A stretch of DNA of 63,742 bases, the filler included, from Stramenopiles sp. TOSAG23-2 (lineage: Eukaryota), in the NCBI GenBank assembly GCA_900128395.1. It is 22 parts of 22 records of this genome, joined end to end, with 100 filler letters (N's around TTAATTAATTAA, not from the genome) between each part and the next. Parts side by side here need not be neighbours in the genome. Positions count along the whole stretch, not along the records: positions 21,029 to 23,919 come from LT651475.1; 21 more parts are not named here. One strand, 5' to 3'. The notes under the pieces were generated by a model. That model was not told the origin of the DNA and made no database searches. It was given only the letters and a program-made list of their open reading frames with translations. Shown piece after piece: positions 1 through 63,742 of this stretch (position 1 is its first letter; each line of letters begins with the position of its first letter). The position numbers and the translations under genes were made by a program.

Positions 1-319
1 TGGATTGCCAGATTGCAGCAAATATACAAAAATCACCTCATCCTAACTCACACCCTTAAAAAACAAATGTAGGGCCCTCGCCGTATGGCATTTTTTTATT
101 ATTTATTATTGTAATTTTAATAATAATACCAGGTATCTTTATACAATACTGTATCATATAATGGAGAGATAGATAATTCAACAAATTCCAATCATAGTAT
201 ATTGTACCGTGTCATTGTTATATCTATCAGCTAGAAACGGAATTTAAACATACACATTATAAACCAAGAAAAATCAAAATTATTATATATATATACATAC
301 AATTATATATTATTTCTTC

Positions 320-880
320 ATGTATTTGATCTTAAGTTTCTTATACGTCGTCGTGCTTTTCCCAACAAGAATTCGTGGAAATTCCTTATTAATTGCTAAG
401 TTATGCCCAGGGGAGCACTGTAGTCATCAGCCAGAACATCCTATACTAGACTATACTCATGAAAAGGGTTGCCACTGTACAAGACATCCATGTTGGGATG
501 ACGATGGTAAAATTCATGACTGCAAAAGTGATCATATGCCATTTTTAACATATTCATATGCTAAAGATGGCAAATTAACTTGCCGGTGCTCTGCAACTCC
601 TCACTATGACTCTACATACATTGCAAAAACGATGTGTCCAGGACACTTTTGTGACGACAAAGATACTACTCCCATATTAGATTATGATCAAACTGAGTCG
701 AAATGCATATGTCGTAGTCACCCGTGTTGGAATGTAGAAGGGGAAGCACATAAGTGTGAAGATCCAAATTTCCCTATTTTACACTATCGCACAGAAAGAG
801 AAAATGGCGCTATCGTACCTAGATGTGAATGTTTAGCAAAATTTAGTATGGAGCATAGAAGGAAACATACCGAGCTGTAA
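320..880 (+). CDS. Secretory/ER Cys-His-rich protein with two tandem ~75-aa repeats
   Basis: Hydrophobic N-terminus. Two copies of CPGxxC...PILDY...CxCxxHPCW...HxC...PxLxY...CxC. C-terminal HTEL, resembling the HDEL retention signal. Confidence 0.85.
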   Translation: MYLILSFLYVVVLFPTRIRGNSLLIAKLCPGEHCSHQPEHPILDYTHEKGCHCTRHPCWDDDGKIHDCKSDHMPFLTYSYAKDGKLTCRCSATPHYDSTYIAKTMCPGHFCDDKDTTPILDYDQTESKCICRSHPCWNVEGEAHKCEDPNFPILHYRTERENGAIVPRCECLAKFSMEHRRKHTEL

Positions 881-1514
881 GTTGAAAATGGGGACGATGG
901 ATTCACATACATATATTTATATATATTAGAAAGAGAGAGTCAGATAGAGTATATGATGTACTTCTTACATTTTTTATAATTACATAGTGTGTACGAGTAC
1001 GAAGTATAATATATTTCGTATCATATATTTAATTAATGCATAACTTATTTTTTAATTTACTCATGATAGTTCCTTCTCTCCAGAGAGTGTGCCAATATTT
1101 TTATAAGATACAAAAATATTGGTGGAGGTAAATAGATGCAATTAACGCATTATATGCATCAATTGAAAACCGTGTATTGTTCAAAGGTGTGTGATACATC
1201 GCACCGTGGTAGAGTATATCATGATCCTTCTTGCATATACAGTTTAAAGTGCAATGAATATGACTCGCATCAGAGTCAGTAATCGGCACAAGGTTGTGTA
1301 AAGATATTTGGGCATCAGAACTGCGATTACACGAAGTATCGGCTGCAAAAAAACTGTTTTCGTATCATATAATATATATCATTATATACATTATTTTTCA
1401 GCATATATCATATCGATATGATATGATATGTACGAAGTATCATACATTTAAATCATGCATATCAATATCATATCATATATATATACATAAAATTCGTATC
1501 ATAAAAATCACGTT

Positions 1515-2364
1515 TTAACCATTATGAGAATGGGACGTTTTTTGCTTTTTCTTTTTGCTCTTATTTTTATTATTAGTACGAACCTTCGTACTATCACTTC
1601 TATGATCACTACTTTTATCATTATTACTTTTATAGCCTTTATTCATTTTTTTCGTCTTGTGCTTATTTTTATTCTTGATAATCCCATTAAAGGTTAACGT
1701 CATATTTAACCAATGATTTTGCGATTCCTTTGCCATAATAGCTAATTCTTGAACTGCAGGTCTCAATTTTTCCAAATGCATTGATTTCACACCAGCTTCT
1801 TCTTTCTCATCTTCACCATATATATCTAATGACTTTACATCAGGTAATTTACGGTCAATAAAATGTCCAACTCTTTTTTCCACATCCTGGAAAAGTACAG
1901 TCTCTTTATACCATATACAACAACCTTTTTGAGAAACTAATCGAGTATTTGTGCATCCTTTACCTCGATTTTTACAATTTGAATGGTACCAAACCTTCTC
2001 TTCAGATGTACCAACTAATGATATTGCTAATCCTGTAGTATACAGAATAAATGTGCATTTATTTTATGGGTTAGTATTAATGAGAGATGGTAGGGAAAGG
2101 AGAAGAAGAAGAGATTTTTCATCCCACAAAAGGCAATTATAAATTAACTTACCCATTTTCCCTGCACGTCCAACTCGACCTATACGATGTATGTAATTTT
2201 CAGTTTTGTCAGGCAAGGTAAAATTTATTACAAATGGTAACCCTTTAATATCAATTCCGCGTGCAGCTACATCCGTGCATATTAAAAATCGCACATCTCC
2301 ATCTTTAAAATATTGTAAATTTTCCCTGCGTTCTTGCTGTCGACGGAAGCCAGCAACTACTACA
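1515..2364 (-). CDS. DDX1: DDX1 C-terminal part (exons 2364-2153 and 2032-1515)
   Basis: [15 protein letters not shown] and [12 protein letters not shown], then after the intron [32 protein letters not shown]...GCCIWY and LRPAVQELA. It directly continues the + strand fragment. Confidence 0.92.
2033..2152 (-). other. 120-nt spliceosomal intron in DDX1
   Basis: GTAAGT donor at 2152, TACTAAC branch box at 2076-2070, CAG acceptor ending at 2033. Splicing restores the conserved KMG/LAISLV. Confidence 0.9.
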
Positions 2365-2911
2365 AGTTTCTTTTTTTAGCGCAACGTTGCATGGCAAGGA
2401 AATTCAATCTTTATCATCGCGATTATGTTTTCAACCAACATGGGTAGATTTGAAAGGAAAAGATTCTGTACCGGAAACGGTCCATCATTGTGCTGTTGAA
2501 GTAAATCCATATTCATTTCCCCCTGCTAAAAACAATAATAATGGTAAAACTGTTCTTGGAGTAGAAAAGAAATATACTGATAAAGTCCATGCAAGAGACA
2601 ATATTAATGGTTTAAATAATAATAATAATGAAGATGTAAAGAATTTATCAAAGGTAGCCACAAGCGAGGGTATAAAATGTGCAAAATATAGAGCACTAAG
2701 GCATTTAATTGATACTATGAAAATGGATCAATGCTTAATATTTTGTCGTACAAATGTTGATTGTGATAATTTAGAAAAGTATTTAATCGAAATTGGTGGA
2801 GGCAGAGGTGGATTTCAAGGAAAAAAAGAAAGTGGTAAGGAAAACCCATACAGCTGTGTAGTAGTTGCTGGCTTCCGTCGACAGCAAGAACGCAGGGAAA
2901 ATTTACAATAT
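2365..2911 (+). CDS. DDX1: DEAD-box helicase DDX1, internal fragment (motif III to motif IV)
   Basis: [26 protein letters not shown] and [18 protein letters not shown] are DDX1-specific segments. Runs off the contig end. Confidence 0.92.
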
Positions 2912-3011
2912 NNNNNNNNNNNNNNNNNNNNNNNNNNNNNNNNNNNNNNNNNNNNTTAATTAATTAANNNNNNNNNNNNNNNNNNNNNNNNNNNNNNNNN
3001 NNNNNNNNNNN
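2912..3011. other. Artificial contig spacer (N44-TTAATTAATTAA-N44), first of 21
   Basis: Identical 100-nt spacer with stops in all six frames, starting at 2912, 5921, 8929, 11935, 14937, 17937, 20929, 23920, 26909, 29896, 32882, 35867, 38851, 41831, 44810, 47788, 50763, 53734, 56704, 59674 and 62643. Contig lengths decrease along the window. Confidence 0.99.
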
Positions 3012-4876
3012 CCTGTAATCAATAATTTCACATCCTCAAAACGTCCTTTTTCACATGCACATACTATTGGCGTACCTTTTGGAAATTCTTTTTTATATTT
3101 ATTCCTTAATTCATCTGAACGTTTTATATCGCCTAAAAAATTTAAACGACCTTTGCTAATATCATTTTCATCCCCGCTACCTTTACTAATCAAATAGTTC
3201 AAAACATCATCATTATCATTTCCACCATTATATGCTAAAAGATAGGTTAACGATTTACCACTTTCCATATTTTTATGAACATCTTGCTCTAATTCTTCAA
3301 TCAATACTTGCGCATCTTCAAGTGATAATATACCTTTCTTACATCCAGTCAATAACGGTGGTTCACCATATTTCCCATGTAACAGACCTAATTTAAATTC
3401 ACCTTCATCAATTAAATTAGCTGCTAAAATATCCATGAAATCTTTACATACATTCATCAAATCATTATTATTATTTTGATTCATAGTTGCATAACTAAAT
3501 CCTAATGTATACAATGCAGAGTTTTCTTCATCATTCTCTTTTGCATTTAATTGAATCGACGTCTTATTTTCAATAAATGCTTGTACGATATCTAAATTAC
3601 CATTTTCACACGATGATAATAAAAATACTTTACTATCTACAATACATTTATGTTTTGTTGCAAGAAATACGATTTTATTTTCATCACTTAAATTCGCCCA
3701 ATTCAATTCCATTGTTTTCAATGAACGATTTGATTTCAAAACATTTGCAATTTCACGAACTTCTGCATTTGTTAAATCACGATTGTAAAAATCTAATTGT
3801 TTTGCTTTATTTTTACGTATGGCATCTAATGGCAATCCACCACCTAATTGTATTATATGTTGTATATATTGTTTCAACGTTAATCCCATGACTTTCTTTG
3901 CTTTACGTACCTCCAATGAAATAGCTAATAATTCAAGACATGAAATACATAAATTAAATAATAAACTAAAATTTGGTGATAATGTCATAAATAGAAAGCC
4001 TGTAGTAATATATATATATGATATATGTATGGATATGTTAGTTTATGATTGGTTCTATATTTATTTATTAAAAACTTTGTGATATATATAAGATCAATAC
4101 GTACTAACTTTTTCTTGTGCATCGAATCCACATATATTCCCTATACATATGAAAAACAACGAAATTTGTAAAATAGTTTGTGGTATTGTTTCTAATACAA
4201 TTTCACTTATTTTACGTAATGCTTCATATTGTACCATGAATATTACTAATTGATCTGGTAAATAATTTTCGAATGGACGATACAATATCATCAATGAATC
4301 AAATATTAGTATTAATAATGGTGAAAACAAAAGAATAATACCACGTTTCACATATTCTTCTCGAAATGTAATTGCAGCATAATAATTTATACCAAATATT
4401 GCAGACAAACCTTGCAATATAAGGAACGTAAGCATTGTGTAAAATGCCCATCGGATTGGTGGATACAGCGATAAATTATACGTCATATTTACATCTGCTA
4501 TTACATCTAAATAAAACAATAATAAGTAAAGAGTTGGCATACAAATTGATAAAAACCATGATATATTTGGATATTTTTGACTAAATTTTGTTGCTTGACG
4601 ATTACGAAACGATTTAATTCTTGATTGGATACGTCTTGGTTTTTTTCGATTTCCATTTATTTCTGTGACTTTTCCTTCTTCCATTAATGATACATCATTG
4701 TCTGTCATGGATGATGGATGTATTTTAGTATTTGCATTATTTTTCTTGTTTTTATTTTTTTTCGATTTCTTTTCCAATGCTTTAGATGTACCAGCAACAA
4801 GTGCCGTGCCAGCTGCTAAACCTATTGCCCCTGCTTGTATTGTTGCATCAATTGCATTTAATGCATCTTCCGCCAT
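3012..4876 (-). CDS. XK-related multi-pass membrane domain + LRR + ankyrin repeats (3' partial; intron ~4104-4000)
   Basis: LLFYLDVIADV...EIVLETIPQTILQI is an XK-family pattern. A GTACGT...ACTAAC...CAG intron joins the two ORFs in frame. RNI-like IANVLKSNRSLKTMEL. Ankyrin-like SCENGNLDIVQAFI and PIVCACEKGRFEDVKLLI. Confidence 0.7.
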
Positions 4877-5592
4877 AATTATTAAATATATCTTTTTTCT
4901 CAAATAATAATAATTTATTTTCCACGTAAAATGTTTGTTTGCCTGTAATACAGAGATAATAATATATATCAATCTCTATGTGTCCTATTGTTGTTGCTTT
5001 TATTGCTGACAATTTATATTGTCACAATCAATTACAATCAATATCGTTAACACGTGAACAATCAATATCTTGCCAACTCTCGATATCAAATCAATATCTA
5101 GCTGTTTCCCACGTTATAAAAATGGTACAATTCTCGGTCAAGTACCACAATATATCAATATATATCTCTTCGTTCTTTCTTCTCCACAACCAATTAATAC
5201 CAATACACAAGATACAATATATTATACACAACTAACTATTTAACTAACTAGTAAACTGATAATTTGTACAACGTAAATCAATCAATTCGTAATGTAAACC
5301 AAATCGTAATGTAAACCAATTCGTAATGAACCAAATCTTTCTTTCTTTTCTTTTCTTTTCTTTTCTGTCTTTCATCGATGTTGTCCACATCTCATCTTCC
5401 TATCTATATATATATGTTTGTTTGTAGGCAACAATAAATACAAATATATATGGATTTTTATATACGAATTCATACATCCATGGAGTACAAATGGATGAAC
5501 ATCATTAACACTAATAACAATGATAAAATATGTTTAACACACTACAAATGAGATGTTTATTAATACGGATATTTATATTTTACGATTGTAGC

Positions 5593-5813
5593 ATTATCCA
5601 ATTTTTGGAAGAAATAGCTCTTAAATGTGGCCCCATTTAAAAAAAGACCAGAAATCGTTACAAAAAACAAGATGTACTTCTTGTATACTAGAGCCTAATA
5701 TTGTTCTATTATCCAATTATTGGAAGAAATAGCTCTTAAATGTGGCCCCATTTAAAAAAAGATCAGAAATCGTTACAAAAAAAACATGTACTTATTGTAT
5801 ACTAAAGCCTAAA
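5593..5813. repeat. Two diverged tandem copies of a ~115-bp non-coding unit
   Basis: ATTATCCAAT...GAAGAAATAGCTCTTAAATGTGGCCCCATTTAAAAAAAG...GCCTAA at 5593 and 5708, with several substitutions. Confidence 0.9.
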
Positions 5814-6020
5814 ATGGTAATATCAAATATTCAAAACGTAAAAAAAATCAAAAAGCTGCATACAGCTGCAATGCTATCTTCATGTATATGAAATGTAATG
5901 GTATACCATGGTATATGCCTNNNNNNNNNNNNNNNNNNNNNNNNNNNNNNNNNNNNNNNNNNNNTTAATTAATTAANNNNNNNNNNNNNNNNNNNNNNNN
6001 NNNNNNNNNNNNNNNNNNNN

Positions 6021-6271
6021 CTCCGTTTCGTAGATTTTAAATGTTTGGTACTCGCTTGTTTTTTTCTTCTCTTTGTCGTAGATAGTGAAGGGTTTGTCGA
6101 CGATGTCGCATTTGTGCCACCGTTCAACCTTTTACATGTTTCTTCAGTAGCATCTGAAAAAGGAACTTGCTTGCATGGTTGTCTTAGTTTTGAACCACCA
6201 TTTTTAACGACGGAGGCGTATGTTTTTTGTTGTGGAGCATCTACATTTTGTGTATGTTGGTTAGTTAAATG
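6021..6271 (-). CDS. Possible internal exon of an unknown gene (partial)
   Basis: Open frame HLTNQHTQNVDAPQQKTYASVVKNGG...STKR running to the contig edge, preceded by TATATAG (possible acceptor). Higher GC than its flank. Confidence 0.4.
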
Positions 6272-6300
6272 CTATATATATACAAGTAAATCGATTTAAC

Positions 6301-7016
6301 ATCGATGAGCTTATGGTGGGCATATCTATCACTCATTTTTGTTTATTATATTCCAGGTTTGCGTCTCGGTAACATGGTGGGCATTTATTCCTATATATAG
6401 TATACGAGAACAAATTTTAACTTTGCCAAAAAATGATACGAGAGCACACGACATATATATAAAATGAATTCAAACAAAAGTTGAATTTTGTAAATATTTC
6501 AAAACAATCTATACAATCGATGAGCTTATGGTGGGCATATCTATCACTCATTTTTGTTTATTATATACCAGGTGTGCGTCTCTATGTCTCTATAACATGG
6601 TGGGCATTTATTATATCTATCACTCATTTTTGTTTATTATATTTCATGTTTTCGTCTCTATCATATGGTGGGCATTTATTATATCTATTATATCACTCAT
6701 TTTTGTCCATAATATTTCATGTTTGCGTCTCTATCTATCAATCTTATCTACATCTACATCTACATTTGTATTATGCATATTGCATATTTTTATATTTTTA
6801 CGTCTATTTTCTATTTTTTATTCATTATATATTATTCATTATATTCATTATTATATATTTTACCCATACTTACATTGTACTAAAAAATCGATTATTCCTA
6901 TATAAAGTATACGAGAACAAATTTTTACTGAGGCAAAAAAAATGATACGACATATATGATTACTTGTAAAATGAATTCAAACAAAAGTTGAATTTTGTAA
7001 ATATTTCAAAACAATC
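6301..7016. repeat. Nested degenerate tandem repeat (~65-bp ATGGTGGGCAT unit within a larger duplicated block)
   Basis: ATGGTGGGCAT occurs five times (~6313, 6374, 6528, 6597, 6665). The block TTATTCCTATATA...GAATTCAAACAAAAGTTGAATTTTGTAAATATTTCAAAACAATC occurs at ~6385-6510 and ~6892-7016. Confidence 0.9.
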
Positions 7017-8045
7017 AATATGTTGATACCAAATCATCATGTTATGAATGTAAAATCGGGGACGTATTGCACTGAGTATATGATCGATATAAAATTTGAC
7101 ACGTGATATAATAATTTTTGTGACATTGAATATGAATATCCTTCTTCGTATTGTGTATGAATTCTTGATTGTAAATGCCGAGATAGATTTCTAAGCGTAT
7201 TTATATGTTATATACTTACCTAATGATTTTGTTTCATTTCTTGAACTCATACTTTAATATATTTTGTTATTTTAATAAATAAATGTTTTTTTATTTGGAA
7301 ATAAATTAATTGATTTAATTAATTTAATTTAATATTCATGTTTGTTTTAATCTTTGTTTAAATCTTTTTTTTGTTTTGTTTTGTTTGTTTGTCTTTCTAT
7401 CTTTCTCTCTTTCTATTATATATTTATATCGTGTGTGTTTGGTGTTTGAGTATAAGTATCTATTTCAGTACTATTTCCATATTATTGTTATAATACATTT
7501 TACCTCTACAGTGAATATATGAACTTATGAAATCCCTTGTATTTACCTGCTAAGCAACCTGATGCTATGCCCATTCTATTACACATTATATTATAGCACC
7601 ACACAGCAAGGTATGATAAGCGAAGATGTGGTTATTCCATCGATAAAAGAAATTTTCCAACCACACGAAAAAATTTTCCACCATACAATTAGGATTGAAA
7701 TGGTGAAAATGTATAGTAGGAGGGAAATATTATATTATATATAATAACTTTTCCCCCGTCGTCGTTGTTGTAGACGGTACAACTATTTATTATATTTTTT
7801 AAGTGGTTAATTAGAACAATAACAAAATTAAAATACATTTGGTGTTAAAGTTATTAATAATACGTATAGTGTTATAGTGTTATAGTTTTATTATTTTACA
7901 TATATATATACGAAGTATATATATATATATATATATGTACATGTATCTATTTCAGACCCTGCTTTAATATATATTGAAAAAATATTATTCACGCCTTCGA
8001 ACTTTCCATGCCTTGGCAGTTTCGAACCCTTCAGATGTTGCCAAG

Positions 8046-8403
8046 CTAAACAACACGCGATGCCGCATATTCTGGTTCAAGCAATGGTAAAAGACGTGGA
8101 TAGCGAGATGCAGCGCCTTCAAACATACCTGTTTTGATAAAGAATGGATTGACACAAGTCGTTTTTACTCCATCGCATCCTAAATGGCGCATTTCTAAAC
8201 GAATCGATTCATCAAATCCAACGGCAGCATGTTTCGAGGCACAATAATCAGCCAATCCAGGGACGCCTAAAAGTCCTGCAGAGCTGGCAATTGTTACAAT
8301 ATGACCATGATTATTTTCAATCATACTTGGTAAAATAGCTTTTACAGTCCAAAAGTGTGCTTCAATGTTTACTGCCATGGTTAACTTCATTAGTCTAGGT
8401 GCC
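8046..8403 (-). pseudogene. Short-chain dehydrogenase fragment (SDR16C/retinol dehydrogenase-like); chimeric piece or pseudogene
   Basis: NHGHIVTIASSAG, YCASKHAAVGF (YxxxK) and IKTGMF are present. The N-terminal TGxxxGxG Rossmann part is missing and the frame stops early after YAASRVV. Confidence 0.65.
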
Positions 8404-8605
8404 TGGCAGGTTCGCAAACGCACTCATATAATGTACTTTTATTATATAAAATACTCTTTCGTAATATTTATAATTTTCATCATATTTTTGTACGAAAACG
8501 CCGTACTTTTTTACCAGTACGAGCATAACATGTTTTTTTATTAAAAAAATCTTTTTCCTCTCCCCCCTTTATCTCCGTTCTTCCCTTTAATGTTAAAATA
8601 GGTGG

Positions 8606-8928
8606 CTACTTAAAATTTCTTTCATCCCATCTCTTCCAATTTTTAATATTCGCAGAAAAATAGTTACACTTGGGACACTTGTTGCTTATTGTACCAGTTC
8701 CGATTTTATCTCCATTATGAGCAGCTAGATCTCCACAATTGGTATGGTATATAGGGCCATAGCTACAGTCTGGACATTGATATAATCTTTCATTATCCGG
8801 AAATGCTCTCTTTAATTGTTTTGCATTCATTCCACCACAAACTTCGCCATTTTTATGCGTTTCTTGTCCACACTTGGTACAAATCGCCGAGGCACAATGC
8901 GGACATGTATTTCCAAAATCAGAATGAG
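8606..8928 (-). CDS. C-terminus of an RBR-like protein: half IBR + atypical RING2-like zinc module (5' partial)
   Basis: The frame is open to the contig edge: CPHCASAICTKCGQETHKNGEVC (IBR pattern), then CPDCSYGPIYHTNCGDLAAH...NKCPKCNYFS...WKRWD. Confidence 0.7.
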
Positions 8929-9361
8929 NNNNNNNNNNNNNNNNNNNNNNNNNNNNNNNNNNNNNNNNNNNNTTAATTAATTAANNNNNNNNNNNNNNNN
9001 NNNNNNNNNNNNNNNNNNNNNNNNNNNNGGTTAGAGATAGGTTATAATTTCTGTGCGACTTCTCCCTGCTATTTCCCTGTTAGATGATGGTGTATCCATG
9101 CTAATAATACAAAAAAAAGTAGATATACGATATATATATCTAATATATGATGGGGAAAACCATGCAAATATACATATAACTTTACAATCTTCTTGATCGA
9201 TAAATATACAATTATACGTATTTACAATATATAAATTAGGATAAATACAAGAAGTGGATGAAGTGTATATCAATTATATCAACAATTATAACTCGTGAAT
9301 TTTCTGTTTTTACTGTAGGGTAAAATTAGAACAATAAATTTTGATAAATATATAAAAAAAA

Positions 9362-9781
9362 ATGCAACAAATATTTTTCATTTTCGTAATAATATTATAT
9401 ATATTTGCTACTTTTTGTTGTAATAATGTGCTTGGTGTAAAAGAATTATCGAAAGAAGAAGGTGATAATTGTATGCAATTGTTAAGTGAAGTTTCTTCTA
9501 TTCGTAGAGGAGAAATATTTGATGAGGCATGGATGTCGATGAACCGAATGGAAAGAGCGGAAGTTATGGAAAGTATTGCACGAGTAGAGGGTGAAGTTTT
9601 ATCCGCAGATGAAATTTTACAGTTAACATTGGCTGGAAGCAACGAAAGAATAATTGCGTCAAAAAATGAAATTGTTTCCTGCACATCATCTCTTTTAGTA
9701 CATAGTCTAGAGAAAATATGGAATTTTTTACCGGAAGAGGAAAAAGAAGAAATTTTATATGAAATTGCATCCGCTTTGTAG
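9362..9781 (+). CDS. Small acidic secreted protein, unknown function
   Basis: ATG after an A-run, hydrophobic signal-like N-terminus, Glu-rich helical body, coding-like composition. Confidence 0.65.
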   Translation: MQQIFFIFVIILYIFATFCCNNVLGVKELSKEEGDNCMQLLSEVSSIRRGEIFDEAWMSMNRMERAEVMESIARVEGEVLSADEILQLTLAGSNERIIASKNEIVSCTSSLLVHSLEKIWNFLPEEEKEEILYEIASAL

Positions 9782-10229
9782 AATATAATATATATATTAT
9801 ATATGATGGACACATATAGAACATACATAAATAAAAAACATAGTTGAGCATCATACGATATTGATACGTAAGAGAAGAGAAGCGTTATGGTATGATATCA
9901 TTCATACGACGCAAGGTGCCAAGATATATACTTCGTATATAATATATTATATGCGCGCCTATTCGTATCATATTTTATAATTTTGGTAAATATATATATA
10001 CTTCGTATATATATATATATTACATGTGTGTATATATATATATATACTCGTATGTATTTTCAAGTAGTTTTTAATTTATCTTTTTACAAAAATACACACA
10101 CAGATAACGCACAGATCATACAAACCTCTCCAGATGAAAATACTATCGGTACTATCGGTTCATATAAAAACACAAAACACAAAAATACATCCCCTCTGTC
10201 CACTATCTATTTTACGTACGTCGTACATT

Positions 10230-11934
10230 TCATATCACTTTTTGACCACCTAAATTAACCAATTCAGATGCATGCTTTACTAAACTATCTAAGGATTTAA
10301 AATTTAATGTACTTTCAGTTAAATCTATGGAATTTCCATCAATACTTTTTTGATTTCTTAAATGATTTCCTAATGGTACGAAATGATCTAATAATAATCG
10401 CTTTAAAGCTTCTGTATCTTTTGCACGTGTACGACTTTCATCATCAAATAGATCTGTTTCAAAATCTTCAATCCATTGCTCTGGAACGTAAACGTATTTA
10501 AACCTTGCAATACGACACAGTGCAATTTGAAATGCATCGTATGACATACGATGTGGCTCAGAACGCATTTGTAAATTTACACGTTTATATACCATATCAA
10601 GTGTTGTTAAATCAATTGGTAAACGTATATTCTTTTTACCATGATCAACTAAACGCGCAGCCCTTGCAATTCTTAAGAATTTTTGTATAGTCAAAACACC
10701 AGTGCGAGAACCTTGGACATTATCATTATTGTCTTCATTGTTACTTGAATTTTTTGCCCTCTTCCTCGTTGAAGATACAGGCGTGTTGTTACTACCACCA
10801 GCAAAATGATCAAATACCTCGCTAACAATTTCCATAATATCAGCTTTTAAATTTCCATTTTCATCACGATCATCATCTCCTAGAATGTTTTTCATTGTAA
10901 AATTATTATTTCTAGTTTTACCAGTTGCTACAAACTTACTAGCACCATTAGGCTTTGAAGAGTCTTTTGCTAAATCTTTTTGTGCGATCAAAAGATCCAT
11001 CTCTTCGTCAAGCTTTGTTTCAAAATCTTTTGATGATTCATTGCTAATGTTATAACCATTTCTATTGCTTCCAGCACTGACTCCAGCACTGACATCATTA
11101 CTATTCACGCTATTGCGACTATTTGCTAAATCATTTTCCATCAATCTTGCAAGCTCAACACGTTTTTCTTGGAATATTTTATATCGCTTTTGCAAGCTTT
11201 TAAAATTTTTACCACCAGGATCTATACGAAACAAAATACGATATACTGCATCAATTGCAACTGCCATGTCTTCATTACTATTTTCATCTTGACGCCTACC
11301 ATATGCCATCTTTGCACAATGCATCAATGCGTTTAAAAATCCTCTAAACGTCAAGCATGGCAAACCTGTATTGGAACCAGTTTCTTCCGATGATGTTTTA
11401 AATATATTATCAATGGCAATGCGTGATAAAAGATCATTTAAAATTCTATATTTTCGTGCAAATCCAAAAAATTCTGAACGGCCCATTATATATATACGGC
11501 GGTTTTTCTTACTACCACTGTTGCTATCACCACTACGACTACGTCCTCTATTCCGTCGTTGGTTACTGTTATTATTATTGCTATTATTTTTATTACCCGT
11601 GCTATTATTATAATTACTAATATTCGTATCAGTATATTGAATATCTTGAGTAGCATGCATTTGAAACAACGAATATAAAGTATCTTGATATTTATACAAT
11701 ACTCCAATAGGCCCGTCTTCGATGTTAATGTCATCCCATATCTCTGCATCTATATCTTCCAATTTGGATACTTTCTCCGCTTCCCCATATACACCTTCAA
11801 CACTTGCTAACTCTTGATCCACTGTATCTAAAATACTTTGATGCGGTCGACTTGATAATTCTCTGGTGCCAATTGGTGTCATTGGATTTGGTGTTTGCGC
11901 TCTTACAGGGTAGGTTACGGCAGTTCTTCCACTT
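10230..11934 (-). CDS. Protein with two p25alpha/TPPP-like (EF-hand-like) modules (5' partial)
   Basis: MGRSEFFGFARKYRIL...IDNIFK...LTFRGFLNALMHCAKMAY and LTIQKFLRIARAARLVD...LDMVYKRV...MSYDAFQIALCRIARFKY. More than 550 aa open. Confidence 0.6.
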
Positions 11935-12034
11935 NNNNNNNNNNNNNNNNNNNNNNNNNNNNNNNNNNNNNNNNNNNNTTAATTAATTAANNNNNNNNNN
12001 NNNNNNNNNNNNNNNNNNNNNNNNNNNNNNNNNN

Positions 12035-12102
12035 CCAATTGATCGTTTAATATTTTCTTTCCATGTTTGATAATAATTTATTTTCTTCGTTAAACTTGCC
12101 AT
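12035..12102 (-). CDS. 5' end of an unknown gene (MASLTKKINYYQTWKENIKRSI...)
   Basis: ATG in ACAAATGG context, open to the contig edge, divergent from the ATG at 12684. Confidence 0.4.
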
Positions 12103-12697
12103 TTGTTCTAAATTAAAATAATTATATTATTATTATATAATTATTAATAAGATGATTTCCAATATTTACAATAATAATTTTTTTTTTTCCTCTTGTTGTA
12201 TATCCAGGCTCCGTGGATATATATAAATATTTTTATTATTACAATATGTATCAATGTTAATTGCAATAAAATAAATCGGTTACGGTATAGATAAATTATG
12301 CTGTTTCTACTCGCATACATACACCACATTCAAGAAGACTAGTATAGTTATTGATCGATCATCAAACAACAAAAATTTTTTGCACATCATTTTTTTTTGG
12401 GGTACACACAGGTGATAGTTGTGTTTTATTGTATACTAATATAGTCCCTGTTGTGTATATGTTAAATGGAAATATAAGTTGTACTTAATAAAAAGATCTC
12501 ACGGCTTTTAACATCAAAAAAAGGGACGAAAAGTATTTATTATATTTGTTCGATTTGATTTGACTTTTGTTCATCAAGGTGTACACCACAAATAATTTAC
12601 ATTGGACATAAAATATATATATAGAGAAACAATTAGAAAAAATAGAAAAAAATACAAAATTAAAAGCAACAGAAACATCCACGATGAATCTCACAGT

Positions 12698-12854
12698 CGA
12701 TGGTAATAACAACATGATGCAATATTACGATGAAATATTGGCATCGTATCGTAATACGAATACAACAAGTGTACATGTTAATGATCATGTTCGTAAATCA
12801 ACAACCATTAATAATAATAATAATAATAACAACAACAACAACAACAACAATAAT
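12698..12854. repeat. 157-bp exact inverted copy of 14780-14936 (mis-join at an AAT/AAC microsatellite)
   Basis: Both copies encode MMQYYDEILASYRNTNTTSVHVNDHVRKSTTINNNN on opposite strands. Identity ends inside the poly-Asn tract. Confidence 0.95.
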
Positions 12855-12998
12855 ACTAGTGGCTATGGGCACCTCTCATTACAATCCATGGATTCAGAGG
12901 ATTTAGATCATTTCGTAGATGATGTTGATGGCGGTGATGAGGATGATGGGAATGTAGAGATTGAAATGGTAAATGGGGATGTAAGAAGCAATGTATAA
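12855..12998 (+). CDS. Acidic C-terminus of an unknown gene convergent on the SMYD gene
   Basis: TSGYGHLSLQSMDSEDLDHFVDDVDGGDEDD...RSNV* follows the inverted-repeat junction. Confidence 0.45.
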   Translation, partial: TSGYGHLSLQSMDSEDLDHFVDDVDGGDEDDGNVEIEMVNGDVRSNV

Positions 12999-13174
12999 GA
13001 AGTTTTGAAAGGAATGAGGGAATGATATATATATATGTATATTTAAATATACGAATCGTATTTTTTTAAAAAAAAATTTTACCTTCGTAAAATTTATGTT
13101 CGTAGATTAACGCGGCAACCATTTTTTAGATCACTGTCTTCACCTTCTTTATTTTTACCCTGTGCCTTTGCGCT

Positions 13175-14936
13175 TTACTCTCTCCTCTCTCCACTCTCTA
13201 CTTTACATTTATTACATTGGCAAACAAAACCATAATCACGCAATTTAAATTGACGTTCTTCATATGGCAAATTACAATCGATGTATGAAAATGATAATTC
13301 TTCTCCAATTTCAATTGGTCGAACTGCTTTTACATTTGCTTTTAAAGGTTCATTTGGATCATCATCCCATTCTATAACTATATTTGGATCACAGGAATGA
13401 TTCATGCAACAAATGATAGTAAAAAGTGCTGTCCCATCTAATGGTGGAAAATATGATTTTAAATCTCCGATTGATAATGTATTTGCTGCAAAATCCTCTT
13501 CTGTTCCAGGCACAGGTATGATTGGTATCAATTCTGATATATCTACTATATTACTATTATCGTTACTGTTTGTATTTCCATTATCTGTAGTAGTAGTATT
13601 AGAATCGTTACCTTCTTTACGTTCATCATCGTTTTCTGGTCCTTCAATTTGTTCGTCTTGCTCCTCACCATCTTCATGCTCCTCTCCATTCCATATTCCA
13701 TATTGTTCAATCTCCTCTAATATTGGTTCAATCGTTTCAAATATTTCAGGATCCAACATGATTTCATCCTCGTCATCAGCATCATCAACAATATTATTAT
13801 TTCCTATTACTTCGTCATTATCATTATTATTTGATCCTTCTGCCTCATCAGTATTATCATTCGATAACATTATTTCTTGTTGTTTTTGTATTAAATCTTT
13901 CACAATTGGTGATGTTTTTCGTACACCTAAGTTATTTTGTTCAAACATACCAATAATACAACCATAATATTCTATATTAAATAAAGAATCAAATATATTT
14001 TCCGTTATAATAATTGCATCTTGCTCCTTATCGTATCTCCTCTGTGTTTCCTCTTTTTCTATGTATAAAATAGCTTTCTTTAATAATGTAAAACTTTCCA
14101 ATGATAAATTATATACAGTTGTTGCTAATGTTTCTTTCTCTTTTAAATTGGAAGTATCTTCTGGCCATACTATTTCCCACCATGGTTTTGCATGGAAACG
14201 TTTATAATCATTCTTTGCAAGTTTTATTATAACATCGTTGTCATCATGACCGCTTTCCTTCATCGTACTATGATTACGATAACTAGTTTTATATTTTTGA
14301 ATAATTTGACAAATCACTTGAAAAGCTAATAAAAATATTTCATTTGTCTGAATTGCATGTATTTTAAAATGAAATAATGGATGATCTGTATCATCTATAG
14401 GCCCTGTACATTGTATCATATGTCCATTGATATTGATATCATCGTTTAAGCATTTAGTGGAACAATATATTTCCCCACAATTGCGTTTACAACATATGAT
14501 ACTAGTCTTATTCGTATCAATAAAATCTTGACGTGATATACGTTTTGCTAATAAATTCATTTGTTGTTCAATAGTTCCAACATGTTTTTTACAATAATGA
14601 CAAATAGCAACATCTTGTTTATTTTCTAAAGCTTGTAAACATACTATTGGCCTTTCCTTGTATACAATTTCATTTGCTGTTATTGGTTGTGTTGCTAATA
14701 CATATTTTCCTTTATCTGTTGTTGGTGGTTGTATTTTAAAGGATGGTAATTTACAATTTTTTTCTGGTATTGATGATGGATTATTGTTGTTGTTGTTGTT
14801 GTTGTTATTATTATTATTATTATTAATGGTTGTTGATTTACGAACATGATCATTAACATGTACACTTGTTGTATTCGTATTACGATACGATGCCAATATT
14901 TCATCGTAATATTGCATCATGTTGTTATTACCATCG
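13175..14936 (-). CDS. SET and MYND-type lysine methyltransferase (SMYD5-like)
   Basis: KGKYVLA (SET-N), CHYC...CGEIYCSTKC zinc finger, MNHSCDPN, ELSFSY and post-SET YGFVCQCNKC, with an acidic insert. The true start is probably the ATG seen at 12684 on the inverted copy. Confidence 0.85.
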
Positions 14937-15296
14937 NNNNNNNNNNNNNNNNNNNNNNNNNNNNNNNNNNNNNNNNNNNNTTAATTAATTAANNNNNNNN
15001 NNNNNNNNNNNNNNNNNNNNNNNNNNNNNNNNNNNNCTCTTTTTTTAAATGTCTCGAACATTCTTCTCCAACTGATTTATCTTTTGTTGTATTATCTAGC
15101 TCTACTCTTACAGTACCAGGTATATATAGTGCTATATTATAAAAAATATTAGATCTGCAATATAATATCATTTATACTATTACTAAAACAAAAAAGAAAG
15201 AATTAAAATAGATATAGATCGACAGACAAATAGATAGATAGATAGATATAATCAACAAAATAAAAATTACAGTAGAGTGTGCAAGTGAAGAATACC

Positions 15297-17309
15297 ATGA
15301 AAAAATATAGAACATTTCAAGATTGTGCAAGGGTATATGTGAAAGTGCCGCACAGCTATGTCAATCGACAATTTGAAAATAATAAACAAATTATGAAAAG
15401 AATTCATGATATTATATTATATAAGATTTTTAATGTAAATGATACGTTTCAATTAACACCAAGATCTCACCAAAGGGATGACAATATAAACAGCAGCAAT
15501 GATGTGATATGCTATGTTGAAAATGCATATCCTCAGAATGTACCAATACGAATAATGGATACAACTATGATTTTGTTGTCGCACTATAATGATAATAAAG
15601 TGGAAATAACATCTTCTTCCATCAGTAATAATAATAATAATGTAAATCAGAACAATACAATAACTATATCTGCTAATAATAAACAAGAAACTTATAACAC
15701 AAAATATATTGATGCTATCACAGAATTATTACAAATTAAAATTAAATTCAAGTCCTTTTTAAAAGAACATAAAAAAATAAAGTTACCAACAGGAGTTTTG
15801 TTATGTGGTCCACCTGGTGTTGGAAAAACATGGTCTGTAAAAAAATCAATAGAAAAATGTAATTTACTATATAATAATAAAGCATTTTTTAAAATGTTTT
15901 CTATCGATGGGACTGATATCTTTAAATTATCAAAATCATCTGGTGAAGGTGAAGCCAAGTTACGTTCAGTATTTGATATGGCACAATCACATGCATTTAG
16001 TAACAATTATTATGAAACTGTGTCTATTATATTTATCGATGAAATTGATGTTTTATGTCCACATCGTGGAGAAGGCAATTCTACTTCTACACGCTTTGTT
16101 GCACAGTTGTTGACATTGATGGATGGTGTACAAAGTAAAAAAAATAATAGTAACAATTTATCTTCTAGTACCACCGGGAGTGTATATGTCTTTGGTGCTA
16201 CTAATCGCCCTGATGATATAGATGAAGCATTGAGAAGACCTGGACGTTTTGACCGTGAAATTTCTTTCAAACCACCAACATTAAATGAAAAAGTAAATAT
16301 ATTGAAATATCATTGCAACAAATTAAAAATGTCAAAGATGTTCAATTATAACGATATTGCAAAACTTGCAGTTGGTTTTACTGGTGCAGATTTGTCTGCT
16401 TTGTGTCGTGAAGCGGCATTGAAAGCAGTATTATCAAGTACAGCAATTGAAGAAAATCATTTTGTCGAAGCATTAAAGTCAATCACTCCATCCATGACTC
16501 GTGGTGAACATTTTTATTCATCTCTAGGAAAATTGAAATTATCATGGGATGATATTGGTGGATTAGATGATGTAAAGCAACAAGTGAAGCGGGCTATTGA
16601 ATGGCCATTTTCACATCACAATGCATTGAAAAGAATGGGCATTAAGCCACCAAAAGGATTAATATTATATGGTCCTCCTGGATGTGCCAAGACAACAATT
16701 GCTCGTATTGCTGCAAGTGTATCAAATGCATCTTTTATAACATTGTCAGGGGGGGATATGTACTCTGCATTTGTTGGTGAATCAGAACGGTTAATACGTA
16801 TGACATTTCATAGAGCCAGACAAGCATTGCCTGCAATTATATTCTTAGATGAAATAGATGCTATTGTTGGGAAACGTGAATTTAATGCTGGTGGTAATAA
16901 TGGTGGTGAGGATGAAGTGCAGACAAGAATATTATCAACATTGTTAAATGAGATGGATGGCATTAGTGAAAATAATCAATTGCTAATAATAGCTGCAACA
17001 AATCGAATTGACATGGTTGATCCAGCCCTTTTACGCCCAGGAAGATTTGACCAACATATCCACATACATTTGCCAAATCCATCCGAAAGGGGCAAGATAA
17101 TGAAATCTTTATGTCGAAAAATGAAATTTTATGAAGGAGAGAAGGACGATATAGAAGAAGATGAAACAGATGGGAAAATAAAATTGAACAAAGAGGATTT
17201 AGTTCAGTTTGCAATCAGTGATGCATGTGATGGGTATAGTGGAGCAGATTTAAAAAACTTCTTGCATCAAAAAATTATGGAAGAAATGAAAAGAAAGATC
17301 CGAGGATAA
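15297..17309 (+). CDS. CDC48-family double-ring AAA+ ATPase, AFG2B/SPATA5L1-like
   Basis: D1 GPPGVGKT/IIFIDEID/ALRRPGRFDRE and D2 GPPGCAKT/IIFLDEID/ALLRPGRFD. This Walker A pair matches SPATA5L1/CDC48B. Confidence 0.88.
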   Translation: MKKYRTFQDCARVYVKVPHSYVNRQFENNKQIMKRIHDIILYKIFNVNDTFQLTPRSHQRDDNINSSNDVICYVENAYPQNVPIRIMDTTMILLSHYNDNKVEITSSSISNNNNNVNQNNTITISANNKQETYNTKYIDAITELLQIKIKFKSFLKEHKKIKLPTGVLLCGPPGVGKTWSVKKSIEKCNLLYNNKAFFKMFSIDGTDIFKLSKSSGEGEAKLRSVFDMAQSHAFSNNYYETVSIIFIDEIDVLCPHRGEGNSTSTRFVAQLLTLMDGVQSKKNNSNNLSSSTTGSVYVFGATNRPDDIDEALRRPGRFDREISFKPPTLNEKVNILKYHCNKLKMSKMFNYNDIAKLAVGFTGADLSALCREAALKAVLSSTAIEENHFVEALKSITPSMTRGEHFYSSLGKLKLSWDDIGGLDDVKQQVKRAIEWPFSHHNALKRMGIKPPKGLILYGPPGCAKTTIARIAASVSNASFITLSGGDMYSAFVGESERLIRMTFHRARQALPAIIFLDEIDAIVGKREFNAGGNNGGEDEVQTRILSTLLNEMDGISENNQLLIIAATNRIDMVDPALLRPGRFDQHIHIHLPNPSERGKIMKSLCRKMKFYEGEKDDIEEDETDGKIKLNKEDLVQFAISDACDGYSGADLKNFLHQKIMEEMKRKIRG

Positions 17310-17341
17310 AAAATTGAATTCATTTACAAAAATACTTAAAA

Positions 17342-17512
17342 AATAAAAATATATTAAATCTTGGAAATCATAATTTAAATTATCCCAAACTCATTGAAGT
17401 GGATAGTTACTTCGAGGCTGCAGGCTTAATTCTTGCTCTTAGACAGGGAATTAATCTAAAATCAATTAAAAGACCGTTGAATAAAGTCCAAGAATTAAAT
17501 TTTAAGAAATAG
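17342..17512 (+). CDS. C-terminal fragment of a cyanobacterial DUF3326-like protein
   Basis: NKNILNLGNHNLNYPKLIEVDSYFEAAGLILALRQGINLKSIKRPLNKVQELNFKK*, not in the ORF track. Its stop is 5 bp from the convergent nadE stop, which is bacterial packing. Family call from memory. Confidence 0.6.
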   Translation, partial: NKNILNLGNHNLNYPKLIEVDSYFEAAGLILALRQGINLKSIKRPLNKVQELNFKK

Positions 17513-17517
17513 CTTTT

Positions 17518-17936
17518 TTAATTAGAGATTGCAATTGGTACTCTCCAGTCACTACCAAGTGATTGACTACTTAGTTTTAGTATTGGAGGAGCTTGCTTTC
17601 TTTTGAATTCGGCTTTTTTAATAAGTGTAATTATTTTTAAAATTTGTTCTTTGGTATGACCATCTTGTTCAAGAAGTTGTAAATCTTTTTTTTCTTCAAT
17701 AATTCCCTTCAGAATTTTATCCAATAAAGAGTATGGAGGTAGTGAATCAGTATCAAGTTGATCAGGACCAAGTTCAGCGCTTGGAGGCTTATTGCAGATT
17801 TGATCGCCTATTATTTTGACTTTGGTATCTAATTTATATGCTTTTCTATGTTCTATTGAATCTTTACTATCAAGCCATCTACACAATTTAAAAACGTTAT
17901 TTTTATATAAATCACCTATTACAGATGATCCTCCAT
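17518..17936 (-). CDS. nadE: Bacterial NAD+ synthetase C-terminus, Prochlorococcus-like (5' partial)
   Basis: GGSSVIGDLYKNNVFKLCRWLD...KPPSAELGPDQLDTDSLPPYSLLDKIL...KAEFKRKQAPPILKLS...WRVPIA. Open to the contig edge. Confidence 0.92.
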
Positions 17937-18036
17937 NNNNNNNNNNNNNNNNNNNNNNNNNNNNNNNNNNNNNNNNNNNNTTAATTAATTAANNNNNNNN
18001 NNNNNNNNNNNNNNNNNNNNNNNNNNNNNNNNNNNN

Positions 18037-20928
18037 TTGTCTTGATTCCTCTAACGATTGGGGGGTTTTCCGTATCTTATTTTTGTTGTTGTTCTTATTA
18101 GAATTGTAAAAATTGTTTAAGGCTTTCAATATACCATTTTGTTGCTTTTGAAAACAGAAATCACTGCCAATAATTCCTGTAGAATGTGCTACGTACAAAT
18201 CGATTGGGTTGTATAAAATATGGTCATATTGTGGATCAATGTATAGCAAAAGTGTCTTTTTTTCAAAAGAGATAGCGCCATACAGTTCCTTCCAGATACC
18301 AGTTATTGATGTTACCATTTGATCTAATACAATTATAACTGATTCTAACTGTAAACCAATGTGCTTTAGTTCAACTCTCAATTTGTTAATAGCATTTTCA
18401 CTGTAATCATCGACATAAAAACAGTTTACATTTTGCATTCGTTTATACCTATATTGCTCACAAAAAACTGAGCGAACATCAATCTCATTTTGTAAGTATT
18501 TCATCTCTCTTTTTCGAAGTGCAATAATTTTCTTCAGCTTCTTAATTTCAAATATATATATGTCTTTTTCAATTGAAACACTTGTACTACTGTCAATTGT
18601 TAGATCTACTTTTCCTAACATTATGTTCAATTTTCTCCTTACGGCACGTAAAAACGAAATTTCTCCAATACCATTATTCATCACATGATGAATGGTAGTA
18701 CTAATATATTCTTTCAATTTCTCTAAACTAATTTTTACAGAACTATTGTTAGAATTGCTGCAAAATGATTGTAACCAGTCTAGTTGTAACAATGCTGGAT
18801 CGTATACAGTAAATAACTTATCAGAATCACCAAAGATCGTGATATTTTGTATTGTAAGTTCTTCCTTGTCGAAGGTGATGTCATTGATAATGTATCGATT
18901 TGTCTTTTGATCAGACAGTGTCTTATACCAGACACTGTCACCAATGGCAAACTCACGCATACTTAAAGCAACAGTGAATTCGTACAAGATGTTACCATGC
19001 AGTTCGTTTAGCTCTTGCAGCGTACCCTTTGAAAACTCTAGTATTTTGTCATTTGTAAAAGAAATATTTACATTTCTAGTATTTATTGCCTCTACAGCTG
19101 TTTTAATATTAAATATCTCATGACGAACAGCATCCTTTTGCTTCCTATTTGATTCAATGATTTGAACATGTTTTTGATATATAGTATCAAACTGTTGCAT
19201 TAAAGTTTGTAAATTGGATGCAGTCTTACTCATCTTTATGTCATTGTCTTGAGTTGTTATGATTGTCAATGCACTAGATTTCGATATAAAAGGTTGTGCA
19301 TGGATATCTAAGCAACCATTTTGCTTTTTGTCCACATCACAAGTACTGTCATTATCGGCATTATCATTGATATCGAAAGGTTTTGAATTACATACATTGC
19401 TAGTAGAATCAACCATCATTGATATATCCGGGGGATCTTCTAGTTTTCTAGATAAAAGTGAATAATGTATTCCATTGTAATGGTAATAAAAAACATTTTT
19501 ATCGTAACTTGGTGCAATTTGGGAACGCAAAAACGTTTTTTCTGTATAAATTTCCCACATGTTATCCCTAGCATTAAACACAACAATTCCTATCAGCCCT
19601 TCCATCGCTGCTACTATCAATTTTAATTCTTCGTCCTGTTGTATTTGCATATTACGCCTTGTCTTGGTTAGAACGTGCACGGAAAGATATTTCAAGCGTA
19701 AATAGAAGAAGAAGTCATAATGATAGATAGAAGTCACTTACATTTCCCCAGGCACCCCCTTTTAATGCTTGCTGCCGTCCTTTATAACTTCGCCTGGCAG
19801 TTTCAATTGCATATGTATATGCAGAGACATTATTGGAATACCGTTGGTCGTTTTTATCGATAGCAAATCGCGTGTATTTAATGTTTTCCAAATTGTCTAA
19901 AAATAAGATAATATTTTGACGTAATATTTCACCATAAATTGGGTCGGCGCTATAGCTAACATTAAATTTAGACTTAAACGTATCTTGTACCACCTTTGAT
20001 TTGCTTTTTAAATTTTGCACAGTTGCAGTAAATAAACAATTAAAAAGTTGTGCAGAAGTAAAACGTTTGATTAAAAGAGTGCCATCACTTAAAGAAAATT
20101 TGTAAATATTACGATCAACTGTTAAAGCATCTGGTAATGTACTTTTTGACTTGTTTTTTATCGTAGACATTGCCATGTCATAAATATCAATCGATAGTCT
20201 TGTCATTTTCTGTAAATTAGCTTTTTTTAAAAGTAAATTAATTCGGTTGACTATGTGTAAAATGGCACCTGATAAAGCTTTCTTAATTGATGTCGATTTA
20301 CTAATTCCATTAACTTTAAACGCTTTTAAGTTTCCATTGGATGCAATTTCAATTAATCGTTTTCTCTCCATTCTCTCAATGATAATATCTTGTAGTCTTG
20401 AATTTTGTAAAAAATTATACAATTCAACAGGAAAGTAATGGTCCGCTAACATTAGTTGCAGTGTATCATTGTTGTTTATATTACATAGAATCCCATCAAC
20501 AATAGTGTTAAAATTTTTAATATTGTATTCGACAATAGCTAGTTGTAACGAATTATATACATTTTGGTTAGCAAACCTTTTTATCTCTGCCTCTGATTGG
20601 AAAACCCTTACTAGATGTAAAGACGGAAATTTCATGTAGCGAAGAAAAACCTTTATATTTTCTACTTCTGGAGTGGTTAGCTTCTTCAAAATACTTTTTA
20701 TGTTTGTAAATAAAGAAGTATTGGAGCCATCACACTTTAAAATGAACCCATAAACATTTATGTTTATCTCCTCATCGTTAGGAAATGATAACATTGCTAA
20801 TATAAGCTGGGGAAGGGCATCAGTAACAAATGTTTGCTCATATTTATTCCAATCTACATAGTGTTTTAGTAAGCAACAACAAAAATAAGATACGGAAAAC
20901 CCCCCAATCGTTAGAGGAATCAAGACAA
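18037..20928 (-). CDS. Large protein with a central OTU-like cysteine protease domain (partial at both ends; intron 19741-19636)
   Basis: The spliced product reads NCLFTA...LRQNII...GAWGN/DEELKLIVAA...IVVF...YYHYNGIHYSLL, i.e. the OTU Cys box, WG box and His box. ARM-like LPQLILAMLSFPNDEEI lies upstream and coiled coils downstream. Confidence 0.75.
19636..19741 (-). other. 106-nt spliceosomal intron inside the OTU domain
   Basis: GTAAGT donor, TTCTAAC branch box, CAACAG acceptor. A phase-0 join links ORFs 19715..20923 and 17989..19737. Confidence 0.85.
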
Positions 20929-21305
20929 NNNNNNNNNNNNNNNNNNNNNNNNNNNNNNNNNNNNNNNNNNNNTTAATTAATTAANNNNNNNNNNNNNNNN
21001 NNNNNNNNNNNNNNNNNNNNNNNNNNNNAAAAAAAAAAAAAAAAAAATTTGCCTCTTTGCACCTTTGTTGCCTTTCGTGCTTTCCAGCTTTCTTCGTCTT
21101 AGTCTGTGCCTCTCTTTTTTTATTTTTATTAATGTTAAAATTGAATGAATACAATTATTGAATGAAAGAGGAGCGAATCTATGATATTTTTCATCAATTC
21201 ATTCTTAATACATATATATATATATATTACCAAATTAATCATAGAAAGGACAATTATTACCATCTGGTGTACATATTTATATATACCAAGTATAATATAT
21301 ATATT

Positions 21306-23294
21306 ATGAAGAAGTATTTTAATTTGTTAGAGAAACAAATAATATTATCTTTTACTTTAGTGAAAATATTATTTTTCTTTGGTTTATTGTGCACTACCAT
21401 AACTTTAGCACAAACCCAGCAACAACGACAACAATCCAGTAATCTTGAGAAAGATCATGAAGAAATTGTAAAACGTTTACATGAAGCTCAAAATGTTATG
21501 TCCAAATATTATTATGAGGCATTGGGAAAGAGAACGAATGTATTTATTTGCGCACAAACTGAAGAGCAGTTACATGTTAGTCGTGTGGATGACGGCATAT
21601 GCGATTGTTGTGATGGTAGTGATGAACCGAATAAGGCTTGGTGTAAAAGTGCAACGCCATGTTTGTCATATGAAGATAAATTGAAACGATTAAAAGCATG
21701 GTTAATGAAAAAGAAAGGGACGAATATCGATGATGTAGAAGGTGCCATGTTTACAGTGAGTAATAATATCCAAACGAAGAATGATAAAAATAAGGAAGTC
21801 CAACATAATGGGATTAAAATATTGAAAAATGGTAATAGGGGCGATAAAATATTGTCCATACCATTGGGATTGATATTCACTGCAAAAATTGCAGAAGAAA
21901 GTGGTAAAGAGCAAGGGCGATTAATATCGATGTTAAGGCCATACTTAAGTAAACCATCATATGTAGCACTAGTTTTATTAAACGAAATGAATTTAGGTAC
22001 AGAAAGTAAATTTTTTCCATGGATATCAACCTTACCATTGTTTGTGAAAAATATTGTACACACAAAATCCGTAAATACATTTTTAACTGCTCAACAACCG
22101 GCGAGTTCATTGGTTATCGACATGTCCAATAATGTACAAGAAGCAGTATTTTCAGCATATAAAAGAATTCGCTTACATTTATTAGATAAGCACCCAAAAC
22201 TTTTTTCCAAATCTAAATATAGCATAGGCCGTTTTATACATGCATATACGATTGTTAATAGTCGTGCATTTTCTTTACAATTAAGTCCCCCAGCAGTTAC
22301 GAGTATGAACAACAACAACAACAACAATAATAATAAACAGAACGCAACACAAACACCAGAACCTGAAATTGGTCTAGTTCCATTTGCTGATTTTTTAAAC
22401 CATCATCATGAAGCAGTATCTCTTGATAAAGATGGCAATGCAATTGAACAATTTCAAGTTGATTTTGAAAACAATGTCATTAATTTTTATTTAGGGCAAG
22501 ATTATGCAAAAGATAATGAAATTTTTCTAAACTACGGTGCTGTATCATCCCCAGCTCCAGGGCATATAACAGACGGTGGAAGTGGTTCCAATGCACATAG
22601 CTTGCACCATTTTGGTTTTTTGAATCCAAACAACCCATTGGAAACTGTACATGTTAGTTTGGAATATGCATTACGTTACGATCAATCTAGTTGTGGTGGA
22701 GTAACAGAAACTGGAAATTTGGAAGAATGGAGAAAACAAGCATTGTTAAAAACTGATCTTGCACATGTGCATTATTTATCTTTTAAATTGGATGGTGACA
22801 TTTCAATGGATGATCGAAAAGCCTTACGACTATGGACAATATGCCCTGGACAAGCAGTGGAAATGGGCATGAAAGAAATTAGTAGCAAGATGGAGAGTGG
22901 AGAATTACTCGATGAAGCAAATGAAGTTGCAATTGATTGGATGATCATGCTATGCCTTGAACAAATTTTATTGGATCACAAAACAGGCCTCGAAGAAGAT
23001 GTAATTTTATTACAAAATGGTGCAGTTTCGCGATTAAAGCAACCAGATTATTTCAATTCGATATTATACATATCCACAGTTAAACGTATTTTACGAGCAG
23101 GTATCATAGGCGGTATGAAAAATCTATACGAAACTTATCGTCGGGCAGCTGCGAATTGGATGGAAGTTGAGGAAGGAAAAATTGCAATGGGAGCAAATAC
23201 GGAGAATGTTGATAATTATATGAAATGGATTGAAGAATTGAATGTATGGAGAAGTAAATATTTAATTTGGAAAAAACAAAATTATAAATATTGA
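21306..23294 (+). CDS. Signal peptide + PRKCSH-like Cys module + SETD3/Rubisco-LSMT-type SET methyltransferase
   Basis: Hydrophobic leader ending TLA-Q. VDDGICDCCDGSDE. SET motifs SKFFPWISTLP, VNSRAF, LVPFADFLNHH, EIFLNYG and SNAHSLHHFGF. Helical substrate-binding C-domain. Confidence 0.85.
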   Translation: MKKYFNLLEKQIILSFTLVKILFFFGLLCTTITLAQTQQQRQQSSNLEKDHEEIVKRLHEAQNVMSKYYYEALGKRTNVFICAQTEEQLHVSRVDDGICDCCDGSDEPNKAWCKSATPCLSYEDKLKRLKAWLMKKKGTNIDDVEGAMFTVSNNIQTKNDKNKEVQHNGIKILKNGNRGDKILSIPLGLIFTAKIAEESGKEQGRLISMLRPYLSKPSYVALVLLNEMNLGTESKFFPWISTLPLFVKNIVHTKSVNTFLTAQQPASSLVIDMSNNVQEAVFSAYKRIRLHLLDKHPKLFSKSKYSIGRFIHAYTIVNSRAFSLQLSPPAVTSMNNNNNNNNNKQNATQTPEPEIGLVPFADFLNHHHEAVSLDKDGNAIEQFQVDFENNVINFYLGQDYAKDNEIFLNYGAVSSPAPGHITDGGSGSNAHSLHHFGFLNPNNPLETVHVSLEYALRYDQSSCGGVTETGNLEEWRKQALLKTDLAHVHYLSFKLDGDISMDDRKALRLWTICPGQAVEMGMKEISSKMESGELLDEANEVAIDWMIMLCLEQILLDHKTGLEEDVILLQNGAVSRLKQPDYFNSILYISTVKRILRAGIIGGMKNLYETYRRAAANWMEVEEGKIAMGANTENVDNYMKWIEELNVWRSKYLIWKKQNYKY

Positions 23295-23830
23295 GAGAGG
23301 TGCAGAGAGAAGAAAATATGATACGAGCGTAGTAATGCCAGTATATGACATTAATTTTTATAATTTTAATTTACGAGGCGCATAATTTATATGAAAATCG
23401 AATTTTTTTTAATTTTACTCACAAACATGATAATTTCTACGAAGTAGTCTTTAAAAGAATACAATAACCTGAGACAATATTATCTATATATATAATATCC
23501 ATAACATTACGAACAAAAAAAAGTACACACTATCAAAATATATTTTTCTATAATATATATAATTAATTAATAATATGCTATAAAAATTTTTTATAAATAA
23601 AACATGTTTTATAATTTCTAGTTTGTACAAATACGATGTACGAAAGAGTTACACATCTCTTGTACATCTCGTTTTGTTTTTAATTTTTATAAAATAAAAC
23701 ATTTTTTTGTAATGATTGTGTATGATACTATAAATATCATTATAAATAATTACACACACAATTTTTCCATTTTTTTTGAAAAGTATTTCTGAAAACGGAA
23801 AATACTTTCATATGTATATACATGTATAAT

Positions 23831-23919
23831 TTATGCTTCTGCTTTTGGAGCTTCTTCCTTTGGTGCTTCTTCCTTTGGTGCTTCTTCCTTTGGTGCTTCT
23901 TCCTTTGGTGCTTCTTCCT
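23831..23919 (-). repeat. 15-bp coding repeat (EEAPK)n at the C-terminus of a truncated gene
   Basis: GAAGAAGCACCAAAG about five times, ending EEAPKAEA-TAA. The contig breaks inside the repeat. Confidence 0.8.
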
Positions 23920-24019
23920 NNNNNNNNNNNNNNNNNNNNNNNNNNNNNNNNNNNNNNNNNNNNTTAATTAATTAANNNNNNNNNNNNNNNNNNNNNNNNN
24001 NNNNNNNNNNNNNNNNNNN

Positions 24020-26908
24020 TAAGAGAACAACCAGCACCTGGACCATTATTACCATCGTATCCACGTTCATCACTTCTTATAGTGCCATTCATTTCAATTT
24101 TATTCATACTTTGTAATTTAATTGTTTGAGATGTAATTGTTGATGTTGGATATATCAAAATAGTACTTGCATTTAATGATATTGTACCAGATGCACCAGT
24201 ACCACTTATATCAGCATTTTCATGTATAACAATTGTTGATGCAATATCTCCAAGGATTGAATATGCACTGATAGTCACATCGTTTTTAATTATCATATTA
24301 TGATTAATATTTAGTAAGATGGAACCTGTTTCTGATTTAAATATTGAACTTTTTTTCAACATCATGTACTGTATACGATCAATTATTTCAATAGTATTAC
24401 TTTTTGTACCTAATATTGCATTTTCTTCTACAGTAAAATGTTGAACATCTTTAATCGAAATACTTTGAATATTTTCTAAGATAGATGTTTCCAATATATT
24501 TATATTGATTCCATTATCTAAGTCACGGCCATGAAGTACAAGTATACCACCATCACTAGATGATGTGGTCTGTGAACTTAAATACAACATACAATTTATT
24601 GATGGATAGGTATTGCTAGTTTCTATAGAAATATATCCATATCCATTATTTGATCCTTTCGCCGATATGAGTGAAGTTGGATATCCAGTAAAATCAATAC
24701 ATTTTATTTTAATTTCACCAGCTGATCCTGAATTGCATGATGTTTGAGTATTTGATGTACAACCACTTGCTAATATTTTAGCATTTTCACCTAAGTAAAA
24801 ATTATCAAATGATTCCAAATAAATTTTACCATTTGCACCACCACCAGTATTTAACGTACCATTTGTAACTAAATTTAATATTGAAAATATTTCTATTACG
24901 TTACCAGTAATTATAGATAAAGGTGATAAAAGTATTTTTGTTGCATTTAAAAAAACATGTGGTGATTCTACTAATGCACTTTCTGCGACATTTACTACGT
25001 TCCCATTTAAATGTATTTCTGCATTTTTAGATTTTAGCATTGATGACGATTGCATAATAAAAAATGTTTCAAACGTGATATTCACATCTGTATCTCTAGT
25101 ACCTAATATTGCATCTTCATCTATTGTAAACATATGGATACCTTCAAAATATATTTCATTCATGTCTGATAATTTAGACGCTTTCAAAATATTGATATTT
25201 GTATTTGATACAGTAGATTTGATTGTTAAGGATCCACTTTCTGCTGGACTGTGCAACGCTGCACCATTACATTGGTTACCGTTGGTTCGTTCATTTGATA
25301 GTCCACCAGCCATTAGACCACCATTTAATTCAATAATAAAATTTATACCAACACTTGATTTTTCTATATCAATTAGTATACGTCCACCACCACCACCACC
25401 GGAACATGCCTGATAATGTTTATCAGATCCATGATTATTGTAAATATAATGTCCACCATCACCACCTTTTGCACTAAGTACTGCATTAGGTTCGCTAACC
25501 AATGTCGCACACTTCAACCAAATACTACCACCAGCACCACCACCACCATTTCTATTATCATCGCTTGAAGACGTAAATGATTCTCCATTTGCAGTTACCA
25601 ATGATGACGGTCCTAAAACAATTTTATTGAATGATTCAACTTTTATTCTACCACCACCTTTTCCTCCAAGATAGTAAGTCCCACCGCGTTTCATAGAACC
25701 TCCACCGCTACCCATTGTAAATGCCGTATCCCTACTATGACCATATGTAATTGGATTATACGAATCAGAAGAAGAATAACATGGATTATTGACATTATCA
25801 CTATATTGCCTATCTGTATTTCCCCCTCTTCCACCATGTGATCCACCAGCACCACCTCCATACCTACTGGTGCCTGAATCACCTATAAGAGAACAACCAG
25901 CACCTGGACCATTATTACCATCGTATCCACGTTCATCACTCGTTATAGTGCCTTCAACAAATATGTTTTTTGAAATTATAGTGGTATTACGTACACTAAG
26001 TGTTCCATCAATACGTATTTCTATGGAATAAAAAATCATATACATATTGTCAGGTGCAATAGCAGTACCGCCACTTTTGACCCATAGTCGCCCTAAAACA
26101 ACAGATTTTTCAAGAACTAAAGTTTCACCAGATGCAACAATATGTGTAATATTCATATCGTCTATGTTCATTACATAAGGATAGCTTTCTCCAAAATTAT
26201 TGATAGCTGTTATGTTTATTTGCATATTTTCTACTGGGCCAATAATATCTAAAACATCTGGGATTACTGACATAAAAGTCTGGCCGGAACTTCCATCTAT
26301 CGATGTAATTACATGCACTTCATCCCATACATCACTATGTATTTTGTATGCAGTTACGGATTCACTTCTATGATTTGATGCTTGCCATGAAATACGAAGA
26401 CTACCATCAATTTGAAACACATAATGACCACTGCGTGGATGTGATGGTCTACGATCGGCAGTAATAATATTTGAATTATCTGACCAAGGACTAGTCCCAA
26501 AATTTTTCACTTTTACTCGAAAGGAGTGTATAGACCCAAAAGCTAAACCGCCCATAATGACTTCGTTACAATGCGATTCCAAAGAGACGGTTGGATCTTC
26601 CGTCGATTCAATCAAGTATAGAGATAATGGTGTTGACAAAGGAGTGTCAAATGTGATATTTGCAAAAGTTTCATAACCCCATGCGGTAACGTTCACAACG
26701 GTTTGCTCTACTACCTGTCTAATTGGACACGTTGCTAAACTTTCACGAAGGACAGAATTGGATAATGACTCGGAAATACCAAGACGACGGGTGCCACTAC
26801 GTAAATTCAAGTGAAGAACATTTGTATTTCTTCGATGTTGCGAAGGTCGCAAAACAGATTTACTTTGCAAGGTAGTGAAGTTGCATACCACTACTATTGC
26901 AAAAAAAT
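24020..26908 (-). CDS. Large surface protein: FN3-like domains + Gly-rich/beta-solenoid repeats (partial)
   Basis: GLAFGSIHSFRVKVKNFGTSPWS and LRISWQ...ITAINNFGES are FN3-like. GGSHGGRGG, GSGGG, GGKGGGRI and GGGAGGSIWL motifs. The module SDERGYDGNNGPGAGCSL occurs twice. Confidence 0.8.
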
Positions 26909-27008
26909 NNNNNNNNNNNNNNNNNNNNNNNNNNNNNNNNNNNNNNNNNNNNTTAATTAATTAANNNNNNNNNNNNNNNNNNNNNNNNNNNNNNNNNNNN
27001 NNNNNNNN

Positions 27009-28617
27009 TATTTGTGATTTGAGATTCAAACCTCCACAACCATTGGAAAACTGGAAAGGTACATTGGATGGTAAAAAAACACCAAAATTATGCCCACAAT
27101 TAAAAGCAACAGATTTATTTCATTTAGGTGAAGAAGATTGTTTGTATATGCATATTTATGTACCAGAAGATGCATTTAAAAAAAATATTACTGAATTACC
27201 AGTCTTGTTTTGGATATTTGGCGGTGGTTTTGTTATGGGTGATGGGTATGAATTTGGATTTTATGATGGCACCAATTTAGCTAAAAATACAAATTCAATT
27301 GTTGTTACGACAAATTATAGGGTAGGTCCATTTGGGTTTTTAGCACATAAATATTTACAAAATGAAGACCCAGACCACTCAACTGGTAATATGGGTGTAA
27401 GAGATCAACGTGCTGCAATGCAAATTGTACAAGAAATTATTGGTGAATTTGGTGGTGATAAAAAACGCGTTGCAATTTTTGGAGAGTCAGCAGGTGCTAT
27501 GTCCGTTTGTTATCATATAGCATCAGAAGCATCGAAAGGTCTATTCAGTGCTGCTATTTCCGAAAGTGGCAGTTGTGACACTACACAATTTTTTCGACCA
27601 TTAAAGAATCAAAGTGAATTTGGATCGTATTATGCATTGAAGTTTGGATGCAATGATACGTCAATGGATCAAGAAGAATTTTTAAAATGTTTACGTAAAG
27701 CAGATGTGAAAGATATTATGAATGGTTTTTTCACTTGGTTTGAAAAACATTGGCCAAATCCAGAAACGGAGAAATATTTCGCTAAAATATTTGATGGCGA
27801 TAGCAAAAAAGCAAAAGAATTTTTAGGATCTAAATTATTTCGTGCAGTACCTCCTGGATGGGATCCACCATTGTCACCGGTCATGCCATTTGGTCCTACC
27901 ATCGATGGGACACATGTTGGAACATTTGACATGCCATTACATGCTATGATTAATGGTTTTGGTTCCAGCGTTCCCGCAATTTTTGGTAGTAATAGAAATG
28001 AAGGGAGTATCTTTGTCCCTTTTTTACCTATCGTTGATAAAGGTGTTAGTTTATTTCCATTAACAGATGCAAGTGTTGAAAAATCATTGTTTTTATTTTT
28101 AAATCGCAATCATACATTTGTAAATTTAGTATTGGAACATTATCCAAAAGGAGATTATAATAATGATAACATTGCAAGGATTGCAATGATATTAAGAGAT
28201 TGCACATTTGCATGTCCAGCACGAAGGGCAGTTCGAGTATTATCTGAACGTGGTGTAAATGCATATTTATACCATTTCGTTACGCCATTAACAAATTGGA
28301 TTGAATATGGTTTATTAGGTGATTATCATTCAAGTGAATTAGCATTCGTATTTGGTAACCAATGGCCTGCAATTATACATGATTTTGATAAAGGTGAAGC
28401 AGAAGTATCAAAAGCATTTCAATTTTATTGGTCTAATTTAGCAAAAACAGGAGATGTCAACCAAGGTGATTCAGAGACAGAATTTTTACATTGGCCAAAA
28501 TACAATAAGACATCTAGTTTAAATATGAATTTGGATTATCCATTGAATACGGAGATTGGTTTGTTAGGTGGTAAATGTGATTTTTGGGATACGCAAAAGA
28601 AGTGGTATAAAGATTAA
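27009..28617 (+). CDS. Type-B carboxylesterase (cholinesterase family), 5' partial
   Basis: LRFKPP, EDCLYMHIY, WIFGGGF, NYRVGPFGFL, FGESAG nucleophile, GSNRNEG and YHSSEL. The catalytic triad is intact. Confidence 0.95.
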
Positions 28618-28806
28618 AACGAACAAATAGTCTTTTTATAAATATGACCTAAAATAATTACGAAGAGTAATTATATTTTACCGATCGTAAAAAATTACGT
28701 TCGTATTTAATTTGGATGCATTTTAAAAGAAATATTCGTATTATCATACACATTTTTACGACGTACATTTTTTTGAAATAATATACCGCGCGCACCAACT
28801 ACGCTC

Positions 28807-29800
28807 TTACACTCTATCATCTTCATTTGTTGTACTACTATCTCTCTCACGTTGTTTGTCATTATTTATATCACTTTCACTATATTCAGTATTACTCTCT
28901 GCTCCATCATCTGAATTATTATCAGATGCACTAATTACATCTTTTTCCGCAGCAATACGATGTTTAATAAATTTCATTCGTTTTTCAACAATTTCATAAT
29001 CTTTACCAATTTTTTTATAGACTTCCAATGTTTTTTCATGAAAATGCAATGAACGTGGCAATTCACCACTTTTCAAATAGGCAACAGCAACATTGTTATA
29101 TAATTTTGCCATTAATTCATAATCGCCTAATTCTTTAATTAATTTTAAACATGGATAGTAATTTTTTATTGCACCTTTATGATCCTGTTGTCCTTCACAA
29201 CATCTTGCTAAATTACCATATGCTTTTGCTAAATGTTCTTTCAACACGACTAATGCTTTATCCCATTGAATTTTTTCCATGGTTTTAATTTCTTTCAACG
29301 CATTCATTGCTTGGTCTTTTGATTTTTCAAATTCTTTCTTTTATTATACATATTTCTTTTCTCTCCAACATTTATANNNNNNNNNNNNNNNNNNNNNNNN
29401 NNNNNNNNNNNNNNNNNNNNNNTTTTGATTTTTCAAATTCTTTCTTTGCCTCTACATATTTCTTTTCTCTCCAACATTTATAACCAGATTCTACGAAATT
29501 TTCTATTTTTTTTTTATGTAATTCACAAAAATCCATTTCTTCTTGTACATCTTCCTCACTACGTCTTTTTCTACGTCCACCTCCTCTGGATGGTTTTAAT
29601 GCATCACTAAATGCATTTTTTAAATCCTTTGATGATGCACGTTTACTACCACTTTTCCCACGCCGTCTATTCCGTCCACCATTACTGTTCTTACTGTTCT
29701 TCTTATGATTATTATTAGGATCATGTACACGTATTGTTTTTCTTTCTTTCATTTCCTCCGTTTCTGGTCCTCGATCCCCTGCACACATTTCATTCCCCAT
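28807..29800 (-). CDS. Putatively acylated TPR protein (one gene across the false 46-N gap)
   Basis: MGNEMC N-terminus. The sequence either side of the gap overlaps by ~60 bp and joins KKEFEKSK/DQAMNAL. TPR-like AKAYGNLARCC and AKLYNNVAVAY. Confidence 0.75.
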
Positions 29801-30109
29801 GTTTTGTTCTATTGTATGTATGTATATAATAATATACACACACGGAGAGACACACACACGTATTATATATATACACACACAGACACACACACGTANNNNN
29901 NNNNNNNNNNNNNNNNNNNNNNNNNNNNNNNNNNNNNNNTTAATTAATTAANNNNNNNNNNNNNNNNNNNNNNNNNNNNNNNNNNNNNNNNNNNNAATAA
30001 AGCTCTCATGCGCCGCCGCAAGCTAATACTCTATAAGCACAAGTAGGTCTTATATATATATATATTTCATTTTTACACCCATCATATATGATTCGTACAC
30101 ATTTCTTTT

Positions 30110-31993
30110 TTATATCTTTTCAAATACTTTGATAGCATTTTCTAAATCTATAATACTGGTATCATCATTCATTGCTGATTGTTCTTCTGAGGTTAAATAT
30201 AGGTAGTGTCTCAAGCTGGACTTTAATGTGTTCAAAATTTCACGTTGTAACAGCTCATCATGTTCTATTAGATCTTTTGTGTAAGCCAAGGCACCCGCAC
30301 ACATCTCCTTTACATCTTTATAATGTTGTACATTAGCATCTTCTTTTTTAAAATTATGCACTAACGCGTTTAAAAATTTTAATCGAAAACATTTATAAAA
30401 TTTTACATTTGTCTTGTCAGTCTGTAATTTTACCGCATTGTATTCAAAAATATTCCATATAATGGCAGCTGCAATAATTTTGTTGTCAGTTGTTTCCTTA
30501 TTTAGTAAGGATAAGAGTAAAAAATCATGCCACATTTTACTTTTAGATACGATCTCTATTACTACAACAGATTTTTTTGTCAGCATTAAAATTGCATCCT
30601 GTGCGGTTTCTATTAATTCTTCATTATCTTTCACTACTCGTAGGATAAATTCTAAACTAGACAAGTATAGAGGGAAAAAAGCTGTGTTTTTTGTCAACAG
30701 TTGCTGTTCAGTCCACGTGCTGTCAAATGACACAATTGCTATATCCGAATCTAAATCATTTAAATTATTAATAAAATATTTCCCGATGAAACGATTTTTC
30801 ACAATTGCTTCTTCATTTAAATTGTTGAAAATCGCATATGGCACGGATTCCTTTATGTCTATCCAAACTTTTTCGATTTTTGTCAAGCCGTCCTTGCATG
30901 CGACGATATGATGTTTATCAGTAGTACCTTTTTTCTTGATAACATCTTGTAACTTACAAAGTTGCAACAACCAGTTTGTCTGTCCAATGTTTTTCGGTAA
31001 CTTCATATTTGCACTTGGCATCTTACTGTTAAAATCTGTTGTGCATACATCCCCCCCCCAAAATCCCACCATCAATGTCAAGCGTCTTTTGCTTTCAAAC
31101 CCTTTAATACATTTTGGAACTACGCCATGCAAACGGTCTCCTTCAAACATTAGCAATCGATTTCGCGAAGGAAATGCTAAATATCCAGATGCAGAGTTTA
31201 ACATTGGATCTACCCCAATTTTTTTTGCGGTAATTAGCGTTGGACTACCAAAATTTTCAAAATACAATACAGTAGATACATATGGAAATTGCACTTTACC
31301 TAATTGCTTTAAACCTCGTTCATCTGTATCGTAATGCAATTGATGAGATCCACCATTCACATATCGGCTATGTGCCCACCACTCGCAGTGTATTGCTTCA
31401 GTTTGAGGATAGAATGCTTTGACAGTTGGATATATATAATTGAAAATAATATTTTCAATCAAATTTGATGGTTGTTCAAAGTTCTGATATGAATACGAGA
31501 AATAATCACAATTTGGATAATTATGGTGAGACCAAAATGACGATTGAGGCTGAAAGAAATTTTCCAGAGCTGCTAGATATTCTAAAGGGATAGCATTATC
31601 AACCACGTGCATAAAGTTATTATCATCATTTTTATTTTTATCATTATTTTTCCTTGACTGATGTTTTGTATTTTGAAAGCATTCTTTACTCAATCTATAT
31701 TTAAAACGTAAGCTGAGAAGAATTTTATCTGCCTCATCAGTTCTACCGTGTTGTAGATATACGATCGCCAATGTATAACGTGCTACCATAGTATCTTTAA
31801 AACGTTCTAATGTTATTTCTAAAATAGGTTGCGGAGAATTGTTAACCAAATTGTATAAAATTTCAAAGGCTTTTTGTAATCCATTCTCTTCCTCTGTTAG
31901 TATACTTTCAACAAGTAGCAAAGTGTCAATAATTGATGATTTCGATCTCTTCTGCGACGTGCTACTGATACTATTAAGCGCTCGTTTCTTCAT
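30110..31993 (-). CDS. 2OG-Fe(II) oxygenase superfamily protein with helical flanks
   Basis: EWWAHSR, HQLHYDTDE (HxD), STVLY, NRLLMFEGDRLHGV (distal His) and RRLTLMVGFW (2OG-binding Arg). Confidence 0.8.
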   Translation of the reverse strand: MKKRALNSISSTSQKRSKSSIIDTLLLVESILTEEENGLQKAFEILYNLVNNSPQPILEITLERFKDTMVARYTLAIVYLQHGRTDEADKILLSLRFKYRLSKECFQNTKHQSRKNNDKNKNDDNNFMHVVDNAIPLEYLAALENFFQPQSSFWSHHNYPNCDYFSYSYQNFEQPSNLIENIIFNYIYPTVKAFYPQTEAIHCEWWAHSRYVNGGSHQLHYDTDERGLKQLGKVQFPYVSTVLYFENFGSPTLITAKKIGVDPMLNSASGYLAFPSRNRLLMFEGDRLHGVVPKCIKGFESKRRLTLMVGFWGGDVCTTDFNSKMPSANMKLPKNIGQTNWLLQLCKLQDVIKKKGTTDKHHIVACKDGLTKIEKVWIDIKESVPYAIFNNLNEEAIVKNRFIGKYFINNLNDLDSDIAIVSFDSTWTEQQLLTKNTAFFPLYLSSLEFILRVVKDNEELIETAQDAILMLTKKSVVVIEIVSKSKMWHDFLLLSLLNKETTDNKIIAAAIIWNIFEYNAVKLQTDKTNVKFYKCFRLKFLNALVHNFKKEDANVQHYKDVKEMCAGALAYTKDLIEHDELLQREILNTLKSSLRHYLYLTSEEQSAMNDDTSIIDLENAIKVFEKI

Positions 31994-32684
31994 TTTAAAG
32001 TTGCTTGCTTGTAAATTTTATGTATTAAGGTTGATGTGATTATTTCTGTTTCCCTTTTATTTTTGCGTTTTGCAATTATTATTTATCCACAAACGCATAT
32101 GTATATATGTACATTGCCAATTGCAACCATTCTAATAATTCTAAAAAAAAAATAAAAAAAAATAATAATAATAGATCTAATAGATCTAAAAAATTAATTA
32201 ATTTCATTTATTTAAGGACAAAGACCCCTAAAAAGTAAAAGTAACTATAAAATCTACGTAGTCTAGCCAGCTGGGACAGCTAGCTAGCTAATATTAGGGT
32301 CTTAGTATGAAATATGAAATAATATAAATATAATATAAATAGTACTAGTAAATACTACTAGTAATATTACCACTATAATACTGGTTTAGGTTATTTCTTA
32401 TGACATTATTTATATTGTTGTTAGTTGTTTTATAAATACTATTAATGAGAATAATAATAATAGCAAGCTGGCAAGCAATCTGCTACCACCATGGTGGTAG
32501 TTGTTAGTGGCAATAATAATTGTTAATAAAGATAAATAATAATAATAATAAATAATATACAATTATTTTTTAGATTTATTTAGTGTGCAATTATTAGTAT
32601 TACTTGTCTTGTAATTTAAACTTATACAGCAATCTACACGACATAGTTTAGCTTTACGATGCACTCAAAACATTTCATATCACT

Positions 32685-32881
32685 ATGAGCATTTTAAATG
32701 TAATCTTTTTATCTATAATAACATGCTTTTCGAAGTTGACGTGCAGTGACGGTGGTACTAGTGGTCTTAATTCAAACAATTATGAACCCCCAGCAAGTTT
32801 CCCAGGTACCCCAGAAGAGGAAATGCAAGAAAGAAAATTTGCTTCATGGCTATTAAAAAACGGCGCAATAATCAACAATGT
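32685..32881 (+). CDS. 5' end of a signal-peptide protein, probably a SETD3/LSMT-type SET domain
   Basis: MSILNVIFLSIITCFSKLTCS leader. ERKFASWLLKNGAII matches the FxxWLxxNG start of this SET class. Truncated by the contig end. Confidence 0.55.
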
Positions 32882-33196
32882 NNNNNNNNNNNNNNNNNNN
32901 NNNNNNNNNNNNNNNNNNNNNNNNNTTAATTAATTAANNNNNNNNNNNNNNNNNNNNNNNNNNNNNNNNNNNNNNNNNNNNAGCCACACAGCACTAAATC
33001 TACGTCTCCAACTAGACTTTTCTTTGAAAAGTCTAGGACCTAGATTAAGAGTAACCTAGGTATAATACTCATATCTCGTATAAACCAAAAAAATATCCGT
33101 ACTTATATATATATATATGCTAAACACAGTATACATCACCAGAGCCTACTTTGGTATAGCACTCTTTTTTACGAAACTTATCATACTTATATCCAG

Positions 33197-35534
33197 TCAT
33201 TTTAACCCTTGACTTACAATCATTCTTTCAAAACCTTCTAAATATCGTTCATAAAGTTTTCGTAAAACAGCACCACGATTGGTAACACCACCTAATACTT
33301 CTAATTTGTAACTTTGTTTGTTCCAAAATTCATCTAAGCGATCTACGTACATGCCACCTTCCGCACCAACTTGTTTAAAGAGATGGAACAAATTTATTTC
33401 ACTACCACCATGTTCAACAATTACTTCGTCAAAATCTATACTGGTAATAATAGCATTGACATTTGCACCTCCATTGTTAATATGGTATTTTTCTAACTTG
33501 CGACTGAAGTTATGTAACGATTTCATACGGCCGGTCAATTTTTTACATAGTTGAAAGTACTTGCTTTTTTCCAAACCTAAGCCGCGCATATTCTCATAAC
33601 CACCTGCCTTTTTATATTTATTCCATTGCGATGGCGTCATAGCTTGTTTCTTGCGCTTGAACTCTAGCAATTTATCTAAGCGGAGGGATGCTTTACGTTT
33701 GATAGGCATTTTTATAGAGTTTGAACTTGTGATGTCAGCTGCTTTAGGATATAACTGCAATACTGCATTTTGGCTACTAAGTGTTGTTGCATTTTCCCCA
33801 TTAGCTGATAGTGACATTTTAAAACCGGTTTTCGAATTAATGGTTTTTTCTTTTTTCTTGTTGTTGGTTATAAATTTACGTAAAATACTCAATGAACCTG
33901 GTATGCATGGTCCATAACCACGAAACGAACGCGGGCACAATGCAGCAATAACTCGAGAATTGGTCAAAAATTGTTTGGGCAACAAGGACAACGATGTTAT
34001 AGGTTCTTTTGTAACACCGTTGTTTGTGACCAATGCCATAGTAGCAAATGAACCGTCATTTTGTTGCAAGTTCATAATTTGCTTGACGCACTTTTTAAAA
34101 GCAACATTTGTTGTTTCATTCATACCAAATATACGAAGACAAATCAATATCTGTGATATTTGGTCCAGCGTGTTGCTATTATTATTATTATTATCGCTGT
34201 TACTGTTATTAATTATTTGATCCGTTGCATACTTTATGACATTTTTATTATTCAAAAATTTGTATTCATCCGGAAATAATTCTTTTGATAACTGCAAATC
34301 ACCAAAATTACTTAGTGTTAAAATTATAGTAAAAATTAGATTCAATTGTTGGTCGTATATTTCTGCTACATTACTTTCACCACGTTTTGCAATTTCATCA
34401 TAAAAACGGTATGGTTTACAAAAAGGTAATAATTTTAAAAAATGCAAATATGTACAATTCCCTGTGTTAATATCACTAGCATTTGAATAAAATGTCAACA
34501 ATAATGCGAACGATAAAGTGGAATGTCCTTTGTTTTGACTTAAACGTGCGATATTATCATCATCATATATATGATCTGGATCAATCCCATACCAATCTTC
34601 ATTTGTATACATATCTTGCAATTTCTCTTGTATATGTATTTCAAATGCTTTTTTCCCACTAGGTTTGCGTCCAATTTGTTCAATACAATAAATTTCTCTT
34701 AAACAATCAAATACTTCCTTCACTTCCTGGAACAAACGTGTATCTTTACCATAATACAATTCTGCTTTTTGACGAATTTGCCATTGGTCCGCTGTAGCTT
34801 CTAACAACGCATTGGCCTTACTTTTTATAGGCTCAGTTGAAGCAGATGCAATTGTTTTTAAAAAATGCAACATATCAGTATCCAATACAGTGAATGGATC
34901 GGCAAAAACATCTTTATTCAATGGGCGAACAAACGTTAATACGACTGGACGAGGTGCACTCTTCAAGCTTTCAACAACAAGCCCGAAATTTAAACCTTTC
35001 ACATTGGTATCACCGACACTTTTAATACGGTCCAGGGGTTTTACTTTCTTTAATTGCCCCGCTTGCCCACCAGGTTCTATACTCTCTACTTCAACATATA
35101 TATCCTTGCCATCCGCTTGTTCACTAATTTTCATTCCGAAAGAGCCTTCATTAAATGAACATGCAATTTCTTCTGGCTTTGGCTTTGGTGGGGGATTTTT
35201 TTTATTTTTAGTAGCTGCNNNNNNNNNNNNNNNNNNNNNNNNNNNNNNNNNNNNNNNNNNNNNNNNNNNNNNNAGCTGCATGAAAATATATATAATCTAA
35301 TCCATGTGATACACTTTCCAATTGGTCTTTCACTGGATTTTCTCGTATTTTTAATAAAATTTTTAAATGAGAATTTTCTTTCACGTCCGCAGAAGTCTGT
35401 TTTATTGATAAGTTATTTCCAACTGTATTCAGTAAATTATCATTTGATAGTGTTATTGTATCTTTTTCATAATTTAATGTATTATCTTCTTCTTTCCACC
35501 ATTTGGTGTCGTTTTTATCATCCTTATTATCCAT
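33197..35534 (-). CDS. PDZ + alpha-helical (prenyltransferase/DUF6895-like) + ARID domain protein, spanning a 55-N gap
   Basis: PDZ: GSFGMKI...IEPGGQA...VKPLDRIKSVG...APRPVVLTFVRP. Middle: LSNFGDLQLSKELFPDEYKFL...IMNLQQNDGSF. ARID: INLFHLFKQVGAEGG...W...LRKLYERYLEGFE. Both gap flanks read AGCTGC. Confidence 0.7.
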
Positions 35535-35966
35535 TTTATGTATATATTAAATATGTAATATATCTCGGGTCATATATAACTATTATTTTATAAATGGTAG
35601 TATAATATGTTTAATAAATATACTGTAAAGATATATTTATTATTCTAGAATTATGTATTATTAATTATGACAAAAAGTGACGTCTTTGTGCTTTCCGGCT
35701 TTATTATTCTAATTATAATAATTTAAATTATAGTTTTAAATAATAATTGTGCAATAATTATGCACTTATTGCCAGATTGTGCCTAGTGTGTGCTATTATA
35801 ATATTTTCTAGAATTGGAGGATAATGCACGAATACCACCAGCCCGGCCAGGTATTCTTAACTAATANNNNNNNNNNNNNNNNNNNNNNNNNNNNNNNNNN
35901 NNNNNNNNNNTTAATTAATTAANNNNNNNNNNNNNNNNNNNNNNNNNNNNNNNNNNNNNNNNNNNN

Positions 35967-38850
35967 CCCACCGGGCAGGTAATGCATTGTCTGTTTTCCA
36001 GATACTGGTTTGGAGGACATGCATTGGGGCAATAATCTTCTACTCTTCCTGTTGCATTTGACATGCCAGGCTCGTTCCCATACCTTCCTGCTGGGCAGGC
36101 GAGACAGGCTAAACCCATCACCGATTGACCCTTAACAGCTCCAAACCTAGCCACGAGGCAGTCTACGCAAGCGCTAGATTCAAGGCTTCTTTCAACTAAA
36201 TTGGATAATTGTTTGCCATATTTGCCTAATGAACATGGAGTTTTCAAACCGTTGCTGCAATAAAAACCATTCAGACAGACCAAACAGTCGCTTTCAGAGG
36301 TCTGACCAACGCGTGAGCCATACTTTCCAGGTTCGCATACAAATTCACAAGCATCTTCAAGGGTGGTTGTACCTGTTGCATCTCCGTACCGACCCAGCGG
36401 GCATGTGTTAAGACATCCTTCGTCTACAGAAGAAGCTCCTGTAACATTTCCATACCTTCCGCTGGGACAAATCAGCAAGCAGGAGGTTTGACCTGTGGAG
36501 GGGTTGTATTGCCCAGTAGCACAGCTTAAACACGCTTCTGACTCCAGAATTTTGCCCGCCGCGGTTCCATAAGTACCTGTTGGACAGTCGTGACAGGCAG
36601 ATACGTTCGGACCATACTTTCCTGGTTGACATCCGACAAAGCATGCGACACCTTCGTTCGGGTTGGGCTTGTTGACGCAAATAGGGTTGGTGTACCCGTT
36701 GGAGGTGCACAGGGTTGGGGTGCATGTGGTGGGGGGGATGAATTGCTCAATACCTGCTATTTGTGTAGTTTCATTGTATCCATAAAAATTGCTTGTGTTT
36801 GTCTCTTGAACAAATTTTGTATTGATTAGCGTGATACTAGGTGTGCCATCTGTCCTTTTGTATGTCATGATTTGATGTCCTTGATTATTGCTGGCATAAT
36901 TATTGATGAACAGTGATTGACGTGATATGACAATGGCATTCCACATAGCATACAGACCGGCTCCACCACTTGTCGTCGAGTGTCGAGTTACGATATTCCC
37001 TTGCAGAGTGACACGAGTTAAGTACACTGTACCTGCACCATTGCTATTACCAGCTATTCTAATACCCCCACCAAATATTCCTGCCACATTCATCCCAACA
37101 AATGTATCAGTTATATGACCTGTTGCTTGATTTAAAATTACACCACCAGGGCCATGCTCGGCTATATTATGAATAACCCTAGATTGTTTTGTAATAGCGA
37201 GATGACCTTGACTTTGATAAACCCCTGCGCCATACTTTGCTGTATTGGATTGAATGACAGAATTGTTGAATATACATTCACTTGAATCACACATAACGCC
37301 TCCACCACCCTCAACATCATCGGCGGCAACATTTCTATAAATCCAACCACCATTCACAGTCAACGAGGAACTTAGTGCATAAATCCCACCACCTGATGTG
37401 ATGACAGTATTATTAGTGACATCCGTCTCCCGCAATATAATTATTGCCCCGTTTCTACCATAAATGCTTCCACCAACGTATGCTCCATTCGTAGCAAGCG
37501 AGGAATTAATCATGACAATTCTACCAGCGCCGCTATTGACATACACAGAACCACCACCACATCCTGAACTATCATCCCAATAAGGCCACGACATATCACA
37601 AGGAGTTCCTTGACTCACATCTCCACCCGTCATATTCAACCACCTGACCGTCAAGCTATGACCATCTACGTAAAAATGCCTACTGTTCGGAGCCGCAACC
37701 AGCTTGGTGTACACCTTCTCTCTCCCCACAATGTTCAAATCGCCCGTTAACACTACCTGGCCAGACATGTAGCAATCCTCCGTTCGTTTAAATACACCTT
37801 TGGATGCGGAACAATCCCATTCTGGTTTTGTGGTTGCGCATGTGGTGGTGGAAGGCGGCAAACCATTCTCTACCGAGACAAACTGTTTGTACTCGTTTAC
37901 AGGGCAAGTGGTAGCCTCGTCGTAGTCGCACAGCACGCCTAGGTTTCCCGTACGATTGGTGCATGTTCCAGTGAAGGGAAAGATGGTGCAGGGGTTGGAG
38001 GCGCAAGTTTGGGTTCCGCAGTAGCCGTGTGTTCCATTGCAATGTAAGTAGTCGCACAGCACGCCTAGGTTTCCCGTACGGTTGGTGCATCTTCCAGTGA
38101 AGGGGAATACGGTGCAAGGGTTGGAGGCGCAGGTTTGGGGTGGGATAAACTTGTCGGGACTGCCTCCAATGTTTTCCTGGTATCCATAAAAATTGTTCGA
38201 GCTGCTGATGTGGGTAAAGTTGATGTTTACTACTGTGAGTGATGGGGTGCCCTCTGAAGTGTTGTATGTCATAATTTGATGACCATGGTTGTTGTTTGCG
38301 TAATTGTTAATGATGGATACCCTTCGTAGTATCACTATTGCGACACCTTTCAAATATAAGCCTCCGCCTGCTTCATTACCAGCAACGTTGGAGTTTAACA
38401 TCGATGATGATAAGTTTAGAAAGCCTATATTGGCATTGTCACCACTAATATAAATGCCTCCTCCGCGACTCCCTGTATTTCCTGTAATCAGCGAATATTT
38501 GATGTTTGCATACCCCCCTCCCATAACAATGCCGCCTCCATTATGTCCTATAGCTTCGTTATTCATGATATGAGTGAAACTGATTGTGACGTGGCTACCG
38601 CCTGCTAGTAAAAGCCCACCACCCTGTGCAAGTGCAGAATTCGACACAACTTTACAGGCTTCAAGTTTTAAGGTACAATCAGACAGATGGAAAGCGCCCC
38701 CATTAGCACCTCCACCTGGACCAGCGACAGCTGAATTGGCAATGAACAAAGATGATTTGGCATGTATGTCACTCGCTTTCCCATAGATGGCACCACCTCT
38801 ACAACCTCGATTTGAAGAAAATATAGACGAATCGAGCTGTGAAATGCCGC
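35967..38850 (-). CDS. Large surface protein: PMP-like (FxxN/GGAI) beta-helix repeats + Cys-rich TNFR/ephrin-like repeats (partial at both ends)
   Basis: FSSNRGCRGGAIY, GGAFHL and GGGIY motifs. Repeated CxxGxYG...CxxCPxG. Duplicated CASNPCTxFPFTGxCTNRTGNLGVLCDY. Confidence 0.85.
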
Positions 38851-39142
38851 NNNNNNNNNNNNNNNNNNNNNNNNNNNNNNNNNNNNNNNNNNNNTTAATT
38901 AATTAANNNNNNNNNNNNNNNNNNNNNNNNNNNNNNNNNNNNNNNNNNNNCCTTGTGTGGTTGTTGTTGTTCATATCATGAAAAACACAATAATTTATAT
39001 AAAGTCTAATTGGTCATTCATATAGAAATATTTATATAATTATTACTTTGTTATATACAATTGTCTGACGATTGAAAAGATATATATCAAGAGAGAGAGA
39101 GAATTTTATTATTTTTCTTTGAAGATTGGCATTATTTAAAAT

Positions 39143-41065
39143 ATGCCTATTTTTAAAAATACTTTGTCAAAAGCTGACCAATGTATGGCAGTTGTATTGG
39201 CGTGCGTTGTTATTGATTTAATGGGATTGTCATTGACTATTCCAATATTAGCAAATTTTGCCAGGCTTGTACAAGGAGATGCACCTGGTTGCCCACCGGC
39301 AGCACTTGATGGAATAATGAATGAGACCGTTCGTCTAACAATGCTAGCTTCTGATGAATGCCAGAAGTCCGTAAATGAAATAAAAGCAAATACTGGGGTA
39401 TTATCAACAGCATATGCAATCGCTTCGTTTATATCGACATTATGGATGCCAGTTTTTTCGGATAGATTTGGTCGTCGTTTAGCAATTCTTGTTTCGATAT
39501 TTGGGAGCCTAATTGGTTTCTTAGGGCAAGGTTTAACATGCCCAGTTGCAGAGACTGCATCTGTTCCGTGTGTAGGAATACCAGGTGGATTTTACTTTTT
39601 GGTTTTTATACGCTTTTTAGGAGGATTATTTGGAGGAACGGCAACTGTTGCATCGGCATTTGTAGTGGATCTTTATCCACAAAAAGAACGTGGAAAACAA
39701 TTTGCTAAAATTGGAATTTCTGCAATTAGTGCATTTACTTTAGGACCATCTATTGGTGGTGGTTTAGCGCAATTTGGACTACGTGTTCCATTATTTGTTG
39801 CAACTGGATTTAGCCTCCTTGCAATGGTTGCTGCATATATTTACGTACAGAATGCTGAGGATTTAGGATTAGCAGATAGAAAAAAAAACGATGATTTAGT
39901 AAAAAATGAAAAAGATGTTAATATTGTTGTTGATGGAGTTGGTGAAAAAAAGGATGAGGAAAAAATTGAGAACGAAACTTTTGTTGCATGGAAAGAAATT
40001 CGAGTATGGATTATATCGGCCCAAACAATGTTTACTACATTGTCTTTCAACGGTGTCTCTAGTTTAATGGCATTGCTTTTATTGGAGCCGAGGCTTGGAG
40101 TTGTAACAACGGAAGATTCAGTGGAAGTACAAGGTAGAAAGGTTGGTTTATGGGTTTCTGCTTTTGTGCCAGCGCTTGCTGTTTCGCAAATGGTTGTATT
40201 ACTAACGCTATATCCGCAAGTTGAGAAGAAATTTGGAATATTAACGTCAGGATTCATTGGTACTACAATCATGGCGGGTGCGTTGGTATTAATGCCTTAC
40301 TTGCCCTCTGCAGCATATTTATTTATTACACAAGTACTGTTGGCACTTGGTAATGGTCTTTCAACAAATGTATCAAGTACATATTTGTCAAAATTTGCTG
40401 GAAAAGGAAATGCGGCACAGATTTTAGCATGGGGTACCAGAGCAGATACTGTTGGTAATATACTAGGCCCATTTCTAACTTATTTCTATTTAATCGATTC
40501 CATAATACCATTTTGGTTTTGTGGTATATTTGCTATGTGTGGGTCGTTGATGAGCTTTAGTTTACTGTGCTTCAAACGACATGCGAGCCATGTCGCCGTA
40601 GATGAAAAACGTGGCGAAGAAAGAACCAGTTTGATTAAGGCACGTAAAGAACATGCAACAAAAATGAAAGAATTACGAGAGTTACACGAATCAAATCGAG
40701 AAGAAGAAGCTGTATTGTTACGAGGGAAAATACATCCAGCATTTTACAGAGGATTGTATGGGGAATATACAGAACAAATGACAATCTTATCTGAACATCT
40801 CTATCAAGAACTGAGAAAGAAAAATCATATGTATATGTTAGGATCTGGAGTTGAACAGATACGGCAAAATGCTGTCACGGCGCATAAAGATTTAATTTCT
40901 AAAGTAATTAATTCCATTCCAGCGCCAAATGCAGATACAGGTGATAAAGAATTTCTTGATGGCGTTAGTATCTTTTTATCAGAATCAGGACATGAGGAGT
41001 GGGCATTAAACATACCTGGTATGACACCAGATGCATTGATTAATTTAATGAAAATTCCACATTAA
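39143..41065 (+). CDS. MFS transporter (DHA1/TetA-like) with a long soluble C-terminal tail
   Basis: Motif A SDRFGRR, RFLGGLFGG, motif C-like LGPSIGGGL, about 12 hydrophobic segments. Confidence 0.92.
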   Translation: MPIFKNTLSKADQCMAVVLACVVIDLMGLSLTIPILANFARLVQGDAPGCPPAALDGIMNETVRLTMLASDECQKSVNEIKANTGVLSTAYAIASFISTLWMPVFSDRFGRRLAILVSIFGSLIGFLGQGLTCPVAETASVPCVGIPGGFYFLVFIRFLGGLFGGTATVASAFVVDLYPQKERGKQFAKIGISAISAFTLGPSIGGGLAQFGLRVPLFVATGFSLLAMVAAYIYVQNAEDLGLADRKKNDDLVKNEKDVNIVVDGVGEKKDEEKIENETFVAWKEIRVWIISAQTMFTTLSFNGVSSLMALLLLEPRLGVVTTEDSVEVQGRKVGLWVSAFVPALAVSQMVVLLTLYPQVEKKFGILTSGFIGTTIMAGALVLMPYLPSAAYLFITQVLLALGNGLSTNVSSTYLSKFAGKGNAAQILAWGTRADTVGNILGPFLTYFYLIDSIIPFWFCGIFAMCGSLMSFSLLCFKRHASHVAVDEKRGEERTSLIKARKEHATKMKELRELHESNREEEAVLLRGKIHPAFYRGLYGEYTEQMTILSEHLYQELRKKNHMYMLGSGVEQIRQNAVTAHKDLISKVINSIPAPNADTGDKEFLDGVSIFLSESGHEEWALNIPGMTPDALINLMKIPH

Positions 41066-41245
41066 ATATTATGACCCCGTTATTCTTTGAGAGGACTTCC
41101 AAGGGACAAATAAATAAATTTTAGATCCCACACACAGTTAAATAAATTTTCTATAAAAATTCTACACACCCTTACTCCCCTCGCCCCCCTCAAAAACTTT
41201 TTTTTTTACATCTTTCGTGGTGATAATGTGTCAAATAATTTCATA

Positions 41246-41830
41246 TCATTTTTTGTATAATACTTTTCTAGTTGATCTAGATTGATTTGTATATTTCCAT
41301 TTTGGTTTTGTTGGTGATGGATGAATATCTTTTTTAGGCGAGATCTTTTTCCTTGCAACAAACTTTGGGGTTGGTAAAATATCATTATTTACGGTATTAT
41401 TGTTTTTATCCTTCAATAATCGTGGTGATGATTGATTGATTTCTAATTCTATATTCCGTTTTATTTTATTTGTTAATGGTGATGGTGTGACTATATCTTT
41501 CAATAGGACAGGGCATGGAACTCGTATTTGTACAAATTCTGGCAATTTATACCATTCTTCTAATGTCATTTCTCTTCGTTGTGATGTTGTCCTTGGAGAT
41601 CTTAATCTTATAATTGGTGATGATGATAATTCTTTTTTTTCTTTCATTATAAATGATTCAAATAAACTATTATTATTACTATTATTATCATGAATATTAT
41701 TTGTTATGGTACTCGATTCCATGAACGATGTAATTTGTGAAGCAGGTGACGGATGATATTCTATAATATGAGTCTTTGGACCTTTTTCATTGATCATTAA
41801 ATACGATGACATTTTTTGATTGAATACATA
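41246..41830 (-). CDS. Ser/Pro-rich C-terminal region of an unknown protein (probably 5' partial)
   Basis: Open to the contig edge, many SP/TP sites, coding-like composition. Confidence 0.55.
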   Translation of the reverse strand, partial: YVFNQKMSSYLMINEKGPKTHIIEYHPSPASQITSFMESSTITNNIHDNNSNNNSLFESFIMKEKKELSSSPIIRLRSPRTTSQRREMTLEEWYKLPEFVQIRVPCPVLLKDIVTPSPLTNKIKRNIELEINQSSPRLLKDKNNNTVNNDILPTPKFVARKKISPKKDIHPSPTKPKWKYTNQSRSTRKVLYKK

Positions 41831-41930
41831 NNNNNNNNNNNNNNNNNNNNNNNNNNNNNNNNNNNNNNNNNNNNTTAATTAATTAANNNNNNNNNNNNNN
41901 NNNNNNNNNNNNNNNNNNNNNNNNNNNNNN

Positions 41931-44731
41931 TTGAGAAACAAACATTGTCCAGGGGAATGGATGATATTACACGTTTTAATTTATTTATGCGGTTAGGCGA
42001 TTTTTTCTTCAGCTTTAGCCGTGATGGATATGAAGATGCGGCTGATTGCCCACCATTACAACATAGTGATTTAAGTTGGGGTGAATTAAAAGATGTCGGT
42101 GTTGCTGTTAAAGATAATAAACATGATGGTGATCATATTAAATTAGATGATACGAAAAAAATGAAAAAAAATAAAAAGAAAACCATTCATGTATCCGGTT
42201 TAGATTTACATAAAGATGGACACGGTAGTGCTAATCCAGAAGACCATGATGAAGATGGTGATGAATATTCCCATCATCCATGTTATAATTATTACCGATG
42301 GTTATGGATACAATTCCCATGGTTGCGTTTAGGTCTATACAAAGAGTGGAAGAAAAGGCAACAGAAACGAGAATTAAGCAAAAATGCAGCATTGGCCAAT
42401 ATGAATAACAAGAATAATAATGATTTAGATAGTCCAAATGGCAACAACAGTGCTTTGTATGGTAGAAATTTAACGCAACAAGAGCAAGAGGAATTGCAAA
42501 AACAACAACATGAACAATTGTTACAACAACAATTGAAACAAAAATCGGTACGAAAAGATCCAATTGTATTACGGTTGGAAAGAATAACGGAGGAACGTTT
42601 ACATAAACAAGAAGAATTGGAACGTAGAATAGAGCGTGAAGTCGAAGAAGAAGAAAATAGAGTTTCCATTGAAGCAAAATCAACATTAAAACAAATGAAT
42701 AATGAAGAGCAAAAACGACAGAGTAATAAGAAAAATTCAAGTCCATATCGTGTTAAAATGAAAAATAAATTATTGAAAAAAAAACAACAAAAGAAAAATG
42801 CGACGCCAACAAAAACAAAGAAACAAAACAAATGGGTCATTAAATTTACCCCACCTGGTGGGAAACATATTAGCAGTAATCCAGGTGATAACGCAGCTGA
42901 TAGACTTCATTTTACACAACGTGCACATGTACCACATATTAATGGGGCAAATATATTAGATTTAGATAAAAAAGATAAATTCTCGAAAAAAATATCCACC
43001 ATGTCTGGTGGCACAGTAGCACAGCGAAATGAACTCAATAAGATTTTATTGCAAAGAAGGGCAAAACAACGTGAATTGCAAACAATTGAAAATGAATTAC
43101 AAGTATTAAATGGTTTGCAAGAAGGTGAAACGTTGAGTGTTGGAAAAGCATATTCAACATTAGATAAAATCAACAAAGTGAAAGAAGAAACAGTGGAAAC
43201 CAGCACGCAATCGAAACATTACATGGCTATTATTGATATGATGGAACGTTTTCCAGCAAATAATGGTGATTGGTTGGAACAAATAGATGATATTGTAGAA
43301 AAAATGGAAAAGAAAGAAAAAAATTTAGAGAAAAATACACGTAAAGCAAATGATGAATTTAGAGTATTGATGCAAAACTTACCTGAATTTCAAAAAGAAG
43401 TGGAAAAAGAACAAAAGTTACAAGCAGCATTTATAGCGCGTTTAAGTACACAACAAGAATTGGAAGAAAAAGATAGGGAGCAAAAACAATATTTCGCAAT
43501 GCGTCAAAAAGCACTGATTGAAAGTGATATTACACGGAAACGACAAACAAAAGAAGGAAATGTGAAGAAAAAAGTCATTGTAAAAGGTACAGTAACAAAA
43601 ATACGCAAACGACGATATCAATTGAAAGTGAAACGGTGGGAAGCACGTATACAACGTTTACGAGATGCTACTGGTGGAATGGATATAGCAGATATTTTAA
43701 ATATGTTGGCAGATTTTTCACAAGATGATGTCCATTCAAATTTAAAAGGTCAAGTGGAGATGAATCAAGCAAGAATTGCACGTTTAGAAGATGCGCGTGA
43801 TCGTCTGTTGGTACATTTAAAATTAGAAATGCGAAATAAAAAACAAACCACTGCAAGTATGGCGTTGGCAAATAAAGATGAAGAGTTAACAAAAATCAAT
43901 ACACGCGTAGATGCATCGATACAGCAATATTTACATTTTCAACATTTATTGACAGAAATGCGTGCTGGTTTAGATCATATAAGTACTACGTTGCGTTTAA
44001 AAGATTGCACGGTTAATGACAATCCGTTAGTAGTATTAAAGAAAATTGAAAACGATTTAGTGGAAAAAATGTCTTTGTTGGAAAAGATTGTACCAGATTT
44101 AGTACATGTAGTTGATTTAGAAGAGACAAAGAATATACGAAAATTAATCATGCAAAAAGAACACCATATGATTGGTAAAGAATTAGGTGAGATTCAACAT
44201 GCATTATGGGAAAGTATCAGTTCATCGATACCTAAATTAAAAGATCAAGAATGGGTATCAAATAAGATACATGTTGATTTAAAACGAATGGCAGCAACAA
44301 AAGCTGGGCGTCCATATACACCAGATGTATTAGCTGATGATGAACGTTTGCCAATAGCAAGTATACCACGTCGTCAATTTACAATGGATCAAAGTAAATT
44401 AGAAGCATACAGTGGTTTAGTTAGCGGTAAAGATATGGAAGATGTTGTTGATATTGTACACGGTGGTGGTGGTGGTGGTGGTGGTGGAAGTCCACGTAAA
44501 TTTATGCCAAGGGATACTGTCATTGATCGAAAACAATTTAAATTAGCATCAAAACATGCTGCGGAAAAATATCAAGCAAAAACAAAAGCTATGATGAAAA
44601 AGAAAGAGAAGGAGGATTTAGAAAAATGGTTTGCTAATACAGGTGGTGGTGGTGGTCAAAGAAATGATCATCATGATAATCCAGAGCATCATCACCATCG
44701 TCGTCATAATAGAGGTAACACTACAATGTGA
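41931..44731 (+). CDS. Long coiled-coil protein, outer-dynein-arm docking complex (ODAD)-like segment (5' partial)
   Basis: More than 920 aa open with extended heptads. EARIQRLRDATGGMDIADIL resembles the ODA-DC xxIKEATGxxDI motif. Confidence 0.6.
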
Positions 44732-45202
44732 AGGGTTTTTAAAAAAACACTGTAAAAATTTTAATTTTTATATATGATGTTTTACGAATAACTTTATCCC
44801 AGTTCATACNNNNNNNNNNNNNNNNNNNNNNNNNNNNNNNNNNNNNNNNNNNNTTAATTAATTAANNNNNNNNNNNNNNNNNNNNNNNNNNNNNNNNNNN
44901 NNNNNNNNNGTATGTGGAGGTATGGTGATATTGATAGTGATGAGGAAGGTGGGATTTAAGCAGAGATTTTTTAGTGTTTTTACGCTAGGAGAAAATTTGT
45001 TTTTTACACAGAGAGATGTACGTATCACATGTGCATCATGTGTAATTGTGCATCTAAAAATACTGAAAAAAAATATATAAAAAATAATATTTATTATATT
45101 TATATATACTCGTACAACATACGAAGTACTTCGTATATATGCATACATCATAATATTTTAAAAATATTTTAGTTTTTCAGTTTTTCATTTTTATAGGGGA
45201 GA

Positions 45203-46606
45203 CTAAGACCACTTATCACCACTATTACCACCACCATAATACGGGTCACTACCAGGCTCGCTATAAGGGTCTACCGTGGGGCGCATAACACCACCAGAAC
45301 CACCACCACCGCCGCCACCACCACCGCCAGCTAATGGTTCAACCAAAGCGTCTCTCATAATTTCTTCACCATAAATAATTGTAAATATCCCCATTAAAGC
45401 AAATCCTAGATATGCATGGATTTCTCTATGGTGTTGTTGCGAATGATGAATAGCCATATGAGTGGTATCACTTGTATAGCCACGATTTACACGTAACATT
45501 TCTGGTTCCACTTTCATAGATATGTTTTTCATATCAAAGGTTCCTTTGCCAGAATTTTCAATTGATTTTTGTTTTGGTAGTATATCAGCATCAATAATTT
45601 CTTCTTCTTTTATGTAGTTTGTATTGACATTTTCAATTGGGACACTTTGATTTTCATGCATTATTTTTTTTTCCGTCTTGCCACTTTCTTTCTCCTGTAC
45701 TTCCTTTGTCACATCTTTCTCTTTGTCCTTTTCTACGACAACAATTGTTTTTTCCTCTTCTTGTATATTGTTTGTCTCCCCCTCTTTTGTAAGTTTTGCT
45801 TTGATGTTTTCTTCAGTAACTTCGTGCTTTATCTTATTATTATTGTTAATATTATCGTCACTTTCTACTACTATTTTTTGTTCTTCTATCGATGATTTAT
45901 CCTCTGCAACTGTAGTAGTTATTTTCTTTTCTGTGCTCAAATCTGCTTTAGACGTTTCGTTTATAATTGTATTTTCCACAATTTTCTCATCGGATACTGT
46001 TATTGAACCCCCCAAGTCCTTTTCGTTTACAGCTGTAGCTATTCTTTTCTTTTCTTTTTTTCCCTCCTCATCTTCTTCCTCGTTTTTGTCGTCTTTTCCT
46101 TTTTCATGATCATGGTAATCAAATTCTTGTTCAGATAATGAAGCATCGATATTTAAATCATTTTCAGATAATGAATCGTATTCAATTTTGATTTTCTCTA
46201 CTACTGTTGGCTCATCAATTTGTTTTGTTGTACCAATTTCGCTCTCCTCCTCCTTCTTTTGCTCTTCTTTATTTATACCATTTATAATCACAGCATTATC
46301 AACCACACTACCGTTTTCATTATCTGCTTCTCTTTCCTTATCTTCATCGTTTTTTTTTGCTGTATTTTCAGCAGCTATTCTTTTTGCTTCCTCTTCTTGT
46401 CGTTTCTTAAAAATATCTGCTAATCGCCGTGCCTTCTTTGTATGGCTTTCCTTTTTTATTACAGATTGAATTTTCTTTTTCTGGATAGGACTAGGACTGC
46501 TAATGATATCATTAATATTGTCATTAATTTCTTTTGCTTTTAATAAATCTACATCTGGGTTGACTAATAATACATTATGTTTGCGTGTATCTGGGCCAGG
46601 TGATAG
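45203..46606 (-). CDS. Glu/Lys-rich low-complexity ORF with a hydrophobic, Gly-rich tail; possibly chimeric
   Basis: The frame is open from 46606 but has no in-frame ATG near its start. Composition changes abruptly near 45510-45380. Confidence 0.5.
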   Translation of the reverse strand, partial: LSPGPDTRKHNVLLVNPDVDLLKAKEINDNINDIISSPSPIQKKKIQSVIKKESHTKKARRLADIFKKRQEEEAKRIAAENTAKKNDEDKEREADNENGSVVDNAVIINGINKEEQKKEEESEIGTTKQIDEPTVVEKIKIEYDSLSENDLNIDASLSEQEFDYHDHEKGKDDKNEEEDEEGKKEKKRIATAVNEKDLGGSITVSDEKIVENTIINETSKADLSTEKKITTTVAEDKSSIEEQKIVVESDDNINNNNKIKHEVTEENIKAKLTKEGETNNIQEEEKTIVVVEKDKEKDVTKEVQEKESGKTEKKIMHENQSVPIENVNTNYIKEEEIIDADILPKQKSIENSGKGTFDMKNISMKVEPEMLRVNRGYTSDTTHMAIHHSQQHHREIHAYLGFALMGIFTIIYGEEIMRDALVEPLAGGGGGGGGGGSGGVMRPTVDPYSEPGSDPYYGGGNSGDKWS

Positions 46607-48911
46607 CTTTGTCCATTAATCATGTTTTATATACTGTATATTTTATATGATCAATACATCTATGTACTCATGTATTGATATATATGTCGAATGATGTATA
46701 TATTTTCAGTATACAACAATGGAGAATGTATCTATCTATATCTATATATATTATAATTAGTTATGTATCATGTGTATACCAGTATACAAACATATGTATG
46801 GATCAGTTGCATCAGTTGATCCTGGTTTACTTAACTCTTCTTTAAAATAACTCTGAAGTACTCGCATTCCCATACCTTTAGCTAACAACACCATTCAGTA
46901 TCCCTGGTTCGATACAACCAATACAGTGTTATACAATAGGGTATTGATACCTCCATTTTAGTACTATCTATATTTATATGACCGATATGCAACCCTGACA
47001 CTAACACTGTTTATGTCCACACACACACCTCCACACACTTTTTTCCACCTGGATAATATCATAAAATCGGATATTCTAGCAGATTAACATATTGGTCAAT
47101 TTTGGATTTTATGAATTTTTATTTCTCTCCCAAATCTACCTATCAAATATGTATAGTATACGAAATCTATACTTATTGGAACCTCAAGATGAAATCTGGA
47201 AATCGGGTGCTCCCGCACCTTACTGTAACCTGGAAAAATGCTTAATAATGTCAAAGATACAACACGACATAAAAATACACTTGTATGTTCATCTTCTAGT
47301 TCATATGTTTTTACTCTTGATGGTTGTTTACTTGGAGTAGTTTTATCATCATCTGCGGTACCATTACCATCTTTGTTTTTATTATCTTTTTTGTGTGTGT
47401 CAAGCGATGTTGGAGGACGACAATGATACATCCACGGAACAATCTGAGCAGCGAGAAGCGAGAAGTTTGAAAACAGTGCCAAATCGTAAGGATAGAAAAG
47501 TTGTACTTGCGAAAGTTCCGATCAAATAATAAGTTGACTTTTAGCAGGCACACAGAACAGGAAACAAAATGAACAGGGACACAGCATGGAATGAAACCGT
47601 TAGCAGGGACACACAATTGTAGCATCTAAATCCCGAAGGGTGGAGGAAGAAGTGCGAAAGAAGGTGGTGCAAGGTAAAATTAAAATATACCACAATGGTT
47701 AAAATCTAAGTTAGCACGTTATAATAATTTTACTTCCCGTGGTAAATAATATGCTCAATACTCAATCACAAGAATAATATGCTAATTNNNNNNNNNNNNN
47801 NNNNNNNNNNNNNNNNNNNNNNNNNNNNNNNTTAATTAATTAANNNNNNNNNNNNNNNNNNNNNNNNNNNNNNNNNNNNNNNNNNNNATTATGATGATAA
47901 TATACAGCAGCATATATGACATTCAATATTATATACAACAATATGTATATAGATATATAATAATATATATATACACTCTATATATTCTATCTCTATGATG
48001 TTCGTGGTATTAATAGCTTTCACATCCGCTCCTCCTGCTGTGGCCTTGGATTTTCATTCTATAACACTACTAAGCAGCTCCTATTAAATTTAAAAAATCA
48101 GTGTTCACAACATGAAATTATATGTATAAATATTTATAATCTATATGATTTGAAACTACATTTTTTCCTATATCATTTATCAATGTGGTCTAGTACAACT
48201 ATCTATAGAGTTGATGAAATCACCCTATATCTAAAATGGTCAAAAATCATAATTAAAAATCCCCAAAACTACCTTTTCCTCAATCAAACAATTTGAATTT
48301 CGCGGGCTTTCTTTTCAAAAAGTTTACTATACTATAGTAATAGCATTGTAATAGATAGTGGGAACATTAATTCCTGTATCTGTGTATACGATTAAATGTA
48401 CTCGATTCACCTGTGACACCCTATCTCACTCTACTTTCTCCTTTAACTTTATTTAGCATTTCGGCACAATATTTTGATAGGAAGTATACAATCTTTTACA
48501 GTATTCTGTAGTATGGAATTGATGTAGACACCACCTAGATAGAGCTATATGTTAGCCCAGCTAACCATAGTCTATTAGGTACAATAAATCTGGTTCTGCT
48601 GCTGGCCCCCTCTGAGAACTTAAAGTAGACCTTAGAAGATGATAGAGCTATCCAGGCTATGATGATGATCTATTATTCTAATTATAATTTTAGTACAATA
48701 AATATACAAGAATACATACATACAAATAATAGATGTACGCCGTATACTGTAGAAGAAAAAGAAGAGGCACATTTAGATAGATAGATATTACATACATACA
48801 TATATACATACATATACACAGAAACGAAAAGATTCTAGTAATTGCTAATTATTGAGATCATATTGATTGATCAGAAAGAAGAAGAAGAAACACACACACA
48901 TATATATAACA

Positions 48912-49877
48912 ATGGATGATTATGGTGGTGGTTACGGCGGCGGTGGTAGTTATGGTGGCGGGTATGGTGGTGGATACGATGCAAACGCAAATCAAGGTCA
49001 ACAAAATGCATATGGTGGAGGACAACAAAACAATGGATATGGTGGTGGCGGCGGGAGAGGAGGTGGATTTGTATCACCGCAAGGATCTAATGCTAATTCA
49101 TCGCAACAAGGTAAACGTGAGGAAGTAACCGCACGCACAGTCACGTTGCGTCAAGTTAAAAACAGTAAAAAATCCGATTCTAGCGACAAGTTTCAAATAG
49201 ACGGTCAAGATGTTAACCAAGTTGTTTTTGTTGGTTTGGTTTTATCAAAGGAAGATAAAAGTACACATCAAATGTTTGAGATCGAAGATGGCACCGGTAG
49301 AATGAAAGTTAAAAAATGGAATAATCGCGATGACGATGGATCCGAACAATCCGAGGCTCAAAATCCTGATGCCGTAGGTGCATGGATGATACGCGAGGGC
49401 GATTATGTTTGTGTTCAAGCGCAACTAAAAGATTTTGATGGTACAAAACAAATTAATGCACACGGTATACGTCCAATACGTGGTGATTTCAATGAGGTTA
49501 TGCATTATCAACTTCAAGCTATTTACGAACATTTATATTTTACCAAAGGTCCTTTGCCAGATCCAAAAAATCCAAATGCAAGTACCGGTGTGGGTAACTT
49601 AAATGCTATGAAAAACGGTGTCAGCGGTTTAGGTAGTCGCGGACCAGCAGTAACAGCAAATAATAATTCTGGTGTAACAGAGAAAATTGTAGAAATTATT
49701 CGTAAATCAAATGATGGGAGTGGCGAAGGTGTATCGATCAATACGATACAAAATGAATTATCCAAAACAGGATTTGATGTTAAAACTTTGCGTCGCGTTG
49801 TTGCTGACATGTGTGATGATGGTTTATTATATTCAACTGTTGATGATGATCATTTTGAAACTACTACAGCTGATTAA
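48912..49877 (+). CDS. RPA2: Replication protein A 32-kDa subunit
   Basis: GGGFVSPQ N-terminus, OB fold (VTLRQV...IEDGTGRM...FNEVMHYQLQAIYEH) and winged-helix C-terminus GLLYSTVDDDHF. Confidence 0.95.
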   Translation: MDDYGGGYGGGGSYGGGYGGGYDANANQGQQNAYGGGQQNNGYGGGGGRGGGFVSPQGSNANSSQQGKREEVTARTVTLRQVKNSKKSDSSDKFQIDGQDVNQVVFVGLVLSKEDKSTHQMFEIEDGTGRMKVKKWNNRDDDGSEQSEAQNPDAVGAWMIREGDYVCVQAQLKDFDGTKQINAHGIRPIRGDFNEVMHYQLQAIYEHLYFTKGPLPDPKNPNASTGVGNLNAMKNGVSGLGSRGPAVTANNNSGVTEKIVEIIRKSNDGSGEGVSINTIQNELSKTGFDVKTLRRVVADMCDDGLLYSTVDDDHFETTTAD

Positions 49878-50658
49878 AACGGAATCGAAGAAGATATATA
49901 ATATATATGACATCATATCACATCATACATATTATATCGATATGTCATTATATATATATATATATATATATTTATATAATATATGAGTAAGAGAAAAGTA
50001 TATATATAACTTAGATTTCAACCATCAATATATATATATATATGATATGATATGTTGCCATATACACACAAAGGGAAATAGGGAGGGAGAAATGCACCGA
50101 GGAGGGGTGGGGTGGGGCATGTTTGCTGTTTTTAAAAACATTAAAAATTAATACACAATATTTTTTCGTGGTGTGTAATTGTGATATCATAAAAATACAA
50201 CATGTGTAACACGCGTATGGTATGAGATACTCGTATGATTTATATATATATATGTATCATTTTAGTATTACGATACACTCTCAAAAATAAAATAAAACTC
50301 TTTAAAATACATATATATATCGAGATATATTTACGAAGAGTATCATATATATATATTTCTCGCGATTGAGTATTGAGCATATATTACTTTAACACGAGAA
50401 GTGTAAAAATATTATAACTTAGATTTTAACCATCATTTATATAAAATGCACTTTACTTTCAACTTTCAAGCCGTATATATAGCTAATACATTTAGTTTAT
50501 TTATGTACGCGCTTCATACCGAGTAGCTACCTCAAGAATGAGGAACTTCATACCCCATCAGTACATTTTTTTCTACATCATGCGTAGTCGTTGATTTTGT
50601 ACGAGGTCGTAATAATGATTTATCTCTTCTTTCTTCTTCACCACATCATGTTCATTTG

Positions 50659-50762
50659 TTAATCAGCATCTTTAGGAGTAGTCTTCTTCTCTTTTTGTTC
50701 ATCGTTTTTTTTCTTTTTCATGACATTTTTACTGCTCTCTTCATCGTTATTATTATTATTTA
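50659..50762 (-). CDS. C-terminal end of an unknown gene convergent on RPA2
   Basis: NNNNNDEESSKNVMKKKKNDEQKEKKTTPKDAD*. The contig breaks in an AAT repeat. Confidence 0.5.
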
Positions 50763-51199
50763 NNNNNNNNNNNNNNNNNNNNNNNNNNNNNNNNNNNNNN
50801 NNNNNNTTAATTAATTAANNNNNNNNNNNNNNNNNNNNNNNNNNNNNNNNNNNNNNNNNNNNTTGGATCAGTCCAGCGTGTTGACATTTGCCATCCTACA
50901 TACAATTTTTCCATATTGATTGTGTGAAGGTTGTTGTTATAAATTGTTTATTATTATTATATGTGTGTATAAATAATATTTAATATATATATATGTGTGT
51001 TATATATATATCGTTAAGAGAATATTATGATCTAAATTGCACGGTTGGATGAATGAATGAATAGTTATTATTCTTAAATCTCCTTGCAAATATATATGTA
51101 ATGACTATGTGTTCACTTTATCCGGTTCTGCATACACTTCTTTTACATTCGTATCTATATATATACAACTTGTATGTTTGTACACCCGTTCATTTTTAA

Positions 51200-51589
51200 G
51201 GTGGTTAAATAAATAATATATATATAGAGATATCATTGCCAATACCAGTACAATTACTAAAAATACAGATAAAGAAATACTTATATTTAAAATATCCATA
51301 TTATAAATATTGTGTATCATCAAATTATAGTGCATATCTTGATCATATGATATTATCTATAAAACGTAATAAACAACTGCGTATTTCCATTTTGGGTGGT
51401 TAAATAAATAATATATATATAGAGATATCATTGCCAATACCAGTACAATTACTAAAAATACAGATAAAGAAATACTTATATTTAAAATATCCATATTATA
51501 AATATTGTGTATCATCAAATTATAGTACATATCTCGATAATATGATATTATCTATAAAACGTAATAAACAACTGCATATTTCCATTTTG
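51200..51589. repeat. 195-bp tandem duplication (about 4 mismatches)
   Basis: Copies at 51200-51394 and 51395-51589. Confidence 0.95.
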
Positions 51590-51823
51590 TTTTTTCATGA
51601 ATTTCTTCTTTTTCTAATATATTCATGATAACAATGATAACTATGTAAAGGATATATCCGGAATGGTGACGTTATTTCCACTAATTATCCTTAATTGGAA
51701 CCGAGCACCGTCTCGGTGTGTATCGGCAATGTCATCGTTTCAAGAACGCGAATATAAAACGACTGGTTTTTGTGGCTGTCTGTAACGTTATACTAGAAGA
51801 ATACGCATGATATTCCCTATCAA

Positions 51824-51967
51824 TACTCCAACCAACCAGAAAATCATATGCAGTCTCCATTCCTAATGGTATGCAATGCTATTTGGGGAAATGATTACTC
51901 CAACCAACCAGAAAATCGGATGCAGTCTCCATTCCTAATGGTATGCAATGCTATTTGGGGAAATGAT
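51824..51967. repeat. 72-bp tandem duplication (2 mismatches)
   Basis: Copies at 51824-51895 and 51896-51967. Confidence 0.95.
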
Positions 51968-52549
51968 CCAGCCGAAGAAATGGGATCGGCTAGAAGCGTG
52001 CAACCAGTTACCAGGCCTTACTGTATGCTGTATAGCTTACGGAGTGTGCCATCATGTGCCACTATAACTATTGTACATACCAGGCACACTGCTGCAATTG
52101 TAATATTTCTGGCCAGGTGTCATAGGGAGAATACGATTGTAAATTAATTAATATATATATTTATATACTACCAACTACAATACCCCTATCCATTTATGTT
52201 ACCGATCTCTTCAATCTCAATCTAAATCATCCTCCTCGTAAATCAGACATGAAATATGAAATTCCACTTTCAAGTATAAAATTATGTAGTCATTTGATAG
52301 GCAGAATCGAAAAATGTCCAATGTCCGGCGCACACATGATTGAAAAATGAATGAAAATCTACTAAAATGTGTTATATTTAATAATAATATTGAAGCAAGC
52401 TGACAACTGACTACGGGGAAAAGAAGAAGATTACAGAGATATTCTTCGTTGTGACATACAGTTTGTATAAGAATTTGAAACGAAGCATATTGTCTCATAA
52501 TTACATATATAATATAACAACAAATAATAATTAATAGAATCATTCAAAC

Positions 52550-52785
52550 GTAATGGCATTAAGACAAGATGGATTTGGAAAATCCAATCGTATTATGCCA
52601 AAAGTCAATGTAGATAAACCAAAAAGTGATGATGAGGAAGATGAGGAAGAAGACCAATATGTAGAAGGTAATGGCATTAAGACAAGATGGATTTGGAAAA
52701 TCCAATCGTATTATGCCAAAAGTCAATGTAGATAAACCAAAAAGTGATGATGAGGAAGATGAGGAAGAAGACCAATATGTAGAAG
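52550..52785. repeat. 118-bp exact tandem duplication of the TAF10 5' end
   Basis: Copies at 52550-52667 and 52668-52785. Confidence 0.95.
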
Positions 52786-53198
52786 CAAATAATAAGAATA
52801 ATAACATACAACAAGTCAAGCAAGTTGAATTATCATTAGAAGGTTTGAAAAGTAAAAAACACGAACAATTGAAAAATAAACCGGATTTAATCAAATTATT
52901 GCATGAGATTGATGATTATCAAATTTTTGTACCCGACTCTGTTGTAAAATATCATTTAGAACGTGCAGGTTGTAATATTGATCCAAATGACCGAAAAATT
53001 GTACGTATAATAGGTTTAGCAGCACAAAAATTTGCAACTACCATAGCAGAGAATGCATTGGAATATAATATAACTAGTGCTGGGAAAAATTCTAAAATTA
53101 CAAATGGTAATCGTACATTAACATTAAGTGATATTTCAAAAGCAGCTGCGGATGAAGATATTAAAATTCATAATTCAAAACGTCCACGATTGAGATGA
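52671..53198 (+). CDS. TAF10: TFIID subunit 10
   Basis: IDDYQIFVPDSVVKYHLERAG...DRKIVRIIGLAAQKFATTIAENALEY...TLTLSDIS is the TAF10 histone-fold signature. Confidence 0.88.
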   Translation: MALRQDGFGKSNRIMPKVNVDKPKSDDEEDEEEDQYVEANNKNNNIQQVKQVELSLEGLKSKKHEQLKNKPDLIKLLHEIDDYQIFVPDSVVKYHLERAGCNIDPNDRKIVRIIGLAAQKFATTIAENALEYNITSAGKNSKITNGNRTLTLSDISKAAADEDIKIHNSKRPRLR

Positions 53199-53364
53199 TC
53201 CAAAAAATATTTCTGAAATTTATAAAAAGTGGTGTTGTCATAAAACTGCACGCGGCTGCGGATGAAGATATTAAAATTCATAATTCAAAACGTCCACGAT
53301 TGAGATGATCCAAAAAATATTTCTGAAATTTATAAAAAGTGGTGTTGTCATAAAACTGCACGCG
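53145..53364. repeat. 110-bp exact tandem duplication of the TAF10 3' end
   Basis: Copies at 53145-53254 and 53255-53364. Confidence 0.95.
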
Positions 53365-53874
53365 CACTCTCTGTGTGTGAAAAGCTATTTTTTTATATTA
53401 AAAATGTGCGCCTAGATGATAAAATGTGGTACGCTTCGTGTACACGTAATTTGTTTTATTATTATTATATTTTTTAAATATTTCATTTTAGTGTGCGTAT
53501 ATATAATGTTTTTATTTTTATTAAAAAAATCATTACTCCTCACTCCCCCTTTCTTTTACCACTCTATGCATTATCTCTTTACGATTCGTACATTTTGAGT
53601 CCATGGGATAAAACGTGTAATATAATATATTTATCTTGAAATTAATAAGTAAAATCTGTACTAATCTTGCCTTCGTACTTTTCATTACCTTTTGTCTCGC
53701 CTTTTCGTTTAATACTATTTCTTCCTGTCTCTTNNNNNNNNNNNNNNNNNNNNNNNNNNNNNNNNNNNNNNNNNNNNTTAATTAATTAANNNNNNNNNNN
53801 NNNNNNNNNNNNNNNNNNNNNNNNNNNNNNNNNCAGAAAAGGGAGAGGAAAGAAAAGGTAAAGGGGAAGAAGAA

Positions 53875-54966
53875 ATGCAACGTATAAATGATACGGAAAC
53901 AAATGAATTAAATAATATTCATGATTTACCGAATTTTTTGCGGTTTATTTTTAAATTTAGTACTGGTAGATGGAGGAATATTAATGCATTTATTCTAGCT
54001 CCTATGGCTCAGGCGGCATTTATGCCAGTATACATACAAATAACTTCATCGCTTCCTCTTGGAATTCTTTTGGCTGCATTTTGGAGTGTAACCAACGCAT
54101 TGTTGTATAAATCCACTCCGGATTTTTCGAAGGGAGTCTTGCTTGATATTATATTAAAGGATGAGAAAAAAACAAAGAAAATTAGTAAAGAAGGGCAATC
54201 TATTATTATTGGTACAACGATATTTATGATATTTGTTATGTATCCATTGATGCTGTATTTTTTCGTGGTTCCATTTGCAAATACAGATAATTTTGGAGAA
54301 AATACTGCTGTTATAACTTATACTTTATTTGTAGTTGGATGCGTTGGACTATTAATGGGCAACGTGATAAGTGCACAACAAAGTTTATTTCCTCAGGTAT
54401 CTACTGCACATGAAGAAAAAATCAAGAGCTATCTTCATCATGTTCGGCGCATAATATTGAATGAAAATTTTGATCAAGAGGATGGTCTGACTATTATTAA
54501 AAAATTGTCAAAAGAACAACAAAAGGTTGAGAAATGGATAAATGGCATAAATAAGAGCACTACATCATTTAATGTTGTTTGCCTTACTGTTATACTTCTT
54601 AACGAATTGCTTGGTTTGATGTTTATTGCAGGTGGAGTTGGAATCGGCACGACACTATTTTTTTCTGCGTTTGTATTCATGTTGACTCTTAACATAATCC
54701 AGTTATTATATGCGTTTGCAAAACCAAACATGATATGGGAACAACAAAAAATTGCATTATTAAATGATGCACAGGTTATTTTAAATTTGAAATTTCCTAG
54801 AGAAAGCTTCAAGGAATGGTTATCGTTGCATAATTTCAATGCAACGAAAGTATTTGGGACAAAAGTAACGTTTGAAAAAATGAAACAAGCAGCTGGATTA
54901 TTTACTTCTATAGTTGGTATTGTATTGTATGTATTGTTGAGAGAGGAACTGAGAGGAATGTTGTGA
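53875..54966 (+). CDS. Seven-TM protein, candidate gustatory-receptor-like 7TM ion channel (7TMIC)
   Basis: Seven hydrophobic segments with a long loop between TM4 and TM5, ending WLSLHNFNATKVFGTKVTFEKMKQAAGLFTSIVGIVLYVLLRE with almost no C-tail. The frame is open upstream to the contig edge. Confidence 0.65.
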   Translation: MQRINDTETNELNNIHDLPNFLRFIFKFSTGRWRNINAFILAPMAQAAFMPVYIQITSSLPLGILLAAFWSVTNALLYKSTPDFSKGVLLDIILKDEKKTKKISKEGQSIIIGTTIFMIFVMYPLMLYFFVVPFANTDNFGENTAVITYTLFVVGCVGLLMGNVISAQQSLFPQVSTAHEEKIKSYLHHVRRIILNENFDQEDGLTIIKKLSKEQQKVEKWINGINKSTTSFNVVCLTVILLNELLGLMFIAGGVGIGTTLFFSAFVFMLTLNIIQLLYAFAKPNMIWEQQKIALLNDAQVILNLKFPRESFKEWLSLHNFNATKVFGTKVTFEKMKQAAGLFTSIVGIVLYVLLREELRGML

Positions 54967-55036
54967 GCATTTCACGTTTTTTTTGTTAACGCGTAATCGT
55001 TTTTAAATTTTATTCAAGATATTATTTTTTAAGATT

Positions 55037-56242
55037 TTACTCATCTTCAGCAATTGTTGATAATCGATTTCTATTTGTTTTATCCTTCGCTATCACTACA
55101 ATTTCAATTGCTCTTCTTGATGATGATTTACCTTTTTCCATTTCATCAATAACATCAACAACAACATTTTTTGGGAATGTTTTTCTGTTGCTACTGCTAT
55201 TATTATTTATTAACATTAACGGTTCATAATATGTACAAACATTTATAAATAATGTATCTTCATACAAATCTTTAAATGTACTTTGATCGTTGTTTGCAAA
55301 ATTTGGTTTGTTGATCGTACGTAAAAACACGTAGAAAAAAAATGCAGCCATAGCTATTCCAGAATGCCATAAAGCATGTAATTGAAAGAACGATGTTGCT
55401 GAATTACTAACACAAATTTTCATAATTTCCTCTGGGAACCAGCTTCCGATGCCAATTAACAAACTAAGTAAAGCCAATGGTATCAATGGAAACGTAAAGT
55501 TTTGGATTTTATTTTTTCTTGTATTGAAAATAATTTTCAATGTCATAATAATAATAACTGTAAATCCAGCGATTAAAATGAAATATGCCATTTGCCACGG
55601 TACAATTTTTGGGATTAAAAGTTTCCATAAAAATGAAACACCATATCCACAAAATAATACTATTATTTGATATATCCATTGATTCTTCTTTTCATTATTA
55701 GTATTAATATCAGCATTATTTTCATCCGTAGTTTTGGTGGCAGATATCAATATTAATAATTGGTATAAAAGCAAAACAAATACGGACCAAAATTGAATGA
55801 AAATCGAGGTAATATCAAGATATCCACCTATACGACATCCTGAACATGCATGGTAAACACCAGAACCAATACAAGAAAATAAACATGAAAGGCTGAAAAA
55901 AAATGATAAATGAGGCTTGCTCCAAATGCCTTTCACTATTGAAATAGTACGTTTCATCTTTTTCATATTTTTCAAATATTTATAATCAAAGTATGTCGCT
56001 AAAGCGGAATATAATGCCGGTATTAACCACGTTAAGTTGGACAATGCATTCATTGGTTGTCTTAATAAATGATCTTCTCTGCCTTTTGCTTTTTCACATC
56101 TTCCATTACTAGCTTTGTTTGCCCATACATTACTTACAGTACTATTAATTATAATTATAATTGTAGGTATTGCTATTAATAATAATATCAACCATGTAGC
56201 AATTCGATATGATTTACGGTTAATTTGATGGTGGCTATTCAT
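55037..56242 (-). CDS. CREST-superfamily membrane hydrolase (alkaline ceramidase-like)
   Basis: CE...LRQPMNALSNL, GSGVYHA (SxxxH), YLDITSI and QLHALWH (HxxWH), with multiple TM segments. Confidence 0.85.
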   Translation of the reverse strand: MNSHHQINRKSYRIATWLILLLIAIPTIIIIINSTVSNVWANKASNGRCEKAKGREDHLLRQPMNALSNLTWLIPALYSALATYFDYKYLKNMKKMKRTISIVKGIWSKPHLSFFFSLSCLFSCIGSGVYHACSGCRIGGYLDITSIFIQFWSVFVLLLYQLLILISATKTTDENNADINTNNEKKNQWIYQIIVLFCGYGVSFLWKLLIPKIVPWQMAYFILIAGFTVIIIMTLKIIFNTRKNKIQNFTFPLIPLALLSLLIGIGSWFPEEIMKICVSNSATSFFQLHALWHSGIAMAAFFFYVFLRTINKPNFANNDQSTFKDLYEDTLFINVCTYYEPLMLINNNSSSNRKTFPKNVVVDVIDEMEKGKSSSRRAIEIVVIAKDKTNRNRLSTIAEDE

Positions 56243-57291
56243 CTATTTTTTTTTACTTTTGATAGTTTTTATAGTGTCGTATTGTTTATTTTCTTTTTTG
56301 TTTACTTGATATTTTCATCTATTGTATCTTTTCTTTCTGTGTGTGTGTGTATTAGAAAGAAAAAGAGGCTTTTTGTGTTTTTTTTTTGTTTTTTGTTGTG
56401 CATCAAAGTGTGCAAGTGCCAAAAACACAAATCGAAAATCTTGAAGTGAAAAAATTTCTGGTCGGTATTATTCTTAAATCCACTTTTAAGTATGAAAAAT
56501 GAGATTTGATAGGAGGATCAGATTTTTTAGGCAGATTTTTTTCAATGCTGAGCCGTTATAAATAAAAATTAAAACTACACAGTATGTGGGAAAATGAGAT
56601 CAAATATTAATCCCACACACACCAAAAAAACTTTTCATATCGCGGCACGGCAAATTTATCCTAACCGACGATTTTGGTACATGGCAATATTTTGATAAAT
56701 TTGNNNNNNNNNNNNNNNNNNNNNNNNNNNNNNNNNNNNNNNNNNNNTTAATTAATTAANNNNNNNNNNNNNNNNNNNNNNNNNNNNNNNNNNNNNNNNN
56801 NNNTGAGTTATTGGAAAAAATTGTGAAAATGGGAATTATCACATGTGAGTAAAAATATATATATATAAAATGTTCTCTTATATATATATACATATCGGGT
56901 TTTGTCTAGAGTAATTGTGATTTGTGAGGCAATTATTTGTGATTAAGGATGCTAAAGAGTTATATAAATTGTAATTTATTAAAACATTTATAAATGTTTT
57001 TTTTAAATTTTCTATCTTCTTTGTTAAAATTTGGCTCAAGTTAAAAAGCTGTTTTGAACTCATAATATTATAATATATTGTTTAACGTACCTGGTATTAT
57101 GTTGTTGTTATTTTAATTTTTTAATTGGGTGATGGTAATGGTAAGACATACGGTAATATAAATAATATATACCAGTGACATATATAAAAATACATATAGT
57201 AATATACAAGATCAATAATTGAAGGTAAAACATTAAAAAATAAACAAAATAAATAATACCTTTGAGGAAGTAGAGAAACATTATTAAAATC

Positions 57292-58275
57292 ATGGGAAAT
57301 TCGATGTCGTCTGGTTTCAATATATATGCATTATTCTATATAGTTGAAAGTGCAGCTCAATTGGCAAGAAGACCATTACCTCCAATGACAATTAATTTAG
57401 TAGGTTTTAATGGGATATTAAAAATATTAGAATATTTATTTAGCAAAAAATTATTATCAATCTACGAATATAGTGTTTTGCCGGCATATGCATTGGATCA
57501 TTATTTTCTCACATCATCGTTGTTTTTATCGAATTTAATTCATGCAGATTTAATGCATTTTTTAACAAATAGTCTTTCCATATTACAAGTTGCATCTTTA
57601 ATGGAAAGATTTATGCGTCCTGTACAATATTTAAAATGTTTATTTTATAGCTCATTGGTACCCAATATTTTTCTCGTTTCGTTAACAAAAGTAATATCAA
57701 CAATAAGCGACAGGTCGTATGGACGATTGTACTATCGCACTTTGTACTATGGCCAAACCTCGCAAATATTTTGCCTTAGCACCATATTGCAATTTCAATA
57801 TTTAACACATATGAATGCATATACAATGATATTTGGTTTCAGAGTTCCTTCACATTATGCAGTTTGGATTGAATTATTGATCAATCAATTATTAGTCCCT
57901 GTCCCTATTGTATCGCATTTTTCTGGATTGCTTGCAGGTTTATTTTATGTATATTTTATGCCAAATATTAATATTGAAAGGACTGATTTTGGTATTGCAG
58001 TTGGCAATTTGTTGCAATATGTAAGAAGGAAATTAGCAATACTTTTTGGATATAACAATAATAATTACGGTCGTAATAATAATAGTCGTAATAACACTGG
58101 CTCATGGGCTACTCATATGGAAGGTGCAACGAATGGTGGTTATGTAAACAATCGATTAAGTGCAAGAATACATAATACATCTAGGCATATTGCCCCAAAT
58201 CAACAACAAGAACAATTATCTAGAGAAGAAATTAGACGTCGCCGTTTGTTAAGATTGGATTCTAATTCTAATTAG
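57292..58275 (+). CDS. Rhomboid-family protein, RHBDL4/RHBDD1-like, with an altered active-site motif
   Basis: PPMT, LIHADLMHFLTNSLS, AVWIELLINQLLVP and SHFSGLLAGL. C-terminal SREEIRRRRLLRLD resembles the p97-binding VBM. Confidence 0.8.
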   Translation: MGNSMSSGFNIYALFYIVESAAQLARRPLPPMTINLVGFNGILKILEYLFSKKLLSIYEYSVLPAYALDHYFLTSSLFLSNLIHADLMHFLTNSLSILQVASLMERFMRPVQYLKCLFYSSLVPNIFLVSLTKVISTISDRSYGRLYYRTLYYGQTSQIFCLSTILQFQYLTHMNAYTMIFGFRVPSHYAVWIELLINQLLVPVPIVSHFSGLLAGLFYVYFMPNINIERTDFGIAVGNLLQYVRRKLAILFGYNNNNYGRNNNSRNNTGSWATHMEGATNGGYVNNRLSARIHNTSRHIAPNQQQEQLSREEIRRRRLLRLDSNSN

Positions 58276-58616
58276 AAGTGGTGACGAGAGATATTAAAAG
58301 TTTGATATGAGATGTGTGTTTTTATTAAAAACAAGGAATTAAAATTTGACGAAAATTATTTATTTTCCTCAACGGAAATTGTGTGCGTGCGTATTTTTTA
58401 ATTTTTTATAAAATCCCTTTTTGTCAAAATATTAAAAAAATGGTTTTTGAGAGTGTGTTTAAACACTCTCCGGGTAAATGTGTCATGAAGAGAGGGAGGC
58501 TTGGACATACATTTAAAATTTACTTCCCGTATATATAATATTTTTTAAAAAAAATAGTTTTTTTATTTTACACATTTAACACACACTCTCCTGTGTAAAA
58601 AAATGTAAATAAAATT

Positions 58617-59354
58617 TTATGCAGCAATTGTGAAATATGTCAATCCAACTCCTTCCATCTTATGTAAAGTACTAAAAGTAGCCACATCAAAACTTGCTCT
58701 TGATAGTTTAGAAAATTCAGAAAGTGCAACTTTACCAGCAGTTTGATGAGCAATTAAAACTATATAACGATGTACACCAGATGGAGGATTTGGTGGATAA
58801 TACGAGATTAAATTATTACCATCTTTCATAAAATTATTTGCATTAATGGATGATTTAATATCTTTTTCCCCTTCAATATTGACTTGAAGGAAATGGATAA
58901 AACTTGGATTCGGCGCATCAGGGTCGATTAAAAATATGGAAAAAAAACCTTTTGCGTGAGGATAAAAATCAATAGCTGGCATTGCTTTCACCAAACCTTT
59001 GTCATATGATTTACCTAGTACAATGATTGAAGGCCCGTAACTGATTGCTATGTGCGTTTTTGGGGTGAATGGAATCACATGCATGGATGAATAAATTTCG
59101 CCTTTTAATAATGCAATCTTCTCCAATCCTTCTTCATTTTTAAAGTCACAGAAAAAGACAGAAGTTGGAAGAGATGTTGCATGTATTGTTTGCAGACATG
59201 CACTGGGCACAGCTTTTGATTTACACCAAACACACCCTTCCTTCGTACCACACGTAATCGGATCTTTGTTACCAGAGCACGTATCTCCTGCTTCAATATT
59301 ATCTCCAAATGAGAGAAATGTTAATGTTATCAATAATAAATATTTTTTCATCAT
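58617..59354 (-). CDS. Secreted PEBP-family protein with an N-terminal small Cys-rich domain
   Basis: Signal peptide, then CxxxxxxxxC...GCVWCKSKAVPSAC...LPTSVFFC. PEBP motifs LIDPDAP, FIHFL and YYPPNPPSGVHRYIVL. Confidence 0.85.
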   Translation of the reverse strand: MMKKYLLLITLTFLSFGDNIEAGDTCSGNKDPITCGTKEGCVWCKSKAVPSACLQTIHATSLPTSVFFCDFKNEEGLEKIALLKGEIYSSMHVIPFTPKTHIAISYGPSIIVLGKSYDKGLVKAMPAIDFYPHAKGFFSIFLIDPDAPNPSFIHFLQVNIEGEKDIKSSINANNFMKDGNNLISYYPPNPPSGVHRYIVLIAHQTAGKVALSEFSKLSRASFDVATFSTLHKMEGVGLTYFTIAA

Positions 59355-59861
59355 TTTTTTAATTTTATATAATGATAATAATCGTATAATTTTTTTTTTT
59401 GTACGACAGTAATATGTTATAATGATTAGCTTTGATCAATGCTGTGCTTTAACGGGTGGTGGGGATTGCATCCACGCTGCTGAATTATTATGGGTTGTTG
59501 ATCTAATTATTTATATATAACTATATCGTAAATTTCATTTATTATTATTATTTATATTTGCACATTTACCAGTTTACTATTATTTTCATCATAGTGCCAT
59601 ATACATTTTTTAACCAAAAAAATCACGTCGTGGCTTATTCAGTCTAGAGCACCAATCTACTTTGGGTACTTGGNNNNNNNNNNNNNNNNNNNNNNNNNNN
59701 NNNNNNNNNNNNNNNNNTTAATTAATTAANNNNNNNNNNNNNNNNNNNNNNNNNNNNNNNNNNNNNNNNNNNNCGTACTTCGAATATATATATATTAAAT
59801 TTCTTACGTACTCCGAGTACTGTTTAAAATGCGTTTTGTCGGTATCAAATTCTTCCTGTTT

Positions 59862-62387
59862 TCATTTTCGTAAAAGTACACGATAAAATTTATCAACTGC
59901 AGCATAACTCACATTAATACTCTTGACAATATCAGATCGTTGATGTCGAAAACGTCTTCTTGCAAGCATATCGCTTAACTTTTCAGTTGCTGCTGACAAT
60001 TCATGAATTGCATGAATAATTTCATCTTTCCGCTTTCCAAATTTTTTACCATTTCTAACTTTTGCCTTTAAAGCATCTGTTTTTGATGCAAGATAAGATG
60101 CTTTAAAATACGCCCATATCCAAGAAGCTTTCAAGATGGACCTACTTTTAATTAATATATGAAAACCCGAATTAACAAACGTTACATCTGTGTTGGGTTG
60201 ATTGGTACTTTCAAGGATATCAATCATTCTAGCCTCAGCAGAGGCCAATAATGGTTTTTCTAAATACAGTGAATTCTGATGTGCAACTGATTGTGTATAA
60301 AATAATAAAAAATTTTCTATATCTTTCGCTTTTGCATCAGATTGTTTTTTTTCCTCTTTATTTGTTTTAGCACCGCTGCCTTTGTAAATATCACATCTGA
60401 AGAAACCACCAGTATTATTACCATGTTCCTTCCATGGTCCCATGCAGATCCAACAAAACTCGTGTGTGCAATGTTTGCATGTCATATGGTTGCATCCATC
60501 GTTTTTTTGGATTTTTACTTTGCATTTTGGGCAATTTTTTGTATTTGCACGTAACCATATTTCTGAAGCTAGATCGTTGGCCCCTGTTATTTCACCTGCA
60601 ACTGTCATTTTATGTTTTTCCATTCCAATATATGTATTTATTAGTTCTTTCCAATCTTCCATCATTTTACAACTAGCTGGATCATGAGGCGGGCTTGCAT
60701 TGCATTTAAAGCAAAACCTATGTTCACATAAACATGTTGCGCCGTTAAAGAAGAAGTCTTGATCACGGTTTTGACGTCTATATTTGCTGCTTCGACCATG
60801 TGGTAGCCATCCAGCGTCTGCATCTTGATGGTAAAAATTATCATTATTATTGTTCAGTATTGTTTTATTATTTACTTTTTTAATAGCGTAGTCACAGGTT
60901 GGTCTTGGGCACCACTGAATATTTTTATTTGATTCTACGAAACTTTTCAAATCGAAATATAAATATTTTTGCCCTACGTCATATGGTACAATTTGCTGTA
61001 TTATATCAATAGGAATTAGTTGATTACAATATTTTTCTGGACACACAATTTTCATATTGGCATTTTTTATTTTCATTTTTAAATATTCACCCCAACATTT
61101 TTTACAAAAAGTATGTCCACATGCTGGTAACTCAATCATTTCCAGTCTATTCCTCCTTTTTTCTTTTTGTTTTGCTACAAGCGCAATCATGGTAAACGGG
61201 TTTGTAGAAATAGCATTAACATTGCTCGATTTTTTAGAATCTTCTTTTTTTTCTTTATGTCTTAATTGTTGCGATTTTAGATTATTAATTAAGCGTTGAA
61301 CTTTCATCTTATCAATAGGTTTAGTCATTGATAATTGAATAGATTTCAAGTAATCTATTTCTTCAATCCAAATCCATTCTTCATTATCCTCATACCATAC
61401 ACCGATATCTACATCTTCTACCTGTTTATCATTATTGCCATTGCCGTTCATTGTAGAGGTAGAAACTGTCTCTTTTCGTATATCCAATTCCTCTTCGCCA
61501 CATATTAAGCACTTATTTTGCCTTTTATTAAAATTATAATTTTTATTATTATTTGTTCCAGTACTTAACGATACACCAGCTTTTTTACATGTATTGTGAG
61601 GATTTGATAGAAACTCATTAGCAGTTTTTGTTTTATCCCATTTGAAAAAACGCAATAAAGCCTCGGCTGTCCATAAATCGACACCAAGCATCGTTGACAT
61701 TTCAATTAATGCCCCATCTTTTTCTGATCGAATATCTTGCAATATCAACCCTTTCCCTTCTATATCTCGTAAACTGGTATGGGAGGTAGCACGAACTTTT
61801 GCATTTTTATCTGCAAGTGATGAAAAAATTGTTTTAGATTCAATATGTGATGCAATAGTAGCAGCTCCACCTTGTTGTGCCTCGTCAGCTGGGGTCATTG
61901 AACTGTGATTCAAAATGCGTTCATCGGCACCTGCTTCTAACAAAAGATCAACTATCTTCCTTCGACCTCTTCTTGCAGCATGGTGCAATGCTGTCCTACC
62001 AGATTGATCTTGGATATTTATAGTCTCTCTAGATGGTATGTGATTTAAGATATATACAATACAACCTAAGCGTGAGGGATTTTCTTGATTTCCTATGCCA
62101 CCCCCGCATGCACAATGTAGAATGCTTTCTTGGGCTAAATTTAATTTTGTTATGTTTGATTTTATTTTTCGATGGTCTTTTTCTAGAAATAAACGCAAAA
62201 ACGTTTCATTTCCACCTAATGCAGCGCAGTGCATTAAAGTTGTGCCATACCAAGTATCATTTTTACTTTTTGTAATAAATTCAAAAGGTTTTATATTTTT
62301 TTTATTAATCTCATAAATTTTTTCTGCCGCTTGCATGTCATTGTCTACCAAAGCCCTTGCCAGCTTGGATGAGCTTCTATTTCCCAT
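59862..62387 (-). CDS. Ankyrin repeat + RBR E3 ubiquitin ligase, ANKIB1-like
   Basis: MGNRSSS myristoylation-type start, ankyrins (GRTALHHAARRG), UBA-like AEALLRFFKWDK, RING1 CGHTFCKKCW, IBR WCPRPTC...HRFCFKC, RING2 CPKC...KNDGCNHMTC...FCWIC and an Ariadne tail. Confidence 0.92.
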   Translation of the reverse strand: MGNRSSSKLARALVDNDMQAAEKIYEINKKNIKPFEFITKSKNDTWYGTTLMHCAALGGNETFLRLFLEKDHRKIKSNITKLNLAQESILHCACGGGIGNQENPSRLGCIVYILNHIPSRETINIQDQSGRTALHHAARRGRRKIVDLLLEAGADERILNHSSMTPADEAQQGGAATIASHIESKTIFSSLADKNAKVRATSHTSLRDIEGKGLILQDIRSEKDGALIEMSTMLGVDLWTAEALLRFFKWDKTKTANEFLSNPHNTCKKAGVSLSTGTNNNKNYNFNKRQNKCLICGEEELDIRKETVSTSTMNGNGNNDKQVEDVDIGVWYEDNEEWIWIEEIDYLKSIQLSMTKPIDKMKVQRLINNLKSQQLRHKEKKEDSKKSSNVNAISTNPFTMIALVAKQKEKRRNRLEMIELPACGHTFCKKCWGEYLKMKIKNANMKIVCPEKYCNQLIPIDIIQQIVPYDVGQKYLYFDLKSFVESNKNIQWCPRPTCDYAIKKVNNKTILNNNNDNFYHQDADAGWLPHGRSSKYRRQNRDQDFFFNGATCLCEHRFCFKCNASPPHDPASCKMMEDWKELINTYIGMEKHKMTVAGEITGANDLASEIWLRANTKNCPKCKVKIQKNDGCNHMTCKHCTHEFCWICMGPWKEHGNNTGGFFRCDIYKGSGAKTNKEEKKQSDAKAKDIENFLLFYTQSVAHQNSLYLEKPLLASAEARMIDILESTNQPNTDVTFVNSGFHILIKSRSILKASWIWAYFKASYLASKTDALKAKVRNGKKFGKRKDEIIHAIHELSAATEKLSDMLARRRFRHQRSDIVKSINVSYAAVDKFYRVLLRK

Positions 62388-63018
62388 CTTGGCGCCTTTA
62401 TGTTGATAATTGAAGTAGTGATCTAGACGTGTGTAATTTATGTCTTTGTTGAGATTTAGTTCTATATAATGCACTAATAAGTATAATATTAATACATTAA
62501 TTATAGTCCTCGTCTAAATAACTAAATATGGTATTATAATTAATATATATATATATGATACGTGCATATGCATGTTTTTTTCCCCTCCAAATATTGGTTG
62601 AAATCTCTGGTCTAAGTACGGAGTAGTTGTATACTAGGAACANNNNNNNNNNNNNNNNNNNNNNNNNNNNNNNNNNNNNNNNNNNNTTAATTAATTAANN
62701 NNNNNNNNNNNNNNNNNNNNNNNNNNNNNNNNNNNNNNNNNNTTATTAAGGATGATGAATCCTGGAATTTGTAGTTTATAATAAATCTTTCTTATAATAA
62801 ATACATCCTTAAAAATAAAGTATATAAAATGTAGTTGTCTATATATATATATGTGTCTTAATATTATAAAAAATTATTATTTTTTGTAGTAGTATAGATA
62901 CTGTACATATAAATAAAGAATATATATTCAGAGGGAGAAGTATAGTCGGTTTACTTACAATATATATATCAATAAGCAGTGAATGAAAAGAAAACGAAAA
63001 TAGAAAATTAACATCATC

Positions 63019-63582
63019 ATGGAAGATTTAAGATGTGCATACGAAATTGCAAGAGAGGAACAAATTAAAAAAAACAAAGAATTTTTAAAATCTTTAAATT
63101 TAATTAATCCAATAACAAAAGAATTATCAACATCTTCAACAAAGAAAAAAAGAAAACGAAACGTTAATAATAGTGCCAATAAGAAAAAGAAAGATAGTAT
63201 ATTAAGACCTAAACGACGCAGTTCCAGATTGTTAGACAAAGATAAGATCGACTATGATGATGAGAAGGAAATGATAATTAATAGGGAAAAAGAGGATGAA
63301 GCAAATCGTCTTTTAAAGTATGAAAAACTTTTAAAATTACATGAAAAAAATGGAAATGCTGCGTTACCCAAAACAGCTTCATATGCACATACTTTAGATC
63401 GCGTTTTATCGATGAGTATGAAAGCATTAGAAAGTCGTATGCGTAAAATTGAAAGAGCAAATGGCAAATATGCTATTGTAAAAATGAGAATGTTTGCCGA
63501 AGTGCTTTTATTGGAAGGATATGAAGATTTAGCAAAAAAATGTGAAGAATCATTATTGAGACTTCAAAGTCAAAAAAAGTGA
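63019..63582 (+). CDS. Small basic nuclear-type protein of unknown function
   Basis: AYEIAREEQIKKNKEFLKSLNL (YExxRxxxIxxNxxxLxxL motif), RRSSRL, and a compact helical C-domain. Confidence 0.75.
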   Translation: MEDLRCAYEIAREEQIKKNKEFLKSLNLINPITKELSTSSTKKKRKRNVNNSANKKKKDSILRPKRRSSRLLDKDKIDYDDEKEMIINREKEDEANRLLKYEKLLKLHEKNGNAALPKTASYAHTLDRVLSMSMKALESRMRKIERANGKYAIVKMRMFAEVLLLEGYEDLAKKCEESLLRLQSQKK

Positions 63583-63742
63583 TACTCGTTTCTATATTCC
63601 TCTTGATAAACGCGTTTGTACATTTATTTATTAATAATTTTTTTAGGAAAAAAAGGAAAATATGGAGAGATATTTTTAGTAGAATATGTTGTTTATTTTT
63701 AAAAATTATCTACAATTTCATCGTATTTTTAAAAAATTAATA

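What the first reader, a model, noticed from the sequence alone, without database searches (positions are those of the whole stretch)
21306..23294. Secretory-pathway SET methyltransferase fused to a glucosidase-II-beta (PRKCSH)-like Cys module
Seen: one uninterrupted ORF with a signal-peptide-like leader, the motif VDDGICDCCDGSDE, and then a complete SETD3/LSMT-type SET with intact NH and Y motifs. Known: NDxxCDCxDGSDE is the LDLa-like module of the ER protein PRKCSH, whereas SET enzymes are normally nuclear, cytosolic or plastidial. Inference: two independent luminal signals on a SET enzyme suggest protein methylation inside the ER/secretory pathway, perhaps docked on glucosidase II alpha or its clients. 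I do not know this as a described system.
Basis: partly seen in the sequence, partly recalled or inferred. Interest (0 to 1): 0.72.

Follow-up and report, generated by a model that had tools for sequence, protein, structure and literature searches.

The report
Signal-peptide SET methyltransferase with GIIβ-type Cys module
A marine protist gene encodes a protein methyltransferase of the SETD3/LSMT type that carries a secretion leader and a calcium-binding cysteine module borrowed from an ER glycan-trimming enzyme, which suggests, but does not prove, that it methylates proteins inside the secretory pathway.

Summary
Window 21306-23294(+) is one uninterrupted 662-codon ORF. It encodes a hydrophobic leader, one six-cysteine module (SRVDDGICDCCDGSDE) whose only database relatives are glucosidase II beta subunits, and a SETD3/LSMT/SETD6-class SET enzyme with its substrate-binding C-domain.

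It is not an assembly chimera. RNA contigs from three studies bridge the module-SET junction without joints. The same architecture recurs in relatives down to about 30% identity, and these form one clade.

The SET catalytic columns (R320, D362, N365, H366, Y410) are kept. The two positions that make SETD3 histidine-specific carry Phe/Ala, the lysine-type combination.

The luminal location is inferred, not shown. All lineages keep short signal-peptide-like leaders and six invariant cysteines, but SignalP was not available, there is no KDEL/HDEL, and sequons are few.

The idea that it docks on glucosidase II alpha is untested. Only one of the two G2B modules is present, with no MRH domain.

The nearest SET-only relatives also mostly carry leaders, which hints at a wider undescribed group of secretory SET enzymes in protists. 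Three full-text literature searches found no description of such a system.

Verdict: a real gene and a new variant of a known enzyme class. Interest is moderately high, and the function is still unproven.

The parts
21306..21410 (+). Leader, residues 1-35: basic n-region, hydrophobic core ILFFFGLLC, candidate cleavage TLA|QTQ. It is signal-peptide-like.
   Evidence: This is the top hydrophobic window in the protein and in all 11 homologues examined. The uncharged core is 15 residues, with small residues at -1/-3. AF2 draws it as a helix. No SignalP run was possible.
21411..21536 (+). Gln-rich stretch followed by a conserved helix (KDHEEIVKRLHEA..MSKYYY), residues 36-77.
   Evidence: K67, Y68, Y69 and Y70 are invariant in alignment A1. 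AF2 draws residues 2-73 as one continuous helix (H2-73) that also includes the leader; per-10-residue pLDDT over residues 41-70 is 58-79.
21537..21662 (+). Single GIIbeta-type LDLa-like module, residues 78-119. Six invariant Cys (C82, C99, C101, C102, C113, C119) and the acidic motif SRVDDGICDCCDGSDEP.
   Evidence: PF12999 E 2.2e-6. PDB GIIbeta chains at about E 3e-7. The six Cys are invariant in 7 sequences. The motif is the same as the second module of canonical GIIbeta proteins. AF2 confidence here is low, pLDDT below 50.
21669..22640 (+). Split SET domain of the SETD3/LSMT/SETD6 class, residues about 122-445. It includes a variable poly-Asn loop (335-343) and a family-specific invariant insert, GHITDGGSGSNAH (419-431).
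   Evidence: Foldseek hits: SETD3 7e-18, LSMT 1e-14, SETD6 3e-13. The A2 profile against PDB gives SETD3 4e-86. Conserved columns are G169, G179, P186, R320, P359, D362, N365, H366, Y410, G411 and F438.
22398..22403 (+). NH motif (N365, H366) of the SAM/catalytic site.
   Evidence: N is kept in 12 of 15 family rows and 49 of 54 other rows. H is kept in 13 of 15 and 50 of 54. The remaining rows are gaps, apart from one P at the N365 column among the other rows. H366 is nearly invariant in A2.
22533..22535 (+). Catalytic tyrosine Y410 (EIFLNYG).
   Evidence: Y is kept in 12 of 15 family rows (the rest are gaps) and in 47 of 54 other rows. It aligns with the IFYG tyrosine of SETD3.
22269..22271 (+). 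F322, at the position of SETD3 N255 (a substrate-specificity position). Together with A361 (nt 22386-22388) at the W273 position, it gives a lysine-type pocket.
   Evidence: In one search the SETD3 mutant chains N255F/V/A and W273A align at exactly these consensus columns (SRaF, PfaD). A review passage states that N256F+W274A gives lysine methyltransferase activity (PMC8537074).
22641..23045 (+). Rubis-subs-bind-like helical substrate-binding domain, residues about 446-580. It holds the invariant C463 and C513.
   Evidence: PF09273 E 0.011, below cutoff. The fold alignments to SETD3 span 507-521 columns of 465-484-residue targets. pLDDT is mostly above 85.
23046..23294 (+). C-terminal helical extension (residues 581-662; conserved YETYRRAAA..W...YL.WK) and the stop codon. 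There is no KDEL/HDEL.
   Evidence: Alignment A1. C-terminal tails are listed. AF2 draws helices 580-661.

Best explanation
This is a real, intron-less, expressed gene of an uncultured marine protist. One 49%-identical relative cluster carries the EukProt name 'Stramenopile-MAST_4'.

The protein is made of five parts in order: a signal-peptide-like leader, a short helix, one Ca2+-type six-cysteine LDLa-like module of the kind otherwise found only in glucosidase II beta, a catalytically complete SET domain of the SETD3/LSMT/SETD6 class, and that class's helical substrate-binding domain with an extra helical tail.

Most likely mechanism, all of it inferred:
1. The leader takes the protein into the ER, where the module's three disulfides form.
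2. The SET domain uses imported S-adenosylmethionine to methylate lysine, not histidine, on one or a few luminal or secreted client proteins. These are selected by the C-terminal domain.
3. The Cys module serves as a Ca2+-dependent docking unit.

Shown here: the architecture, its transcription as one piece, its conservation as one clade, the fold class and the intact catalytic columns.

Inferred only: entry into the ER, enzymatic activity, lysine specificity, and the partner of the module.
For: One open frame of 662 codons.

Transcribed as one piece:
- An RNA contig in X9 covers 21282-22584 (1303 nt) without gaps.
- A polyA-library contig in X17 covers 21489-21795.
- An oligo-dT-library contig in X16 covers 21444-21718.
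- No joints were reported.
- 20 of 24 listed runs from 14 studies hold the stretch.

Conserved architecture:
- Homologues of 99, 72, 59 and 49% identity keep the same order of parts.
- More distant ones keep it too: the P0052 cluster at about 30% identity, and the fragments P0057 and P0068.
- The fused proteins are one clade, SH-aLRT 95.

Cys module:
- PF12999 E 2.2e-6 and PDB GIIbeta about E 3e-7.
- Six Cys are invariant.
- The motif equals the second GIIbeta module.

SET class:
- AF2 model mean pLDDT 82.4, pTM 0.79.
- Foldseek: SETD3 7e-18, LSMT 1e-14, SETD6 3e-13.
- Catalytic columns are kept.
- F322/A361 sit at the SETD3 N255/W273 positions (PMC8537074 passage).

Leader:
- The hydrophobic core is 9-16 residues in 8 of the 11 sequences examined (21 in P0052 and P0203, 33 in P0032), and all have candidate -3/-1 cleavage sites.
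- 16 of 19 rows in the tree half that holds the family carry a leader, against 4 of 23 in the other half.

Precedents for luminal methyl chemistry:
- Plant Golgi SAM transporters (bioRxiv 10.1101/2021.07.06.451061, abstract seen in the listing).
- METTL9, which has a signal peptide and N-glycans (PMC12313917, passages).
Against: No signal-peptide predictor could be run. The leader call rests on a crude hydropathy and -3/-1 rule.

In the window's own protein the hydrophobic stretch is long (residues 12-35, with one Lys), so a signal anchor is possible.

There is no KDEL/HDEL or other retention tail, and only 1-2 N-x-S/T sequons per protein.

Single-sequence Pfam scores for all three domains fall below their gathering cut-offs.

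The first AF2 run with 7 sequences failed, mean pLDDT 34. In the second run the Cys module is still below pLDDT 50, so its fold and disulfides are not modelled.

No SAM importer of the ER or Golgi is known for this organism, and its genome is not held.

[quoted passage not shown] A leader therefore does not guarantee luminal catalysis.

The branch that joins the leader-bearing relatives to the family is weak, SH-aLRT 53.
Confidence: 0.55

Rival explanations
1. Type II signal-anchored membrane protein. The hydrophobic segment is not cleaved and tethers the luminal Cys module and SET domain to an ER or Golgi membrane, like Golgi glycosyl- and methyltransferases.
For: In the window's protein the hydrophobic stretch runs from residue 12 to 35, and it is the strongest 19-residue window (KD 2.31). 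There is no soluble-protein retention signal. AF2 draws one long helix over residues 2-73.
Against: In other lineages the uncharged core is only 9-16 residues (for example P0036, P0057, P0003), with small residues at -1/-3. That fits a cleaved signal peptide better than a membrane span.
Confidence: 0.2
2. One reading: the module docks the SET enzyme on glucosidase II alpha, in place of or beside GIIbeta, so that it methylates GII or its glycoprotein clients in the ER.
For: The module's only database relatives are GIIbeta G2B modules. The G2B domain is the part of GIIbeta that holds GIIalpha (PMC3103398, passages). Binding to a retained complex would explain the missing retention tail.
Against: Only one of the two G2B modules is present. 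In S. pombe single mutations in either module region (E73A or E114A) lost the alpha interaction. There is no EF-hand region, MRH domain or HDEL. No GIIalpha of this organism was available, so nothing was tested.
Confidence: 0.1
3. A luminal or secreted non-enzymatic SET-fold protein, acting as a binding or scaffold subunit as pTAC14/PAP7 does in the plastid RNA polymerase.
For: pTAC14/PAP7 chains are among the fold and profile matches. SAM supply in the lumen is unproven.
Against: All catalytic and SAM-site columns are invariant across the family: R320, D362, N365, H366, Y410, G411, F438. This is not expected of a pseudoenzyme.
Confidence: 0.12
4. Not a secretory protein. The hydrophobic N-terminus is a mis-called start or another kind of signal, and the enzyme works in the cytosol, nucleus or an organelle, with the Cys module binding metal.
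For: An in-frame upstream ATG at 21162 would make the segment internal, and one database gene call (P0015, 706 aa) uses it. Some algal LSMT-like relatives probably carry plastid-type bipartite leaders, for example P0088 (my reading).
Against: The upstream extension comes from AT-rich low-complexity sequence and is absent from all other lineages, which start at the leader. The laid RNA contigs begin at 21234-21282, but the tool skipped a repeat at 21197-21233, so this is only weak support. The sequence after the leader is acidic and helical, not transit-peptide-like. Six invariant Cys in a Ca2+-type LDLa motif are a hallmark of oxidising compartments (established knowledge of LDLa modules).
Confidence: 0.08
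5. Assembly or amplification chimera joining a GIIbeta fragment to a SET gene.
For: None found.
Against: RNA contigs from three studies bridge 21650-21720. A 24-member 90% cluster lies on independent contigs. The same fusion occurs at 72, 59, 49 and about 30% identity.
Confidence: 0.01

Closest known systems
SETD3 (actin-histidine N-methyltransferase), Rubisco LSMT and SETD6: the SET + Rubis-subs-bind class
   Same: Same two-domain fold. Foldseek gives E 7e-18, 1e-14 and 3e-13, with TM on the target of 0.62-0.72. The SR, PxxDxxNH and YG motifs are the same. It has the Phe/Ala pocket of the lysine enzymes rather than the Asn/Trp of SETD3.
   Different: Identity is only 16-19%. It adds an N-terminal leader and Cys module, an invariant 13-residue insert after the catalytic Tyr, and an 80-residue helical tail. 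By general knowledge the known members act in cytosol, nucleus or plastid.
Glucosidase II beta subunit (PRKCSH), G2B domain
   Same: The 16-residue core SRV(D/N)DGICDCCDGSDE and the six-Cys spacing equal the second LDLa-like module of canonical GIIbeta proteins. A signal peptide lies upstream.
   Different: There is one module instead of two, and no EF-hand/coiled-coil region, MRH domain or HDEL. The Pfam score is below the gathering score.
Leader-bearing SET-only relatives from protist transcriptomes and metagenomes (P0062, P0066, P0072, P0074, P0075, P0085, P0089, P0095)
   Same: They are the nearest SET relatives in the tree. They have an N-terminal signal-peptide-like segment directly before the SET N-helix and carry SET + Rubis-subs-bind.
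   Different: They have no Cys module. Identity is about 20%. None has a name or described function in the sources.
METTL9 (seven-beta-strand protein histidine methyltransferase)
   Same: It is a protein methyltransferase with a predicted signal peptide that enters the ER, is N-glycosylated, and lacks KDEL (PMC12313917, passages).
   Different: The fold is unrelated and the target is histidine. [quoted passage not shown]

Membership tests
SETD3/LSMT/SETD6-class SET methyltransferases | Split SET fold followed by the helical Rubis-subs-bind domain | tested here: met
   The AF2 model (mean pLDDT 82.4) aligns over 507-521 columns to SETD3 chains at E about 1e-17 and TM 0.68-0.72 on the target. 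LSMT and SETD6 score 1e-14 and 3e-13.
SETD3/LSMT/SETD6-class SET methyltransferases | SAM/catalytic motifs: SR, PxxDxxNH, catalytic Tyr in xYG, and (Y/F)GF | tested here: met
   R320, P359, D362, N365, H366, Y410, G411 and F438 are present and conserved in the family and in most of 54 relatives.
SETD3/LSMT/SETD6-class SET methyltransferases | Pfam SET (PF00856) and Rubis-subs-bind (PF09273) at gathering score | tested here: not met
   Scores are 19.6 bits against 22.4, and 16.8 against 21.6. The link is made instead by the family profile (E 1e-16 to 1e-7 to proteins that pass both models) and by fold.
SETD3/LSMT/SETD6-class SET methyltransferases | SAM-dependent methyl transfer to a protein side chain | not testable with these tools
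   This needs recombinant protein and an activity assay.
SETD3 orthologues (actin His73 methyltransferase) | Asn255 and Trp273 of the histidine pocket | tested here: not met
   The window protein has F322 and A361 at these columns. The columns are fixed by the N255F/V/A and W273A mutant chains. Phe/Ala is the engineered lysine-active combination (PMC8537074).
Glucosidase II beta subunit (PRKCSH) | G2B domain with two LDLa-like modules | tested here: not met
   There is one CDCxDGSDE motif per protein in the fused family. Nine of the 10 canonical GIIbeta proteins listed have two and one (P0112) has one.
Glucosidase II beta subunit (PRKCSH) | C-terminal MRH domain (PF13015/PF07915) and an HDEL-type tail | tested here: not met
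   There are no such Pfam hits at E <= 1. The tails are KKQNYKY, WKKNV and similar.
LDL-receptor class A (LDLa) modules | Six Cys and the acidic D-x-x-x-D-x-x-D-x-x-D-E Ca2+ cage | tested here: inconclusive
   Six Cys and the DDGICDCCDGSDE acids are invariant. However, PF00057 gave no hit at E <= 1, and the model is unconfident here.
Secretory proteins with a cleavable signal peptide | n-, h- and c-regions with small residues at -1/-3 | tested here: inconclusive
   A crude rule only. The uncharged core is 9-16 residues in 8 of the 11 sequences examined (21 in P0052 and P0203, 33 in P0032), with candidate sites in all 11. No trained predictor was available.

The most novel reading that the evidence does not exclude
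This is a SET-fold protein lysine methyltransferase that works inside the secretory pathway, and the fused LDLa-like module is its substrate handle. LDLa/complement-type repeats of the LDL-receptor family grip ligand lysines in their Ca2+-acidic pocket (abstract of PMC3304490 as seen in the listing). On this reading the protein would pair a lysine-docking unit with a lysine-methylating unit in the lumen. Together with the leader-bearing SET-only relatives, this would mean that luminal lysine methylation, and therefore SAM import into the ER or Golgi, is a widespread and undescribed feature of protist secretory biology.
Probability: 0.25. Interest if true: 0.8.

Novelty: new variant of a known kind. 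Interest (0 to 1): 0.55.

Why it matters
SET-domain enzymes are textbook cytosolic, nuclear or plastid enzymes. One that is built to fold and act in the oxidising, Ca2+-rich secretory pathway would open three questions:
- which luminal or secreted proteins are lysine-methylated;
- how SAM reaches that compartment in a heterotrophic protist;
- what the glucosidase II beta module does when it is detached from its usual protein.

The gene is expressed in marine metatranscriptomes from several studies, in a group of abundant uncultured bacterivores. It is also small enough (one exon, 662 codons) to be expressed and assayed directly.

If the leader turns out not to deliver the catalytic domain to the lumen, the finding reduces to an unusual domain fusion in a narrow clade.

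Tried and rejected
- AF2 on the 7-sequence family alignment gave an unusable model, mean pLDDT 34.4. It was replaced by a 69-row alignment.
- Single-sequence phmmer of residues 151-662 against PDB found no SET chain, only chance-level hits at E >= 0.18.
- No whole genome is held for the window. The organism's own GIIalpha, GIIbeta and any SAM transporter could therefore not be sought, and complex prediction was not used.
- The ESM Atlas gave only sub-threshold leads (best 0.88) to SET/Rubis-subs-bind clusters.
- The search for homologous proteins with the leader-bearing relative P0075 returned six proteins without organism names. The listing of cluster members gave no taxonomy for the divergent fused clusters.
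- Literature: no paper held SET domain + glucosidase II beta + signal peptide + methyltransferase together. The hits for SET domain + ER lumen + lysine methyltransferase (4 papers) and for SET domain + signal peptide + secretory pathway + lysine methylation (1 paper, on bacterial effectors) were irrelevant by title and abstract.
- PMC4742823 and PMC12732852 were searched for the alpha-beta interface of glucosidase II and gave nothing usable on which module contacts alpha.
- PMC10819646 only lists PDB titles.
- Earlier findings of this scan: nothing by sequence or by words.
- In read laying, the DNA run X1 covers only parts of the stretch, and the RNA runs have uncovered bins. These holes are not evidence of anything.
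Full report
**What is there.** Window 21306-23294(+) translates without interruption to 662 residues and a stop. The window is about 30% G+C, with long intron-poor ORFs on both strands. Neighbouring ORFs hit eukaryote-type Pfam families such as AAA, carboxylesterase, ARID and MFS.

**Single-sequence evidence.**
- Pfam gives PRKCSH-like PF12999 at E 2.2e-6 (28 bits, below the gathering score of 34.9).
- SET scores E 0.0012 and Rubis-subs-bind E 0.011, both below cutoff.
- phmmer against PDB finds only glucosidase II beta chains, at E 2.8e-7 to 6.5e-5.

On one sequence alone, the Cys module is significant and the SET call is weak.

**Is the fusion real?** Yes.
- A word-indexed search of 5.8 billion proteins found six relatives with the same order of parts, at 99, 72, 71, 67, 59 and 49% identity (two of them partial, 511 and 364 aa), plus three ordinary GIIbeta proteins.
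- The window's own 90% cluster has 24 members on separate contigs.
- One member of the 49% cluster bears the EukProt name 'Stramenopile-MAST_4_protein_5704'. This is the only hint at the organism.
- In the 7-sequence alignment A1 the leader, the helix ending MSKYYY, six cysteines (C82, C99, C101, C102, C113, C119) and long stretches of the SET part are invariant.
- A profile of A1 was run over 1.84 billion representatives and gave 980 hits at E <= 1e-3 and 30 at <= 1e-10.
- Beyond the close clade, three more clusters carry both the module and the SET part: P0052 (586 aa, E 5e-51, about 30% identity), P0057 (369-aa fragment) and P0068 (176-aa fragment).
- The remaining listed hits are of two kinds. 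The SET-side hits have no module: of the 24 I scanned by Pfam, 17 hit both SET and Rubis-subs-bind, five SET alone, one Rubis-subs-bind with WW, and one nothing. The Cys-side hits are ordinary GIIbeta: three and 25 of 25.
- A protein with both parts would score high enough to be among the 150 listed, so the fusion is rare.

**Expression.**
- 20 of 24 listed public runs from 14 studies hold the stretch, and six of them are RNA libraries.
- I laid three RNA runs and one DNA run.
  - A metatranscriptome contig (X9, record 20) covers 21282-22584 without gaps. That span includes the leader, the module, the junction and two thirds of the SET domain.
  - A polyA-library contig (X17) covers 21489-21795.
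  - An oligo-dT-library contig (X16) covers 21444-21718.
  - No joints were reported, so there is no intron.
- These are contigs, so they show presence and continuity, not expression level or transcript ends.

**The start codon.** The ORF listing offers an upstream ATG at 21162. That extension is translated from AT-rich simple sequence. It is absent from all other lineages. It appears in only one database gene call, P0015. I take 21306 as the start. The transcript's 5' end is not fixed, because the laying tool skipped a repeat at 21197-21233.

**The Cys module.** I compared the module with ten canonical GIIbeta proteins returned by the searches.
- Nine of the ten show two motifs (P0112 shows only the second type):
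  - a first module of the type CDCxDGSDEPGTxAC;
  - a second of the type SR(V/I)xDG(I/V)CDCCDGSDE followed by two more Cys.
- The fused family has exactly one motif, SRV(D/N)DG(I/T)CDCCDGSDE (RVNDTI in the fragment P0068), with six Cys. This is the second type. It keeps the DEP and the upstream Y...F-x-C that resemble the first type.
- The Pfam alignment covers only 37 of the 176 positions of PF12999.
- There is no EF-hand region, no MRH domain (no PF13015 or PF07915 hit) and no HDEL.
- It is therefore a detached G2B-type LDLa-like module, not a GIIbeta homologue.

**The SET part.**
- AF2 on the shallow alignment failed, mean pLDDT 34.4.
- With a 69-row alignment (A2) the model reached mean pLDDT 82.4 and pTM 0.79. 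Low confidence was confined to residues 41-44 and 76-116.
- Foldseek against PDB gave 42 matches at E <= 1e-3:
  - the top 19 ranks are SETD3 chains, best 6v62_A at E 7.1e-18 with TM 0.72 on the target;
  - then LSMT at 1.3e-14, SETD6 at 3.3e-13 and pTAC14/PAP7 at 5e-10;
  - SMYD proteins follow only at 1e-4 with poor TM.
- The A2 profile hits SETD3 at 4e-86, LSMT at 3e-72 and SETD6 at 2e-56. That profile is dominated by the remote relatives, so it classifies them. The window's family is tied to them by the A1 profile and by fold.
- Column counts on A2 show that G169, G179, P186, R320, P359, D362, N365, H366, Y410, G411 and F438 are kept in all non-gap rows of the 15 family rows and in most of the 54 others.
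- A family-specific invariant insert, GHITDGGSGSNAH, lies between the catalytic Tyr and the (Y/F)GF motif.

**Lysine or histidine?** The PDB holds SETD3 mutants, and these fix two columns in the alignments.
- Position 255 (N in wild type; F, V or A in the mutant chains) aligns with the Phe of the consensus SRaF.
- Position 273 (W in wild type; A in 6v62) aligns with the Ala of PfaD.
- The window's protein has F322 and A361 there.
- A review states that N256F plus W274A gives SETD3 lysine methyltransferase activity on a lysine-bearing actin peptide (PMC8537074, passage read; numbering offset by one).
- The entry title of 6v62 says the same pair was crystallised with a His73Lys peptide.
- I therefore predict lysine, not histidine, as the target. 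This is an inference from two positions.

**Where does it act?** Evidence for the secretory pathway:
- **Leader.** In all 11 homologues examined the N-terminal segment is the most hydrophobic 15-residue window.
- **Core length and cleavage site.** The uncharged core is 9-16 residues in 8 of the 11, with small residues available at -1/-3. The exceptions are the two P0052-cluster sequences (21 residues) and P0032 (33), whose listed N-terminus probably includes an upstream extension.
- **Cysteines.** Six invariant Cys sit in a Ca2+-type LDLa motif. From general knowledge of such modules, this belongs to oxidising compartments.
- **Relatives.**
  - By a crude rule, 15 of 42 SET-only relatives have a leader.
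  - I built an IQ-TREE 'quick' tree of 42 of the 69 A2 rows. The 27 rows left out were fragments and near-duplicates: P0024, P0005, P0030, P0200, P0202, P0057, P0204, P0068, P0053-P0056, P0201, P0216, P0064, P0220, P0069, P0081, P0225, P0139, P0148, P0155, P0171, P0182, P0183, P0186 and P0189.
  - In that tree the fused proteins are one clade, SH-aLRT 95.
  - They sit in a half of the tree where 16 of 19 rows carry a leader, against 4 of 23 in the other half.
  - In several of these relatives the SET N-terminal helix follows the leader directly, with acidic sequence between, which does not look like a plastid transit peptide (my reading).

Evidence against, or limits:
- The uniting branch in that tree is weak, SH-aLRT 53.
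- No trained predictor was run.
- There are only 1-2 sequons and no retention signal.
- The window's own leader is long enough to be a signal anchor.
- SAM supply in the lumen is unknown here.
- Precedents exist elsewhere. Plant Golgi SAM transporters of the MFS type are described (abstract of bioRxiv 10.1101/2021.07.06.451061 in the listing). [quoted passage not shown]

**What does the module do?** This is unknown.
- In that study a single mutation in either module region was enough to lose alpha. Here only one module exists.
- I could not obtain the organism's GIIalpha, so no binding test was run.
- An alternative lead is that LDLa/complement-type repeats bind ligand lysines (abstract of PMC3304490 in the listing). 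That would make the module a lysine-directed handle beside a lysine methyltransferase. This is speculation.

**Novelty.** Three full-text searches found no description of a SET enzyme with a signal peptide and a GIIbeta module, or of a luminal SET lysine methyltransferase. These searches cover only the held open-access library. The enzyme class is well known. The leader, the module, the insert and the tail make this a new variant. The apparent wider group of leader-bearing SET-only relatives is, as far as these searches go, also undescribed.

**Verdict.** My confidence in the main points:
- real fused, expressed gene: about 0.97;
- enters the secretory pathway: about 0.8;
- the full reading (an active luminal lysine methyltransferase): 0.55.

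Noticed in passing
window 13175-14920 (-): A second, unrelated SET-domain ORF (581 aa) lies 6 kb upstream. Pfam SET scores E 1.5e-8 at residues 498-546, with no other domain found.
   Followed up: no
window 23964-26891 (-): The next ORF downstream, on the opposite strand, is a large Gly-rich repetitive protein of about 975 aa. The unit ERGYDGNNGPGAGCSL occurs at least twice. It has no Pfam family, and its 5' end runs into a masked N stretch.
   Followed up: no
window 20929-21028: Two masked N stretches and a poly-A run lie about 280-380 bases upstream of the start codon at 21306, so part of the upstream (promoter-side) region cannot be read.
   Followed up: no
window 21162-21305 (+): An in-frame upstream ATG extends the ORF by 48 codons through TA-rich simple sequence. 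One database gene call (P0015, 706 aa) includes it, but other lineages do not.
   Followed up: partly
window 36001-38000: G+C rises to 0.46 against about 0.30 elsewhere. The rise falls inside the ORF at 35915-38566(-), which has an Ephrin_rec_like Cys-rich repeat.
   Followed up: no
window 39143-41065 (+): An MFS_1/Sugar_tr transporter gene lies 16 kb away. Plant Golgi SAM transporters are MFS members (listing abstract). No link to this gene was tested, and linkage means little in a eukaryote.
   Followed up: no
proteins P0062, P0066, P0072, P0074, P0075, P0085, P0089, P0095 (not in the window): SET + Rubis-subs-bind proteins from protist transcriptomes and metagenomes carry signal-peptide-like N-termini and are the nearest tree neighbours of the fused family. 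They may form a wider group of secretory SET enzymes.
   Followed up: partly
window 22560-22598 (+), residues 419-431: The invariant family-specific insert GHITDGGSGSNAH lies between the catalytic Tyr and the (Y/F)GF motif. It is absent from SETD3, LSMT and other relatives, and its role is unknown.
   Followed up: partly
window 22692-22694 and 22842-22844 (+), residues C463 and C513: Two further invariant cysteines lie in the C-terminal domain. Whether they pair could not be checked, because model coordinates are not exposed to scripts.
   Followed up: no
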